A stretch of 64,000 nucleotides of DNA, taken from IMG/VR virus record IMGVR_UViG_3300047550_006373, positions 949 to 64,948 of that record; one strand, written 5' to 3'. Positions 1-64,000 of the stretch are shown piece after piece. The position numbers were made by a program, and so were the translations under genes. The DNA is from a virus (Duplodnaviria; Caudoviricetes). The notes under the pieces are model-generated. The model made no database searches. It was not told the DNA's origin and saw only the letters and a program-made list of their open reading frames with translations. Positions within the stretch are counted from its first letter, which is position 1; every line of letters starts with the position of its first letter.

Positions 1-1
1 C

Positions 2-967
2 ACGACATATAACTGTAAAAAACAAGGCTATCCATATGTCCAAGCTATCAAATCTATGCTTGGTTTTTGTGATGAGGTTTGCATTGTAGACGGTGGTTCT
101 ACAGATGGAACATTTGAAACATTAGATAATCTTAGAGCTTCTGATCCTAGCAGAGTAAAGCTAAAGAAGATAGCAAGAGATTGGGGGCATCCGAGGCATG
201 CAGTATTTGATGGATTGCAAAAAGCTGAAGCTAGAGATATGTGTACTTCTGAATTTTGCTGGCAGATGGATTCAGATGAGGTAGTTCACGAAGATGATTA
301 TCAAAAGATAATAGATTTATGCAAAAAATTTCCAGCAAATGTAGAGATTCTCTCCTTGCCCGTGATTGAATACTGGGGTGGACCAGAAAAGATTAGGGCA
401 GATATTCAGCCGTGGAAGTGGAGATTAAGTAGAAATCTTCCCCATATCACACATGGAATACCTTCTCATCTAAGAAGGCAAGATGAGCTTGGAACATATG
501 CACTTCAAGGTACGGATGGATGTGACATGATTCACAAGGAAACAGGTCAGATTATTAATCATCTAACCTTTCACAACGAAGAGTCTGAGAGAGTAAGAAT
601 CGCTGCAATTTCAGGCAATATCGAAGCAATTTCTGTTTACCAGAGCTGGTTCAATCAAATTATTGAAAATATACCTGGTGTATACCACTATTCTTGGTAT
701 GATATTCCTAGAAAGATGAGGCTTTACAGGGATTACTGGACACGTCACTGGAATTCTCTTTTTAGAGGATCGCTAGAAGACACGTCAGAAACAAATATGA
801 TGTTCGATGTACCCTGGTCTCAAGTTACCGAAGAGATGATAGAGGAAAAAGCAAAACTCCTTTTAGAAAAAACAGGAGGATGGATTTGGCATAGAAAATG
901 GGATGGTACCAATATTCCTCATATAAAAATCGCCAGATCTCAACCTAGGATAATGAACGATGAATAA
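2..967 (+). CDS. GT2-family glycosyltransferase (5'-partial; frame open from the window edge)
   Basis: Frame reads TTYNCKKQGYPYVQAIKSM before the ATG at 56. GT-A motifs DEVCIVDGGSTDGT and a DxD in QMDSDEVV. Confidence 0.8.
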   Translation, partial: TTYNCKKQGYPYVQAIKSMLGFCDEVCIVDGGSTDGTFETLDNLRASDPSRVKLKKIARDWGHPRHAVFDGLQKAEARDMCTSEFCWQMDSDEVVHEDDYQKIIDLCKKFPANVEILSLPVIEYWGGPEKIRADIQPWKWRLSRNLPHITHGIPSHLRRQDELGTYALQGTDGCDMIHKETGQIINHLTFHNEESERVRIAAISGNIEAISVYQSWFNQIIENIPGVYHYSWYDIPRKMRLYRDYWTRHWNSLFRGSLEDTSETNMMFDVPWSQVTEEMIEEKAKLLLEKTGGWIWHRKWDGTNIPHIKIARSQPRIMNDE

Positions 968-1868
968 AATACCTGTCTGTATAGTGTCTTTTAATAGAGC
1001 TCTTTATCTAAATTCTTTGCTTCATTCATTGTCTAGTGAGCTAGAAGAATTTGAAATAATAGTTGCTGATAACAACTCTTCTGAAAAAAAGTTTAAGGAA
1101 GTAGTAGAAGAGTGGAAAGACAGAGTTACTTTTTTAAATCTGCAAGGCGGCGACTGGATCAACGATGAGTACAAGGCTAAGAATTCTTTCTTGGATCATA
1201 TTAGAAAAAATGGTCTAATAGAAAATGAATACAGCTTGTTTCTTCAAGATGATATGCAGTACATTGGCCCTAAAAAATTTCTTAAAAATAAAGTAGAGAA
1301 TGTAAAGAAAGAGAATTTTTTAAATGTTAGTCTTACAGGTGCAAGAAGATCTACAATATCAAGTACTTATCTAGAAAAAATTGGAAATGTTTGGTCGTCT
1401 GTAGATAACCACTTCTTTACCACGGGACTCTTTAAAAATGAAGTTTTTAAGAATGTAGGCTATTATTCTCAAAGTTACGAAACAAGAAAAGAATTTTGGG
1501 GTAGAGGAGAAGACGACTACAATAAAAGAGTTCAAGAATTTTACGGAAAAAAGTCAAAAATATCTTGTCATGGTCATGTCCCTCTATTCGTAGGTGTCTG
1601 GAATGATCCAAGGGGACACTATTCTTTTATAAGAAATAATAGACGATATGGCCATTATCTCCCCCCGGTCTCACCAAACAAGACATATTATAGAAATTTA
1701 TCTGAAGATGAAATGAATGAGCTTTCTCTAAGACACCATCCTTTAGGATTTGCAGATGTTGCCCACCCAATTGGATGGCAATACGCAAAAAGCTTAGACG
1801 GAGATCAAGTAAAATATCCTCAAGAAAAAATAATATTAGAAGGACCAGTTGGAGATCTATATGAATAA
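960..1868 (+). CDS. GT2-family glycosyltransferase
   Basis: IVSFNR...IIVADNNS start, FLQDD acidic motif, WGRGEDD motif. Overlaps the upstream stop. Confidence 0.75.
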   Translation: MNKIPVCIVSFNRALYLNSLLHSLSSELEEFEIIVADNNSSEKKFKEVVEEWKDRVTFLNLQGGDWINDEYKAKNSFLDHIRKNGLIENEYSLFLQDDMQYIGPKKFLKNKVENVKKENFLNVSLTGARRSTISSTYLEKIGNVWSSVDNHFFTTGLFKNEVFKNVGYYSQSYETRKEFWGRGEDDYNKRVQEFYGKKSKISCHGHVPLFVGVWNDPRGHYSFIRNNRRYGHYLPPVSPNKTYYRNLSEDEMNELSLRHHPLGFADVAHPIGWQYAKSLDGDQVKYPQEKIILEGPVGDLYE

Positions 1869-2580
1869 TTTTGTCTTTATTTCTCCAATGTTCAACGCAT
1901 CAGAGACGCTGGCTAGAATGCTACATTCTCTATACGGTCAATCATATGATTCTTGGCGACTTTTTTTGGTCGATGATGTCTCGAATGAATTTCACGTAAA
2001 TCGATCGAAAGAAATAATAAAGTCTTTCGAGTCCATCAAACCAGGAAAAATAACTTCTGTCTGGAATGAAACAAAAGAATGGGAAGTTTCAAATGTCTTA
2101 AAGGGGTTAAAAACTTGTGACGATGACGATATTGTCTGTAGAATAGATGCAGATGATTGGCTTACAGATTTAGACTGTCTAGCTATTTTAGACTACACTT
2201 ATCAAGCTACAAAATGTGACATTGCTTGGACTGCTCACAGGTGGAGCTTTTCTGACAAGAACATAAGCGGTCCTATGAGTAATGATGCAGATCCGTATAG
2301 TCATCCCTGGGTTTCGAGTCACTTAAAAACTTTTAGAAAGAATCTTTTAAATGGTGTTAGTGACCAAAATTATAGAGGGGAAGACGGCAGTTACATAAGA
2401 AGAGCAGGAGATCAAGCAATTTATCTTCCTGCACTTAGGAATTCAAAAAACAGGGTCTTTGTACCGAGAGTAATGTATCACTATACCATAAAAGATGAAC
2501 CACAAACTTACCAGACCGAAGATGCAAAATTTCAAAGAGACGAAGCTGTCTTTCTTAGAAAACGTGGCTATGTAGGTTAA
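1861..2580 (+). CDS. GT2-family glycosyltransferase
   Basis: FISPMFNA...LVDDVS and DxD in RIDADDWL. ATG at 1861 follows GGAG at 1851-1854, so preferred over the TTG at 1849. Confidence 0.85.
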   Translation: MNNFVFISPMFNASETLARMLHSLYGQSYDSWRLFLVDDVSNEFHVNRSKEIIKSFESIKPGKITSVWNETKEWEVSNVLKGLKTCDDDDIVCRIDADDWLTDLDCLAILDYTYQATKCDIAWTAHRWSFSDKNISGPMSNDADPYSHPWVSSHLKTFRKNLLNGVSDQNYRGEDGSYIRRAGDQAIYLPALRNSKNRVFVPRVMYHYTIKDEPQTYQTEDAKFQRDEAVFLRKRGYVG

Positions 2581-2588
2581 TTAATCTT

Positions 2589-3185
2589 ATGAGAAGCTAT
2601 AACTATAAAGACTATCAGAATTACATAGATGAACAAAAACAGCATCAAAAAACAGCGGAGAGAACCAAAAGCAGAGAAAGAAGTGGCTATATCGAAAAGA
2701 TAAGAAAAAATTTCCCAGATGCAAAGAGCGTCTTGTGTGTCGGAGCACGACATCCAAGTGAAGTTAAAACATTTATAGAAGAAAAATTTGAAGCTTTAGG
2801 AATAGATCTTTTTTCTTCAGACCCGACGCTTATCAAAGTTGTTGACATGCATAATATTAATGATGAATTTCAAGAAAATCAATTCGATCTAGTATTTTCT
2901 TGTCATTCCCTAGAACATTCATATGATCCCGGTTTGGTTCTTAGATCTTTTTATAAAGTTTCTAAGATGGGAGCTTTTATAGTTCTTCCAATTTCAGAAA
3001 ATCCCACTGCAAAAGATCCTTGTGTTTTTGATTTTATGACATACACAAATTCAAAACCTGAAGATGCTCTCATAGAGAAAGAAATGATAGAAGCATCAAA
3101 AATTAATTTGTCTATTAAAGAATCATCATATAAACCAACAGAAAGTGATGGTTTCTGGTTGTCGATTCAGTGGATTGGTAAATGA
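2589..3185 (+). CDS. class I SAM-dependent methyltransferase
   Basis: Motif I-like VLCVGAR, then GIDL, DMH and FDLVFSCHSLEH. Confidence 0.75.
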   Translation: MRSYNYKDYQNYIDEQKQHQKTAERTKSRERSGYIEKIRKNFPDAKSVLCVGARHPSEVKTFIEEKFEALGIDLFSSDPTLIKVVDMHNINDEFQENQFDLVFSCHSLEHSYDPGLVLRSFYKVSKMGAFIVLPISENPTAKDPCVFDFMTYTNSKPEDALIEKEMIEASKINLSIKESSYKPTESDGFWLSIQWIGK

Positions 3186-4099
3186 AAGCCTATATTAATA
3201 GAAAGCCCGTAATAGGGCCCTGGGGAGGTGGAAACCTCTGGGTAAAGTCGTCTCATGATCTATTTCCTCAGCTTGGTATTAATTTAGTCAATAATATTGA
3301 AGAAAAACCTGACGTCTTGTTCATAGCAGGTCTTAGTTCAGACGGAGATCGAGACAGCATCTCAGTATCTGAAGCAATTAAATACAAAGCTAGCAGAAAG
3401 CTAGCAGGCCACGATGTCAAATTGATTCTTAGAGTCAATGAAAATGATGCAAGAAAAGGTACTTTTGGAATTGATCAATCCATTAAGTCGGTAAGTAATG
3501 ACATGGATTGTGTCATCTTCGTGTCTAAATGGCTTAAAGACTATTTCAATGCAGACACTTGGAATACACGCACCGAATACATCTATAATGGTGTAGATAA
3601 AGAAATATTTAAAACTACTTCGAAATTAAACAATCAAAAGATCAACATTGTTACGCATCACTGGTCCGATAATTTTATGAAAGGATTTGATGTCTACGAT
3701 TATCTTGACAGCTGGGTATCTTCAAATAAAGAATTTTCTTTCACTTATATCGGAAGAGACAGAGGAACTTTTAAAAATACAAAAGTAATCAAGCCTATAT
3801 TCGGTAAATCTCTGGGGGAAGAATTATCTCGATACGACGTATATGTCTCAGCTTCCAGATTTGATCCAGGACCTAATCATATCATAGAATCAATTTCATG
3901 CGGTTTACCAACATACGTTCACAAAGATGGCGGCGGATGTGTAGAATTTGCAGGGGAAGATCACGTCTACAGTAATATAGCTAATCTTGTTGAAATACTT
4001 TTGTCAAAAAAGTACGAGAAGAACACAGTTTGGCATCCTGAAAATTGGAACAACTGCGTCTCAAAATTTGCGTCTATTGCGAAAGAGCTATATCAATGA
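3182..4099 (+). CDS. GT4-like (GT-B) glycosyltransferase
   Basis: GPWGGG N-terminus, IFVSKWL, IYNGVD, KGFD, DVYVSASRFDPGPNHIIESISCGLP. Confidence 0.8.
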   Translation: MKAYINRKPVIGPWGGGNLWVKSSHDLFPQLGINLVNNIEEKPDVLFIAGLSSDGDRDSISVSEAIKYKASRKLAGHDVKLILRVNENDARKGTFGIDQSIKSVSNDMDCVIFVSKWLKDYFNADTWNTRTEYIYNGVDKEIFKTTSKLNNQKINIVTHHWSDNFMKGFDVYDYLDSWVSSNKEFSFTYIGRDRGTFKNTKVIKPIFGKSLGEELSRYDVYVSASRFDPGPNHIIESISCGLPTYVHKDGGGCVEFAGEDHVYSNIANLVEILLSKKYEKNTVWHPENWNNCVSKFASIAKELYQ

Positions 4100-4452
4100 A
4101 CAGCATACACCAGACAATAAGCAAGATTTTAAACGATAGACTTCAAAGAAGAGTAGATCAAAAGCTTGACAGAACTGCATGCATAGAAATTTACGGAGAT
4201 ATCTTTTATTCACTTTCAGAGCTATTCAAACAATCTCAGACCCCGCTCAGTAACGAATCGGTAAATATGCTGGCACAGATGTATTACGATGCAGTAACTG
4301 TGAACGGAAATCAAGAGCTTGATCCGACTATCTTTACAAAAAGAGCAAGAGTTGAAGAAATACCTACTAATGAACTTTCTTTGATGGCGACAATGTTAAA
4401 TGGATCTCCTTTTGCTGATTTCTTCATTCTTGCAATTAAGAAGCGTTCATGA
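4096..4452 (+). CDS. hypothetical protein
   Basis: ATGA overlap with the upstream stop (ATG 4096) and with the downstream gene. No recognisable motif. Confidence 0.6.
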   Translation: MNSIHQTISKILNDRLQRRVDQKLDRTACIEIYGDIFYSLSELFKQSQTPLSNESVNMLAQMYYDAVTVNGNQELDPTIFTKRARVEEIPTNELSLMATMLNGSPFADFFILAIKKRS

Positions 4453-5372
4453 TAATTCAATTTGATAATGTTAATTTTCAATCTCGAACGGGTCCCAATA
4501 CATTTGCGCAAAGACTCGCAAAATCTTTTATAGATCTTGGCCACAAAGTAACAAGTGAATCAAAAGATGCAAATGTTTCTCTGGTTTTTATTGAACCTTC
4601 TGGTAGGACTTTGTCCAATCGAATAGTTCAAAGGCTAGATGGAATCTGGTTTAAACCTGAAGAATTTCTTGAAAAGAACACAAGAATCAAGAAGACTTAC
4701 GAGACTTCCGATTGTGTCATTTGGCAGTCTGAATTTGACAAGTCGATGGTTACAAATTGGTGGGGACTACCTAGAAAAGGTGAAGTCATAAGGAACGGGA
4801 TAACCATAGAAGAAAAAATTGATGAAAACTTAAAGATCGATCTAGAAAATTTAAGAAATAGGTACGATAAGATTTTTATTAGTTCTGCAAACTGGCATCC
4901 TCAAAAAAGGCTGGGAGAAAATCTTCGTCTTTTTGAGCAGCTAAAGAAAAAGTATAAAAATTCGTGTCTAATTGTCATGGGAAATAACGCATCTGTGTCG
5001 GGTGGAGATGTTTATGTCACAGGTAATTTAAATCATGATCAATGCATACAGGTATTTAAGAATTCAGACTGGATGTTGCATCTTGCTTGGCTTGATCATT
5101 GTCCCAATACTGTCGTAGAAGCTTTGTCGTGCAACGTACCCGTTATTTGCTCAGAAGACGGCGGAACAAAAGAGATAGTAGGCAGATACGGTATTGTCTT
5201 AAGGGAAAATTCAAGATACAACTTTGAATTAGTTGACTACGATAGGCCACCTTCATTAGATTTGAGTCAACTAAAAGAACTTCCACCGAGAGAAAGTCTA
5301 GGTGAACACTGTGTTGAAAGCATAGAATCTACTGCTAAAAAATACCTGAGAACGTTTGAATCGATATTATAA
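4449..5372 (+). CDS. GT4-like glycosyltransferase
   Basis: QRLDG, IWQSEF, IRNG, HPQKRL, DHCPNTVVEALSCNVPVI, GGTKEIV. Confidence 0.8.
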   Translation: MIIQFDNVNFQSRTGPNTFAQRLAKSFIDLGHKVTSESKDANVSLVFIEPSGRTLSNRIVQRLDGIWFKPEEFLEKNTRIKKTYETSDCVIWQSEFDKSMVTNWWGLPRKGEVIRNGITIEEKIDENLKIDLENLRNRYDKIFISSANWHPQKRLGENLRLFEQLKKKYKNSCLIVMGNNASVSGGDVYVTGNLNHDQCIQVFKNSDWMLHLAWLDHCPNTVVEALSCNVPVICSEDGGTKEIVGRYGIVLRENSRYNFELVDYDRPPSLDLSQLKELPPRESLGEHCVESIESTAKKYLRTFESIL

Positions 5373-5385
5373 ATTTTTGTAAAAT

Positions 5386-5414
5386 TTGTCTTAGGCTGGA
5401 AAAGATGCTATAAT
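5386..5414 (+). promoter_or_regulatory. sigma70-type promoter with extended -10
   Basis: TTGTCT (5386-5391), 17-nt spacer, TATAAT (5409-5414) preceded by TG at 5406-5407, in one of the few intergenic gaps of the cluster. Confidence 0.6.
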
Positions 5415-5424
5415 TCTAGTCTAG

Positions 5425-7056
5425 GTGACGATAATGAAAATTGTAGGGCTTTGGTCGGGGCATGATTCTTCCTATTGTGTTTTAGAAGATGGATTTGTAA
5501 CACAGCATGTTGAGCTAGAGAGGCACCTCAGAGAAAAAGAGCCTGCAGGAGACTCTGCTGAGTTATTTTCAAATTTAAACGGAGACTTCAAAGATGCAAT
5601 TTGTGCAACTACTGTTCACAAATCAGATAGGCTTACTTCTCAGCAAGGATGGAACAAATTTAAAGGAATAGACCTTTTTGTGTATGGTCACCATCAGTCT
5701 CACGCAGCAAACGCTTTCTATTCAAGTAATTTTGAAAATGCAGTAGTTTTAACAATAGACGGCGGCGGAATAGAAAATGACAATGAGACGGCTTCTATAA
5801 CTATCTGGAAGGGTTGCGGTACAAAGCTGGACAAGCTTCTTTCAATCTCTGACGGAGATTTAAACATCGGAGGAGTTTGGACTAGAACGACAAGATACGT
5901 TTTTAGATATGAAAGCGGATGGCCTCAAGGTCATCAAGCAGGAACTGTCATGGCTCTTTCTGCATTGGGTGATCCTTCTGTGTGGAGATCCGAAGTAGCT
6001 AAGTGGTTTTTAGAAGATCATGCAAAAGTTTTAAGCACCCCAGTCGGTCATATAAAGGGAATGAGTGCAAAAGATCCCCTGAGTCCAAAGCACGACTATC
6101 TTAAAAGATTTGAAGATATAGCACAGAGTAGCGATCAAGAAAAATATAATCTTGCCGCTTCTTTGCAAGAAGCCACTGAAAATTACATCTATGGACTCGT
6201 AAAAAAGTCTCTAGAACTATATCCAGGAGTTGAAAATATTTGTATTTCTGGGGGTGTGGCTTTGAATTCTGTAGCCATGGGAAAGATCTGGGAAAAATTC
6301 CCAGAATTAAAAGGTATTTACATACCTCCTGTTCCTTATGATGGAGGACTATGTATTGGGTCTGCACAGTATCACTGGCATAACGTCTTAGGAAATCCAA
6401 GAATCAAGTGGGAAAATAATGCAAGTCCGTATCTTGGTATTTCTTACACTAGAGACGCAGTAGAAAAAGCAATAGAAAAATACAAAGATGTAGATGTCAG
6501 ACATGACATAGATGATAACCTAGTTTCTGATTTGCTACTACAGGGAAATATTGTATCTGTCTACAATAGAAAAGCAGAATCAGGAAGGAGAGCCCTGGGG
6601 AATAGGTCCATTCTTGCAGATCCTAGAAATAAGGACATGAAAGATAGGGTCAATCACAAGGTAAAGCACAGACAGTGGTTTAGGCCATTTGCACCTTCGA
6701 TACTTAGAGAAGAAGTTAGCGCTTGGTTTGTCAGAGATGTTGACAGCCCTTACATGGGTTTCGTGGTTCCATTTAGGGAAGAATCAAAGGACAAAGTACC
6801 AGCTGTTGTTCACTTTGATGGAACAGCAAGACTACAGACAGTAACAGAAAAAGACAACAGCTGGTACTATTCTTTTTTAAAGACTTGGCATCAAAAATCA
6901 GGAGTTCCTATACTTCTGAACACAAGCTTTAATGATAGAGAGCCGATATGTGAGACCCCAGAAAATGCGCTCAAGTGTTTTTATGAAACAGATATTGATT
7001 TTCTATATTTTCCTGAATACAGAATATTAGTAAGCAAAAATAAAAACACGCCATGA
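5425..7056 (+). CDS. O-carbamoyltransferase, NodU/CmcH/TobZ family
   Basis: GHDSS, HHQSHA, DGGG, SGGVALN, ESGRRALGNRSILADPR, KHRQWFRPFAPS, VHFDGTARLQTV, LNTSFN. The start may be the ATG at 5434. Confidence 0.92.
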   Translation: MTIMKIVGLWSGHDSSYCVLEDGFVTQHVELERHLREKEPAGDSAELFSNLNGDFKDAICATTVHKSDRLTSQQGWNKFKGIDLFVYGHHQSHAANAFYSSNFENAVVLTIDGGGIENDNETASITIWKGCGTKLDKLLSISDGDLNIGGVWTRTTRYVFRYESGWPQGHQAGTVMALSALGDPSVWRSEVAKWFLEDHAKVLSTPVGHIKGMSAKDPLSPKHDYLKRFEDIAQSSDQEKYNLAASLQEATENYIYGLVKKSLELYPGVENICISGGVALNSVAMGKIWEKFPELKGIYIPPVPYDGGLCIGSAQYHWHNVLGNPRIKWENNASPYLGISYTRDAVEKAIEKYKDVDVRHDIDDNLVSDLLLQGNIVSVYNRKAESGRRALGNRSILADPRNKDMKDRVNHKVKHRQWFRPFAPSILREEVSAWFVRDVDSPYMGFVVPFREESKDKVPAVVHFDGTARLQTVTEKDNSWYYSFLKTWHQKSGVPILLNTSFNDREPICETPENALKCFYETDIDFLYFPEYRILVSKNKNTP

Positions 7057-7952
7057 GAAAAGTTTACGTTTTATCCCCAGGAGAGAACTGGATAGTTGAC
7101 AGATTTGTCAAAGAATGGTATGAAGATAATCTTGATATTTCTACAAAGTCACTAGTAGAATCTCAGGTTGTCTGGTTGTTAGCAGACTGGTGCTGGAATC
7201 AAGTTCCCATCGACATTCTGAGAAATAGAAAAGTATTAACAACTGTTCATCACATAGTACCAGAAAAATTTGGGGAAAAAGAAAGAAAAGACTTTGAGTT
7301 AAGAGATGGCATCACAACTGCCTATCACGTGTTTAATCAGTCTACTTCTGACTTCATAAGAAGCATTACTGATAAACCAATACACTTGATTCCATACTGG
7401 GCTAATCAAAAAATTTGGAGAAAAACTCAAGATAAACTATCCCTTAGAAAAAAATACAATATTCCAATTGATTCCTATGTAATTGGATCATTTCAAAGAG
7501 ATACGGAAGGTCATGATCTAGTTAGTCCCAAACTTGAAAAAGGACCAGATCTTCTCGTAGATTTTATAGAGAAGAAAAGAGAAAAAGAAAGTTCTGTTTT
7601 CGTAGTCTTAGCCGGGTGGCGGAGACAGTATGTTATAAACAGACTTAAAGCTTCTAGCATACCTTACGTTTACTATGAGAGGCCTCCTCAGGAAACAGTT
7701 AACGAACTTTATCAGACTCTTGATCTATACCCTGTTTCAGCAAGATGCGAAGGAGGTCCACAGTCACTGATAGAGTGTGGTCTTTTAGGAGTTCCCGTTA
7801 TATCAAGAAATATAGGGATATCAAGTCAAGTATTACCTTCTTCTTCGATAAATGATGAATTGTCTTTAGCTGTTGAAAGCATACCGAGCGTAGAAGGCTG
7901 GGAGTTACCTAGGGGCTATGAAGTCTATAGAAATTTATTGATGAGTATTTAA
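7053..7952 (+). CDS. GT4-like glycosyltransferase
   Basis: TTVHH, GSFQRD, EKGPD, LDLYPVSARCEGGPQSLIECGLLGVPVIS (E-x7-E). Confidence 0.8.
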   Translation: MRKVYVLSPGENWIVDRFVKEWYEDNLDISTKSLVESQVVWLLADWCWNQVPIDILRNRKVLTTVHHIVPEKFGEKERKDFELRDGITTAYHVFNQSTSDFIRSITDKPIHLIPYWANQKIWRKTQDKLSLRKKYNIPIDSYVIGSFQRDTEGHDLVSPKLEKGPDLLVDFIEKKREKESSVFVVLAGWRRQYVINRLKASSIPYVYYERPPQETVNELYQTLDLYPVSARCEGGPQSLIECGLLGVPVISRNIGISSQVLPSSSINDELSLAVESIPSVEGWELPRGYEVYRNLLMSI

Positions 7953-9821
7953 ATGAACATTATAGTTCCTCTTTTAGGCTCAGGATCTCGCTTTAAGGAA
8001 GCAGACTATCCCTCTTCAAAATCTTTAGTTAAGTACAAAACTAAAGAGATAATTTTCTATCTTCTTGACCAACTTGTAGTCAATCAAGACAAAGTCTATG
8101 TTATTCATAGAAGTGATTTAGAAAATGAGAGGTTTAGTGAGAAAGTAAAGTCTCGGTATGGAGAAAGAGTCACTACACATCAAGTTAATTATAACACTTC
8201 GGGAGCAGCCCATACTCTCCAAATAGCTTTAAAGTCTTTTGATATTAATCTAGAAGATCCTTTAGCAGTATGTGACTCTGACACTTTTTATGACAAAGAT
8301 CACATTAATGAAATAAGAGACGTAGGTAACTGTATTTTTCACTTTGAAGATCTTGGTAAAGATCCAATATATTCTTATATTAAAACTGATAAGACCGGAA
8401 AAGTCTTACGAATAAAAGAAAAGTCCAAGATTTCTAATCTTGCATCAGTGGGAACTTATTGTTTTGATAGTGGAATAACTGCTCTAAAATATTGTGAGAA
8501 AGTACTAAAGAAAGACATAAAGCAGAAGGGTGAGCATTACATCTCTTCAGTTTTTCAAGAAATGATAGATGACAATGTTACTGTTACGACTAAGCAGACG
8601 TCTAATTTCAAGTGTCTAGGAACTCCTGCTCAACTTCAGTCTGCAAAGACGGATACGCTTCTTAGAATATGTTTTGATCTTGACAACACTTTAGTTACTG
8701 AACCAAGAATAAAAGGTGATTATTCAACAGTAGAACCAATACAGAAAAATATAGACTTTCTTAATGACTTAAAGAGAGAGGGACACACTATTATCATTCA
8801 CACAGCAAGAGGAATGAAGTCGTGTCAAGGTAAAGTAGGCGTACTCTCAGCAAACATAGGAAAAGTAACTTTCGATACATTAGAAAAGTTTCAAATTCCG
8901 TATGACGAAATCTACTTTGGAAAACCGTTTGCAGATGCTTACATTGACGACAAATCTGTAGACGCATACGGAGATCTAGAAAAACTAACTGGTGTCTACA
9001 GAAATCCTGTTATCAATAGAAATCATAACAGGGTCAGTCTAGAAGAAGAAGTTGTTAGAAAAATTTCAAAAAATAAATCTATTTCTGGAGAACTGTACTG
9101 GTATAAGAATTTGCCAAAAGAAGTTTCTCATTTATTTCCGAAGCTGGTATCCTCGAGAGAAGGTGATGAGACTGAAATTTGTACTCAAAAAATAGAAGGA
9201 ACAACTCTTTCTAGAATGCTAATAAACGGTTCTGTAAATAGAGAAATAATTCATGAACTTTTTAATTCAATTACTTTGATTCACTCTTCTGTATTAGGAG
9301 AAATCAATAATTCAAATCCATATGATAACTACGCTAGAAAGACAGAAGAACGTTTTCAAAAATTTGACTCTTCCCTTTTGCAAGACAAATCAAATGAATC
9401 TTTTTATTCCGACATAATAAGATTTCTTCATGATTACGAAGAAAATAATTCTGCATTAATAAGCAACATACACGGAGACCCAGTTTTTACAAATATTCTC
9501 ATAGACAAAGACAATAGAATGAAGTTTATCGATATGAGAGGACTTCAAGGAAAAGTTTTGACAATTACTGGGGATAAAAACTATGATTATGCCAAGATAT
9601 ACCAGTCTTTGCTAGGATACGACAGTATTGTTCATGACTGTCATCTAGACGATCAATATCTAGAATTTTTAAGAAAAGAATTCGTCGCTGTTAGCAAGTG
9701 TAACGTTGAGATAATAAGAAAATTATCAAGTTCTCTCTTATTTTCCTGTATACCTCTTCAGCCAAGAAAATTGTGGTCAAAACTCCTATTCGTAGCAAAG
9801 GATAGTTTCTATAACAAATGA
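7953..9821 (+). CDS. three-domain fusion: sugar nucleotidyltransferase, HAD phosphatase and APH/choline-kinase-like phosphotransferase
   Basis: N-terminal IVPLLGSGSRF..K and CLGTP; middle CFDLDNTL, IHTARGM, YFGKP..YIDDK; C-terminal HGDPVFTNIL, KFIDMRG, YDYAKIYQS. Confidence 0.8.
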   Translation: MNIIVPLLGSGSRFKEADYPSSKSLVKYKTKEIIFYLLDQLVVNQDKVYVIHRSDLENERFSEKVKSRYGERVTTHQVNYNTSGAAHTLQIALKSFDINLEDPLAVCDSDTFYDKDHINEIRDVGNCIFHFEDLGKDPIYSYIKTDKTGKVLRIKEKSKISNLASVGTYCFDSGITALKYCEKVLKKDIKQKGEHYISSVFQEMIDDNVTVTTKQTSNFKCLGTPAQLQSAKTDTLLRICFDLDNTLVTEPRIKGDYSTVEPIQKNIDFLNDLKREGHTIIIHTARGMKSCQGKVGVLSANIGKVTFDTLEKFQIPYDEIYFGKPFADAYIDDKSVDAYGDLEKLTGVYRNPVINRNHNRVSLEEEVVRKISKNKSISGELYWYKNLPKEVSHLFPKLVSSREGDETEICTQKIEGTTLSRMLINGSVNREIIHELFNSITLIHSSVLGEINNSNPYDNYARKTEERFQKFDSSLLQDKSNESFYSDIIRFLHDYEENNSALISNIHGDPVFTNILIDKDNRMKFIDMRGLQGKVLTITGDKNYDYAKIYQSLLGYDSIVHDCHLDDQYLEFLRKEFVAVSKCNVEIIRKLSSSLLFSCIPLQPRKLWSKLLFVAKDSFYNK

Positions 9822-10702
9822 AAAAAACAGTATTTTCAATACTTGCGCATGAAAATATAGAGACAATAGTCGATCAAGTTCAGAATTTTATAAAATTCTG
9901 TCCAAATTCTCTTGTTGTTCTGCATCTTAGTGCAAACTCAAAAATTCTGGATCAGAAGAAAAAACTAATTGACATATTGCCGGACGAGTGCTTAACAAAT
10001 CCTACTTCAATTTTTGTAGATCGACACGATCTTATACAAGGACATATTTCTAACTTTAGACATGTAAGAAAAATACTAGGAAGAGAACTCGGATATTTTT
10101 GTTTACATGCAAGTAATGACATGATCGTAAAAAGCGGTCTTGAGTCGTATGTTTTTTCTCATGAATGCGGTGTACACCAGTTAAAAAATTATGAAGAAAT
10201 GCCCAACTGGACTCCCTACATTAGATCTAAATTCGATCCACAGTTTGTAGAAATGTGCAAATACGTGGGAGCAAAAGATACGTTTGGTTCCCAGCCAGAA
10301 GGAACTTTCTACAAAGCTGAACTGTTTGAAGAGATGTGCAATATAGTTGAAAAGTACTTTGATAGAGAAAAAATTTCTTCATACATGACTAAAGACAAAG
10401 AAGATACAAATAACACTCTTTATGCAAGAGAAGAACTTTATTTCCCAACCTTGGTTTCTAGATTAAGCAATGACATAGTCTATCCTTATCTCTATAGTGA
10501 AGTAGTGGCTGCACAGAGAAAAATTACGATTCATCTAATTAATTCAATCAGGGACTGTTCTATAAGCTTGAGCGACTGTCTAGAGACGCACAGATTTAAA
10601 GGAATTCAAATTTACGATAAAGAAAATTTGTATGCAGTAAAAAGAATTCCAAGACGTATAGACGATGACTTAAGACAATTTATAAGAAGTCTAGAGTTGT
10701 AA
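9818..10702 (+). CDS. hypothetical protein, possibly a GT14/branching-enzyme-like glycosyltransferase
   Basis: ILAHE...VVLHLS start, HASND and EELYFPT loosely resemble core-2/I-branching enzymes; cluster context. Confidence 0.4.
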   Translation: MKKTVFSILAHENIETIVDQVQNFIKFCPNSLVVLHLSANSKILDQKKKLIDILPDECLTNPTSIFVDRHDLIQGHISNFRHVRKILGRELGYFCLHASNDMIVKSGLESYVFSHECGVHQLKNYEEMPNWTPYIRSKFDPQFVEMCKYVGAKDTFGSQPEGTFYKAELFEEMCNIVEKYFDREKISSYMTKDKEDTNNTLYAREELYFPTLVSRLSNDIVYPYLYSEVVAAQRKITIHLINSIRDCSISLSDCLETHRFKGIQIYDKENLYAVKRIPRRIDDDLRQFIRSLEL

Positions 10703-10725
10703 GTCTTTTAATATTTGCTTATAAT
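10697..10725 (+). promoter_or_regulatory. sigma70-type promoter
   Basis: TTGTAA (10697-10702), 17-nt spacer, TATAAT (10720-10725), then a GAGG ribosome-binding site before ATG 10744. Confidence 0.65.
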
Positions 10726-10743
10726 CTTTTCTTTGAGGAATAC

Positions 10744-11604
10744 ATGATAAATGACTACCAAGTAATTATTGCAACTCTTGTTTCCAATATAGAGACTACT
10801 GGGTATTCTATGGTAACTCCGCAAAGTTGCAAGTCTTGGTCTTCTATAGATTTTATAGACAAAGTACTTATTTTAGACGGTCAATCTATTGACGGAACTG
10901 AATCTCTTATAAAAGAGGCAGCACCCAGATGTGAAGTAGTAAAAAGCAGCGTAGTTTGGCCAGCAAATGTATGGACATGGGAAATACTCCAAGTTATAGA
11001 AAATGAGATAATAGATTTTGTCAACAAACTACCGCATCAGAATAAAATTTTAATTACCGTGTCTTCAGACAACATCTTCACAGAAAAATCAATAGAAGAT
11101 CTGAGAAATGCTTGCAAAGTTCTGATAGAATCAGAAGACAAAGACTTTATTAACTTAACGTTCAGAAAAGCAATAACTTCAAAATACATTTCCAACATCT
11201 ATCCAGTCATGAACGGATGGCACATTTCTTCCATAAGCAAATTTAGAGAAGGAATTGAGTGGAAAAAGGTAAAAATGGGAGAAGTGGGCATAGAAACAAA
11301 CAGGCCCATTAGTCAACTACCATATAGTTTCAACTATTGCCCAATCAGCTATGATATGTTTTGCTTTACTAGAAAGAACTTAGTAGAAAAGCTTGAAAGG
11401 CATCCCGACTTTCTAGGAAAGAAAAAACCAGATATTGATCATTATATTGAAAGTTACTGGCTTAATAAGTTAAACTCTATGGGAATAAACAGAATTGAAT
11501 TGTATCAGCACCCAGAAGAGGCTAGAAAATTCATAGAATTAATTGATTATAATCATTTTGGTTATGATCTTTTTGGTCATATAACGAGTGTGAGAATCAA
11601 ATGA
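10744..11604 (+). CDS. divergent GT2-like protein
   Basis: DKVLILDGQSIDGT resembles DEVCIVDGGSTDGT of the first ORF; the DxD position looks degenerate (VSSDN). Confidence 0.5.
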   Translation: MINDYQVIIATLVSNIETTGYSMVTPQSCKSWSSIDFIDKVLILDGQSIDGTESLIKEAAPRCEVVKSSVVWPANVWTWEILQVIENEIIDFVNKLPHQNKILITVSSDNIFTEKSIEDLRNACKVLIESEDKDFINLTFRKAITSKYISNIYPVMNGWHISSISKFREGIEWKKVKMGEVGIETNRPISQLPYSFNYCPISYDMFCFTRKNLVEKLERHPDFLGKKKPDIDHYIESYWLNKLNSMGINRIELYQHPEEARKFIELIDYNHFGYDLFGHITSVRIK

Positions 11605-12698
11605 AGATACCCTTTAGCGATTTATACAGTTTCAACAAGCCTTTCGAAGACGAATTTCTAACAGACGTTAGAGAGATTTTTAGAGACAGTAGCTTCGTAG
11701 GCGGGAAATTCATAGATAGATTTGAAAAAATTTTTTCTGAAACTACGAAAAACAAATACTGCGTAGCGACTTCTTCGGGAACTGATTCTCTATCTGTAAT
11801 ACTAAGATCCCTTGACATACAGCCAGAAAAAGGGGTGATATATTATCCTGCTAACACTTTCATTGGCTCAATATTAGGTGCTCTTCAACTTGGATATAAG
11901 TGCAAGCCCTATGACGTAAGTTTAAAAACTTTTAATGCGGACGAAGAAACTTTTTCTACTATTGGAGACGATGCCTCTGTAGTAATTGCTGTCCATCTCT
12001 ATGGCTATGGATTAAAACACATAGAAAAGCTAAAAGAATTATGTGAAAAGAAAAATGCAATATTGTTAGAGGATTGCTCTCAAGCTCATTTTCAAGAAAT
12101 AAAAGACAAGCAAGTTTCAAACTTTGGAAAAGCTTCTTTTTATTCAATGTATCCAGGAAAAAACTTTGGAGCAGCTGGCCAGGCTGGGGCGGTTTGCACT
12201 GATGACGAAGAGTTAGTTGCAAGAATGAAGGCAGTAAGAAATTACGGGGCTCCAAAAAAGTATGAGCATACGTTCAAAGGCTTCAACTACAGAATGGATT
12301 CGATACAGGCTGCTTTTCTATGCAGAAAATTCCCAGTAATGGGTGAAGAAATTGAAAAAAGAAGAGACATTTCTAGAAGATTACTTTCAGAAATATCTAA
12401 TCCTCAAATTTCTGTCATGCAAATCACACCTGAGGAAAGTGTTTGGCATCTATTCCCAGTCTACTCTGAAAAAAGAGAAGAATTAATAAATCATCTTAAT
12501 GCCAAAGATATTGAAACTGTAATACACTACCCTAAGAACTGTCATCATTTTAGCTGTTGGTCAAATCAGATATTGGCTGGGTCGACTAGCAATGCTGACA
12601 CTTTGTCGTCAGGTATTTTAAGTCTTCCATGTCACGGAGCAATGAGCAAAGATCAAGTAAATTATCTAATAGAGGCAATAAATGAATTTGGTAAATAA
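11601..12698 (+). CDS. DegT/DnrJ/EryC1/StrS PLP-dependent sugar aminotransferase
   Basis: IPFSDL start, SSGTDSL, VHLYG, LLEDCSQAH, SMYPGKNFGA (PLP lysine), GFNYRMDSIQAAFL, LSLP. Confidence 0.92.
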   Translation: MKIPFSDLYSFNKPFEDEFLTDVREIFRDSSFVGGKFIDRFEKIFSETTKNKYCVATSSGTDSLSVILRSLDIQPEKGVIYYPANTFIGSILGALQLGYKCKPYDVSLKTFNADEETFSTIGDDASVVIAVHLYGYGLKHIEKLKELCEKKNAILLEDCSQAHFQEIKDKQVSNFGKASFYSMYPGKNFGAAGQAGAVCTDDEELVARMKAVRNYGAPKKYEHTFKGFNYRMDSIQAAFLCRKFPVMGEEIEKRRDISRRLLSEISNPQISVMQITPEESVWHLFPVYSEKREELINHLNAKDIETVIHYPKNCHHFSCWSNQILAGSTSNADTLSSGILSLPCHGAMSKDQVNYLIEAINEFGK

Positions 12699-13515
12699 CC
12701 CAGAAAAAACTTTGCTTATTGGACACGGTTACTGGGGTAAGATTATTGAGAAGAATCTTAAAAACAGACCTGTTATTTTTGATATTTCCAAAAATTCAAA
12801 AGAGAGCCTTGATGATCTAGTCAAAGAGTGCAGTCATGTAATTATTTCAACACCTGCTTCGACTCATTTTGACATAGTTGACAAAGCTCTTGATAATAAC
12901 TGTAAAATTTTTTGTGAAAAACCGCTAACTGTGACTCTCGAAGAAGCTATGCACCTCTACGAGAAAGCTGACAGTCTGCAAAAATCCTTCTATGTAGACT
13001 GGATCTTTCTGTGCAACCCAGTTATTAGATCTATCAAAGAACTAATAAGGACGGGTGACGTTGGAGATCTAAAATACGCAACTATGAACAGATTAAATCT
13101 TGGACCCGCGAGAACGGATGTTAATGCAAGGTTTGATCTATCTTCACACGATCTTTCAATACTTGTTCATTTTTTAGGAAGCAATCTTAGCGTTACTCAC
13201 TACGATCTTTATCAAAAAGACGAAAAAATGGCAGGAACGAGCTGCTCTCATGTTAAGTGGGAAAATGGAGAAGGAACAATCAATACAAGCTGGAACTATC
13301 CCGTGAAAGACCGAACCTGCATTTTTACATTTGAAAAATGTACTTTTCACTGGGATGACTCAAAGTCAATAGCTGTCATGAATGGGACACCATTAATTTT
13401 TAACAAAAATGAAACTCCACTGCAGATTTCTTTAAGAGATTTTTTTGAAGACTCTTATGATTTTGAAGAAAATAAAAGAGTTACATTAGAAGTTACAAAA
13501 CTACTGCGTGATTGA
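12682..13515 (+). CDS. Gfo/Idh/MocA family oxidoreductase
   Basis: IGHGYWG Rossmann motif, ISTPASTH, FCEKPL, DLSSHDLS. Confidence 0.88.
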   Translation: MNLVNNPEKTLLIGHGYWGKIIEKNLKNRPVIFDISKNSKESLDDLVKECSHVIISTPASTHFDIVDKALDNNCKIFCEKPLTVTLEEAMHLYEKADSLQKSFYVDWIFLCNPVIRSIKELIRTGDVGDLKYATMNRLNLGPARTDVNARFDLSSHDLSILVHFLGSNLSVTHYDLYQKDEKMAGTSCSHVKWENGEGTINTSWNYPVKDRTCIFTFEKCTFHWDDSKSIAVMNGTPLIFNKNETPLQISLRDFFEDSYDFEENKRVTLEVTKLLRD

Positions 13516-14629
13516 AATGAATGTATTTATTTTTCCAACTGACGATAGATTAGGACAGCTTTCTCTTATAGACCATTATAGCAGACTTGGTCATAACGTT
13601 TTCTTGCCTGCCAAAGGCACTCTTTCTTTGGACTGGTCAAAAATTGCAACATGGCCTGCTCTTCTTTGCAATGACTTCAGCGGAAGAAGAAATTTAGAAG
13701 TCAAGAATTTTGATGTTAATGATCCATCCGTTTTTGGTGAAGATCTTTTTCTCACGCTAGAGCAGATACCAATAACCAACCACGGGCTTAAGTGCGAGAT
13801 AATAGATCTCGAAAAAGAAAATATTCAAATAGACATATTTCATACTTTGCGAGGCGGTGAATCTTTTCTTAGAGAGTACCTAAACATTTCAAAAAAGTTT
13901 TTTCCCAAAGCAAAATGGGTGTCATCGACTCTAAGTGCACACGACCACAATCCTGCAGGTCAATCTCCAGAAAACTTGGCAGGATTTATACCCGCTCCTT
14001 ACGAAAACATGTCAAAAAAGATGAGACTGTTTTCAACTGATGCGGCACTCAAGGTTTTTGGAATTTCACGTCAAGATCCTGAGATACAAAGATGCAAAGA
14101 ATTTGCATCATTCAATCACAACTTTCACATAAGACAACCAGAAGACTTTCAGATTTATACCAAGATTAATGAGCTTCTAAGAAAAAACAATACTCCTGAA
14201 GTAAAAAACTACGGAGGAAATATAAGAAGAATGGGAGCAGACTTAAGATACAATAGCGGCGGTCCGACTGGAAATTTTGAAACTTTATCTCCCGTAAATG
14301 CTTTGAAAAAGATATCTTGCCTTAGCGGAGTACTTCATTTAAAAAATACTGACTGGGGTGGTGGAGTTTTTTATGATTCTTTGCAAACTGACACTCCCAT
14401 TATTACGACAAGAAGATATGTTAAGAATTCTAATTCTTCAAAGTATCTGATTGACGGTGTTAACTGTATTCATATTGACACTCCCGAAGAAGCATTCAAA
14501 GCAATAGTAAAAATTACAGAAGACGACAATTTCTCAAGAAGCCTTAGAGAAGGAATGAAATCAGTCAGAGAAGCAATTTTCAAAAATTACTGGGACGACT
14601 GGGAGAGATTTTTAAACAGCCTAGTATAA
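13508..14629 (+). CDS. putative GT-B-fold glycosyltransferase-like protein
   Basis: C-terminal HLKNTDWGGGVFYDSLQTDTPII...LIDGVNC resembles the GT4 C-terminal domain; cluster context. Confidence 0.5.
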   Translation: MIEMNVFIFPTDDRLGQLSLIDHYSRLGHNVFLPAKGTLSLDWSKIATWPALLCNDFSGRRNLEVKNFDVNDPSVFGEDLFLTLEQIPITNHGLKCEIIDLEKENIQIDIFHTLRGGESFLREYLNISKKFFPKAKWVSSTLSAHDHNPAGQSPENLAGFIPAPYENMSKKMRLFSTDAALKVFGISRQDPEIQRCKEFASFNHNFHIRQPEDFQIYTKINELLRKNNTPEVKNYGGNIRRMGADLRYNSGGPTGNFETLSPVNALKKISCLSGVLHLKNTDWGGGVFYDSLQTDTPIITTRRYVKNSNSSKYLIDGVNCIHIDTPEEAFKAIVKITEDDNFSRSLREGMKSVREAIFKNYWDDWERFLNSLV

Positions 14630-14640
14630 TTCTTCTTGAA

Positions 14641-15288
14641 ATGAGCATTCACCCTACAGCAATCATTGAAGACTCTGTTATTTTAGGAGAAAACGTAACA
14701 ATTGGACCGTATTCTGTAATAACAGGTAAGGTCATTATTGGCAGCGGAACCACGATATATTCTCACTGTACCATAGGAGGACTAGGAGAATATCCTTCTA
14801 AGAGAATGGATGAGATACAGGATAATGTGGGAGTAGTTATAGGAGAAAATTGTATCATAAGAGAGTCTGTTAACATCAATGCAGCAACAATAGCCAATCA
14901 AAATACTGTTATTGGTAATAACTGCTATATTATGACCAAATCACATGTAGGACACGATGTTATACTTGAAGAAGGAGTCGTAATATGCAGCTGTGCTGTT
15001 ATAGGCGGATACTCAAAGATAGGAACAAAGACTTACGTGGGTCTGAACTCTTCGATACACCAACGATCTGATGTTGGAGGCTATTGCATAATTGGAGCAC
15101 AATCCTTCTTTAAAGGTGAAAGCCCTGACGGAATAACCTGGGCGGGTACACCTGCAACTCCAAAAAAGGTCAATTTTTTTAATCTAAATAAGAATCTAAA
15201 AGATGGATCTCAAAAATCGGGAATAGTAGATAAAGCTGAGCTTTATATTAAAAATTTCTCTAAATCTCAAAAGAAAGAAAAAGAATGA
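14641..15288 (+). CDS. LpxA-like left-handed beta-helix acyl/acetyltransferase
   Basis: IHPTAII start and hexapeptide repeats. IRESVNINAAT, HVGHD and IHQ match the LpxA motifs IRESVTIHRGT, HIAHD and VHQ. C-terminal region is short. Confidence 0.8.
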   Translation: MSIHPTAIIEDSVILGENVTIGPYSVITGKVIIGSGTTIYSHCTIGGLGEYPSKRMDEIQDNVGVVIGENCIIRESVNINAATIANQNTVIGNNCYIMTKSHVGHDVILEEGVVICSCAVIGGYSKIGTKTYVGLNSSIHQRSDVGGYCIIGAQSFFKGESPDGITWAGTPATPKKVNFFNLNKNLKDGSQKSGIVDKAELYIKNFSKSQKKEKE

Positions 15289-16223
15289 TTTCAAGAAGTT
15301 CTATTGCTGTTATCGGACAAGGTTTCGTGGGTGGTTCCATTACCACAGTTTTTTCAGAACACGGTTTTGAAGTTTTTGTTCATGATAAAACTGGTAAAGT
15401 ATCCCCTGGAGGTAAGCAACCTGAAATCGCTGGTGGTACACATGCAAGTAATGTCAAAGAATTCGTAACAGCTTGCGAAAAAGTTGTGGACTTTTCAAAA
15501 GTATACTTCGTGTGTCTTCCAACTCCCATGTATGAAGACGGATCTGCAGACCTCAGTATAGTCGAGGGTGTGCTTGACGAGATAGCATCTGTTCCAGGTG
15601 ACAGGATTGCTGTCGTGAAGTCAACTATTCCTCCCGGCTCTACTGAAGGCTGGAACAAGAAGTACGAATCTACAGGGCTGAGAGTGATCTTCAATCCAGA
15701 GTTCCTCACAGAAGCAAACGCGCTCGACGACATGAGAAACCAGAACAGGATCATCATCGGTGGACCAAGACCTTGGATCAATTCAGTGAAGCAGATATTT
15801 CAAACTGCCTTCCCCAAGGTTCCGATTATCAAGACTTCCTCGACGACTGCAGAAATGGTCAAGTACCTCACTAACAACTTCCTCACGGTCAAAGTTGCAT
15901 TCGCGAATGAGATGGCTCAGATTTGTGAGGCCCTAGACGCTTCAGGTCTCAACGTGGACTACGACAAGGTTGTCGAATATGCCAAGTACGACCGCCGACT
16001 CGGAGACTCTCATTGGGGAGTACCAGGACCTGACGGTGCCCGAGGGTATGGAGGTCACTGCTTCCCCAAGGACATCAATGCAATGATCGATGTCGCTAAG
16101 AAGAACGGTGTAGATCCCAAAGTTCTCACCTCCTCCTGGGAGAAGAACCTTGAGGTGAGACAACCTGAACACAGAGATTGGGAGAAGATGTCAGGCAGGG
16201 CAGTGTCAAAACGCAGTACTTGA
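15285..16223 (+). CDS. UDP-glucose/GDP-mannose 6-dehydrogenase family protein (short form)
   Basis: GQGFVG, CLPTP, KSTIPPG, FNPEFL, AEMVKYLTNNFL, GYGGHCFPKD (catalytic Cys). At 312 aa it lacks the usual C-terminal domain. Confidence 0.9.
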   Translation: MISRSSIAVIGQGFVGGSITTVFSEHGFEVFVHDKTGKVSPGGKQPEIAGGTHASNVKEFVTACEKVVDFSKVYFVCLPTPMYEDGSADLSIVEGVLDEIASVPGDRIAVVKSTIPPGSTEGWNKKYESTGLRVIFNPEFLTEANALDDMRNQNRIIIGGPRPWINSVKQIFQTAFPKVPIIKTSSTTAEMVKYLTNNFLTVKVAFANEMAQICEALDASGLNVDYDKVVEYAKYDRRLGDSHWGVPGPDGARGYGGHCFPKDINAMIDVAKKNGVDPKVLTSSWEKNLEVRQPEHRDWEKMSGRAVSKRST

Positions 16224-16249
16224 ACTATAGAAGTCTGACATGCTACTAT
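16220..16249 (+). promoter_or_regulatory. sigma70-type promoter with extended -10 and near-leaderless start
   Basis: TTGAAC (16220-16225), 18-nt spacer, TGcTACTAT (16241-16249). ATG is 9 nt downstream with no Shine-Dalgarno. Confidence 0.5.
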
Positions 16250-16258
16250 TAAAACAAC

Positions 16259-17071
16259 ATGTCAGAAAATCAATTTCAAGTACTCCCAACAGGCAAACCT
16301 CACGTATCTTTTTCTGAGGTGAAGACCTGGAAGGATTGCTCCTATAGGCACCACCTCACCCACGTGAAGAAGATCGATTTCTTCAAACCCTCACCTGTAC
16401 TTGAGTTCGGCACAGCGGTGCACGCTTCATGCGAGAAGTACCTGCTCACTCGTGAGATGGATGTGAAGTTGTGCCACGATGCCCTCGATGAGGCATGGGC
16501 CAAACATGGTGGTCAGGAAGAATTCACAGAAAAGGCATTAAAGGTTGCCAAGACTGAGTCTGAAGCAATTCTCTCCGAGGTACCTGCATTCCTGGACAGG
16601 GAGTTTCCCGAGTGGTCTGTTGTGGATGCGGAGCACGCCCTGTATGAATCTGTGGAGGGTCATCCCCACGCATTCAAGGGCTTCATCGACGGCGTTATCA
16701 AGTGTAAAGGTAAGCGAGGAGAAGACCTCTATTGGATCATCGACTGGAAGACGTCTGCTAACGGCTGGAGACGAGAGAAACGTTCGGATGAGATGGTGAA
16801 GGCCCAATTGGCCCTCTATAAGAACTACTGGCACCAGAAGAATCCACAGGTTCCCTTCAAAGACATCAGATGTGCATTCGCCATCCTCAAGAAGTCGGCG
16901 AAGCCTGGGCAGCACTGTGAGCTCTTTTCCGTCTCTATGGGTGACGTCCCTATTAAAAAGTCCTTAAAAGTAGTGAGCAACATGATTACCTCTGTTAAGA
17001 GAGGAATTTCTCTTAAAAATCGTGATTCTTGTACGTACTGTGAATACAAAGGAACAGAGTACTGCACTTAA
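16259..17071 (+). CDS. PD-(D/E)XK nuclease, Cas4/AddB-like with Fe-S cysteines
   Basis: SFSE..WKDC, FGTAVH, GFIDG, IIDWKTS, QLALY and a terminal CTYCEY.....C (1+3 Cys pattern). Confidence 0.85.
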   Translation: MSENQFQVLPTGKPHVSFSEVKTWKDCSYRHHLTHVKKIDFFKPSPVLEFGTAVHASCEKYLLTREMDVKLCHDALDEAWAKHGGQEEFTEKALKVAKTESEAILSEVPAFLDREFPEWSVVDAEHALYESVEGHPHAFKGFIDGVIKCKGKRGEDLYWIIDWKTSANGWRREKRSDEMVKAQLALYKNYWHQKNPQVPFKDIRCAFAILKKSAKPGQHCELFSVSMGDVPIKKSLKVVSNMITSVKRGISLKNRDSCTYCEYKGTEYCT

Positions 17072-17116
17072 CTAAACTTTTGTTACAACTTTTTCTTTTT
17101 GCGTAATATAGGGACA

Positions 17117-18370
17117 ATGCAGAATCAAAAGAAGACCATTTTATTTTTGTCAGATCACCCTTTATCAACTTCAGGGGTGGGAACTCAGGCAAGGTGGCTA
17201 ATAAGCGGATTGATCAATACGGGAAAATACAGCTTCAAGTGTTTTGGCGGAGCGATTAGACACGACAACTACGAAACCGTTGTAGTAAACCCTGACTTTA
17301 TCATTAAGCCGACAAACGGGTTTGGGGACAAATCACTTTTAAGAAAAACGCTTGCTCAAGTTAGACCTGATGCTCTCTTTTTATTCACAGACCCAAGATT
17401 TTTCATCTGGACGTGGGAGATGGCTGACGAAATACAACAAATTTGCCCCATAGTGTATTGGCACCTTTGGGACAATCCCCCGTGGCCAGCCTTTAATTCC
17501 CCGCTATATGAATCCACCGATCTAATCAATTGCATTAATTATCCAACATATGAGATGGTAAAAGAAAGATTTCCAGAGAAGACAAACTATATACCGCATG
17601 CAGTACCTGAGGATCTTTATTCACCGCTTCCAAAAGAAGATTCTCAAAAGTTTAAAAATGCACTTCTTGGCCCGAGCAAGTCTGATCACTTCACATGCTT
17701 GTACGTCTCTAGAAATGCAAGAAGAAAGATGATAAGCGACATTCTTGTTTCTTGGCGAGATTTTATTGAAGAATTGCAACAAAAGTATGGGCACAAGAAA
17801 GCTACGATGGTTCTTCACACAGACCCTCTAGATCAAGAAGGTACAAATTTGCATCAGGTCATAGACCTGCTAGGAATAAGAGAAAATATAGTCTTTTCCA
17901 AAGATAGAATAGGCTTTAATGAAATGAGATCTCTTTACAACATGTGCGACACTATTGTAAATAGAAGCTGCAATGAAGGATTTGGATTGCCCACTCTTGA
18001 AATGATGATGTGCGGTAAGCCAATCATTGCATTAAAAACGGGCGGCCTTACACGACAAGTCGAGGATCCTGACACAGGTGAGCAGTTTGGAATCGGAATG
18101 GACCCAGAAGTCAGGACCATGGTGGGAAATCACATGGTCCCCTACATCTATGAAGACTTTGTATCTCATAAAACGGTTACCAATGCATTTATGAAGATGT
18201 ATGAATTAGGACCAGAAGAAAGAGAAGCTTTAGGTAACAGAGCGATGGAACGCGCCAAGAAGGAATATAATCTTAAAAATGTAGTTTCAGAATGGGACAG
18301 AACTCTTACAGAAACGATTGATAAGTGGAATTCTAAGATAGAGCCGAGATGGAAGGTATCTGAGATATGA
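17117..18370 (+). CDS. GT4-family glycosyltransferase
   Basis: LSDHP..TSGVG, YIPHAV, SRNARRK, NEGFGLPTLEMMMCGKPII. ATG at 17117 preferred over TTG at 17099. Confidence 0.85.
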   Translation: MQNQKKTILFLSDHPLSTSGVGTQARWLISGLINTGKYSFKCFGGAIRHDNYETVVVNPDFIIKPTNGFGDKSLLRKTLAQVRPDALFLFTDPRFFIWTWEMADEIQQICPIVYWHLWDNPPWPAFNSPLYESTDLINCINYPTYEMVKERFPEKTNYIPHAVPEDLYSPLPKEDSQKFKNALLGPSKSDHFTCLYVSRNARRKMISDILVSWRDFIEELQQKYGHKKATMVLHTDPLDQEGTNLHQVIDLLGIRENIVFSKDRIGFNEMRSLYNMCDTIVNRSCNEGFGLPTLEMMMCGKPIIALKTGGLTRQVEDPDTGEQFGIGMDPEVRTMVGNHMVPYIYEDFVSHKTVTNAFMKMYELGPEEREALGNRAMERAKKEYNLKNVVSEWDRTLTETIDKWNSKIEPRWKVSEI

Positions 18371-19560
18371 ATCTTTTTGAAATATCTGGGATGAAGAAGA
18401 AGAAGATTCTTGTCAGAGGACCCGTATTGACTCAATCTGGCTATGGTGTTCATGCTCGTCAAATAGTAAAGTGGTTATTTGACAGAAAAGAACTAGACGT
18501 AGATGTGCAGGCTCTTCCTTGGGGAGATACTCCTTGGTTAATTGATAAAAACCTATATGACGGTTTTATTGGTAGAATTATGGAAAAAACTGTAGACCCA
18601 GCTGGGAGGGTCTATGATGCGACCATACAGATACAGCTCCCCAATGAATGGGATACTTCTTTCTCAAAGACAAACATTGGAGTCACAGCTTCTGTAGAGA
18701 CTGACAAATGTAATCCTGAATGGATCAATGACTGCAACAAGATGAGTCTCGTTATTGTCCCTTCGCAGCACGCTAAGAATAGTTTAACATCAACAGGAAC
18801 GGTAACAACTCGACTTTGTGTAGTTCCAGAAGCATTCTCCGAAGCTATCACTAGAAATGAGAAATCTAAAGTAGATGACGTTTGTTTCTCTACGAATTTC
18901 AACTTCTTAATTTTCGGCCAGATAACAGGGAACAACCCAGAAAATGAGAGAAAGAATATTTTCTATACTGTTAAGTGGCTCTGTGAAGTCTTTGAAAAGG
19001 ACAAAGACGTAGGAATTATCATAAAAACAAATTCAGGTAGAAACACTTGCATTGATAGAAAGCTTATTCAACAAACTTTTGAAAATCTTGTCAAGGAAGT
19101 TAGAAAAGGACCTTTCCCAAAGATTCATCTGTTACATGGAGATCTTTCTGATGAAGAAGTGGCTTCTCTATATAAGCATCGTAGTGTCAAGTCCTTAATC
19201 TCACTTACAAAAGGAGAAGGATACGGTCTTCCTATATTAGAAGCTGCGGCGTCGGCGCTTCCTGTTATTGCAACTAACTGGTCAGGTCACAAAGATTTTC
19301 TGTCTCATGGGAAATTTATTGAAATTGACTACAGACTACTAGAAATACATGGTTCGCGTGTTGACAACAAGATCTTCATGAAGGGTAGCAAATGGGCTAA
19401 TCCAATAGAGGAAGATTTTAAAAGAAAAGTTGCTAAGTTTAGATCTGGTTCTCTGATTCCAAAAGAGTGGGCTATCAGTCTGTCTCAAAAAATTCAAGAG
19501 AAATACTCTATAGAAGCTGTAAAATCACAGTATGACGAGGTAACAAAAGACTTAATATGA
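18367..19560 (+). CDS. GT4-family glycosyltransferase
   Basis: GPVLTQSGYGVHAR, IVPSQH, ERKNI, KGEGYGLPILEAAASALPVIATNWSGH. The start may be the ATG at 18391. Confidence 0.85.
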   Translation: MNLFEISGMKKKKILVRGPVLTQSGYGVHARQIVKWLFDRKELDVDVQALPWGDTPWLIDKNLYDGFIGRIMEKTVDPAGRVYDATIQIQLPNEWDTSFSKTNIGVTASVETDKCNPEWINDCNKMSLVIVPSQHAKNSLTSTGTVTTRLCVVPEAFSEAITRNEKSKVDDVCFSTNFNFLIFGQITGNNPENERKNIFYTVKWLCEVFEKDKDVGIIIKTNSGRNTCIDRKLIQQTFENLVKEVRKGPFPKIHLLHGDLSDEEVASLYKHRSVKSLISLTKGEGYGLPILEAAASALPVIATNWSGHKDFLSHGKFIEIDYRLLEIHGSRVDNKIFMKGSKWANPIEEDFKRKVAKFRSGSLIPKEWAISLSQKIQEKYSIEAVKSQYDEVTKDLI

Positions 19561-19871
19561 TTATTGCAATATTTTCATGTTTTTCGATTTCTCTTCTCAG
19601 TGCGCTTGTGATGAGCGTAAAGAAGAACATTGAATTCATGGAAACTTTTGATGATATTCAAGAATCCTTACAGCGTTCTCTTGAAATTCTAGAAGAACAA
19701 AAGGAAAAGATAAGTCAGAAATCAAAACTCGAAGTTTTTTCTGATGAACCAGTGGTAAGAAATCTAATAAGAGACATAGTTGAATCAAAAAATGCAGTCA
19801 TTAGTGTCGCAAAATTACTTGATGATTCTTTAGTCGAAGAAATAAATGAAAGCAAAGAAGCAAAAGAATGA
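19557..19871 (+). CDS. small membrane-anchored hypothetical protein
   Basis: Hydrophobic N-terminus (IIAIFSCFSISLLSALVM) followed by a charged helical region; ATGA-coupled on both sides. Confidence 0.55.
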   Translation: MIIAIFSCFSISLLSALVMSVKKNIEFMETFDDIQESLQRSLEILEEQKEKISQKSKLEVFSDEPVVRNLIRDIVESKNAVISVAKLLDDSLVEEINESKEAKE

Positions 19872-20656
19872 AAACAAACATTCCCAAAAAGAGAAGGGAG
19901 AGAAAGAATAAGAAAATCTCCGAAGAAATTGGATCTGATCCATCTCAAAAGAAAGAATCCAAAGAGGAGAAGGATAAGCTGAAGCTTTATTTCAATTCTG
20001 ACACTCAGGATGCAATAGTTGCATATCAGTCTGAGTCTTCCAAAAAAGAAAAAGACAAGCTTTATGTAGAGAAAATTCTTCCTGCTTTTAAAAAACTTGT
20101 AGAGAATTTAATAAACATTCACAAGTTTACTGGGATGCATGACACATACGAAGAGCTAAAGAACGACTGTGTGAATTTTTTATTTGAGACAATTCATAAG
20201 TTTGATGCCTCGCGTGGAACAAATGCTTTTTCTTATTTCAATGTTGTAGCAAAAAACTGGCTGATCATAAAGACAAAACAAAAGTCGCAAAGGACGAAGA
20301 AGAGTGTAAGTCTGGATGATCCGTTGTCACTCACGACTCATGAATCTTTAATAATAGAAGAACACAACACTGTAGAAGTAAACGACCTCTTCTTTGAGAC
20401 AAATAGCTCAGGAGAAAGCACCGTAGGCCTCCTATATGAAATAAGATCCAGGGTAAAGACTGAAAATGAGCTTACTTGTATCAATGCAATAATTACAATT
20501 TTTGAAAATATAGATGAGATAGATTTGCTTAACAAGAGCGCAGTCCTTTTATACATGAGAGAGTTGTCAGGATTGTCTCCAAAACAATTAACAACTGCAA
20601 TGCAATCAATAAAGAGAAGATACAAGAAGTCTAGATTTGACTTTAGAGATGCATAA
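19868..20656 (+). CDS. phage sigma-factor-like protein (T4 gp55-like late sigma)
   Basis: EELKNDCVNFLFETIHKFDASRGTNAFSYFNVVAKNWL resembles sigma region 2 of gp55-like proteins (FD...NxFxYF). Lies directly upstream of the baseplate genes. Confidence 0.6.
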   Translation: MKTNIPKKRRERKNKKISEEIGSDPSQKKESKEEKDKLKLYFNSDTQDAIVAYQSESSKKEKDKLYVEKILPAFKKLVENLINIHKFTGMHDTYEELKNDCVNFLFETIHKFDASRGTNAFSYFNVVAKNWLIIKTKQKSQRTKKSVSLDDPLSLTTHESLIIEEHNTVEVNDLFFETNSSGESTVGLLYEIRSRVKTENELTCINAIITIFENIDEIDLLNKSAVLLYMRELSGLSPKQLTTAMQSIKRRYKKSRFDFRDA

Positions 20657-20673
20657 GTCTATTGGTGACTGTC

Positions 20674-21027
20674 ATGAAAAAAGTAAAAACAGATATGACA
20701 CTTGAAGAAAAAATTAAAGATTTTTCAGACTTGTTGCATCAAATAGATGGGGTTACTGATAAGAAGAAGAGATTGTGGAAAGAAATATATGAAAATGCTG
20801 TAACTGATAGACAGAATGCATATGTTTTGTTCACAACATTGGTAGAAATGGTACAGGACAAGAGCACTGAACATGCCATCCACGGAAAAACAATGGCCAC
20901 CTATATAGAAAGAATGAGCAGGGCTAACGATCAAATAATAAAACTTGCAGAGCTTGTATCTAAGTCAGAAGAAAAGCAAGAAGAAGAAATAGACCCAGAA
21001 GAAATGTTTAAAAAGATAGGGTCGTAG
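20674..21027 (+). CDS. hypothetical helical protein
   Basis: Fills the gap between the sigma-like and spike genes; ATG 20674 after GGTGA. Confidence 0.6.
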   Translation: MKKVKTDMTLEEKIKDFSDLLHQIDGVTDKKKRLWKEIYENAVTDRQNAYVLFTTLVEMVQDKSTEHAIHGKTMATYIERMSRANDQIIKLAELVSKSEEKQEEEIDPEEMFKKIGS

Positions 21028-21029
21028 TT

Positions 21030-22493
21030 ATGACGCTTAAGTCTTCTACAAAAACCAAATTTTCTGACAACCTTCGAGAAATAGCAGAAGGAAGATTTGA
21101 CTCTGAAAATTATGTTCCTTCTCCTCACCAATCGTCTACATTTGTAAGAATGATTGTAATGGACGTAGTTTCTGATCCAAACACGGATCTAAAGACTGAA
21201 GATAAGAAGATTTTATGGCAGTCACTTGGCGTGACGAACATGAAGTATGCAGATTCTTTGCCAAGAAATACAATTATTGCAAAAAAAATAGGGGCAGACG
21301 AAGGCCCGATGTTCGTCTTTCCCTTCTTTCCGTCACACCTTTCCATGCCGTGTAAACCCGGAGAATGCATGTGGGTTATGTTTGAAAATCCCAATGCATC
21401 AGAAGCAGATATGGCATTCTGGTTCTGCAGAATAGTTGAGCCACATTTCTCTGATGACGTTAATCACACACATCTGGGAAATTCTTTTGAGACCTCTAGG
21501 TCTCTTACAAAGAAAGAAAGAGTTGAAAGAGAAAAATCAGGTCAATCGCCTGCCGCAGAAGCAAGTGAGTTAAGAAATGGGCCAGTGATTCTTGTCGAAG
21601 GTGAGAGAAGAACTGCAACAAGTAACATCTTTCTAAGAGGAGAAAGCGAAGATATCTTCGAAAAAATAATAACCAATTCAGATGCTTCAAAATTAATGTC
21701 TTATGGATCAATTCCAAGATTCAGAAAAAGACCTGGAGATGTTGTCTTAGAGGGTACAAATAATACGCTTGTTGTTCTTGGAACCGATAGATTAGGAGAC
21801 ATAAAAAAGACAGAATTTGAAAGTGGAGCTATTGATATAGTGGCCGGTAGAGGACAAATTTCTGAAACTTACGGAAAAGAAATATCGACCACAAGTCTTA
21901 AAAATAAAGAAAAAGAAATAAAGAAAGAGATTAGTAAATCTCTAGAAGATTTAAAGACCAGAGAGGGAGATCCTGATTTTAGAAATGACAGGAGCAGAAT
22001 TTTAATTTCTCAGCGTACTTCCGTAGATAAAAATTTCGAAATAACATCTTACAATCAGAAATTTCAAAAGCCTGAAGTCAAAGACTCAGATTCGGGAGAC
22101 GCAGCAATTGTCATCAAGTCTGATAAGATCAGAATGATATCTCGATCTGATGTTGAGATACTTGTTACAGGATTTGAAACAGTAGCTGCTCCTGACAAGA
22201 GCGAAAAGAAAGAACAGAACGACGACTCAGATAAATGGGCATCCATTGTGATAAAATCTAACGGAGACATAGTCTTTACTCCCTCTAAAAAAGGTGTTAT
22301 TAAGCTGGGTGGAGATGATGCTCATCTTGCAGTATTGTGTGAATCTGCAAGTCCCGGGTATGAAGTGACGGGAGAAGTAAAAGGCACACCAATAATTGAC
22401 ACAATGGGAGGAATTCAAGGTTCTTCTCCTGATGGTGTGCTTAAAGGTGGTACGGGATTAGGAACATTTGCTAAAAAAGTACTTCTGAAGTAA
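21030..22493 (+). CDS. baseplate hub/spike protein (gp5/Vgr OB-fold-like)
   Basis: FPFF...PCKPGECMWVMF OB-fold-like segment, GDVVLEG.NN..VLG and IVIKSDKIRMISR beta-helix-like repeats; sits just before the gp25-like gene. Confidence 0.6.
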   Translation: MTLKSSTKTKFSDNLREIAEGRFDSENYVPSPHQSSTFVRMIVMDVVSDPNTDLKTEDKKILWQSLGVTNMKYADSLPRNTIIAKKIGADEGPMFVFPFFPSHLSMPCKPGECMWVMFENPNASEADMAFWFCRIVEPHFSDDVNHTHLGNSFETSRSLTKKERVEREKSGQSPAAEASELRNGPVILVEGERRTATSNIFLRGESEDIFEKIITNSDASKLMSYGSIPRFRKRPGDVVLEGTNNTLVVLGTDRLGDIKKTEFESGAIDIVAGRGQISETYGKEISTTSLKNKEKEIKKEISKSLEDLKTREGDPDFRNDRSRILISQRTSVDKNFEITSYNQKFQKPEVKDSDSGDAAIVIKSDKIRMISRSDVEILVTGFETVAAPDKSEKKEQNDDSDKWASIVIKSNGDIVFTPSKKGVIKLGGDDAHLAVLCESASPGYEVTGEVKGTPIIDTMGGIQGSSPDGVLKGGTGLGTFAKKVLLK

Positions 22494-22548
22494 ATTTTCT
22501 GTATAAAAACTTCATACGTCAAAGCGGACTGATTGATAGTTAAGTCCT

Positions 22549-23016
22549 ATGGCGTCATATAGTTTCAAAAGTGTCGGAAAGACAAAAGAGAAAATTGCAG
22601 AAGAGACTATAACGAAGTCTCTTATACCGTACGGAATCAAGACACCCATGTCTCTTGGCGTCGGAGAAGGAATTTTTTCTATGAACTATAGCTTGGCGGA
22701 TCAATTCTCTGACAATTTAAGAAATTTACTCTTAACAAATTGGGGAGAAAGATTAGGCCTCTATGACTTTGGAGCAAATTTAAGACCCCTAACCACTGAA
22801 TTTTCATCTCAGGATAATTTTGATAATGAAGCTATAAGCAGAATAAAAAGTGCAGTTCAGAAATGGATGCCCTTCATCGATCTAGAAGATTTTACTTCAA
22901 CTGTAGACAGACAGGAAAATAAGAACACTGCAATTATTAAGGTAACTATCACATACAACATACCTGCACTTGAGGTAACAAAAAAGTCTCTTCAAATTGT
23001 TCTATACGTTATATGA
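22549..23016 (+). CDS. baseplate wedge protein, gp25/GPW-like
   Basis: NLRNLLLTNWGERLGLYDFGANL and I..AVQKWMPFI are the gp25 signature. Confidence 0.88.
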   Translation: MASYSFKSVGKTKEKIAEETITKSLIPYGIKTPMSLGVGEGIFSMNYSLADQFSDNLRNLLLTNWGERLGLYDFGANLRPLTTEFSSQDNFDNEAISRIKSAVQKWMPFIDLEDFTSTVDRQENKNTAIIKVTITYNIPALEVTKKSLQIVLYVI

Positions 23017-23034
23017 TAATTTGCTTATTTACAG

Positions 23035-24906
23035 ATGGAATTAAAAATGGCAATCAACGATAACAAAACTGCGATTAAGTCTGTAAGACAAAGAAATTAT
23101 TTAGCAAGAGATTTTGATGGATTCAGGACAGTCCTGTTGGACTACGCAAGACAATATTATCCAGATAGAATACAAGACTTTTCTGAATCTTCCGTGGGCG
23201 GCCTTTTTTTGGACATGGCAGCTTACATTGGCGACAACATGTCTTTCTATCTGGACCACCTCTACGGAGAACTCAATAACGAAACAGTTGTTGAGACAGT
23301 TAACATAGAGAGAGCATTGAGAAGCTCAGGGGTTCCAATCGTTGGGGCATCTTCATCTATTGCAACAGTAGATTTTTACATAGAGGTACCTGTATTGGGA
23401 GACGGTACATTAAAGCCTAATCCAAATCTTCTTCCGACAATCCTGGCGGGTGCAATAATTTCGTCGGATAGCGGGATAGAATTTACGCTCTTAGAAGATG
23501 TTCAATTTTGGGACGTAAATTCGAAAACCGGCGAAATAGTAGTGGATTCAAAAGTAGAAGTAGTAAATGGAAGGCGAATTAATGGTGAAATAGTAACAAA
23601 AATTTTAAAGAAACCAGGAGTATGTGCGTCTGGAGCGCAGGCAACTGACACCTTTACCATAGGTGATTTCGTACAGTTCAGAAAACTCTCCCTAGGTAAT
23701 TCAAATGTAACACAAATTCTTTCTGTTACGGACTCGCTGGGAAACACTTACTACGAAGTAGAAAATCTGACACATGACGTAGTCTACAAGAGTGTTATTA
23801 ATAACTCTAACACTTCTCTAGTACGTGACAATCTAAAAGCAGTCCCTGCGCCTTACAGATTTGTCAAAGAAGTCTCTTTGACTGACAGGAGAACAACACT
23901 TATTTTCGGAGGCGGCACGGCGGACAATCTAGAAGACGATGTCGTCCCTGATCCGTCAGAGTTCTCTATTCCGCTTCCCTTCTCTCAGACTTTTTCAAGA
24001 GTGCCTGTTAATCCTCAGAAACTACTTCAGACATCTACGCTAGGAGTTGCTGGTGCAAATACAACACTAAGTGTAACTTATAGATACGGTGGCGGTCTTT
24101 CGCACAATGTTCCTGCCAATACAATTAGAAGCATTTCAAATATCTCAATATCATTTCCAAACAACCCGACCCCAGGACAGCAAGCGCAAATTAGAGGCTC
24201 AATAGAAGCTTCTAACCCAAATGCAGCCTCTGGTGGTGAAGATTCTCCTACTGCAGAAGAACTGCTAGCTCTTGCCCCTACAATTAGAAACTCTCAGGAA
24301 AGAATTGTTACCAAGGAAGATCTTCTCTCGAGAGTTTATACGATGCCAAGTAACTTTGGAAGAGTATTTAGAGCTTCGATTGTAAAGAACCCAAACAATC
24401 CAATGGCGTCGAGACTCTTCATAATATCGAGAAATCCCGACAACGAATTAATCATCTCGCCAGATGATTTAAAAATAAACTTAAAGAGATACTTGAATTC
24501 TTACAGAATGATATCCGATGCAATCGACGTCATGGATGCAGGAATAATAAACCTCGAGATATTCTTTCAAATAGTCGTAGATCCTTCTCTTAATAAACAG
24601 CTCGTGCTACAGAGCATAATTTCCGATCTTAAGACCCAATTTGCAATAAAAAACTTTCACATTGGACAGCCGATAGTCATATCAGACATAGTCTCAACAA
24701 TATTTTCAAAATCCGGCGTAATATCAGTCGATTCCATTAAGATTAATAATCTGAACGGAACAGTGAAAAATAGACAGTATTCTCCCGTATCATTCGATGT
24801 ACAGCTCAATACCAAGAATCAGATAATCTACCCACCAGAAGGAACTATATTCGAGATAAAATACCCAGACATCAACATCGTTGGAAAGTGTGTCACTAAT
24901 CTTTGA
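23035..24906 (+). CDS. baseplate wedge subunit, T4 gp6/baseplate J-like
   Basis: YLARDFDGFR, DFSESSVGGLFLDMAAYIGDNMSFYLD, VTYRYGGG, ASGGED, QERIVTKED. The start may be the ATG at 23047. Confidence 0.88.
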   Translation: MELKMAINDNKTAIKSVRQRNYLARDFDGFRTVLLDYARQYYPDRIQDFSESSVGGLFLDMAAYIGDNMSFYLDHLYGELNNETVVETVNIERALRSSGVPIVGASSSIATVDFYIEVPVLGDGTLKPNPNLLPTILAGAIISSDSGIEFTLLEDVQFWDVNSKTGEIVVDSKVEVVNGRRINGEIVTKILKKPGVCASGAQATDTFTIGDFVQFRKLSLGNSNVTQILSVTDSLGNTYYEVENLTHDVVYKSVINNSNTSLVRDNLKAVPAPYRFVKEVSLTDRRTTLIFGGGTADNLEDDVVPDPSEFSIPLPFSQTFSRVPVNPQKLLQTSTLGVAGANTTLSVTYRYGGGLSHNVPANTIRSISNISISFPNNPTPGQQAQIRGSIEASNPNAASGGEDSPTAEELLALAPTIRNSQERIVTKEDLLSRVYTMPSNFGRVFRASIVKNPNNPMASRLFIISRNPDNELIISPDDLKINLKRYLNSYRMISDAIDVMDAGIINLEIFFQIVVDPSLNKQLVLQSIISDLKTQFAIKNFHIGQPIVISDIVSTIFSKSGVISVDSIKINNLNGTVKNRQYSPVSFDVQLNTKNQIIYPPEGTIFEIKYPDINIVGKCVTNL

Positions 24907-24918
24907 TAGGAAAAGATA

Positions 24919-26415
24919 ATGATAAAAATAGTCAAAGCAGACAAAGACGCCTACATTACCAACAAGGTAATTCGTGGTGAAAGAAAAAATAATTCAAACA
25001 CGGGCGGATCTGGTACGCTTGACTTGTTCAAGATTTATGGTGCGTCTTTTTCAGGATCGTCTCCAAACACAGAACTTTCACGGATTCTAATTCACTTTGA
25101 TATATCGTCTGTAAAATACTTGGCAAGCCAAGGGAAGCTGGATTTTGGTGACAGCAGTTTTTGGTGTAAATTATACCTGAATGATGTATATGGCGGACAG
25201 ACAACTCCTGTAAACTTCGACGTGAGCGTATTTCCGCTTTCTTCTTCTTTTAGTGAGGGTGTAGGAAAAGATATAACTTACTTTTCAGACTATGATTCAT
25301 GCAACTGGATCTCTTCTTCTATGGGCGAGACTTGGGGTTCTGAGGGCTGCAGCTTGGCTTGCTTTGCAACAGGATCTGGCGATTACATAACAAGCTCGAT
25401 TAGTCTTCCGAGCACTGAGGTGGTTCAAAGGTTCGTTGATGGGTCTGAAGATCTCATAATAGATGTGACATCTATTATGTCTGCAACTCTGTCTGGAGAG
25501 CTGCCCGATAGCGGTCTTAGAATAAGTTTAAAAAATACTTTAGAGAACAATAATCAGACTTATTTTGTCAAAAGATTCGCGTCACGTAGTGCTTACAGTG
25601 AATTAAAAAGACCAAAAATGGTGTTTGGGTTTGATGATTCTGTTTCGGACGATACACAAAATTTGACATTTGATACAAACTGCAAGATAAATCTCTACAA
25701 TTATGCAGGCGGATCTTTGACTGATATTCTATCAGGTAGCAGCTTAACTACAATATCTGGTGAAAACTGTTTGCTTCTTAAGCTTTTAACAGAAGTATCT
25801 GGCGGGTCTTACGCCGCTGTCGTCACAGGTTCACAGCTTAAAAAGGGACAAAATGCAGTGGATGGTGTGTATTCTGCAACGGTAAACTTGTCATCGAGCG
25901 ATCCCGTTTTTAGCTCAAAGCTTTTACAGTCGAGCTCAATTGAATTCACACCAGTCTGGTCGTCTCTTGATAATACAGTCGGGTATTTGACAGGAAGCAA
26001 GATATATTTCAAAAAACCAGAAAGAAAATCGTCTGTAGATGCTAAGAAATTTGTGATTACAATCACAGACCTAAAAGATTCCTATGATATCACAGAAGAA
26101 CAGCATGTCAGAGTAAACATATTTGATGAATCCAATCCCAAGATCAAATTGTCAAGACTTCCCGTAGAGTCTCCTCGATCAGTGATAAAAAGCGTTTTTT
26201 ATCAAGTGAGAGATGCAGTATCGCAAGATGTGGTAATTCCTTTTGACGAAGAGAAGAATTCAACAAAAGTTTCAAGTGATTCCGACGGAATGTTTTTTGT
26301 TCTTGACATGTCGAACCTTTCCCGTGGAAGAACTTACAAAATAGACGTAATGATATCTCATAACGGAATGAGAAGTACATTTCAAGACGTCTCAGGAATT
26401 TTCAAGATTGAATAG
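24919..26415 (+). CDS. putative virion/baseplate protein (N-terminal DNRLRE-like beta domain)
   Basis: ADKDAYI...NTGG...SRILIHFD pattern; beta-rich; follows the gp6-like gene. Confidence 0.5.
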   Translation: MIKIVKADKDAYITNKVIRGERKNNSNTGGSGTLDLFKIYGASFSGSSPNTELSRILIHFDISSVKYLASQGKLDFGDSSFWCKLYLNDVYGGQTTPVNFDVSVFPLSSSFSEGVGKDITYFSDYDSCNWISSSMGETWGSEGCSLACFATGSGDYITSSISLPSTEVVQRFVDGSEDLIIDVTSIMSATLSGELPDSGLRISLKNTLENNNQTYFVKRFASRSAYSELKRPKMVFGFDDSVSDDTQNLTFDTNCKINLYNYAGGSLTDILSGSSLTTISGENCLLLKLLTEVSGGSYAAVVTGSQLKKGQNAVDGVYSATVNLSSSDPVFSSKLLQSSSIEFTPVWSSLDNTVGYLTGSKIYFKKPERKSSVDAKKFVITITDLKDSYDITEEQHVRVNIFDESNPKIKLSRLPVESPRSVIKSVFYQVRDAVSQDVVIPFDEEKNSTKVSSDSDGMFFVLDMSNLSRGRTYKIDVMISHNGMRSTFQDVSGIFKIE

Positions 26416-26432
26416 AGCATGAGGAGAAAAAA

Positions 26433-29400
26433 ATGACAACACGTTCCAACTCTCCTTTTGTTCCGTCTTTCTTAAAGAGTTCTACAAAAGAATCAAAACC
26501 AATACAGTTGAGTTATTCAGATTTTAATCTTTCCGACTCAAACAGTGATAGTCAAGATTCTTTCAAATATGATCCACTGGATTACCCTTTAAAAAGCACG
26601 CAGCAATTAAATCTAGACTGGTCAAAATTTGAAAATCATACGTTCTTCTCTTCAGCAGAGGTGAAAGTTAACGAAGCTTTCAACAAGATCATTAACAGCT
26701 ATCCCTTTGACGGAACAAAAAAAGAAGTCGAACAATTTCTTGACTCTCTTACTGGGTACGAAAAGTGGATTTTTGATTCTTTTCCATGCTGGTCTGGCGC
26801 ATTACACTTTTCAGGTACACAAGTTGGAGAAGTTCCTTCATTAACAAGCGGAAATTGGATTTCTGTAAAGGACAAATCGGGTACTTTATTCCCTGAATTG
26901 TCAAAGAATAACACAGGCGAGACGGTCTTAAATCCAGACGAAGAAGCGTCTCTTTCAGTAGAATTTCTTTTATCTCTACCGACAATCACAAATGATACGC
27001 AAGTTATTTTTCAGAAATCATCATCTACCGACAACGGATTTACTTTTTATCTTCAGCCTTCTGCCGCTACAAACGTTGCAAATGCTGTCTTTTGTGTAAC
27101 TTCTGGATCTGTGAGAAACAGTGTGTCTGCTCCTCTTGAAAAGGGAAGATACAATCATATTTGTTTGATTTTAAACAAGCAAGACGCAAGAGAACACACG
27201 CTTCAATTTTTTGTCAATGAGAGGCTTGTGTCACAGAGCAGCGAGCTTTTGAGAATCAAGAAGCTTAATATTGATGATTCAAATTTTCTAATCGGATCAG
27301 GAAGTTCTTTTTATTCTACAAACTCTCTCATCACACCAACACAAACGCTAAGTGGATCACTCGATGAGTTTAGAGTTTTTCACTCCGTGAGAGATGAAAA
27401 GCTGCAAAAACTATATTCATCGAGAGGTCTGTATTCATCCCCAGACTTAAAGCTTTATTATAGATTTAATGAGCCATCAGGATCACTATCGCTAAGTGAA
27501 AACTCTTCAATAAATTCAATAGTTCTTGACAGCTCAGGAAATTCTCTTCATTCAAACATAAACAATTATAATCAGGGTCTACGGCTGGATGTTTCTTCCG
27601 ATGAAAACAATCTGCTGGTGAATGAGAAAAAAGAATTTCAAAAGATACTATTCCCAGCACACTCAGAAATACTCAATTTTAATGCCAATCTTTTAGTATC
27701 GGCAAGTAATTTTGACAGAAGCAATCCAAACAATATTATAAAGCTAATACCTCAACACTATCTTTTGGAGGGTGCTTCTCAAGATGGATTTTCAAGCGTA
27801 GAAGGCAATGGTGGAGACCCATATGGAGGAGATGGAATACCAGGACAAGGAAAAAAGGGGTCTGTACAAATTATACTGTCTTTTCTTTACATCTGGGCTA
27901 AGTTCTTTGACGAATTAAAAGCGTACGTCGACGCCTTCGCGACGCTAAAGACAGTCAGCTATGATGAAAAAGAAAGTGTACCTGACAATTTCTTGGAAGA
28001 CATAGTCAGGCACTACGGATTCTATCTTCCGAAATTCTTTAACAATACGTCTGTGGAGCAATTTTCAGAAGGAGAGTCGATCGACGGCTTCACGAGTTAT
28101 GAAACTCCTTTAAAAAAGATACAGTCGATTTTATTGAGAAGAGTGCTAATAAACATGCCTGATATCATCAGATCAAAGGGCACTCAGCACAGCATAAGAT
28201 CTTTCTTGAGATCAATAGGAATAGATCCTGACAATAGTCTCAAGATAAGGGAGTATGGTGGCCCTTCAATAAAGCAGATATCCGCTTCAAGAGAGAAACG
28301 AATTGAATCTTCTGCGATGGTGGATTTTTTAACTTCCTCGCTTGTCATGACTTCGCCTCTTTCGGCATCAAGAATAGAACCAGGATTCCCAGAGCCAGTA
28401 GGAAATTTTTATCTAGACGCTGGTGGCACTTCGGCTGGTACAAACTATAGATGGGACGGATTGCTGACTTCAGGATCGTGGAACGTAGAAGGAATTTTTA
28501 AGATTCCGCCTCAAAATCTCGTCTCCGCGGGCGACCAAGTACAGTCTCTATTCAGAATGATTGTCACCGGTAGTAATTCAACTTCTCAGGTTGGTTTGAT
28601 CACAAATGTTGTTGCAACTCAAAAATCAGACTATCCAAAACAATCTTCAAAGCTGCAGGTTTTTATCAGACCGGGTATGTCGACTTCATCTCCCGTGTTA
28701 ACGCTAAGCCTTGACATGAGAGGAAAAGGAATTTTTGATGGAGATGTGTGGAATGTTGCTCTAGGCTGTGAGAGAAATGATCAAATTGGATCAAATATTT
28801 CATCATCTTATTACCTGAGAGTGGGCAAGTGCGACGCAGGCCAATTATCTGAGACTTACGTTACATCTTCATATTTCTACGAACAAGTTTCAGGAGAAGG
28901 AAATGCATTCAGGACAGGATCTCTTGAGAATAATTCTCTCGGTCCAATTATTTCCATCGGAAAGAATCAAATTATTCCAAGCGGAATAGGCTATCTTTTC
29001 TTGAACGATACAATCAATGTCGATGATGAGGCAAGATTCACACAATTCTCAGGCAGAGCTGCAAATCTAAGATTCTGGTCGAAGTCTATGTCCATTGAAG
29101 AGTGGAAGGAGCACGTAAGAAATCCAAAATCGGTCGGAGTAAGTGATCCTCTAGTCAATTACAATTTTACAAAAAATTTGTCAGGATCATTCCAGAAATT
29201 GAGAATGGATACTCTTCAAAAACAACCAGAGAAAAATTCAAATAATACTGGAAACATACAGTTCCTAGACTTCAGTAAAAATAATCTGACAGCATCTGGC
29301 TCTGGTTTCGGAGCAGGCGGGAAAGTCTTGGTTGGAGAAATTCTCAATTATTCTTATCTTTCTCCTTACTTTGATGAGGCCGCAACTGAAGACAAGATAA

Positions 29401-29927
29401 GAATTAGAAGCTTTGAAGAAGTCAATAATCTTGATGAAAATCCCTGGTCGTTACCTGCTCCAACATATCTTAGTGTAGAGAGATTTTTACAAGAGGAGCC
29501 CGAAGACGACTTGAGACTGTCAATAGAATTTTCGATGGTTGACTCACTCGACAAAGACATTGTTTCAATGTTCTCCTCTTTTGACGTCTTAAATAATGCA
29601 CTGGGATCTCCTGAGCTGATGTTCTCGCCTGATTATCCGGACCTCGATCGACTCAGGGACGTCTATTTCAATAGATTGTCATCGAAGCCAGACTTCAGGA
29701 AATTTCTTGAATTCTACAGATGGTTCGACGTGTCAATCTCGTCATTTGTAGAGCAACTAATACCTAGCAAAACTCTTTACAAAGGTACGAACTATGTTGT
29801 TGAGTCTCACATGCTTGAGCGTCACAAAAACATTTATAGACACAGCGAAAATTATATGGGAGACAGACAAGTAATCGAAGATAGTTTACTTGTACAGCAA
29901 ATTGTCGGAAAGTTGAAGAAGTACTGA
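26433..29927 (+). CDS. large baseplate protein with LamG/concanavalin-like domain and gp7/tail protein I-like segment
   Basis: YNHICL, LSGSLDEFRVFH and LKLYYRFNE (LamG-like); IIRSKGTQHSIRSFLRSIG (KGT motif). AGGAG ribosome-binding site upstream. Confidence 0.65.
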   Translation: MTTRSNSPFVPSFLKSSTKESKPIQLSYSDFNLSDSNSDSQDSFKYDPLDYPLKSTQQLNLDWSKFENHTFFSSAEVKVNEAFNKIINSYPFDGTKKEVEQFLDSLTGYEKWIFDSFPCWSGALHFSGTQVGEVPSLTSGNWISVKDKSGTLFPELSKNNTGETVLNPDEEASLSVEFLLSLPTITNDTQVIFQKSSSTDNGFTFYLQPSAATNVANAVFCVTSGSVRNSVSAPLEKGRYNHICLILNKQDAREHTLQFFVNERLVSQSSELLRIKKLNIDDSNFLIGSGSSFYSTNSLITPTQTLSGSLDEFRVFHSVRDEKLQKLYSSRGLYSSPDLKLYYRFNEPSGSLSLSENSSINSIVLDSSGNSLHSNINNYNQGLRLDVSSDENNLLVNEKKEFQKILFPAHSEILNFNANLLVSASNFDRSNPNNIIKLIPQHYLLEGASQDGFSSVEGNGGDPYGGDGIPGQGKKGSVQIILSFLYIWAKFFDELKAYVDAFATLKTVSYDEKESVPDNFLEDIVRHYGFYLPKFFNNTSVEQFSEGESIDGFTSYETPLKKIQSILLRRVLINMPDIIRSKGTQHSIRSFLRSIGIDPDNSLKIREYGGPSIKQISASREKRIESSAMVDFLTSSLVMTSPLSASRIEPGFPEPVGNFYLDAGGTSAGTNYRWDGLLTSGSWNVEGIFKIPPQNLVSAGDQVQSLFRMIVTGSNSTSQVGLITNVVATQKSDYPKQSSKLQVFIRPGMSTSSPVLTLSLDMRGKGIFDGDVWNVALGCERNDQIGSNISSSYYLRVGKCDAGQLSETYVTSSYFYEQVSGEGNAFRTGSLENNSLGPIISIGKNQIIPSGIGYLFLNDTINVDDEARFTQFSGRAANLRFWSKSMSIEEWKEHVRNPKSVGVSDPLVNYNFTKNLSGSFQKLRMDTLQKQPEKNSNNTGNIQFLDFSKNNLTASGSGFGAGGKVLVGEILNYSYLSPYFDEAATEDKIRIRSFEEVNNLDENPWSLPAPTYLSVERFLQEEPEDDLRLSIEFSMVDSLDKDIVSMFSSFDVLNNALGSPELMFSPDYPDLDRLRDVYFNRLSSKPDFRKFLEFYRWFDVSISSFVEQLIPSKTLYKGTNYVVESHMLERHKNIYRHSENYMGDRQVIEDSLLVQQIVGKLKKY

Positions 29928-29930
29928 GCC

Positions 29931-31259
29931 ATGAGTCAAGAGGCAAGAAAAATAGTCTTTATCAATATCGACAGTGATTCAAATTATTTTGACACAAAAG
30001 AGCAGGTCAAAATAAGGCAAACGAATTACTTCGTAGAAACGACATCGGCGTCGAGAATCTCTGGCTCTAATTCTGTCGCTGGTTTGATGTCAAGAAAAAG
30101 AATTGTAAAGGACGACATCGTAAACAATTCAGATTCATACTTGACGAGCTCAACTTCCATAGATTCAAGCGGAAATCAAAGAAAGATACTGTCTTCTACT
30201 AACGACTACCTCATTTCATCGAGTATTGATGCATATAGGAACGGAGTAGAGATAACTCAAGAAAAACACTGGACTGCTGGAACGGCAAAGATAACAGCAG
30301 GAACTCCCGGACACATCTATGAGTCTCTTAGATACGGATACACAGACCTCGACATACAATCACCAGATTCTTACTACGAGGTCAATGTATTCAACCCAGT
30401 TTCTTTCGTAGAATCAGGAGAAAATTTTACCTATCCAATAATAACTTCTAACAGCAATGAGTCAGAGAACTATGTTCTGAATGGAATAATTGAACCGTTT
30501 CCTATTAGATCAGTAATATCTCAATTCTCAATTAACTTTCCTTTTGAGCCTCACTCAACAAAAGCCGAATTTGGCTGCGGTAACACAGATTCTCATTTTT
30601 CTTCTGATCAAGTTCTTTCAGTGGACTATTCTCTTCCCACAAGACAAAACAAAACGCCTTTTCTCGATGCAGTCGATTTGATGGGAATTTCAACCGGAGA
30701 CGGATCAGGCGTTGTAATTGGACCATCTATAGGCTACATCTCCAACGACAAGAACGTCGTTCCTTTCTTTGAGGACATAGTCTATTCGAGGGGAGAAAAA
30801 TATAGCTCAACGTATTCTTCTGACTTTGTCGATGCATTAAATCAGCTTCCTGTCGGAGGAACAACTTACATTACATCAAAAGAAAAATCTGCGACTTGTG
30901 GTACTGATTACGATCAGACAATTAGAGGCACAGAATCAATAGCTTTTGGAAATTATTTGAGAAGCAATTTTAGAAAACAAAATAAGTCCATCATAACAAT
31001 AAGAGACGAATCTTCTTTTATTTCGTCAGATTCTCAATTCAACGATTTAAAGACAGTAACCTGTAATCAGCAATCAATTGAGTATCCTTCGATGATACCT
31101 TCTGCCTTATTGACTTCTTCAATTCAAGTCCTTTCAAAGTCGTCAGCTGAAATATGCACAATTAATGGAATTCGAGTAGAAAGAACAATCAAGCCAGGAA
31201 TGTTTGATTCTTCTCTAAAAGATAGTATTATTCTAACTGAAAGATTGATGAATTCATGA
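29931..31259 (+). CDS. putative virion structural protein
   Basis: 442-aa Ser/Thr-rich ORF within the baseplate operon; no family recognised. Confidence 0.5.
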   Translation: MSQEARKIVFINIDSDSNYFDTKEQVKIRQTNYFVETTSASRISGSNSVAGLMSRKRIVKDDIVNNSDSYLTSSTSIDSSGNQRKILSSTNDYLISSSIDAYRNGVEITQEKHWTAGTAKITAGTPGHIYESLRYGYTDLDIQSPDSYYEVNVFNPVSFVESGENFTYPIITSNSNESENYVLNGIIEPFPIRSVISQFSINFPFEPHSTKAEFGCGNTDSHFSSDQVLSVDYSLPTRQNKTPFLDAVDLMGISTGDGSGVVIGPSIGYISNDKNVVPFFEDIVYSRGEKYSSTYSSDFVDALNQLPVGGTTYITSKEKSATCGTDYDQTIRGTESIAFGNYLRSNFRKQNKSIITIRDESSFISSDSQFNDLKTVTCNQQSIEYPSMIPSALLTSSIQVLSKSSAEICTINGIRVERTIKPGMFDSSLKDSIILTERLMNS

Positions 31260-33097
31260 AGCCTTTTTCTGAGGATGCAAGATTTGAACAAGGAAAAAAT
31301 AATGATCCTTTCTATTCGACAGGCTCTGTTGGATCAATAGGAGAAAATCCCGGTAGTTTCTCAAGGTCTCTCTTCGGTAAGGAGCAAATTAAAGTATCAT
31401 TTGGAGTGAAGATAAAAACTTCGATGCTTCCCAACAGCTGTAGCATTTATTATTTTAACAAAGTGTCTGGTGAGTGGAGAATTCCCTCAAGAGCCTTGGG
31501 TGACCATGTTGGCCCCTTCGACAAATTTGCTATAGGCACTGTTTGGAGTCCTGCATCTGGTTCTACAGGTGCAGGTTTCACAAGAGGCTCCACGATAATA
31601 GAAGACGCAAAATGTTTCGACGCATATGGCAGACTGGTTTCGTCTGGTAGTTTGGATATCAACAGACAAGTCACCGAGAGCGATAACCGAGGTCTTGGCA
31701 ACAGCAATGGTTCTTCTAAATACATTGGCTCGTCGGTGTCAGGAAACAGATTTGTCGATTATCAGTTTCGACGTGGTGCAAGTGTCATTGAAGCACTGCT
31801 TGAAGATTTTCCAAAGTCGGTACAGCGATCACAGTTGTATGATGCTACAGACAATGAAACCTTTGAACTTAACATAGACAGACCATTTTTGATGGAAAAA
31901 GCAGTATTTGAAATACCATTCTGCCTAGGTCAAACATGGTTTCAAGACAGGACTGTAACAACGTTCGCCGCGGCGACAGGAACATATACCCCTACGAATA
32001 CACCGATCAATCTTTATACCCATGCTGACTCAGGTGGTCCTGCTTTGACCGTGTCTCTCTTTTGTCAAAAAAAGTATGGACAGGAGAATATAAGAGATTT
32101 AATTGCAAAAGGAACCATAACTCACTTTGACGACTCAAAATTGACAGCAATTGCAAGACGTTTGCCGTTGGGACTCGCTGAAAGAGGTGCTTATGGAGTT
32201 GCAGTCGAGCCGTATGGAATAAGGAATCCAAACGCCGTCGTTTATCAGCCTGCTCCAAACTCTCCATTTACTGGTTCTGTTGCAGTAAAAACGACTGCAA
32301 GCATATCGAACGGTGTGAACGCAGCATCATTTGGCATATGGTTCATGACTTCAAGTTTACCAAATGCTGCAGTCGATGCCTATAAACAGCCTGGATATGA
32401 AGTTTATTACTTGCGTGAAGTTTTATCAAAATATGCTGAGCTTATAAAATTTCCTGAAGACTATGGAAAAACTAAGCTTACTTTGTCTTCTTTTGCTCAA
32501 CTAGGGGCTTCTTTGGCTTCTTCTTTGGACACGTTCGGAAGAGGTATGACAGGATTTTCTCCAAGTGGAGGTTCGATATTTGGAGGAGAATACGCAACTA
32601 GTCAAGCGTTCAGTAAAACAGGGGATCCAATCATATCAAATCCCTATTACTCAGACAACTCCACAGCGACAGAAAGAGCTGCAGCTTTCAATAAACTGGA
32701 TATATTTTTCAATCAACTCGACATTGATATGCAAAGTTATGTGCCAAATTACAATGGAGTTCCGGCAAATACTCCATATCCTGGTGTATTCACACCCCAG
32801 GCATGGATTTACAACGTTTATCCAGCAGAAGTCTTCACAACTTCTAAAGATTCACCGTACTTATTAAACCCAGGTGATAAGCTGGTTTTGGCCATTTCCA
32901 AGACAAGACCTGCAATTTCTGCTAGCGGCCATGACATCAAGAGTGCGGCGGATGTGAATATAGGTAAAAGTGTTTTAACTAAATTAATTCCTGTCACTGG
33001 ATCAGTTTCTGGTCATGATGTGACTTTAAATACAGGCAGCATCAACATGACGTTCTACGGTTCCTACGTAAGAGCGGGTGATAGTTACACACCATGA
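31256..33097 (+). CDS. putative virion structural protein
   Basis: 613 aa, ATGA-coupled, beta-rich (SPYLLNPGDKLVL); no family recognised. Confidence 0.5.
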   Translation: MKPFSEDARFEQGKNNDPFYSTGSVGSIGENPGSFSRSLFGKEQIKVSFGVKIKTSMLPNSCSIYYFNKVSGEWRIPSRALGDHVGPFDKFAIGTVWSPASGSTGAGFTRGSTIIEDAKCFDAYGRLVSSGSLDINRQVTESDNRGLGNSNGSSKYIGSSVSGNRFVDYQFRRGASVIEALLEDFPKSVQRSQLYDATDNETFELNIDRPFLMEKAVFEIPFCLGQTWFQDRTVTTFAAATGTYTPTNTPINLYTHADSGGPALTVSLFCQKKYGQENIRDLIAKGTITHFDDSKLTAIARRLPLGLAERGAYGVAVEPYGIRNPNAVVYQPAPNSPFTGSVAVKTTASISNGVNAASFGIWFMTSSLPNAAVDAYKQPGYEVYYLREVLSKYAELIKFPEDYGKTKLTLSSFAQLGASLASSLDTFGRGMTGFSPSGGSIFGGEYATSQAFSKTGDPIISNPYYSDNSTATERAAAFNKLDIFFNQLDIDMQSYVPNYNGVPANTPYPGVFTPQAWIYNVYPAEVFTTSKDSPYLLNPGDKLVLAISKTRPAISASGHDIKSAADVNIGKSVLTKLIPVTGSVSGHDVTLNTGSINMTFYGSYVRAGDSYTP

Positions 33098-35667
33098 GCA
33101 ACGAACAATTCTTCACTGACGTAGTCAAGGATGTCATTGGCAATGACCCAGTCGTCGATCAGTTTGACACGTATTATGAAGCGTCCTTCTACGGGACGAT
33201 GCAAGATGACTTCGTGACGGGCTCGATAATATCTGAGATCATATCAGACTACACTAAGTCCAAATCAGGTGGAAAAGACAGAATTTTCGTAACGGGATCT
33301 CGAGGAAAACTTTTTAGTAAATACTATGCAGAATCCTTCCCGGCGCTCAATTCGACATACGGCTCAGATGCAGTTAGACTTGTTCCTAGCCTTGCCTATA
33401 GACTTGTTCCGTGGCACGAAAAAACATCAACGACAGCGTATAGAATAAATCAACATTTTGACCCTAATGAAAGATACTACGACTCTTGCTTGCCAAACAT
33501 ATCGGAGTGCCTAGGCTTAGAAGGATCAAGAGTTTGGACGAGCCAGAATTCTGAGCACAGCGTTCTTTCACCTTACGGATCTGTCGTAACAGGTAGCGCA
33601 GGTTATCTCATTTTTAATTCTATTCCGCAAGATAGAACGCAGGACGGCTATGATACTGATCCGACGCTTAACAACGATTGGACTTGGTCTTTTCCTTTCG
33701 AAGCAAAGTATAAACCGGGCAATAGATTCGTGGGATTTGATAAGTCTTTAGGCTTGAAAGCCAATCTTTCTGCAAGACTTCCGCTATATGACAAGAGAGA
33801 AAGAGAATTCAAAAGTTTCGACTCAAGCACCAATGACTCGGATACGACCCCTGTCGAGCTCGTTGAGCTTAATAAAGTTTTGAAGGTTGAGAATTTCTTT
33901 CCTCTTCTCCCGGGATATAACGAAAATGTGAGAAATTCACTTCGAACAAAGTCTAACATTGAAGGAGCTCTGGGTACGGGCAAGATAAGACCGGGATGGT
34001 ACGGACCAGAAACAGGAGAAGAGTGGTCTTATAAGCGAGTTGCTGACAAGTCTTACGGCTATTCTCTTCTAGTTCCAGGCGATGTCAATCTCTCAAAATT
34101 TTCTGACAGAGAGTTTCTTTCAACTTATGTGAATGCAGAAGCGGGATCGATGCTGTTGACTCAATCGATGGGAACTGATGATAACATAAAATTTCTATTC
34201 GGATTTGGAGATGTCAACAACGTAACGTACGGAAAGAGATCTTTTGATTCAACGAAATATATTTCGTCATACAAACTCGATCTTGAAGACATAGCTGACG
34301 GAACAAAACCTCACCAATTTTCAGCTTATGACTCAGACGGTCTCAAAGTTAATTGGTCTTTTAATCCTTACAATCTTTCAGATTCAAATTATCACAATGT
34401 GTGGTGTGTTGCAAGCAAGCAAGCAACCGCAGGCGGATACAACATAGTGAGCGGATCATCTATTACTTCAAGTATAGGATGGATTCCGTCCACCGGTGGC
34501 AATAAGGTGATTGTTTCAAATACGTCTGTCGATTATAACGGAACGATGGATAATTCAGGAGATGCACTGTCTATAATCATAGTCGATATTACATCTTCTT
34601 ACCCGTGGAACTTTAGCTACGATAGAGCGATAGCAGGCCAGAAAGATTACGGAAGTTTTGCTACTTATTTTGCAGCATACCCGGGACAGACTTCTCATGT
34701 TCTCGCGGCGAACGGCGGCAAGCCAGGTCTAGGACAGTTGTCAATACCTAACAACTACATCGATTATTTAGAACCAAACATTATTGATGCACCTTTTGAC
34801 ACATTCGTCACCATGTCTCTGTATGATTTTAAAGAAAAATATTATCAGTCACAAGGCGACGGTGCATACCCAGCTTCACCGCTTGGCGATTACATATTAG
34901 ACGCAGGCGAATATAGGCTTGTCTTTCAATATAACTTTACCGACGCTCCAATCACCGAACCTCAATCTGCTGCACTTGACAACTTTGAGATCTTTACGTA
35001 CAGAGAAGAGTCATTTCCTGTCATCAGTAACAGCAGAATAGGTGGAAATAATTACCCTAAATTCAAAGGGTATAGAACAGACGACAGATTAAATCCAATT
35101 CTTTCTGGAACGTCTGCCTTTAATAGCGAATACTTGATATCTGGTTCCGCTGCAACTTCAAAGTCTGTGGTGTTTGGTGTCTCTCCTGAAATCAGGGGTT
35201 GGAAATATGGCCTCTACAGTGGTCTCCCATCAAACTCAAAAGCGATATTTAGAAGAGATAAATACGGACAGTTCAGGGACATGCTCGAGCAAAGGCCCTA
35301 CACAAAGTTTGTGAACGTAAATTCATCTGTTGTTGACGACGACGCGATGACTAACAACAACTTCGACAATCAGACAGAATCAAAATTGACCATCTTGAAG
35401 CAGATCACGAGCACAGGACCCGCCGTGGCAGAAGTCAATTTCGTACGTCAGCGCTACAAGAAAGACGAAAGAGGAATTGGATACATTTACAACGAAAAGG
35501 TCGATCCTCGTCTGACAATATCACAAAATATGAGCCCAGAAGTCACTTCTTCTCTTCCGTATTTTGATGGCGACGCAAAACTTAGACAAGAAGAAGATCT
35601 GTTATTAATTACTGATGCAACACTCACGTCGTTGCAATTCGGACCAGGCGGACTGACGGTAACTTAA
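33094..35667 (+). CDS. putative virion structural protein
   Basis: 857 aa, ATGA-coupled, C-terminal [16 protein letters not shown]; lies directly before the fibre genes. Confidence 0.5.
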
Positions 35668-35668
35668 T

Positions 35669-38600
35669 ATGGCAATAAACAAAAAACCTAACGATGTGAT
35701 CGTTTTTGTTTCAGAAAACGGCAGTATCAAAAGGACTGTTCTAACTACGGATGTTCAGGTCGGTACGGCCGGATCTACGTCTGACCTTCAGATTACAGGT
35801 GATTTATTTCTTAGCACAAAATCTGTCAGCTTAAATCCCGGAGGATCCTACAATATTGGTAAAGCTTCTACGTTGCTTGATGTTACAATCAAGAGTGGTA
35901 GCGGAAATGTGACAATCTACCTACCGGCTCAGTCGAGAGACGGTGTACTCTACTACATAAAAGATTCTTCAGGTAAAGCATCTACAAATAACATTATCAT
36001 AAAAGCTGCTGGCTCTGATCTAATAGATGGCACAAATTCAAAGACGTTAGCAAGCAATTATGACTGTGCAGCTCTCGCAAGAGTCGGAGGAAAATGGATA
36101 ACTCTTAGCGAGCAAACAGGCGGCGGCGGCGGAGCAACTGGTCCTACTGGTCCTACTGGTCCTACGGGCGCAACAGGAGCAACAGGCTCCTCCGGAAGTC
36201 CAGGCGCTGCAGGGCCAACCGGTGCAACTGGTCCTACTGGTCCTACGGGCGCAACAGGAGCTACTGGTGCCACTGGAGCCACAGGTGCTACAGGAAGTAC
36301 TGGTCCCGTAGGCGGATCAGACACGCAGGTTGTTTTTAACGACGGAGGTGTGGCTGCAGGATCTTCTGGGCTTACCTATAACAAGTCAACTCAGTCACTC
36401 ACGGGAACCTACGTTGTTGCATCTACAGGATTTTCAGGATCTCTAACGCGTCTCACAGATGGAACTTCATACCTTGTTGCCGGCAACGGCATCGGAATAG
36501 TCTCCGGAGCAAACGGCTCAGTTACAATATCGAACACCGCACCCCGATTTTATCAGTGGAGTGAACTTTCACCATCTCCTTCACTAAACACGACAGCGTC
36601 CATCTCAATAGCAGGTGCGCTAGGTTCTTCTTACAGTGTTACGAATGTCGGATCTGATGTTTTCTTCTTTGTAAGTGGCTCTATAACAGGATCTGGTTCC
36701 AATGCAAAGAAATCTGTCTTCGGAGGAGATGTTTCTGTCAGTGGCTCTCTTGAGATGTTTGGAGATGTACTAGAGGTCAGTGGTACGATCGTCGCGACAG
36801 AAGGAATTAGCGGTTCTCTCACAAGACTTTCAGATGGAACTTCCTATCTCATAGCCGGAAATAATATTGGAATATCTTCAGCATCTAACGGTTCTGTCAC
36901 AATAAGCACGACTGCAACGGCAAATCAAGACTTCTTCTTCAGCACAACGCCTGGGTCTATTTACACTACGGGCTCTGCTGCATTTATAGGAAATCAAGTC
37001 GGAGTAGATTCTCCTTATGATATAGGCGCCCACGTAAACTTCTACGTTTCAGGAACGAGAACTTCCACGGGCGCTGATGATCCATCAATAGTTTTCAGAG
37101 GGGACACATTTATATCAGGCGCATTCGGTGTGTCTGACTACATTCAGATGAAACCCGTTGGATCACTTAGAATACCAACAAACACCACTGCGTCCTACAT
37201 CTATACGTCAGGCTCCACCAACGACATATACTTCACACAATACCAGCCTGGAACGGGATACACAAACACGACTCGTCTCAGGTGGATCGAAGGAGGATTA
37301 TCAACGGGTCTCCTCAACGGAGGTGTCCTATCGACAACTGTTGGGTCTACGAACTTCAATATCACTGCCGGCTCCGGCATTATTCTAACTTACAATGCCT
37401 CTACTGTTTCTGATCCCTATCCGACTATCAGATACATCACGTGGCCGGCTAGCTCTTCAATATCCCTTACATACAGCGGATCTGCACAGATCACGTACGT
37501 TGGAATCAATTCTTCTGGGGGTGTTATTCAGCAGACTACGCCTTTCTCCGGCAACGATTTTGCTGACAGAATAGCCATCGGAAGAGTACTACATCAGACA
37601 GGTAGCGTTACGAATGGAACGATTACTGCTCCTGCTGTTGCCTATGCAAATAGTTTTACAAATGAACAATTCAATAGAGCGTTTGGACCTCTCAAAGTGT
37701 CAGGCCACGTGTTGTCCAACAGCGGCTCTAACTTATCAATTGCAAAGACGGCAGGAGTTTCTTACGTCATAGGAAGAAATTACACTTCCAATCCCGACTC
37801 TCCCAACTTAGTACTTCCGACAACGGACCCAGCGCCCACGACGTGCAAGATATTCAGAGAATATCTGAGTGGTTCAACTTCAGTTATAGACACAGGCGTA
37901 GGAACTGCCGGATATGCTGTAATAGATCCAACAAAATACAACAACAACGGAACTCTGGCTGCAGTTGCTGCAGGTCAATTTACGATTCAACGCGTCTTTT
38001 GGTACCCAAATTCTGTAAACAAGGCGCTTTACGTCTATTACGGAAATAGCACGTATGCAACTCTTGACCTTGCAGAAGCAGGACTCGCGACAGAGATATT
38101 CACAGAAGGAGACAACACTTTAGAAGCAGCTGTGTATGTCGGTGCAGTCCTTGTAAAAGGAAATGCAACTGATTTATCAAATACATCACAAGCTCGATTC
38201 GTTCAAGGCGGTCTTTTTAGAGGTTCCGGAATAGGAGGCGGCGGCGCAGGAATTGGAGCAACTGTTCCTGGTGGTCTCGACACATACGTCCAGTTCAACG
38301 ACGGCGGCTCAACATTTGGCGGCGACCCAGGTCTAACGTTTGACAAGATCAATCACATACTACGTGTTGGAGACGGAATCACTTCCGCTAAGATCATCAC
38401 TGCAGGCTCAAACTTTGATCTCATCAATACCTCAGCAACGACAGTAAACTTTGCAGGTGCGGCGACTGCCATTAACATGGGTACGTCTACCGGAACAAAC
38501 GTCATCTCCGGAACGATAAAAGCACCACAAGGATTTAGCGGCTCTCTCACGAGACTCACAGATGGCTCTCAGTACATTATAGCGGGAGACAACGTTACAA

Positions 38601-41600
38601 TTGTCACAGGTTCAAATGGGTCCATAGCGATAAGTTCGAGCTCGCCCCCAGGAACAGTTTCTGGTACTGGAACAATAAATTACATACCAGTTTGGACGGG
38701 TGCAAATACAATTTCAGACTCAAGCGTCATCTATAACGCAGGCAACAGCGTCGGAATCGGAACGACAGAGACGAATGGCAACACTCTTTCAGTCAATGGA
38801 CTTACAGCAATCACAGGTTCAATCTTTCCGGGAATAAGTCTGACACACGACCTAGGATCTTTAGCAAAATCTTGGAGAGATCTGTATGCTCGCACAGGTT
38901 CGTTTTCAGGAGACTTAACTGTTTCAGGTGATCTAAGGGTGCTTGGAACGTCCTCAATTATTAACTCTGAGATAGTAAACATCAAGGATAATGCCATCCT
39001 CCTCAATGCAGGTCCTTCTCCGTTGTCTTTCGGCGGTGTATACGTTGCAGATACTACCGCAGGTACAACTGGATCGATCATATGGGATGCAGTCACAGAC
39101 AGATGGAAGGCAGGTTACGTCGGAAACGAGATCAACCTTGTCACCACGGGATCGACAGACAATCTCTACAATAAGACAATTACGATATCAGGCGCCTCTT
39201 TTAACACAATTTCTGGTGGGACGCAAGGTGGTGTCGGATACTTCAATACATCGGGCTATCTCTCTTCTTCTGCTGTAGGTACTTTGGGTCAAATACTTCA
39301 ATCCGCGGGTACTTCTTCACCTACATGGATCGACTTTGGGTTACTCGTTAGCGGTAGCAGTGTCATCACGGGCAGCGGCACCGCAAACTACCACGCAAAG
39401 TTCACGAGTGGAAATGCCATAGCAAATAGTCTTGTATACGATGATGGCACCTCCGTCGGTGTGAACAACACGTCACCTTCGGCCACTCTTCACGTGGGCA
39501 ACAACGATTCAGCAACTCTTTTGCTGAATGGAGCTTCAAAGCTTTTATTCAGAGATTCCGGAACTTACATACAGGAATTAAGCGGCCTGCAGCTGGAATC
39601 TGGTGTCGGAAGAGCCATAGCACTCAGAACATCAAACTCAGAGAGAGTGAGGATCGATACAAGCGGAAATGTTGGAATCGGTACGAATACTTACGGTTCG
39701 AGGCTCTACGTTTCAGGATCTTCATCCTCGACGTCGCCTGTGGTAACGATCAGAGAAGGTGTAGCTGCGTCCACGACGGCAGTGGGCGTACTTGATGCAC
39801 AGAGTTATACAGGAACTTCTCTTCTCTTTGTCAGCGGTAGTGGGTTCGTTGGTATCGGTACAAACACTCAAAACGGAACTTCTGCCGGAAGTATTCTGCA
39901 CGTCTCAAGTAGTCTAACAGGCAACGCAAATTCTCAACTGATCATAGGTGCACAGTTCTTCGGAACTTCTATAAACCTATACAGAGGATTCACACAGGTA
40001 TTCCAGCTCGCAGATGGCACAGAGTCCATGAGAATAGCTTTCAACGGTAACGTTGGAATTGGAACGGCTTCTGGCATCAATAGCAAGCTGGTAGTAAATG
40101 GTTCTTTGTCTGTGACAGGGTCGATACTCCCAGGATCCGACAACTCCTATACGCTAGGATCTTCTTCTGCAAGATGGTCCAATATGGTGGCTACTTCTAT
40201 CAGCGGATCTCTCACGAGACTCAGTGACGGAACATCATATATTGTAGCAGGTAACAACGTAACAGTTGCGACAGGATCAAACGGGTCAGTAACAGTTTCT
40301 GCTCCGAATCTCGCTTCTTCTACGGCGGCTTTTGTTACAATAGGCAACGATTCTACGCTCACAAATGAGAGGGCGCTCGCCGCAGGAACGGGATTAAATC
40401 TTGTTGACGGCGGATCTAACAGTAGCGTTACACTGGGAATAAATGATTCCGTTGTAGCAACAATAAGCGGCTCCACATTTGCAGGTGCTGTCAAGTTCAA
40501 TCAGGGTCTCAGCGGATCTTTAACTAAGTTAATTGATGGAACATCGTACTTAATTGCAGGATCTAACGTGACAGTTGTCACAGGCTCAAACGGCGCTGTG
40601 ACACTCTCTGCACCAAATCTTGCTCCGTCCACCTCGGCATTCGTCACAGTAGGAAACGATTCAAATCTTTCGAATGAGAGAGCTCTTACGTCCGGAACAG
40701 GCTTGATCCTCACGGACGGTGGTGCAAATAACAATGTGACTCTTGGAATAAGCGATTCTGTCGTTGCCACGATTAGTGGATCGACCTTCACGGGAGCAGT
40801 TAAGTTTAACGCTGGACTGAGCGGATCTCTCACCCAGCTCACGAATGGTACTTCGTACCTAGTTGCAGGCTCCAACGTCGCAATTACGACTGGATCGAAC
40901 GGTCAGGTTACTATAGCGTCTTCGTCGCCTTCGGGAACAGTTACGGGAACGGGTACCACCAACTTCCTTACAAAGTGGACAGGAACTTCGACAATAGGGG
41001 ATAGCGTTCTGTCGTCTGTTGGAAGCGAAGTGGGAGTCACAGGTTCTATACTGCCTGGAGTTGACAACACATATAATCTTGGGTCGTCTGCGAAGAGATG
41101 GAACAGCATCTATGCCTTCAACATCAGCGGTTCATTAACTGGCAGTAACGTCGTTTCAGGACAGGTTGTGGTGGCAGGAAATGGCGGCGTACTCAGCGGT
41201 TCCAACAACTTCTGGTGGGACAACTCAAATAGCAGAGTGGGAATAGGAACAAGTAGCCCTACTGCAAATCTAACAGTTTTTGGATCTTCGGCAAACACTA
41301 ACGTCAGAATTGGTGAAGTATTTACAAACTATGTTGGAATCAACCTAAATGGCAGTACTTCTGTCAACGACTACAACATCTTGTCGAGAGCATCTGACCA
41401 AACTCTCTACATAAACAGACCTTCGGGAAATGCAATAAGGTTCAGAGAGTCCAATTCTGATCAAATTGTAATAGCTTCTGGTGGAAGTGTTGGAATTGGA
41501 ACTGCAACAGCAACATCTGACAGACTTACGATCTATGCCCAAGGAAATCAAGCCAACCCAACTTCTGTTGACATAGCATCTTCGGACGGAACTACTTACG

Positions 41601-43438
41601 GAGATGCTAGACTTACGCTAAGCCAGCAGCTTGGTACAAGAGATTTAACGCTTCTTGTTGCAGGAACAGATTCTAGGACAGACGGTCTAACAGCGAACGA
41701 CACATACATTTACGGATCACAGCGCCTTGGTTTGTACAGTAAGGGCAATGGATCAACAATGAACGTTGGGATCCACCTGGGAACAAATATAGGATCTAAT
41801 TACGGTGGCATCTCATTCTTCACGGCAGCACAAAATGCAGCTGCAGCTACTAGAATGGTCGTAGACTCCTCAGGGAATGTGGGAATAGGAACTACGCAAC
41901 CGAGCCTGCCGCTCGATGTAGCAGGCTATACAAGATCGTCTTCTGGGTTCCTATCTCCGCTCACAAATTCGGGCTATGGATTCCATCCAGGTAGAAGCTC
42001 TTCAACAACAGGCGCAACAATTGGTGCTTCTTCGGGCGTGAGCAGCAATTACAACGGCCTTTTTCTAGAGTCAAATGCTTTTACAGGATCACAGGCAAAT
42101 ACTTCTCTTCCGACGTGGAGAATTCTTCTCGGCGGCGGGGCCCTAGAATGGGGAACAGACGCTTTTTCAGTCGGCAGAGTTGCAGCTGGTGGCACATTCT
42201 CAACACCTTCAACTCTTTTCACGCTTAATAGCTCAGGTCACGCACTTCCTGGTACCGATGATGCACAGGATCTTGGATCATCGACAAAGAGATGGAGAAA
42301 TCTCTATGCAACTTCGATATCTGGTTCAATAACCGGCAGCAATGTTTCTGCAGGTCAAGTCGTTGTAGCAGGTACGGGAGGCGTATTAAGTGGCTCAAAC
42401 AACTTCTGGTGGAACAATACATCTAGAAGCGTAGGAATAGGAACTTCTTCTCCTGCCGGGTTGTTTGAGGTGTCGAGCAGCCTTTCAGGAAACAGGAATG
42501 CCAATCTAAGAATTGGAATTGATTTCTTGGGATTGATTTCTGTAAACACATACAAGGCCAACACACAAATCTGGTATCACGCCGATGGTACGCAGAGGAT
42601 GGCCATCGATGGAAACGGCAATGTCGGAATTGGAACACACACAATAAATACGGCCCGACTTCACGTGTCAGGAAGCGTTGATTCTCAAGCAACCTTCATA
42701 GCTCAGGCTCCGCAAGAACAAACGGGTGGAGTTGCCGTTCTTGAAGTGAACAAATCTTCTGGTGCGTCTTTGTTGTTCGTAAGCGGCAGCGGCAACGTCG
42801 GAATCGGAACTCGAACACCAGCGGAAAATCTTTCAATCCATAGATCAGGCGGACAGGACAGGGTCGGTTTTGGCGTATCAAGCGCAGTTTCAACTATTTA
42901 TCTCGGTTCCACCACGAGCACGGAAGCTTACAGGGCTATTGAGTTCGATCGATCTGTAGGAAAGCTATTCTTCAAGTACGGAACGGTAGGATCGTCTCTC
43001 TCGACCTCTACGACCATAGATAGCTCAGGAAATGTCGGAATCGGAACGACATCACCTGGATTTAGCCTCGAAGTCAACGGAACATTCGCAGCAACGACCA
43101 AGAGCTTCGTGATTGCTCACCCGACAAGACCTGGATGGAAACTTCGGTATGGATCTCTTGAGGGACCTGAAAACGGAGTGTACGTCAGGGGAACGGGAGA
43201 TTCAGAAACCATCGAGCTACCAGAATATTGGGAACCTCTCGTCGACGAAGCTTCTATCACGGTACAGATCACACCTGTAGGAAGATGGCAGTCTTTGTTC
43301 GTAGAGAGCGTTGAAAATAATCGAATTAAAATTGGAAGAGGATGGTTAATGAAGCTATTCGGAATTAAACCACAGTTCTTCTACACTGTCACTGCAAACA
43401 GAAAAGACGTCAAATTTGAAGCTGAGTATGTTGCTTAG
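35669..43438 (+). CDS. giant tail fibre protein 1 (2589 aa) with collagen-like segment and probable C-terminal chaperone domain
   Basis: Gly-X-Thr repeats, many GNVGIGT repeats, SGSLT.L.DGTSYL.AG repeats, terminal TKSFVIAHP...[17 protein letters not shown] domain. Confidence 0.8.
36131..36310 (+). repeat. collagen-like (Gly-X-Y)20 coding repeat
   Basis: [12 protein letters not shown]...GSTGPV; 16 of 20 triplets have Thr at Y; tandem ggtcctact units in the DNA. Confidence 0.9.
40202..40920 (+). repeat. intragenic tandem duplication, 309-nt (103-aa) period, about 2.3 copies
   Basis: Units start with agcggatct at 40202, 40511 and 40820. The first two units are near-identical in protein (…APNLA…FVT.GNDS.L.NERAL..GTGL…[20 protein letters not shown]). 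Confidence 0.85.
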
Positions 43439-43508
43439 TGAAGTTTCTTACTTCCAAGAGGCTTAACTTGGTCGAAGCTTGATCTCTTGCTGATAATTAG
43501 AGACCGAA

Positions 43509-46500
43509 ATGCCGCGCGACATATTAATAGATCCTCAAAGAACAGGATCGGGAAATCCTAACATTCAGTTCAGCGGATCTGCGGGCAACCCGTTGAGACT
43601 TGAAGTGCTCAGTGAAGGATCTGTTCAATTCACTGGTGTGTCAGGATCTTTATTCAAGATATCAGATTTCCCAGTCGCCGGTGGCGGTCTAAACTCTCTT
43701 TTTCTCAGTGGAACAACTGCGATTACAGGATCATTCTTGCCTGGTGTCACAGATCTTTATGATCTCGGATCTAGCACAAAACGTTGGGCAAACATATTTG
43801 CAACAAGTATTAGCGGTTCCTTGACAGGAAGCAATGTCCTCGCAGGGCAGGTCGTAGTAGCAGGCACAGGCGGAGTGCTCAGTGGGTCCAACGTCTTTTG
43901 GTGGGACAATACGAACAAAAGAGTAGGAATAGGTACGAGTTCAGGACTCACAACTCTTCTCTATTTGACGGGTTCCAGCTCTGACGGCATCACAATAAGA
44001 ACAGACACAGCACCCAGAGTCTCATACCAGAGAAGCAGCGACGGACAAGGCTGGAGTGCTGGGTATGACATAGTCAACAATGGATTTGTAATTTCCCAGA
44101 GTCCAACTTCTCTTACGACGACGCAAAGACTCTTTATTAATAGTGGAGGCTATGTAGGTGTTGGAACCGTTACACCTCTTGCTCGTTTTTATATAACGGG
44201 CTCCTCTACAGCTTCGGACACAACATTCCTTGTTCGAGAAGGTGTGACATCTCCCGTAGGAAGCGCAAATATTTTAAATGTACAGAACTCATCTGGCACT
44301 TCCATTCTCATGGTTAGTGGAAGCGGTAAAGTTGGAATCGGTGCGGCACCTGCATATTCTTCCCCGCTCTATGTTTTTGGAAATAATAGCTTCCCGCAGA
44401 TTACGGCAGCAGGTTCTTCTGGAATATCTCCGAATGGAACCTCGGGCTACAATCTAAAAATAGATTCAACAGATCTGTGGCAGCTAATAACTGATAACAA
44501 CGCTTCTAACTTTTTCTTTTTACAATACAATAACACTTCGCTGGGAAGGTATTTGTCTGTTTCAACTACGGGAAATGTTGGTATTGGAACGACAATTCCC
44601 AATAGTAATTCAGGATACACTACTCTTACTCTGGCAAGTTCTACTACGGGCGGAAGAACCGACTATAACCAGTCCTCTACTGCCGTAGGAAGCATCTATA
44701 ATGATTCAAGTGCGCTGTATGTACAAGGAAATGCAAGCAAAATATTAGTTCTTGGAACTAATGCTTCGGAAAAAGTAAGAATCGATACATCGGGAAACGT
44801 TGGTATTGGAACAGCAACACCTGCTGCTCTCCTTACAGTCAGCGGAACCATCGTCACGAAGTACAGCACAGGTCTCGAATCTTACATAGCTGCAGGAACT
44901 TACTCAGCAGGGGCAGCTGGTTTTTATCCCATCTATAACACTCAATCTGCGACTGGCGGTCTCTTCGGAGCAAATGACACTGTCATCAAATACGCCGCGG
45001 CAGGAAACAATTTTGTTCTTCTTCACGGCACGACTGTCGTGATGACAGCAAATTCAAGCGAAAGCGTTGGAATTGGATCAACAACATCTATCTCTGCAAG
45101 ATTCCAAGTAAGCGGATCTTCCACTTCTTCCACACCCACTATGATCGTTCGTGAAGGCGTTGTATCTCCAACGGCGGGAGTCGGAGTCTTTGACGTTCAA
45201 AACTCTGCCGGAACATCGATACTTTTCGTAACAGGATCACAGAGAGTCGGCATTGGTACTACGGCTCCGCAGGCCGCTTTCCACGTTGTCAATGGATCCG
45301 TGCCAAACGCTGCGAACCTCTATGTCGGATACGTGGGATCCAACAACTACTACGATGCCAACCAGCACTATTACAGGGATGGCAGCGGCAACACGAGACT
45401 CACCATCTCTTCAGGTGGAAATGTTGCTCCCGGCAGTGACAACACACAAGACCTGGGATCCACAGCGCTTCGTTGGAGAAATGTATACGCCACGTCTGTG
45501 TCCGGTTCCCTCACCGGAAGCAACGTCCTTGCAGGTCAGGTCGTTGTCGCCGGAACAGGCGGAGTCCTCAGTGGAACTAATAATTTTACCTATGATAATT
45601 CAACAGGTAACTTGACAATTAGCGGATCTCTCCGATCTGTTTATTCAGTCGGAGATGAAGGTGGAGAGATATTCTTTGCCAAGCCGCAGACAAACACGTC
45701 GATCAACACAGGCGTCACGATCGACATGTATCAAAACAAGATAAGAATATTTGAGACGGGCGGAACAAACCGCGGCGGCTACTTTGACATTACGTCTCTC
45801 GGAGCCGCGGCGTCTACGAATCTTGCTGGCAGCGGCGGGGCGACTTCTACAAACTATTGGTTTGAGTCTGCTATCAACACGATCTATTCGACAGGAAGTG
45901 TTGGCGTTGGAACAAACAGCTACGCTGCAAGATTCTTCGTGTCGGGATCGAGTACCGCTTCTACGCCTACAATGATAGTTCGTGAAGGTGTCTCCTCTCC
46001 CACAAGTGGCGTCGGAATATTAAACGTTCAGAACTCTGCGGGAACTTCAATTCTTTTCGTGAGCGGCAGCGGAAATGTTGGTATTGGCACGGCGACCCCC
46101 GGCGCGAAACTTCACGTTATTGGTAGTACCAACGTTTCAGCAATTTTCTCTACTACCAATGCTACGCAATCTTATATTCAGTTAGCCTACAACACAGGCA
46201 CAACGTTTGGTTATGTAGGAAATGGAACAAGTCTCGTCACGGGAGCGGGAAATACAGACCTTGCTTTGAGGTCTGAGACTGGCGGCAACATACTGTTTGC
46301 TTCTGGTGGTTCGACTGAGAGGGTCAGAATAGACACCAGTGGCAACGTCGGCATCGGAACGTCTTCTTACACCGGACGCCTCTACATCTCAGGATCATCA
46401 ACGGCTTCGACTCCCACAATGGTAGTCCGCGAAGGCGTGGTCTCACCGACAGGTGGCGCAGGAACCTTTGATGTTCAGAATTCTGCAGGAACATCACTCC

Positions 46501-49151
46501 TCTTCGTGAGTGGTAGCGGAAGAGTCGGCATCGGAACGACTGCACCGTATCAGAAGTTCACTCTCTACAACGGCTCCCTCGCGATCGACGCAGGTACTAC
46601 GTCGCAGTACGTTCGAATCTCCCAAAACTCCACCACGTCTTTCATAGATTCCATGGCTTCAGGCGGTTCTTTCCGCGTGAGAGTCAATGCAGGAGCGACG
46701 GAAGCAATATTCGCAGACTCCAGCGGAAATGTCGGCATCGGAACAACCAGCCCGAGTGCCAAGCTGAACGTAAACGGAACGGGATTGATTTCAAGCTATG
46801 TTGGAATAGGTCCCAATATCGACTCTACGGTGAAGCTGTATGTCACCAATCCAGACTCCTCGTCGACTAGCTACATAGGGTTGTTTACCCAGAATGGAGG
46901 CGTGCAAGCCGCCGCTTTCATGGGAGACTTGACAGTCAGACTTGCAAACAACGCTTTGCGAGTCGATGGTTCGACAGGAAACGTTGGCATTGGATTTACT
47001 GGTACTACTGCTAGGCTTTTTGTTTCAGGCTCTTCAACTGCCTCCACACCAACAATGGTGGTCCGCGAAGGCGTGGTCTCACCCACAGGTGGAGCAGGAA
47101 CCTTCGATGTACAAAACTCTGCTGGAACAACGTTGCTCTTCGTTTCAGGAAGCGGAAGAATCGGTATCGGCACGTCATCACCAGGTTACGATGTGCAGAT
47201 TGGAAGCACATCAACTTTAGGAACTCGCACGCTAGTACTAACTGACTTAGGATATGGAATCAAGATCGCGGGAGGAAATGGTAACGGAATAATTCAAAGT
47301 CTCGGCACAGGTGTTCCCCTAGAGCTTCAGTCAGCCAACAGCAACAACGGCAACTACATCTTCTCCAGCACAGGAAACGTAGGAATAGGAACCGCCACCG
47401 TCACATCGAAGCTTCACGTCTACACCACACAGAGCGACGCAACCGCAACGCCAAGCGTCGACATAAATGCGGCATTTGCCAGGATAGGCGATGCAACTAC
47501 AGGACTTACTTTCAACAACGGAGTTGGAATAAAGTTTCACGATGCAGGAAATGTTCACTACAGCATAGGACAGCTTTCCGGAAACTTCTACATGTCGCAG
47601 ACTAGCGACAATGGAAACGTTCTCTTTTCACCCGCAAGAACAGACGTAATTGTCTTCAACTCTTCTGGTAACGTGGGAATAGGTAGCACCACGCCTGGTT
47701 ATAAACTCGATGTCAACGGCGACATAAATCTAGCTTCGACAAAAATTCTCAGAGTTAACGGGACTGCTGTTGTCAATACACAGGGATCAAACGGCTCTGA
47801 CATTTACATGAATGCCAGAGCCGTCAGGAATGAATCTTCTGTAAACACGGACGGTTTGTATCTCGGATACGGAAACAGCGGCACTACCGCAGGCCACATT
47901 AGGTTCTTTGCGAATGGAACCACTGAGAGAATGAAGATAGCTGCTGACACGGGGTCTGTCATAATAAGCGATCTCGCAGGAAGTGTTTCAACATCAACCG
48001 CAAGACTTCTTGTCTCTGGTTCCACTACTTCGACTACTCCCACGATGGTGGTGAAAGAAGGAACAACAGCTTCCAGTACTGCTGTTGGTGTTCTAGACGC
48101 ACAAAGTTACACAGGTAACTCTCTATTCTTTGTCAGCGGAAGCGGATTCGTTGGAATTGGAACAAATACTCCTTCGTCTCCTACATTTCCAATTGCAGGA
48201 GGAAAATTTCAGGTATCAAGCAGTAACACAGGAACATCGGCATTCGGTCTCATCGTAGGCGCACAGTTCGTAGGTTACTCACTCAACTATTACGATGCTT
48301 CAACACACATCTTCAGACACTCAGACGGATCAACTAGAAAGATATCTCTAGACAGCAACGGAAACGTTGGAATAGGAAACGTTGCCGCTATCGGATCAGG
48401 GTATAGCCCGCTCGCTCGCCTTATGGTTACGGGATCTAGCGATTCCACTGCGGCAGGGCTTACAGTAAAATCGGGTCTCCCATCACCAGTAGCTTCAGTT
48501 CTTGATATTCAAAATAATGATGGGACAACGTTATTTTTTGTCTCAGGATCAGGAAACGTAGGAATTGGAACGAATATTTCCAACGGAAATAAATTGTCTG
48601 TCAGCGGTGAGACCGCAATCACGGGATCGGTTACTCCCGGCGTCGATAACACATATAGCTTAGGTTCTTCCGGAAAGCGCTGGAAGACCATCTACGTTGC
48701 GACCGGCTCGATAGCGAACGTCGTATTCTCACCAGTCTCTACGGGTGCTACTTACGTCACAACGTTCGCTTCTGGCGAGTCTGGTCGTCTGACTGCTACA
48801 AAGACGATTAACTCTTCCACAAATACCACGTTCTTCACTGTCGCAGAGAATAACGGAGCATCGATGTTTGACGTATCTTTTGTGGTGAGTGAAGGTGGTT
48901 TCTCTGTTGCAAGAAAATATTCTGTTGCTTCACAGTACGGAACGAGCTCAACAAACGTCGTGTCTTTCAAGACAGTCGACACAGGGCCGTATTCAGGAAA
49001 TGATCTGACAGTTACTTTTACTAAGACGTCGGCGACTGTAACAACTTGTACTGTATCTCAGAATTCAGGTGGTGCAGTCAACATAGCAATGACAATAGAT
49101 ATTTCTGCGATATCCTCGGGAGGAGCTCCCACCACGGTCACAATCTTCTAA
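43509..49151 (+). CDS. giant tail fibre protein 2 (1880 aa)
   Basis: GNVGIGT repeats; about 7 copies of the SGSST.STPTM.VREG…DVQNS.GTS.LFVSGSG module; modules shared with fibre 1. Confidence 0.8.
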   Translation: MPRDILIDPQRTGSGNPNIQFSGSAGNPLRLEVLSEGSVQFTGVSGSLFKISDFPVAGGGLNSLFLSGTTAITGSFLPGVTDLYDLGSSTKRWANIFATSISGSLTGSNVLAGQVVVAGTGGVLSGSNVFWWDNTNKRVGIGTSSGLTTLLYLTGSSSDGITIRTDTAPRVSYQRSSDGQGWSAGYDIVNNGFVISQSPTSLTTTQRLFINSGGYVGVGTVTPLARFYITGSSTASDTTFLVREGVTSPVGSANILNVQNSSGTSILMVSGSGKVGIGAAPAYSSPLYVFGNNSFPQITAAGSSGISPNGTSGYNLKIDSTDLWQLITDNNASNFFFLQYNNTSLGRYLSVSTTGNVGIGTTIPNSNSGYTTLTLASSTTGGRTDYNQSSTAVGSIYNDSSALYVQGNASKILVLGTNASEKVRIDTSGNVGIGTATPAALLTVSGTIVTKYSTGLESYIAAGTYSAGAAGFYPIYNTQSATGGLFGANDTVIKYAAAGNNFVLLHGTTVVMTANSSESVGIGSTTSISARFQVSGSSTSSTPTMIVREGVVSPTAGVGVFDVQNSAGTSILFVTGSQRVGIGTTAPQAAFHVVNGSVPNAANLYVGYVGSNNYYDANQHYYRDGSGNTRLTISSGGNVAPGSDNTQDLGSTALRWRNVYATSVSGSLTGSNVLAGQVVVAGTGGVLSGTNNFTYDNSTGNLTISGSLRSVYSVGDEGGEIFFAKPQTNTSINTGVTIDMYQNKIRIFETGGTNRGGYFDITSLGAAASTNLAGSGGATSTNYWFESAINTIYSTGSVGVGTNSYAARFFVSGSSTASTPTMIVREGVSSPTSGVGILNVQNSAGTSILFVSGSGNVGIGTATPGAKLHVIGSTNVSAIFSTTNATQSYIQLAYNTGTTFGYVGNGTSLVTGAGNTDLALRSETGGNILFASGGSTERVRIDTSGNVGIGTSSYTGRLYISGSSTASTPTMVVREGVVSPTGGAGTFDVQNSAGTSLLFVSGSGRVGIGTTAPYQKFTLYNGSLAIDAGTTSQYVRISQNSTTSFIDSMASGGSFRVRVNAGATEAIFADSSGNVGIGTTSPSAKLNVNGTGLISSYVGIGPNIDSTVKLYVTNPDSSSTSYIGLFTQNGGVQAAAFMGDLTVRLANNALRVDGSTGNVGIGFTGTTARLFVSGSSTASTPTMVVREGVVSPTGGAGTFDVQNSAGTTLLFVSGSGRIGIGTSSPGYDVQIGSTSTLGTRTLVLTDLGYGIKIAGGNGNGIIQSLGTGVPLELQSANSNNGNYIFSSTGNVGIGTATVTSKLHVYTTQSDATATPSVDINAAFARIGDATTGLTFNNGVGIKFHDAGNVHYSIGQLSGNFYMSQTSDNGNVLFSPARTDVIVFNSSGNVGIGSTTPGYKLDVNGDINLASTKILRVNGTAVVNTQGSNGSDIYMNARAVRNESSVNTDGLYLGYGNSGTTAGHIRFFANGTTERMKIAADTGSVIISDLAGSVSTSTARLLVSGSTTSTTPTMVVKEGTTASSTAVGVLDAQSYTGNSLFFVSGSGFVGIGTNTPSSPTFPIAGGKFQVSSSNTGTSAFGLIVGAQFVGYSLNYYDASTHIFRHSDGSTRKISLDSNGNVGIGNVAAIGSGYSPLARLMVTGSSDSTAAGLTVKSGLPSPVASVLDIQNNDGTTLFFVSGSGNVGIGTNISNGNKLSVSGETAITGSVTPGVDNTYSLGSSGKRWKTIYVATGSIANVVFSPVSTGATYVTTFASGESGRLTATKTINSSTNTTFFTVAENNGASMFDVSFVVSEGGFSVARKYSVASQYGTSSTNVVSFKTVDTGPYSGNDLTVTFTKTSATVTTCTVSQNSGGAVNIAMTIDISAISSGGAPTTVTIF

Positions 49152-49163
49152 CGAGAAAAACAC

Positions 49164-52100
49164 ATGGCAACAAACTTTTCATTTAACGACTTTCTCGTAA
49201 TCGACACAACGGGTTCTATAGGGATAGGTTCAACTAATCCGCAGGCAAGACTGTTTGTGACAGGATCTAATTCAGTCACGAGTCAAACGACTGTAATTTT
49301 TAGACCTGGTACATCGGATCAATTAGCTGGTGCTGCCGTATTAGATGTTCAAAATTCAGGCGGTTCATCTTTGCTATTTGTGAGCGGAAGCGGAAATATT
49401 GGAATTGGAACTACGCCTTCGTACAAGCTCGATGTCAACGGGCAGGTGCGTGCATCTGCACTTGTAGATCTTCAGAATACATCTTATCTTGTTGACCCAG
49501 CAAGTACTTCAGTTTTAAATCTAGTCAATGCTACCGGCTTCTATGATGCCGACGGAGGAAGTGCTCGAAGATTTGTCAATCCTGGTGGTGGATCTATAAC
49601 TGGAACGACTCCGTCTCAGACGGGAGCGCTTAAAATAAGATTTCCGTCTTCGAGGAACAATTCCTCGACAATGATAATTTTGACTGTTAAGATCTATGAG
49701 TATGTCACAGGTCGCACGCAAGAGTACAGAATTGGCGGCTACAATTATGCACTTGGCAATTGGTACAACGTATTTGCATATAATTTAACCGATTCAGGTC
49801 CCAACTACTCGATAAGATTTGGATACGACGGCACGAGCGACTGCATATGGATCGGAGAGACGACGTCAACCTGGACTTACCCGCAGGCTTACATTACCGA
49901 GGTACTGACGGGATATTCTGGTTTTAGTGCAGACTGGTCGAACGGATGGTCGATGTCCTGGATCACTACCTTTGACACAGTTGAGCAAGGTCCTTATACA
50001 CCGAACAGATTCTGGGGGAACAGCAATGACGGTACAGGAAGCGGTCTCGATGCAGACCTCCTCGATGGATATCACGCGTCCTCTTTTGGACTTGGCACAG
50101 GAACGCAGAATTATGTTGCAAAATGGACGGCAACAAGTAATGCCCTTGGAAATTCACAAATTTATGATGACGCAACGAACGTAGGCGTCGGAACTGCAAC
50201 TACTCACGGAAAACTAACCATCTACAAAGACGGAACAGGTAATGCAGAGATCCTTACTCTAAAGACGACTTATCCCAGCGACAGCACTTATAAGTCTTTA
50301 ACGTGGCGAGATGGATCAAACATTACGGGACAAATTGATACACGCTACAACGGTACAACTGTCGACATGGTATTTGGAAGTCTCTACAACAGCGGCTATA
50401 ACACCACAGAGCGGCTCAGGATTACGGGTGCAGGAAATATAGGAATTGGAACCACAAATGCCACCGCAAAACTAACGATATCTTCTTCCACTCCGGCTTC
50501 AATAGACGTTGGTCTGAATAGATCTTATACAGTGTTAAATAGCAACACGGGATCCATCAATTTTGTCTCTCTTCCGTCAGTAGGAACGAGAGGAACTCAC
50601 GACTATGGGTCAATAGTTGTAAAGGGAAACAGCCCTAGCGGAGTTAACGATGGAGGTTCTTCTGTATTTGAATTAAAAGTGGGCGGAGCATCATCTGCAG
50701 CTACAGATCTAGGCGTTTTTCTTAGGGGCGAGGCGATTGCAGGATCTTCTAATGGACCCGACATGGTCTCTATATTTTCGAGGTCTACGAGAGGACTGGT
50801 AGTTAGCGGTACGTCTGCTAATGTAGGAATTGGTACTACGATTCCTGCTTATCCTCTTCACGTATACAGAAGCGGACTCGCAGACGGTAGCACAAATACA
50901 CACCTCATGTTTGATGGAAAGTTTTCCGCTGCAGGAATCGACCAGAACGACATGATCGGAATGTCTTCTCGTCTTGAAAACTCCGGCGGAGGAAGCCAGA
51001 CAACATTCAATATTGGTTTTTCATATCAGGCGGGAGCAAATGCAATACTCCTTCAGCCCACCTCTGGGTACGTAGGAATCGGAACCAATAATCCTTCTTC
51101 TAAGCTTCATGTTGTCAGCGGTGACATAAGGTTTGACAACACATACGGAGTTATCGGCGCGACAAATACTGCAGGATATGTCCTCCGTGCCGACGGCACG
51201 AGATTCGTCCCCGCCCAGCTGTCTTATTCTGATCTCAGTACAACGAACATGCCCGTGAGGACAGCGTCCTACACTTCGATAACAGGAGTCACAGGTGACT
51301 GGTTTCCCATATTCAAATTCGGGAATAACGATAACACCGGTGCTGCTATATGCACGTTGACGACTGCAGCTCACAGCTCAGTCACATTTACCGTGAGCAA
51401 GGGCTGGGTGGGCAGCGATGTATATGCGATAAACGTTCTCAACTGTATTGTCAATGAAAATGGAGGATTCCCAGCTGTACGTGAAGTCAGAATAATCAGG
51501 GACACAGTGAGCACGTATGACGGTTGGGTAGAGGCAAGGCTCTATTGGAGTTCTGGTCCGACAGTTTTAGTCAAGGCAACGGTGATGACGTCTCCCGTGG
51601 GAGACATAACGTTCGCAGCATCTCTTGCAACATCTGCGGCTACAGTTGGTGGAACAGTGTCAGTTGGTGACAGCGTCGCATTTTCTGCCACTAACTACAA
51701 CATCATGAGGGCAAAGGGAAACATCATCACCCCCTCAAAGATTGGAATCGGAACGACAGACCCCAGTTACAAACTTTCTATATATGATTCTTCGCAAGAT
51801 CAGATCTACATTCGAGGAACTAGCACGAGTAGGTCTGGTATTAGAATAGACAACACAGCTGGGTATCAGTCTCAGATTCTCTTGGCTGATGGAGGGACAG
51901 ACAAGTGGCAATTTGGAAAGCAGACTGATAATACGTTCTTCTTGTATGATGCAACAGCAACCAAGAACATAATCCAGGGAACATACAGAAACCTTGGCAG
52001 GTCAGACATATCTCTTGTTCCATATCAAGACGGACGTGCAGGAATAGGAACAGATCCATCTACTAATGGAAAGCTTGAGATCTACGCGACAGGATCTGCG

Positions 52101-54920
52101 CAGGGTATCTACCAGAGCGATGGAACTCGATGGATGAGAGTTCTTGCAGGTACAACTAGCGCTGGGTCTTATAATGATATCACTCAGGCTAACGATTCAG
52201 CAATCATCTTCAGTGCCGGATCGTCAGGTACGGGAGCTTTCGTTCTTGCTCCATGGACAACCGGTACGAATGGCTTGAGGATGGATTCTTCTGGCAATGT
52301 CGGAATTGGAGAAACTAGTCCGGGGAGTCACTACGGAGAAGCGAATAGACTCGTAGTCAGAAACGACAACAACGGCCTGACAGCCTTGTCCGTGACAAAT
52401 GCCACGGTAGGAACCAGTGCCGTCACCAGAATTGGAATGATAGGTGGAACAGGCTACTCATATGCTCGCCACGAACTCTACGACAACAACGGGTCTCCCT
52501 ATCTCAATTACACCATAGGTCAAGGTGTTAAGTCTTACAACATAAACATGGGTGTTGGTGGTAACACTGCCATGGTTTTGTCTGCAAGCAGCACATCAAC
52601 TACCGTAGGCATTGGAATGACTGCAACTGCTGCTGCTCCCTTTGCAGCGTCAGGGTATGGATGGCTAGCAGTCAATGGAACGGGCGGCGCTGTTCATTCT
52701 CATATTCAAAATGGAAGTGAAATATTCAGGATTCAGTCTGACGGTGGAGCCCACAGCATATTGGGAATCTCAGGCGTTCCCATGGTGTTCAAGACCGTTA
52801 ACAACGAAGCGATGAGGATCGATACCTCGCAGAGAGTCGGCATCGGAACTGCAAGTCCTGGATCGAAACTCCATGTGTGGACCACGTCAGACTACGATGG
52901 GTTGCAAATTGATGGTATAAACGGAGCGGCAACATTCCGATCGTGGTTAAGGTTGTTCCCATCGGGATCTGCAGGTGCATACAATCCGCTTGTGGGTCAA
53001 GGCGATTCTGCGATAATTTTTTCGAGAAACTCAACAGACACTGGAAATCTCGTAATAGCTCCCTGGACGAACTCGACCAATGGAATCAAGATGGACAACA
53101 CTGGTAGAGTTGGCATCGGAACGTCGTCGATGTCCGTAAAACTTGTCGTTCATGCTTCTGACGCTCTCATCAATAGTCACACTGTGGGAAGAGGGAGCGC
53201 TTCGGCTGATAGCACTAACGTTGCGCTTGGATCCGCTGCCAACTCAACAGTAACTTCAGGTCAGTACAACACTGCCGTCGGATTCTATGCCAACAGGCAG
53301 AGCAACGGCGGCGAGAACACTGCAATAGGTTACGTTGCAATGGATGGCAACACTGCTTCCTATAATACTGCTGTAGGGTCTCAGGCTCTCTATGCAGTTA
53401 CATCGGGACCATACAACACAGCTGTTGGTTACAAGTCTCTATATTCTGCAGGTGCATCGAACTACAGTGTAGGTGTAGGTGCAGAAGCAGGTTATGGAGG
53501 CAGCTCTGCAGGAAGAACCGCGATAGGTTATCAAGCCCTTGCAGGTGCAGCTGCAGCATACACGACAGCTGTGGGATACAGATCTCTCAATGCAAATACT
53601 ACGGGAACAGACAACGTTGGATTAGGAGCATACACGCTTGAATTAAACGACACAGGCAATAACAACACGGCGATCGGATCAAATGCTCTTTCAAAGCTCT
53701 CCAAGTACAATAGAAACACTGCTGTTGGCGCATTGGCTATGGCAACATCAACGCAAGGGCAAGACAGCGTTGCCGTTGGATACAAGACGCTTTATTCGAC
53801 AAGCACAGACGTCGCGAATGTCGCAGTAGGTTCATATTCACTTCAAACAGTTGCAGGAGGAAGCTACAACGTAGGAATTGGCTACAGCTCTCTCTACAGT
53901 GTATCCACGGGTGGTTTCAACGTGGCTCTCGGACCACAGGCTGGAACGAGCATCACGTCTGGTGGTGGCAACGTGGTCATAGGTGGGTACGGAGCAGGTG
54001 GATCATTTGCCACACAGACAAACAACATCTTCTTGTCTGACGGAAACGGAAACCTAAGGATGATCATTACGGGATCTACGGGTTTCGTTGGAATAGGAAC
54101 GACACAACCCAATTCAAGCGTGGCCGTATACAACTCGTCAACTAACGGAACTACTTCTGTGGAAGTTCAAGCACCTCCATATAGCGGTGTTAGCTCAAGT
54201 ACAGCTAAATTTTCTCTTTCTATAGCGGGAACAGAATACGGAAGAATGCAAGTTAGGTACGGATTATCGGCACCTGCTGAAACAGTAATTGCAGCAGTCG
54301 GCTCTGGTCAAGCGCTTGCTCTCGAAACAAATTCTGCAAGAGCTGTAACTATTGACACCTCCCAGAGAGTTGGTGTTGGAACAGGAACTCCTGACACGAC
54401 AGCGAACACAAAGCTTCACGTCTACAACGGTAATGCAATTTTTAACAACACGTACGGCGTCAATTGGACTGGTTTGACAGGCCCTACAAACGGAACAAGA
54501 ACAGGACAGACACTAGATCACTACGACTATGGAACTTGGTCCCCTGCTTTCGCAGGTTCTTCAGCAGCAGGCACATATACGCTTGCAAACACAAAAGCCT
54601 ACTATGTAAGAGTCGGAAAGCTGGTCGTTGTTTCTATGTACACCGAGGTAAGCTCTATTGGAACAGCAGGAAGCGGAGATTGGAGAATAACGGGTCTTCC
54701 TTACTCCTCGTCTTCAGGTATCGGCATAGCTTCTGTTGGAAAATATTCAGGATTGGCATCTAACGTCGCGACGATATCAGGTGTGGTTGAAGAAGGAAAT
54801 ACTTACGTTGAAATGTATGTCACTACCGCGAGCGGCGCAGCGAACACAAAGGCCCCCATCGGCACTTATGTTGGAGCAGGCACAAAGATAGCCATGACCA
54901 TCACTTACAGAGTGACATGA
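49164..54920 (+). CDS. giant tail fibre protein 3 (1918 aa) with YadA-head-like repeats
   Basis: GSGLDADLLDG fibre motif, GNVGIGT repeats, a run of about 14-residue NTAVG/NTAIG repeats, terminal LDHYDYGTWSP...YVRVGKLV domain. Confidence 0.8.
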   Translation: MATNFSFNDFLVIDTTGSIGIGSTNPQARLFVTGSNSVTSQTTVIFRPGTSDQLAGAAVLDVQNSGGSSLLFVSGSGNIGIGTTPSYKLDVNGQVRASALVDLQNTSYLVDPASTSVLNLVNATGFYDADGGSARRFVNPGGGSITGTTPSQTGALKIRFPSSRNNSSTMIILTVKIYEYVTGRTQEYRIGGYNYALGNWYNVFAYNLTDSGPNYSIRFGYDGTSDCIWIGETTSTWTYPQAYITEVLTGYSGFSADWSNGWSMSWITTFDTVEQGPYTPNRFWGNSNDGTGSGLDADLLDGYHASSFGLGTGTQNYVAKWTATSNALGNSQIYDDATNVGVGTATTHGKLTIYKDGTGNAEILTLKTTYPSDSTYKSLTWRDGSNITGQIDTRYNGTTVDMVFGSLYNSGYNTTERLRITGAGNIGIGTTNATAKLTISSSTPASIDVGLNRSYTVLNSNTGSINFVSLPSVGTRGTHDYGSIVVKGNSPSGVNDGGSSVFELKVGGASSAATDLGVFLRGEAIAGSSNGPDMVSIFSRSTRGLVVSGTSANVGIGTTIPAYPLHVYRSGLADGSTNTHLMFDGKFSAAGIDQNDMIGMSSRLENSGGGSQTTFNIGFSYQAGANAILLQPTSGYVGIGTNNPSSKLHVVSGDIRFDNTYGVIGATNTAGYVLRADGTRFVPAQLSYSDLSTTNMPVRTASYTSITGVTGDWFPIFKFGNNDNTGAAICTLTTAAHSSVTFTVSKGWVGSDVYAINVLNCIVNENGGFPAVREVRIIRDTVSTYDGWVEARLYWSSGPTVLVKATVMTSPVGDITFAASLATSAATVGGTVSVGDSVAFSATNYNIMRAKGNIITPSKIGIGTTDPSYKLSIYDSSQDQIYIRGTSTSRSGIRIDNTAGYQSQILLADGGTDKWQFGKQTDNTFFLYDATATKNIIQGTYRNLGRSDISLVPYQDGRAGIGTDPSTNGKLEIYATGSAQGIYQSDGTRWMRVLAGTTSAGSYNDITQANDSAIIFSAGSSGTGAFVLAPWTTGTNGLRMDSSGNVGIGETSPGSHYGEANRLVVRNDNNGLTALSVTNATVGTSAVTRIGMIGGTGYSYARHELYDNNGSPYLNYTIGQGVKSYNINMGVGGNTAMVLSASSTSTTVGIGMTATAAAPFAASGYGWLAVNGTGGAVHSHIQNGSEIFRIQSDGGAHSILGISGVPMVFKTVNNEAMRIDTSQRVGIGTASPGSKLHVWTTSDYDGLQIDGINGAATFRSWLRLFPSGSAGAYNPLVGQGDSAIIFSRNSTDTGNLVIAPWTNSTNGIKMDNTGRVGIGTSSMSVKLVVHASDALINSHTVGRGSASADSTNVALGSAANSTVTSGQYNTAVGFYANRQSNGGENTAIGYVAMDGNTASYNTAVGSQALYAVTSGPYNTAVGYKSLYSAGASNYSVGVGAEAGYGGSSAGRTAIGYQALAGAAAAYTTAVGYRSLNANTTGTDNVGLGAYTLELNDTGNNNTAIGSNALSKLSKYNRNTAVGALAMATSTQGQDSVAVGYKTLYSTSTDVANVAVGSYSLQTVAGGSYNVGIGYSSLYSVSTGGFNVALGPQAGTSITSGGGNVVIGGYGAGGSFATQTNNIFLSDGNGNLRMIITGSTGFVGIGTTQPNSSVAVYNSSTNGTTSVEVQAPPYSGVSSSTAKFSLSIAGTEYGRMQVRYGLSAPAETVIAAVGSGQALALETNSARAVTIDTSQRVGVGTGTPDTTANTKLHVYNGNAIFNNTYGVNWTGLTGPTNGTRTGQTLDHYDYGTWSPAFAGSSAAGTYTLANTKAYYVRVGKLVVVSMYTEVSSIGTAGSGDWRITGLPYSSSSGIGIASVGKYSGLASNVATISGVVEEGNTYVEMYVTTASGAANTKAPIGTYVGAGTKIAMTITYRVT

Positions 54921-54943
54921 GATAAATTAGAAAAAGGAAATTT

Positions 54944-55201
54944 ATGTACGCCACTATACAGCCACTAAGCTACAGGCAAGGAAACGCAACAATTCTCTCA
55001 ATAACTCAGACGAGCGTTGATCTGAGTAGAGGAGCAGCTGTGAGCTGGTCACTCATGAACGAAGACAGAACAGTCCTGTTTGAGCACGGAACCAGTCTGC
55101 TTGGAGGTGAAGAGTATTCGTCTTGGCTCGGAGATGACGAGTACGTCATGAGATGGCTTGCAGAAAAATTAAGTGTTACTATCGTTGAGATACACACCTA
55201 A
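54944..55201 (+). CDS. small fibre-associated protein (possible assembly chaperone), paralog of 55956-56261
   Basis: AAGGA ribosome-binding site; follows the fibre gene; aligns with 55956-56261 (MYA.I.P..YR.G.A; L.GEEY..W...D.YV..WLA..L..TI). Confidence 0.6.
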   Translation: MYATIQPLSYRQGNATILSITQTSVDLSRGAAVSWSLMNEDRTVLFEHGTSLLGGEEYSSWLGDDEYVMRWLAEKLSVTIVEIHT

Positions 55202-55222
55202 TTCTTGATTAATATTTCTGCG

Positions 55223-55933
55223 ATGGAGCAGATAAAAAAGATCATAGAGGTTGGCTGTAGAGGACTAGCAAAAGATCCTGTCTCGCTGTCTGAGATAGTC
55301 ACGAGAGAAGAAAAAGAAATCTATCTCGTGTCAGATGCTGACTGTCCTACGTACAGCTTCTTGATGATACTTTCAGACAAGAGGAGCAAGAAGAACAATC
55401 ACAAAAATTTAGGTCTCTATTCGGGGGTGATTGAACATTCCCCCAAGACAAATTTGAGTCTCGATGGAATCTTCTCCGTTAAAAAACATCACGCCGGCGG
55501 CTACGAAGCTGTATATCTTTGGGCGAACTCACCGATTGAGGCAACAATACTCTACTGTCTTGGATTGAGAGTATGGAAGAAAATATCCTCTGACAGAGGA
55601 GACTCTCCTGCTGTCAATTCTGTGCTAGATAGACTTAGAAAGACAGATGGTAACAATCTAGAAAATGAGTACAACATTCGAGCTGGACTGGAGAGTCTCC
55701 CGTATGGAAGAGACGTGAAGATTATTGCTCTTGGATCGGCTGGTTCTTACGATCTTATGCAAGATGAACCAAGCTACGTTATTGCTGAAAGAATTGCAGA
55801 AGCAAACAGGGACATGTATCTTCGACATGATTCGGCTTTCGACGAGATGCACAGAATAGCAAAGCTATTTGGTCTGTCCCTGCCCGCAAATCAGAAAGAC
55901 TGGGAAAACAAATCAAACTTCGATAATAAATAA
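55223..55933 (+). CDS. hypothetical protein
   Basis: Long ORF between the two paralogs; ATG 55223 is in frame with the TTG at 55205. No family recognised. Confidence 0.5.
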   Translation: MEQIKKIIEVGCRGLAKDPVSLSEIVTREEKEIYLVSDADCPTYSFLMILSDKRSKKNNHKNLGLYSGVIEHSPKTNLSLDGIFSVKKHHAGGYEAVYLWANSPIEATILYCLGLRVWKKISSDRGDSPAVNSVLDRLRKTDGNNLENEYNIRAGLESLPYGRDVKIIALGSAGSYDLMQDEPSYVIAERIAEANRDMYLRHDSAFDEMHRIAKLFGLSLPANQKDWENKSNFDNK

Positions 55934-55955
55934 CATAGCGAAAGGCCAAACATAA

Positions 55956-56261
55956 ATGTACGCAAAGATCGAACCAATCACATACAGAACAGGACAGGCG
56001 AAGTGCATCGTCGTAAGAAACACATCGGTACAGCTTGGAAGCCGAGCCGTCGTTGAGTGGTCGCTCATGGGAGATCAAGAGACGGATCGTAGAGACTATG
56101 AATCGGGAGGAACTCAGCTCTCAGGCGAGGAATATCTTGCGTGGGGTCAAAGCGACGACTACGTATACGAGTGGCTCGCCGCACAACTCAATCTCACAAT
56201 AACGTCTATAGAGAGCGGAAGCTACTGGGACAACCCACCAGCCCCACCTCCCGCTGCGTGA
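55956..56261 (+). CDS. small fibre-associated protein, paralog of 54944-55201
   Basis: Same pattern as its paralog plus a Pro-rich tail (NPPAPPPAA). Confidence 0.6.
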   Translation: MYAKIEPITYRTGQAKCIVVRNTSVQLGSRAVVEWSLMGDQETDRRDYESGGTQLSGEEYLAWGQSDDYVYEWLAAQLNLTITSIESGSYWDNPPAPPPAA

Positions 56262-56279
56262 TTTACTGTCACTTAATGA

Positions 56280-56807
56280 CTAGCTGAGGACATCGCCTAT
56301 GACGATGTCCTCTTCTGTTTCTTGCTGCAAAAGACCCAGACCCAGCTGAGGATCTAGAAATAACTTTGTAAAATCAAACTTAGAAACAATCTTTCCCTTG
56401 ACTTGAGTTATTTTTATACCTTCAGGTGTAATCTTAGCATTCCAGGGAACAGCATCAGAAGTCGTCCAGCCTGAATACACTTCCATGAGACCCATTTTTT
56501 CCTCTGTGCCTTTGAGAGGTGTAATTTTACCAATTCTAACCTTGTCGTATTTGTCAAAGATTCCGCCTCTTCTCAGGTATTCTTGTGGATCGTCCGAATC
56601 TCCATCGTCAAAGATCCACTCAGACCCAACCCACTCTACTTCGAGAATCTCTCCGCGGTTCAGAGACACAATTTTTCTGTATTCTTCTTCAAATCCGTCC
56701 GGGTATGGAGGCTCATCTTTTAGATAATAGGCAGACTCTACAGAGTCATACAACGTGAAAGATACAGGTGACGAACCTCGTTTTAGACTAAGCTGAACTT
56801 TCTTCAC
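56280..56807 (-). CDS. hypothetical acidic protein
   Basis: 175-aa ORF with a GTG start after GAGG; no family recognised. Confidence 0.55.
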   Translation of the reverse strand: MKKVQLSLKRGSSPVSFTLYDSVESAYYLKDEPPYPDGFEEEYRKIVSLNRGEILEVEWVGSEWIFDDGDSDDPQEYLRRGGIFDKYDKVRIGKITPLKGTEEKMGLMEVYSGWTTSDAVPWNAKITPEGIKITQVKGKIVSKFDFTKLFLDPQLGLGLLQQETEEDIVIGDVLS

Positions 56808-56831
56808 GTTTTCCTCGACATTGTAAGTATT

Positions 56832-57452
56832 CTACAAGGAAACTCGAATCTCGCTAGCCATCAATAATTCGTATTTCTTCTTGAGGACCTTTCCAATACC
56901 AGGATTCACCTTCAGTGCCTCGGGAACGATCGCCATTCGAATGAGGTTGCGCATGTACTTAGGATCGCTGTTGGACTCGTCCTCGATCCACGTGAGATTC
57001 CTCCTCGAAGCCCAGGATCGGATCTCCTCCTTCGGTGTGACCAAGAACGGACGGATCACATTTCCACGAGAATAAGGAATCAACTTGGATTCTCCGTGAA
57101 GTGAGGTGAAGATCCACGTCTCGATCGCGTCACCCAGGTGGTGACCCGTCACCACAGGACCTCCCAGGGAGTCCAGGAATGTGTACCGTTCATTCCTCCA
57201 AAATTCCTCGGGGGAAACGTCCTTGGATTTCTTGGAATTAATCCGTCCAATCCTGAGGGGTACGTGGCGTTCCTCCGCGAATTTTCGAACAAACTCCTCG
57301 GCACGTTCGGAGTTGATCGTTCCGTGGTGGAAGAACGCGAGGGTCACGTCACGTTTTCCGTTCAAAAGAAAGTCGGAGATCACCACGGAATCGATGCCAC
57401 CTGAGAAGGCGATTGTACACTTCCGCGGAAGATCCCCGATAAACTTCAGCAT
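56832..57452 (-). CDS. tilS: tRNA(Ile)-lysidine synthetase, minimal catalytic-domain form
   Basis: PP-loop AFSGGIDS, FHHG, EEFWRNERY, TGHHLGDAIET, IRPFL, WIEDESN...YMRNLIR. GAGG ribosome-binding site. 20 nt from a CAU tRNA. Confidence 0.9.
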   Translation of the reverse strand: MLKFIGDLPRKCTIAFSGGIDSVVISDFLLNGKRDVTLAFFHHGTINSERAEEFVRKFAEERHVPLRIGRINSKKSKDVSPEEFWRNERYTFLDSLGGPVVTGHHLGDAIETWIFTSLHGESKLIPYSRGNVIRPFLVTPKEEIRSWASRRNLTWIEDESNSDPKYMRNLIRMAIVPEALKVNPGIGKVLKKKYELLMASEIRVSL

Positions 57453-57472
57453 GACTTCCTCTTAGAAAATAG

Positions 57473-57546
57473 TGGAACCACTCGGACTTGAACCGAGAGC
57501 CGGCTGATTATGAGTCAGATGCTCTAACCTATTGAGCTATGGTTCC
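57473..57546 (-). tRNA. tRNA with CAU anticodon, most likely tRNA-Ile2 (lysidine substrate)
   Basis: GGAACCATAGCTCAATAGGTTAGAGCATCTGACTCATAATCAGCCGGCTCTCGGTTCAAGTCCGAGTGGTTCCA folds as a cloverleaf. Paired G1-C72 and no triple G-C anticodon stem, so not an initiator. Loop CTCATAA, A73, CCA not encoded. Adjacent to tilS. Confidence 0.85.
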
Positions 57547-57558
57547 GTTGAATATCAG

Positions 57559-57640
57559 TACCGCCCGTGGGAGTTGAACCCACATGCCTTTCGGCGCCGG
57601 GATTTGAATCCGGAGTGTATGCCAGTTCCACCAGAGCGGC
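57559..57640 (-). tRNA. tRNA-Leu(CAA)
   Basis: GCCGCTCTGGTGGAACTGGCATACACTCCGGATTCAAATCCCGGCGCCGAAAGGCATGTGGGTTCAACTCCCACGGGCGGTA; long variable arm (GCC-GAAA-GGC), loop TTCAAAT, A73, A31-C39 mismatch. Confidence 0.85.
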
Positions 57641-57652
57641 CTTGATGATATT

Positions 57653-57682
57653 AACTTACCCTATACTGAGCTAACTTTACAA
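57653..57682 (-). promoter_or_regulatory. possible sigma70-type promoter for the tRNA-Leu, tRNA-Ile2, tilS unit
   Basis: On the minus strand TTGTAA, 18-nt spacer, TAAGTT, ending 12 nt before the tRNA-Leu 5' end. Same -35 hexamer as at 10697. Confidence 0.4.
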
Positions 57683-58063
57683 TAACTTTAAGTTACGAGT
57701 TATCTCATCGATCTTTCGTGAATCGTCGGGACCAATAGCGACGCAAAGAGTCTCTGTGCCGCCCTCTTCGTCAAACATTTTTCCTTCCACGGGATAACAC
57801 TGAAGACCAGCAAGTTCCGCCTTAAAAGTTAAACTTTTAAGAGTTGTCTCCGATCCTACGCCCAAAACTACGCGAATAGAGCCGCTGTTGATCCAGTCTG
57901 TCTCTTCGGGAGTGAGCCTGACTGAAAGAGTGTCGCCCCGCTCAGATTCGTCATTCACTAGAAAAAATTCTGTAGAAGCCTTTGCAACCAGAGAGGCAAC
58001 CTGGGATTTTTTCATCTTCAGATCTTGACGTACAAGGATAACTTGTTTCAGATCGCTGGGCAT
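57677..58063 (-). CDS. peptidyl-tRNA hydrolase 2 (Pth2)-like protein with degenerate active site
   Basis: KQVILVRQDLKM, W...G..RVVL, LCVAIGP...IDEITRNLKLL. AGGAGG ribosome-binding site. GKxAAQxxH and DAGxT motifs are altered. Confidence 0.8.
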   Translation of the reverse strand: MPSDLKQVILVRQDLKMKKSQVASLVAKASTEFFLVNDESERGDTLSVRLTPEETDWINSGSIRVVLGVGSETTLKSLTFKAELAGLQCYPVEGKMFDEEGGTETLCVAIGPDDSRKIDEITRNLKLL

Positions 58064-58198
58064 AACTGACCTCCTAACTTCTACATCTACTCTAATTTAA
58101 ATTGTCTGGGAGAAAGTGGTAAAATTTTCTTATGCAAACGTTTGTTGAATCGAAATTTCTACTAATCATAAGTAATCACAACAACGGAGATCATCACC

Positions 58199-59269
58199 AT
58201 GAAAGATAATAAGAAGTTTGCATTAGTTCTTTCAGGGGGAGGCGTAAAAGGAGCCTGGGAGGCTGGATTCCTAAAGTACATAGCAGAGAGATGGGGGCAT
58301 AAATTTGAAACAGTTTCGGGAGCTTCTATTGGGGCTCTCAATGGTCTAGTTTATTGTGCTGCAGCTCACGATGAAAAGAAGCTGCCTGATGCAATTGTGG
58401 ATCCGTGGAACAAAATAAGCTTTGGACAGGTCGCAAAGGTTCCGTGGAGTGATATATTCCATCTAAGATTCTATTCCGTACTCGATAACTCTCCGCTGCT
58501 AGAATTTGTGAATAAAAATCTTAATCTGGAACAATATAGAAAAAACATAGACACAGGAATCGTTACTGCAAACGTTCTTGCGACTACAGAACTTACTTCC
58601 AAACGTCTTCACATGTGGGTAGACTCTAAGGACAATAAAACATACGATTCTCCGGCGTGGATCACAAAGAAGCAGGAGCTGAATGGAACACACGCTGTCG
58701 CTTCAGGCGCTGTACCAATTGCCTTTAGATCACAACAACTGGGCGACGGCGGATGGCACGTGGACGGTGGTCTTTGTGAGAACACACCTATAGCACCCAT
58801 CCTGATGTCTTTCTATGATGATCGTACGGACAATCCTGACACGACTAACGATCCAAAGGTAAAGATACTAGTATTGACACTTCCCGAACCAGACGTCCAG
58901 CAGGAGTGGACAAGAGAACCTACGATTCTTACTCAAACATCACGCATGTTTGAAGCTCTCACTGTCAATCAAATCATGCAAGATGTTGCGAAGGCAAAGG
59001 CAATCAACGACTTCCTCGACACCCTTGGTACAGAATCTTACGGAAAGTACAGAAAACTAGACCTTCTTGTGGTAAGGCCCTCGACTTCTCTAGATGCTCT
59101 AGCTGGTAGTGTACAGAAAGAAATTGCGTGGGGACTGTTCCCAACTAACTGGATATCTTCTCTCTCTTTTCTATTGATATTTCAACCTTATGTACAGGTC
59201 TTACTTAAGGCGGGATACGCCGAGGCCGAGAAGATGCACGATCAACTGGAGGAGTTCTTCAACTCCTGA
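58199..59269 (+). CDS. patatin-like phospholipase
   Basis: LVLSGGGVKG (oxyanion loop), GASIG (nucleophile), ASGAVP, VDGG; GGAG ribosome-binding site. Confidence 0.9.
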   Translation: MKDNKKFALVLSGGGVKGAWEAGFLKYIAERWGHKFETVSGASIGALNGLVYCAAAHDEKKLPDAIVDPWNKISFGQVAKVPWSDIFHLRFYSVLDNSPLLEFVNKNLNLEQYRKNIDTGIVTANVLATTELTSKRLHMWVDSKDNKTYDSPAWITKKQELNGTHAVASGAVPIAFRSQQLGDGGWHVDGGLCENTPIAPILMSFYDDRTDNPDTTNDPKVKILVLTLPEPDVQQEWTREPTILTQTSRMFEALTVNQIMQDVAKAKAINDFLDTLGTESYGKYRKLDLLVVRPSTSLDALAGSVQKEIAWGLFPTNWISSLSFLLIFQPYVQVLLKAGYAEAEKMHDQLEEFFNS

Positions 59270-59688
59270 CGAACCTCCATCAGGATCTTACCGAGGAGGT
59301 TGGCGCCGGCGCCCCTGCATACGCCCCACACACGATCATTCCAGCTGTTGTTATGCACCAATTCGGCATCACCTGTCTTCAAGAGTAGGTCGGCCAGGAA
59401 CGGTGATTCAAACTTCTTTCGGATGAAGTCCCGCATCAACCCCTCCTTCACCGCATCCCAATCAGGTCGCATCTCAACGCCTCTCCCAAGCTTTTTGGCC
59501 ATGGCAGGATCCTTGGCCTTTCGAATCATCTCTCGAGATTCCTCATTGAGGGTCTTGTGGGCCTGGTATGCATGCTCGACAGTGGGGTAACTTTTCCCGT
59601 CTATCCATATCGTTGACGGATGGAAATTGGACAGAAAAGCGTATCCTGATGCTAATGTGAACGAATCGATTATTTTTCTATCGGTCAT
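59242..59688 (-). CDS. NADAR (YbiA/RibX) family protein
   Basis: FLSNFHPS, YPTVEHAYQAHK, AKKLGR, DWD, LLKTGDAELV, DRVWG, NLLGKILMEVR. ATG 59688 chosen because the longer start runs through a tRNA-like element. Confidence 0.88.
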   Translation of the reverse strand: MTDRKIIDSFTLASGYAFLSNFHPSTIWIDGKSYPTVEHAYQAHKTLNEESREMIRKAKDPAMAKKLGRGVEMRPDWDAVKEGLMRDFIRKKFESPFLADLLLKTGDAELVHNNSWNDRVWGVCRGAGANLLGKILMEVRQELKNSSS

Positions 59689-59689
59689 C

Positions 59690-64000: not shown

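What the first reader, a model, noticed from the sequence alone, without database searches (positions are those of the whole stretch)
56832..57682. Self-contained AUA-decoding module: tilS plus tRNA(CAU), with an AUA-free tilS and AUA-rich virion genes
Seen: tRNA-Leu(CAA), tRNA(CAU) and tilS form one minus-strand unit behind a possible sigma70 promoter. By hand count tilS has 17 Ile codons (11 ATC, 6 ATT, 0 ATA) and no AGA. The gp25-like gene has 6 ATA of 14 Ile codons, and 24475-24900 of the gp6-like gene has about 16 of 24. Known: TilS converts C34 of tRNA-Ile2 to lysidine, switching it from Met/AUG to Ile/AUA, and AUA is rare in most GC-rich hosts. Inference: the phage first makes an enzyme that needs no AUA decoding, which then activates its own tRNA and opens translation of AUA-rich genes. 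This would be a codon-based timing gate or a defence against host tRNA depletion. Caveat: AUA-rich glycan genes also have sigma70-like promoters and NADAR has three early ATA codons, so the split is not absolute.
Basis: partly seen in the sequence, partly recalled or inferred. Interest (0 to 1): 0.78.

Follow-up and report, generated by a model that had tools for sequence, protein, structure and literature searches.

The report
Phage AUA-decoding kit with AUA-free tilS
A fragment of a giant freshwater phage carries, in one gene block, a CAU-anticodon tRNA and a one-domain version of the enzyme TilS that would let that tRNA read the isoleucine codon AUA, which the phage uses very heavily; the enzyme's own gene avoids that codon, as phage tilS genes generally do and bacterial ones do not.

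Summary
On the minus strand lie Pth2, tRNA-Leu(CAA), tRNA(CAU), a 206-aa TilS and a conserved 175-aa ORF. All hand counts are exact: tilS has 6 ATT, 11 ATC, 0 ATA and 0 AGA.

The enzyme is the TilS catalytic domain alone. This belongs to a large, almost phage-only family.

A same-strand tRNA(CAU) lies upstream of tilS in 17 of 88 related loci.

ATA avoidance is real:
- In 21 phage lineages ATA is the most depleted of 59 codons (17 seen, 68 expected).
- Other A-ending codons are near expectation, apart from AGA (0.62) and enriched CGA (1.75).
- 69 cellular tilS genes show no avoidance (631 seen, 650 expected).

It is not unique to tilS: 2 of 8 other phage gene families avoid ATA too.

The timing gate is not supported. 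ATA makes up 36-43% of Ile codons in glycan, virion and other genes alike, including the genes flanking tilS. The sigma70 promoter is not confirmed.

Best reading: a phage AUA-decoding support module whose enzyme gene is self-priming.

Phage and virus tilS genes are already in print. This scan has also noted the mini-TilS/tRNA pair and the AUA-free tilS on other DNA.

The parts
57677..58063 (-). Pth2-type peptidyl-tRNA hydrolase gene (128 aa), first gene of the minus-strand unit
   Evidence: PF01981 E 8.1e-19, 68.4 bits. TIGR00283 scores 69.4 bits, below its cut-off of 82. The family sits directly upstream of tRNA-Leu in 7 loci: WIN, L003-5, L028-30. Its 3' coding end is also seen in L002.
57558..57640 (-). 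tRNA-Leu(CAA), long variable arm, no encoded CCA
   Evidence: ARAGORN and Rfam tRNA at 39.9 bits. It is paired with tRNA(CAU) in L002-5 and L028-30.
57472..57546 (-). tRNA(CAU), inferred tRNA-Ile2 and substrate of TilS. Canonical cloverleaf, anticodon loop CUCAUAA, A73, no encoded CCA, U27-C43 mismatch.
   Evidence: ARAGORN and Rfam tRNA at 70.6 bits. Best E. coli matches are annotated tRNA-Ile in 12 of 12 listed rows; one was checked and lies between mug and nfeF. Conserved upstream of tilS.
56832..57452 (-). mini-tilS: tRNA(Ile)-lysidine synthetase catalytic (PP-loop) domain only, 206 aa; 0 ATA, 0 AGA
   Evidence: Family matches. Aligns to A. aeolicus TilS residues 24-232 of 317. AF2 pLDDT 92.3; the six best PDB folds are all TilS. 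Codon counts.
56280..56807 (-). ORF175, conserved unknown gene directly downstream of tilS on the same strand
   Evidence: The family has 9 members. It lies next after tilS in WIN, L002-5, L028-30 and L023. No Pfam or PHROG hit. AF2 pLDDT is only 53.6.
56286..56312 (.). 10-bp hairpin at the convergent junction that ends the unit
   Evidence: Terminator-like site with 6 GC pairs. It lies between the stop of the plus-strand ORF at 56261 and the stop of ORF175 at 56280. It overlaps the last codons of ORF175.
58064..58198 (.). Divergent intergenic region between Pth2 (-) and the patatin-like gene (+); the likeliest place for the unit's promoter
   Evidence: Inferred from gene layout. The only minus-strand promoter-like match (58235-58206) lies just beyond this region, inside the patatin gene's first codons. 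It is no more than chance gives.

Best explanation
This is a phage module that raises the infected cell's capacity to read AUA.

Layout (shown). Five genes lie on one strand with short gaps and are probably one transcript: Pth2, tRNA-Leu(CAA), tRNA(CAU), a one-domain TilS and ORF175.

Mechanism (inferred).
- TilS uses ATP and lysine to convert C34 of the neighbouring tRNA(CAU) to lysidine. It may also act on host tRNA-Ile2.
- That switches the tRNA from Met/AUG to Ile/AUA.
- The phage needs this because ATA makes up 42% of its Ile codons, at 27.7 per 1000 codons. That is about twice the frequency of ATG.
- Pth2 may recycle peptidyl-tRNA that drops off at starved rare codons.

Enzyme architecture. 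The enzyme lacks both C-terminal domains with which cellular TilS reads the tRNA body. It therefore probably reads little beyond the anticodon arm. This fits the finding that related phages put different tRNA bodies in front of similar enzymes.

Self-priming. The tilS gene avoids ATA, and AGA less strictly. I read this as selection to keep synthesis of the enzyme independent of the scarce decoder it creates. A minority of other phage genes share this property.

It is not a switch between early and virion genes, because almost every other gene in the window is equally ATA-rich.
For: Enzyme identity
- TIGR02432 at 111.5 bits, cut-off 93.6. PP-loop SGGIDS is invariant in the family alignments of 14 and 24 sequences.
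- The model has pLDDT 92.3. PDB ranks 1-6 are all TilS, with TMq 0.78-0.82.
- One Cys only, so I infer it is not an Fe-S thiolase of the TtuA/NcsA type.

One-domain form is the family norm
- All 14 aligned members end at the same point.
- The 120 listed of 950 homologues are 184-230 aa.
- At least 481 viral contigs encode a relative.
- Among the 80 best loci kept from a scan of one genome for each of 185,579 species, only 2 (both MAG contigs) exceed 40% identity. I measured the ORF in 13 of these. Ten of the 11 lower-identity hits are 427-459 aa, and one Saccharibacteria hit is 275 aa.

Linkage to the tRNA
- 17 of 88 loci have a same-strand tRNA(CAU) 16-5116 nt upstream, and none downstream.
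- 17 of the 18 loci that hold any tRNA hold this one.
- These are 13 distinct tRNA sequences.
- In 3 of 5 long records of the clade without an adjacent tRNA, a tRNA cluster elsewhere holds one CAU tRNA.

tRNA body swapping
- The window tRNA matches L028 at 74 of 75 bases, although the two TilS proteins are 62% identical.
- It matches L003 at 56 of 75 bases, although those TilS proteins are about 89% identical.

Demand for AUA.

ATA avoidance
- In 21 lineages (80% identity clusters), 17 ATA of 246 Ile codons were seen. Expected: 68 raw, 62 after composition adjustment.
- ATA ranks first of 59 codons for depletion (0.25, z -7.4). AGA is second (0.62). Of the other A-ending codons, eleven lie at 0.78-1.15 and CGA is enriched at 1.75.
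- In 20,000 gene resamplings the mean was 65.6 and the minimum 32.3.
- The cultured phage PA5oct has 2 ATA of 15 in tilS against a background of 0.57.
- 69 cellular tilS genes have 631 ATA against 650 expected, and 0 of 69 are ATA-free.

Precedents read
- A phage tRNA(CAU) carrying k2C34 in a vibriophage (PMC13191261, passages).
- Chlorovirus TilS with an AUA-rich virus and early transcription (PMC7589089, abstract and passages).
- Rare codons near starts cause peptidyl-tRNA accumulation (PMC2490762, abstract as shown in the search listing).
Against: - No activity, modification or charging data exist for any mini-TilS that I found.
- The Ile2 identity of the tRNA rests on weak sequence discrimination. 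Identity to E. coli ileX is 52 of 77, against 48 of 77 to metT. The antisense plastid trnI-CAU model gives 47.4 bits, against 39.5 for ileX and 32.1 for metT. The rest is synteny.
- 71 of 88 related loci have no tRNA(CAU) within the DNA fetched, so the enzyme does not need an adjacent tRNA.
- In this window tilS is also GC3-rich (0.64 against 0.36). The single-gene P after composition control is only 0.002-0.015.
- ATA avoidance is not unique to tilS: 2 of 8 control families and the PD-(D/E)XK gene with 0 of 11.
- 11 of 21 lineages keep 1-3 ATA codons, so avoidance is strong but not absolute.
- The host and its AUA capacity are unknown.
- Co-transcription is inferred from layout only. No promoter was identified.
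Confidence: 0.65

Rival explanations
1. General codon selection on a class of early or high-priority phage genes. On this view tilS avoids ATA and AGA only because it belongs to a set of genes tuned to the uninfected host's tRNA pool, not because of any self-referential logic.
For: - ATA is also the most depleted codon in 2 of 8 control families. One has 14 seen against 45.5 expected (z -5.5). The other has 19 against 33.1 (z -2.9).
- In the window the PD-(D/E)XK gene has 0 ATA of 11, and the UDP-glucose dehydrogenase-like gene has 3 of 20.
- AGA, which TilS does not touch, is the second most depleted codon in tilS.
- In the large clade tilS lies next to the DNA polymerase gene.
- Scan note e1-5817698 reports two codon classes in another phage.
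Against: - tilS is the most extreme of the 9 families (ratio 0.30 against 0.38 for the next). ATA is depleted far more than AGA (0.25 against 0.62).
- Pth2 and ORF175, in the same presumed transcript, do use ATA.
- In 13 of 21 lineages no neighbouring gene has a lower ATA fraction than tilS.
- This reading overlaps with self-priming and does not exclude it.
Confidence: 0.3
2. Compositional by-product. The window's tilS is ATA-free because it is a GC3-rich gene recently acquired from a source with different codon usage.
For: - GC3 is 0.64 against 0.36 in the background. A3 is 0.16. AGA is 0 of 17 Arg codons.
- Composition control raises P from 1e-4 to 0.002-0.015.
- The other two ATA-poor genes, at 15285-17071, also sit in a GC-rich island.
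Against: - Family-wide, eleven of the other twelve A-ending codons lie at 0.78-1.15 of expectation and CGA is enriched at 1.75, while ATA is at 0.25.
- L017 has 0 ATA of 19 at GC3 0.35 and uses AGA for 9 of 13 Arg codons.
- L028 has 0 of 16 with GC3 below its background.
- NADAR, with GC3 0.62, keeps 3 ATA of 7.
- The nearest sequences are phage genes, not cellular ones.
Confidence: 0.1
3. A true codon-based timing gate. Late or virion genes cannot be translated until TilS has matured the phage tRNA.
For: - tilS is ATA-free while virion genes are ATA-rich: 6 of 14, and 16 of 24.
- Chlorovirus tilS is reported as transcribed very early (PMC7589089, passage).
Against: - There is no class split: 0.43, 0.42 and 0.36 (P = 0.50). 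34 of 37 ORFs are ATA-rich, including glycan, auxiliary and same-unit genes.
- Nearly all bacteria already have TilS and tRNA-Ile2 (over 98% carry tilS, PMC12514573, passage). Host AUA decoding is therefore low, not absent.
Confidence: 0.07
4. Replacement or counter-defence. The module mainly replaces host AUA-decoding capacity that is lost during infection through host RNA degradation or anticodon nucleases, and does not add to it.
For: - In a T4-like vibriophage, phage tRNAs sustain translation while host nucleic acids are degraded. One phage tRNA(CAU) there carries lysidine (PMC13191261, passage).
- The Pth2 gene in the same unit suggests care for the tRNA pool.
Against: Nothing in the window speaks to host tRNA loss. 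The reading is compatible with the best explanation and was not tested.
Confidence: 0.2

Closest known systems
Bacterial TilS, type II (Aquifex aeolicus, PDB 1wy5/2e21/2e89) and type I (E. coli 1ni5, G. kaustophilus 3a2k)
   Same: - Same PP-loop catalytic domain: E 7.8e-27 to 1wy5 over residues 24-232.
- The six best structural matches have TMq 0.78-0.82.
- The SGGxDS motif and many aligned conserved residues are present.
   Different: - The protein ends where the linker to CTD1 begins, so it has no CTD1 and no CTD2.
[quoted passage not shown]
- Cellular tilS genes do not avoid ATA.
Phage-encoded tilS of Pseudomonas jumbo phages MIJ3 and PA5oct
   Same: - 44.6% identity over residues 1-193.
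- Same one-domain size: 612 nt.
- tRNA(CAU) genes lie 7-10 kb away in the same region.
- ATA-poor tilS (2 of 15) in an ATA-rich genome.
- MIJ3 tilS is reported with function unknown (PMC6892783, passages).
   Different: - In the window the tRNA(CAU) lies 20 nt upstream, in a Pth2-tRNA-tRNA-tilS-ORF175 block.
- The passages of the MIJ3 paper that I read mention neither the missing domains, a link to the CAU tRNAs, nor codon avoidance.
Chlorovirus TilS and tRNA clusters
   Same: The virus encodes TilS. [quoted passage not shown] The proposed role is to overcome host codon bias (PMC7589089, abstract and passages).
   Different: Those are eukaryotic algal viruses. No adjacent cognate tRNA or AUA-free tilS is described in the passages read.
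tRNA-Ile2(CAU) of T4-like phages, modified by the host
   Same: - Every tRNA-bearing T4-like genome studied has a CAU tRNA with IleRS signatures (PMC1524935, passages).
- Lysidine was found on a vibriophage tRNA(CAU) (PMC13191261, passage).
- A Leu+CAU tRNA pair in Enterobacter T4-like phages matches the window's pair at 72% over 167 nt.
   Different: By the passages read, those phages rely on the host enzymes. This phage brings its own enzyme.

Membership tests
TilS (tRNA(Ile)-lysidine synthetase) | PP-loop ATP pyrophosphatase domain with the SGGxDS motif, matching the TilS N-terminal model | tested here: met
   SGGIDS at residues 17-22 is invariant in A1 and A4. TIGR02432 scores 111.5 bits against a cut-off of 93.6. 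PF01171 E 5.6e-32.
TilS (tRNA(Ile)-lysidine synthetase) | TilS-type fold of the catalytic domain, as opposed to TtuA, NcsA, LarE or MnmA | tested here: met
   PDB ranks 1-6 are all TilS (TMq 0.78-0.82). TtuA and NcsA follow at 0.68-0.72. One Cys only, hence no Fe-S site.
TilS (tRNA(Ile)-lysidine synthetase) | At least one C-terminal tRNA-recognition domain (CTD1, with or without CTD2) | tested here: not met
   The protein is 206 aa and ends at the NTD boundary. No further Pfam domain was found. The full-length model NF007942 scores 73.7 bits against a cut-off of 606. The downstream ORF175 has no TilS-like match.
TilS (tRNA(Ile)-lysidine synthetase) | Forms lysidine at C34 of tRNA-Ile2 and rejects tRNA-Met | not testable with these tools
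   This needs an enzyme assay or mass spectrometry.
tRNA-Ile2 (CAU, lysidine-dependent) | CAU anticodon on an elongator body, not an initiator | tested here: met
   Anticodon cat. G1-C72 is paired and there is no run of three G-C pairs at the foot of the anticodon stem (my reading).
tRNA-Ile2 (CAU, lysidine-dependent) | Closer to known tRNA-Ile2 than to elongator tRNA-Met | tested here: inconclusive
   All 12 listed E. coli matches are annotated tRNA-Ile; one was checked and lies between mug and nfeF. Margins are small: 68% against 62% identity, and 47.4 bits against 39.5 and 32.1. No Ile2-specific model was available.
tRNA-Ile2 (CAU, lysidine-dependent) | Carries lysidine and is charged with Ile | not testable with these tools
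   This needs tRNA from infected cells.
Codon-based temporal gate | The gated gene class is enriched in the codon relative to an ungated class | tested here: not met
   ATA fraction is 0.43, 0.42 and 0.36 in the three gene groups (P = 0.50). 34 of 37 ORFs are at 0.2 or more.
Codon-based temporal gate | The gene that opens the gate is free of the gated codon | tested here: met
   0 ATA of 17. The family-wide ratio is 0.25.

The most novel reading that the evidence does not exclude
The module is a self-igniting positive-feedback circuit built on a body-blind enzyme.
- An AUA-free tilS message is translated on the naive host machinery.
- The one-domain TilS reads only the anticodon arm and matures the tRNA made from the same transcript.
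- Only then does translation of almost the whole AUA-laden phage proteome speed up.

Because the enzyme lacks the domains that reject tRNA-Met, it might also lysidinylate host elongator tRNA-Met. That would tilt the cell's decoding towards the phage.
Probability: 0.15. Interest if true: 0.75.

Novelty: new variant of a known kind. Interest (0 to 1): 0.55.

Why it matters
Current work on TilS holds that the enzyme needs appended domains to tell tRNA-Ile2 from tRNA-Met. It leaves open how the shorter type II enzymes manage this (PMC11947777). A large natural family of catalytic-domain-only enzymes, each often sitting next to its presumed substrate, gives a direct experimental handle on that question.

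The contrast between phage tilS (ATA at a quarter of expectation) and cellular tilS (at expectation) is a clean case of a gene shaped by the decoding step it creates. It is also a simple marker for phage genes that must be made before the phage's own tRNA supply works.

For phage biology, it adds an enzyme-plus-substrate cassette to the known ways in which AT-rich phages cope with host codon bias.

Tried and rejected
- Near and distant DNA search of 56200-58200 against phage records matched only the tRNA stretch. 0 of 115 records covered 80% of the query.
- PHROGs has no TilS family for this protein. The only hit was a weak QueC-like match, E 5.5e-4.
- The antisense hit to Rfam Plastid-ycf2 (47.4 bits, below the gathering score of 65.7) looked like an Ile2 classifier. 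The controls gave ileX 39.5 and metT 32.1 bits, too small a margin to decide.
- ORF175 gave nothing usable:
  - no Pfam or PHROG hit;
  - the profile against PDB sequences found nothing below E 0.33;
  - the AF2 model has pLDDT 53.6, too poor for a fold search;
  - the protein atlas gave no usable hit.
- I looked for a missed tRNA in the gaps before tilS in L006 and L024. Neither holds a CTCATAA loop motif; the L006 gap holds a small open reading frame.
- Sequencing runs: no RNA holder listed. I did not lay reads, because contigs cannot show expression.
- One paper search for the T4 temporal codon-class work returned nothing. I recall Cowe and Sharp 1991, which scan note e1-5817698 also names, but I did not see it.
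- Searches for phage tilS in print were. None of the passages I read describes the one-domain architecture, the tRNA adjacency or the ATA avoidance.
- Supplementary tables were closed. The PA5oct codon table S8 and its expression tables could show whether tilS is early.
- Rows dropped:
  - L026 and L027 from the codon counts, because my ORF caller found no tilS ORF;
  - loci with fewer than 60 background Ile codons from the family comparison, leaving 82 of 86;
  - 9 of 78 bacterial loci, for a short ORF, reversed hit or thin background.
- Genes were called with a simple longest-ORF rule, not a gene finder.
Full report
**What is there**

The window is bases 949-64948 of a 64,948-base viral record that CheckV rates 18% complete, so it is a fragment of a very large phage. 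ARAGORN finds two tRNA genes in it, both on the minus strand: tRNA-Leu(CAA) at 57558-57640 and tRNA(CAU) at 57472-57546. Rfam confirms both, at 39.9 and 70.6 bits.

Twenty bases after the tRNA(CAU), behind a GAGGA ribosome-binding site, starts a 206-codon ORF at 56832-57452. Its family matches are:
- the PP-loop family PF01171, E 5.6e-32;
- the NCBIfam model of the TilS N-terminal domain, 111.5 bits against a cut-off of 93.6;
- the full-length TilS model, only 73.7 bits against a cut-off of 606.

Upstream on the same strand, 36 nt before tRNA-Leu, ends a Pth2-type peptidyl-tRNA hydrolase gene at 57677-58063 (PF01981, E 8e-19). Downstream follows a 175-codon ORF with no family match. The unit is bounded by plus-strand genes on both sides. 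It ends at a 10-bp hairpin at the convergent junction.

- tilS has 6 ATT, 11 ATC and 0 ATA, with 0 AGA among 17 Arg codons.
- The gp25-like gene (PF04965) has 6 ATA of 14 Ile codons.
- Stretch 24475-24900 has 16 ATA of 24.
- NADAR has ATA at codons 31, 52 and 54.

The 'possible sigma70 promoter' is not confirmed. The scan finds nothing between Pth2 and tRNA-Leu. Its two hits in 55900-58400 are no more than shuffles give, at 2.8 +/- 1.6. Relatives L002, L003 and L028 show TTGTAA, 18 nt, then TATAAC or TATCAT ahead of tRNA-Leu. By my reading, the window has TAAGTT at the -10 position.

**The enzyme is a TilS catalytic domain and nothing else**

- It aligns to residues 24-232 of the 317-residue Aquifex aeolicus TilS (E 7.8e-27) and stops where the linker to the tRNA-recognition domain begins.
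- An AlphaFold model built on 24 relatives is confident, with pLDDT 92.3 and pTM 0.87.
- Its six best PDB matches are all TilS (TMq 0.78-0.82), ahead of the TtuA and NcsA thiolases.
- It has one cysteine, so there is no Fe-S site.

The short form is the norm for its family:
- 14 aligned members from phages 43-89% identical all end at the same place.
- The 120 listed of 950 database homologues are 184-230 aa.
- At least 481 viral contigs encode a relative.

Among the 80 best loci kept from a scan of one genome for each of 185,579 prokaryote species, only two exceed 40% identity, and both are MAG contigs. One encodes a 207-aa protein flanked by tRNA genes. I measured the ORF in 13 of these loci. 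Ten of the 11 lower-identity hits are ordinary 427-459-aa TilS. One Saccharibacteria hit is 275 aa.

[quoted passage not shown] They add that how type II enzymes discriminate is still open (PMC11947777, outline, passages and section 11; PMC12514573, passages). The phage family is thus a third, smaller architecture.

**Is the tRNA(CAU) the enzyme's substrate?**

Direct sequence evidence is weak.
- It is an elongator-type tRNA, with G1-C72 paired and no G-C run at the foot of the anticodon stem.
- Its best matches in E. coli genomes are annotated tRNA-Ile in 12 of 12 listed rows. The one I checked lies between mug and nfeF.
- It is 68% identical to that gene and 62% to metT.
- The antisense plastid trnI-CAU model scores it 47.4 bits, against 39.5 for ileX and 32.1 for metT.

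Synteny is stronger.
- In 88 loci that encode a relative of this TilS, 17 have a tRNA(CAU) on the same strand 16-5116 nt upstream, and none downstream.
- 17 of the 18 loci with any tRNA have this one.
- These are 13 different tRNA sequences.
- The abundant clade without an adjacent tRNA still carries one CAU tRNA in a tRNA cluster elsewhere, in 3 of 5 long records searched. The other two are fragments with no tRNA found.

The tRNA body is exchangeable. The window's tRNA matches that of L028 at 74 of 75 bases, although the two enzymes are only 62% identical. The phages with about 89% identical enzymes (L003-5) carry a tRNA that matches at only 56 of 75 bases. Some relatives even have long variable arms. 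This fits an enzyme that reads little beyond the anticodon arm.

The window tRNA has A3-U70 and A4-U69. It lacks the C4-G69 pair that the E. coli and B. cenocepacia enzymes both rely on (PMC11947777, section 11). A host type I TilS might therefore serve it poorly. That is inference, since the host is unknown.

**A wider conserved block**

The order NADAR, patatin-like (opposite strand), Pth2, tRNA-Leu(CAA), tRNA(CAU), tilS, ORF175 recurs in the window, L003-5, L028-29 and L030. L030 lacks only the patatin-like gene. These share 58-100% TilS identity. Rare codons near starts cause peptidyl-tRNA to accumulate and sequester tRNA (PMC2490762, abstract as shown in the search listing). A Pth enzyme in this block could therefore be part of the same rare-codon support function. 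That too is inference.

**Codon usage**

The phage uses ATA for 554 of 1331 Ile codons outside tilS (0.42). That is 27.7 per 1000 codons, about twice the frequency of ATG.

For tilS alone:
- P(0 of 17) is 1e-4 against that background.
- tilS is also GC3-rich (0.64 against 0.36).
- After regression on A3, GC3 or 4-fold composition, P is 0.002-0.009. With a pooled model it is 0.015.
- For a gene picked from 46, that is marginal.

The comparative data decide the matter.
- Taking one tilS per 80%-identity cluster (21 lineages), ATA is 17 of 246 Ile codons. Expected: 68 raw, 62 after composition adjustment.
- Ten lineages have no ATA, seven have one, and four have two or three.
- Of 59 synonymous codons, ATA is the most depleted (0.25, z -7.4). 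AGA is second (0.62). Of the other A-ending codons, eleven lie at 0.78-1.15 and CGA is enriched at 1.75. The effect is therefore codon-specific and not an A3 or GC3 effect.
- Replacing tilS by random neighbouring genes 20,000 times gave a mean of 65.6 and a minimum of 32.3.
- In 13 of 21 lineages no neighbouring gene has a lower ATA fraction than tilS.
- The cultured phage PA5oct shows the same: 2 of 15 against a background of 0.57.
- 69 cellular tilS genes, many from ATA-rich Bacteroidota, have 631 ATA against 650 expected. None is ATA-free.

**Limits of the interpretation**

tilS is the most extreme of nine gene families that could be compared, but not the only one.
- Two of the eight others also have ATA as their most depleted codon.
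- In the window a PD-(D/E)XK nuclease gene has 0 ATA of 11.

There is no split between virion genes and the rest.
- ATA fraction is 0.43 in the glycan genes, 0.42 in the baseplate and fibre genes and 0.36 in the remainder (P = 0.50).
- 34 of 37 ORFs with at least 10 Ile codons are at 0.2 or more.
- Pth2 (1 of 6) and ORF175 (3 of 12), in the same unit as tilS, use ATA.

This is not a gate that times virion synthesis. At most it is a self-priming feature: the enzyme can be made without the decoder it goes on to create, while nearly everything else in the phage benefits afterwards.

**Comparison with what is known**

- Phage tilS was reported in MIJ3 and PA5oct with function unknown (PMC6892783, passages).
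- It is listed in a Ralstonia jumbo phage as a 349-aa form (PMC8504454, passages) and in pelagimyophages (PMC7029224, passage).
- Chloroviruses keep a tilS that is transcribed very early, in genomes where AUA is 12-13 times commoner than in the host (PMC7589089, abstract and passages).
- T4-like phages carry tRNA-Ile2(CAU) (PMC1524935, passages).
- Lysidine has been found on a vibriophage tRNA(CAU) (PMC13191261, passage).

In my searches I found no passage that describes the one-domain architecture, the tRNA-tilS cassette or the ATA avoidance.

This scan has met the same module many times on other DNA. One earlier follow-up reports AUA avoidance in 49 of 53 phage tilS genes, and another reports two codon classes without a switch. 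My counts were made before I read those notes, and they agree.

**Verdict**

- The module reading is well supported.
- The self-priming reading of the AUA-free gene is supported by a phage-against-cell contrast, but other phage genes share the property.
- The timing gate is not supported.
- This is a new variant of a known kind, of moderate interest.

Noticed in passing
window 1-36000 versus 36001-64000: GC content steps from 0.33-0.44 to 0.45-0.50 at about 36 kb, where the three giant ORFs (2589, 1880 and 1918 aa) begin. The ATA fraction stays high on both sides, 0.44 and 0.38.
   Followed up: partly
window 15285-17071: Two adjacent genes form a GC-rich island (0.47-0.48) among genes at 0.33-0.37. 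They are UDP-glucose dehydrogenase-like and a PD-(D/E)XK nuclease. Apart from tilS they are the only ATA-poor ORFs, with 3 of 20 and 0 of 11.
   Followed up: partly
L007:7662-7747, L025:9899-9984, L009:7205-7288, L026:4961-5043: The tRNA(CAU) genes next to mini-tilS are 83-86 nt long. They have a long variable arm and an unusual D region, which is odd for Ile or Met tRNAs.
   Followed up: no
L028:9135-9932 and L009:7299-8192: An opposite-strand ORF of 265 or 297 aa sits between the tRNA(CAU) and tilS. In the window the two are 20 nt apart, so this may be an inserted element.
   Followed up: no
L018:13291-13365: ARAGORN calls a tRNA with anticodon CTA (labelled Pyl) in a phage tRNA cluster beside mini-tilS. 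It may be an amber suppressor.
   Followed up: no
window 54944-55201 and 55956-56261: Two small ORFs of 85 and 101 aa lie after the giant fibre-like genes. By eye, in the translations, they share a clearly similar N-terminal two-thirds and look like paralogues.
   Followed up: no
window 57472-57546 plus strand; L020, L021, L091: Rfam family Plastid-ycf2 (RF04354) matches the antisense strand of CAU tRNAs in general, at 28-47 bits and below its gathering score. It looks like a model of the complement of plastid trnI-CAU.
   Followed up: yes
window 59690-59752: The scan's index holds a first-reader note of a 63-nt tRNA-like element with an encoded CCA just before the NADAR start. ARAGORN did not report it.
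   Followed up: no
L016:11166-13874 and the same position in L084: In the abundant clade without an adjacent tRNA, tilS lies one or two small ORFs upstream of a family B DNA polymerase gene (phrog_262, E 3.5e-200). That places it in a replication gene block.
   Followed up: partly
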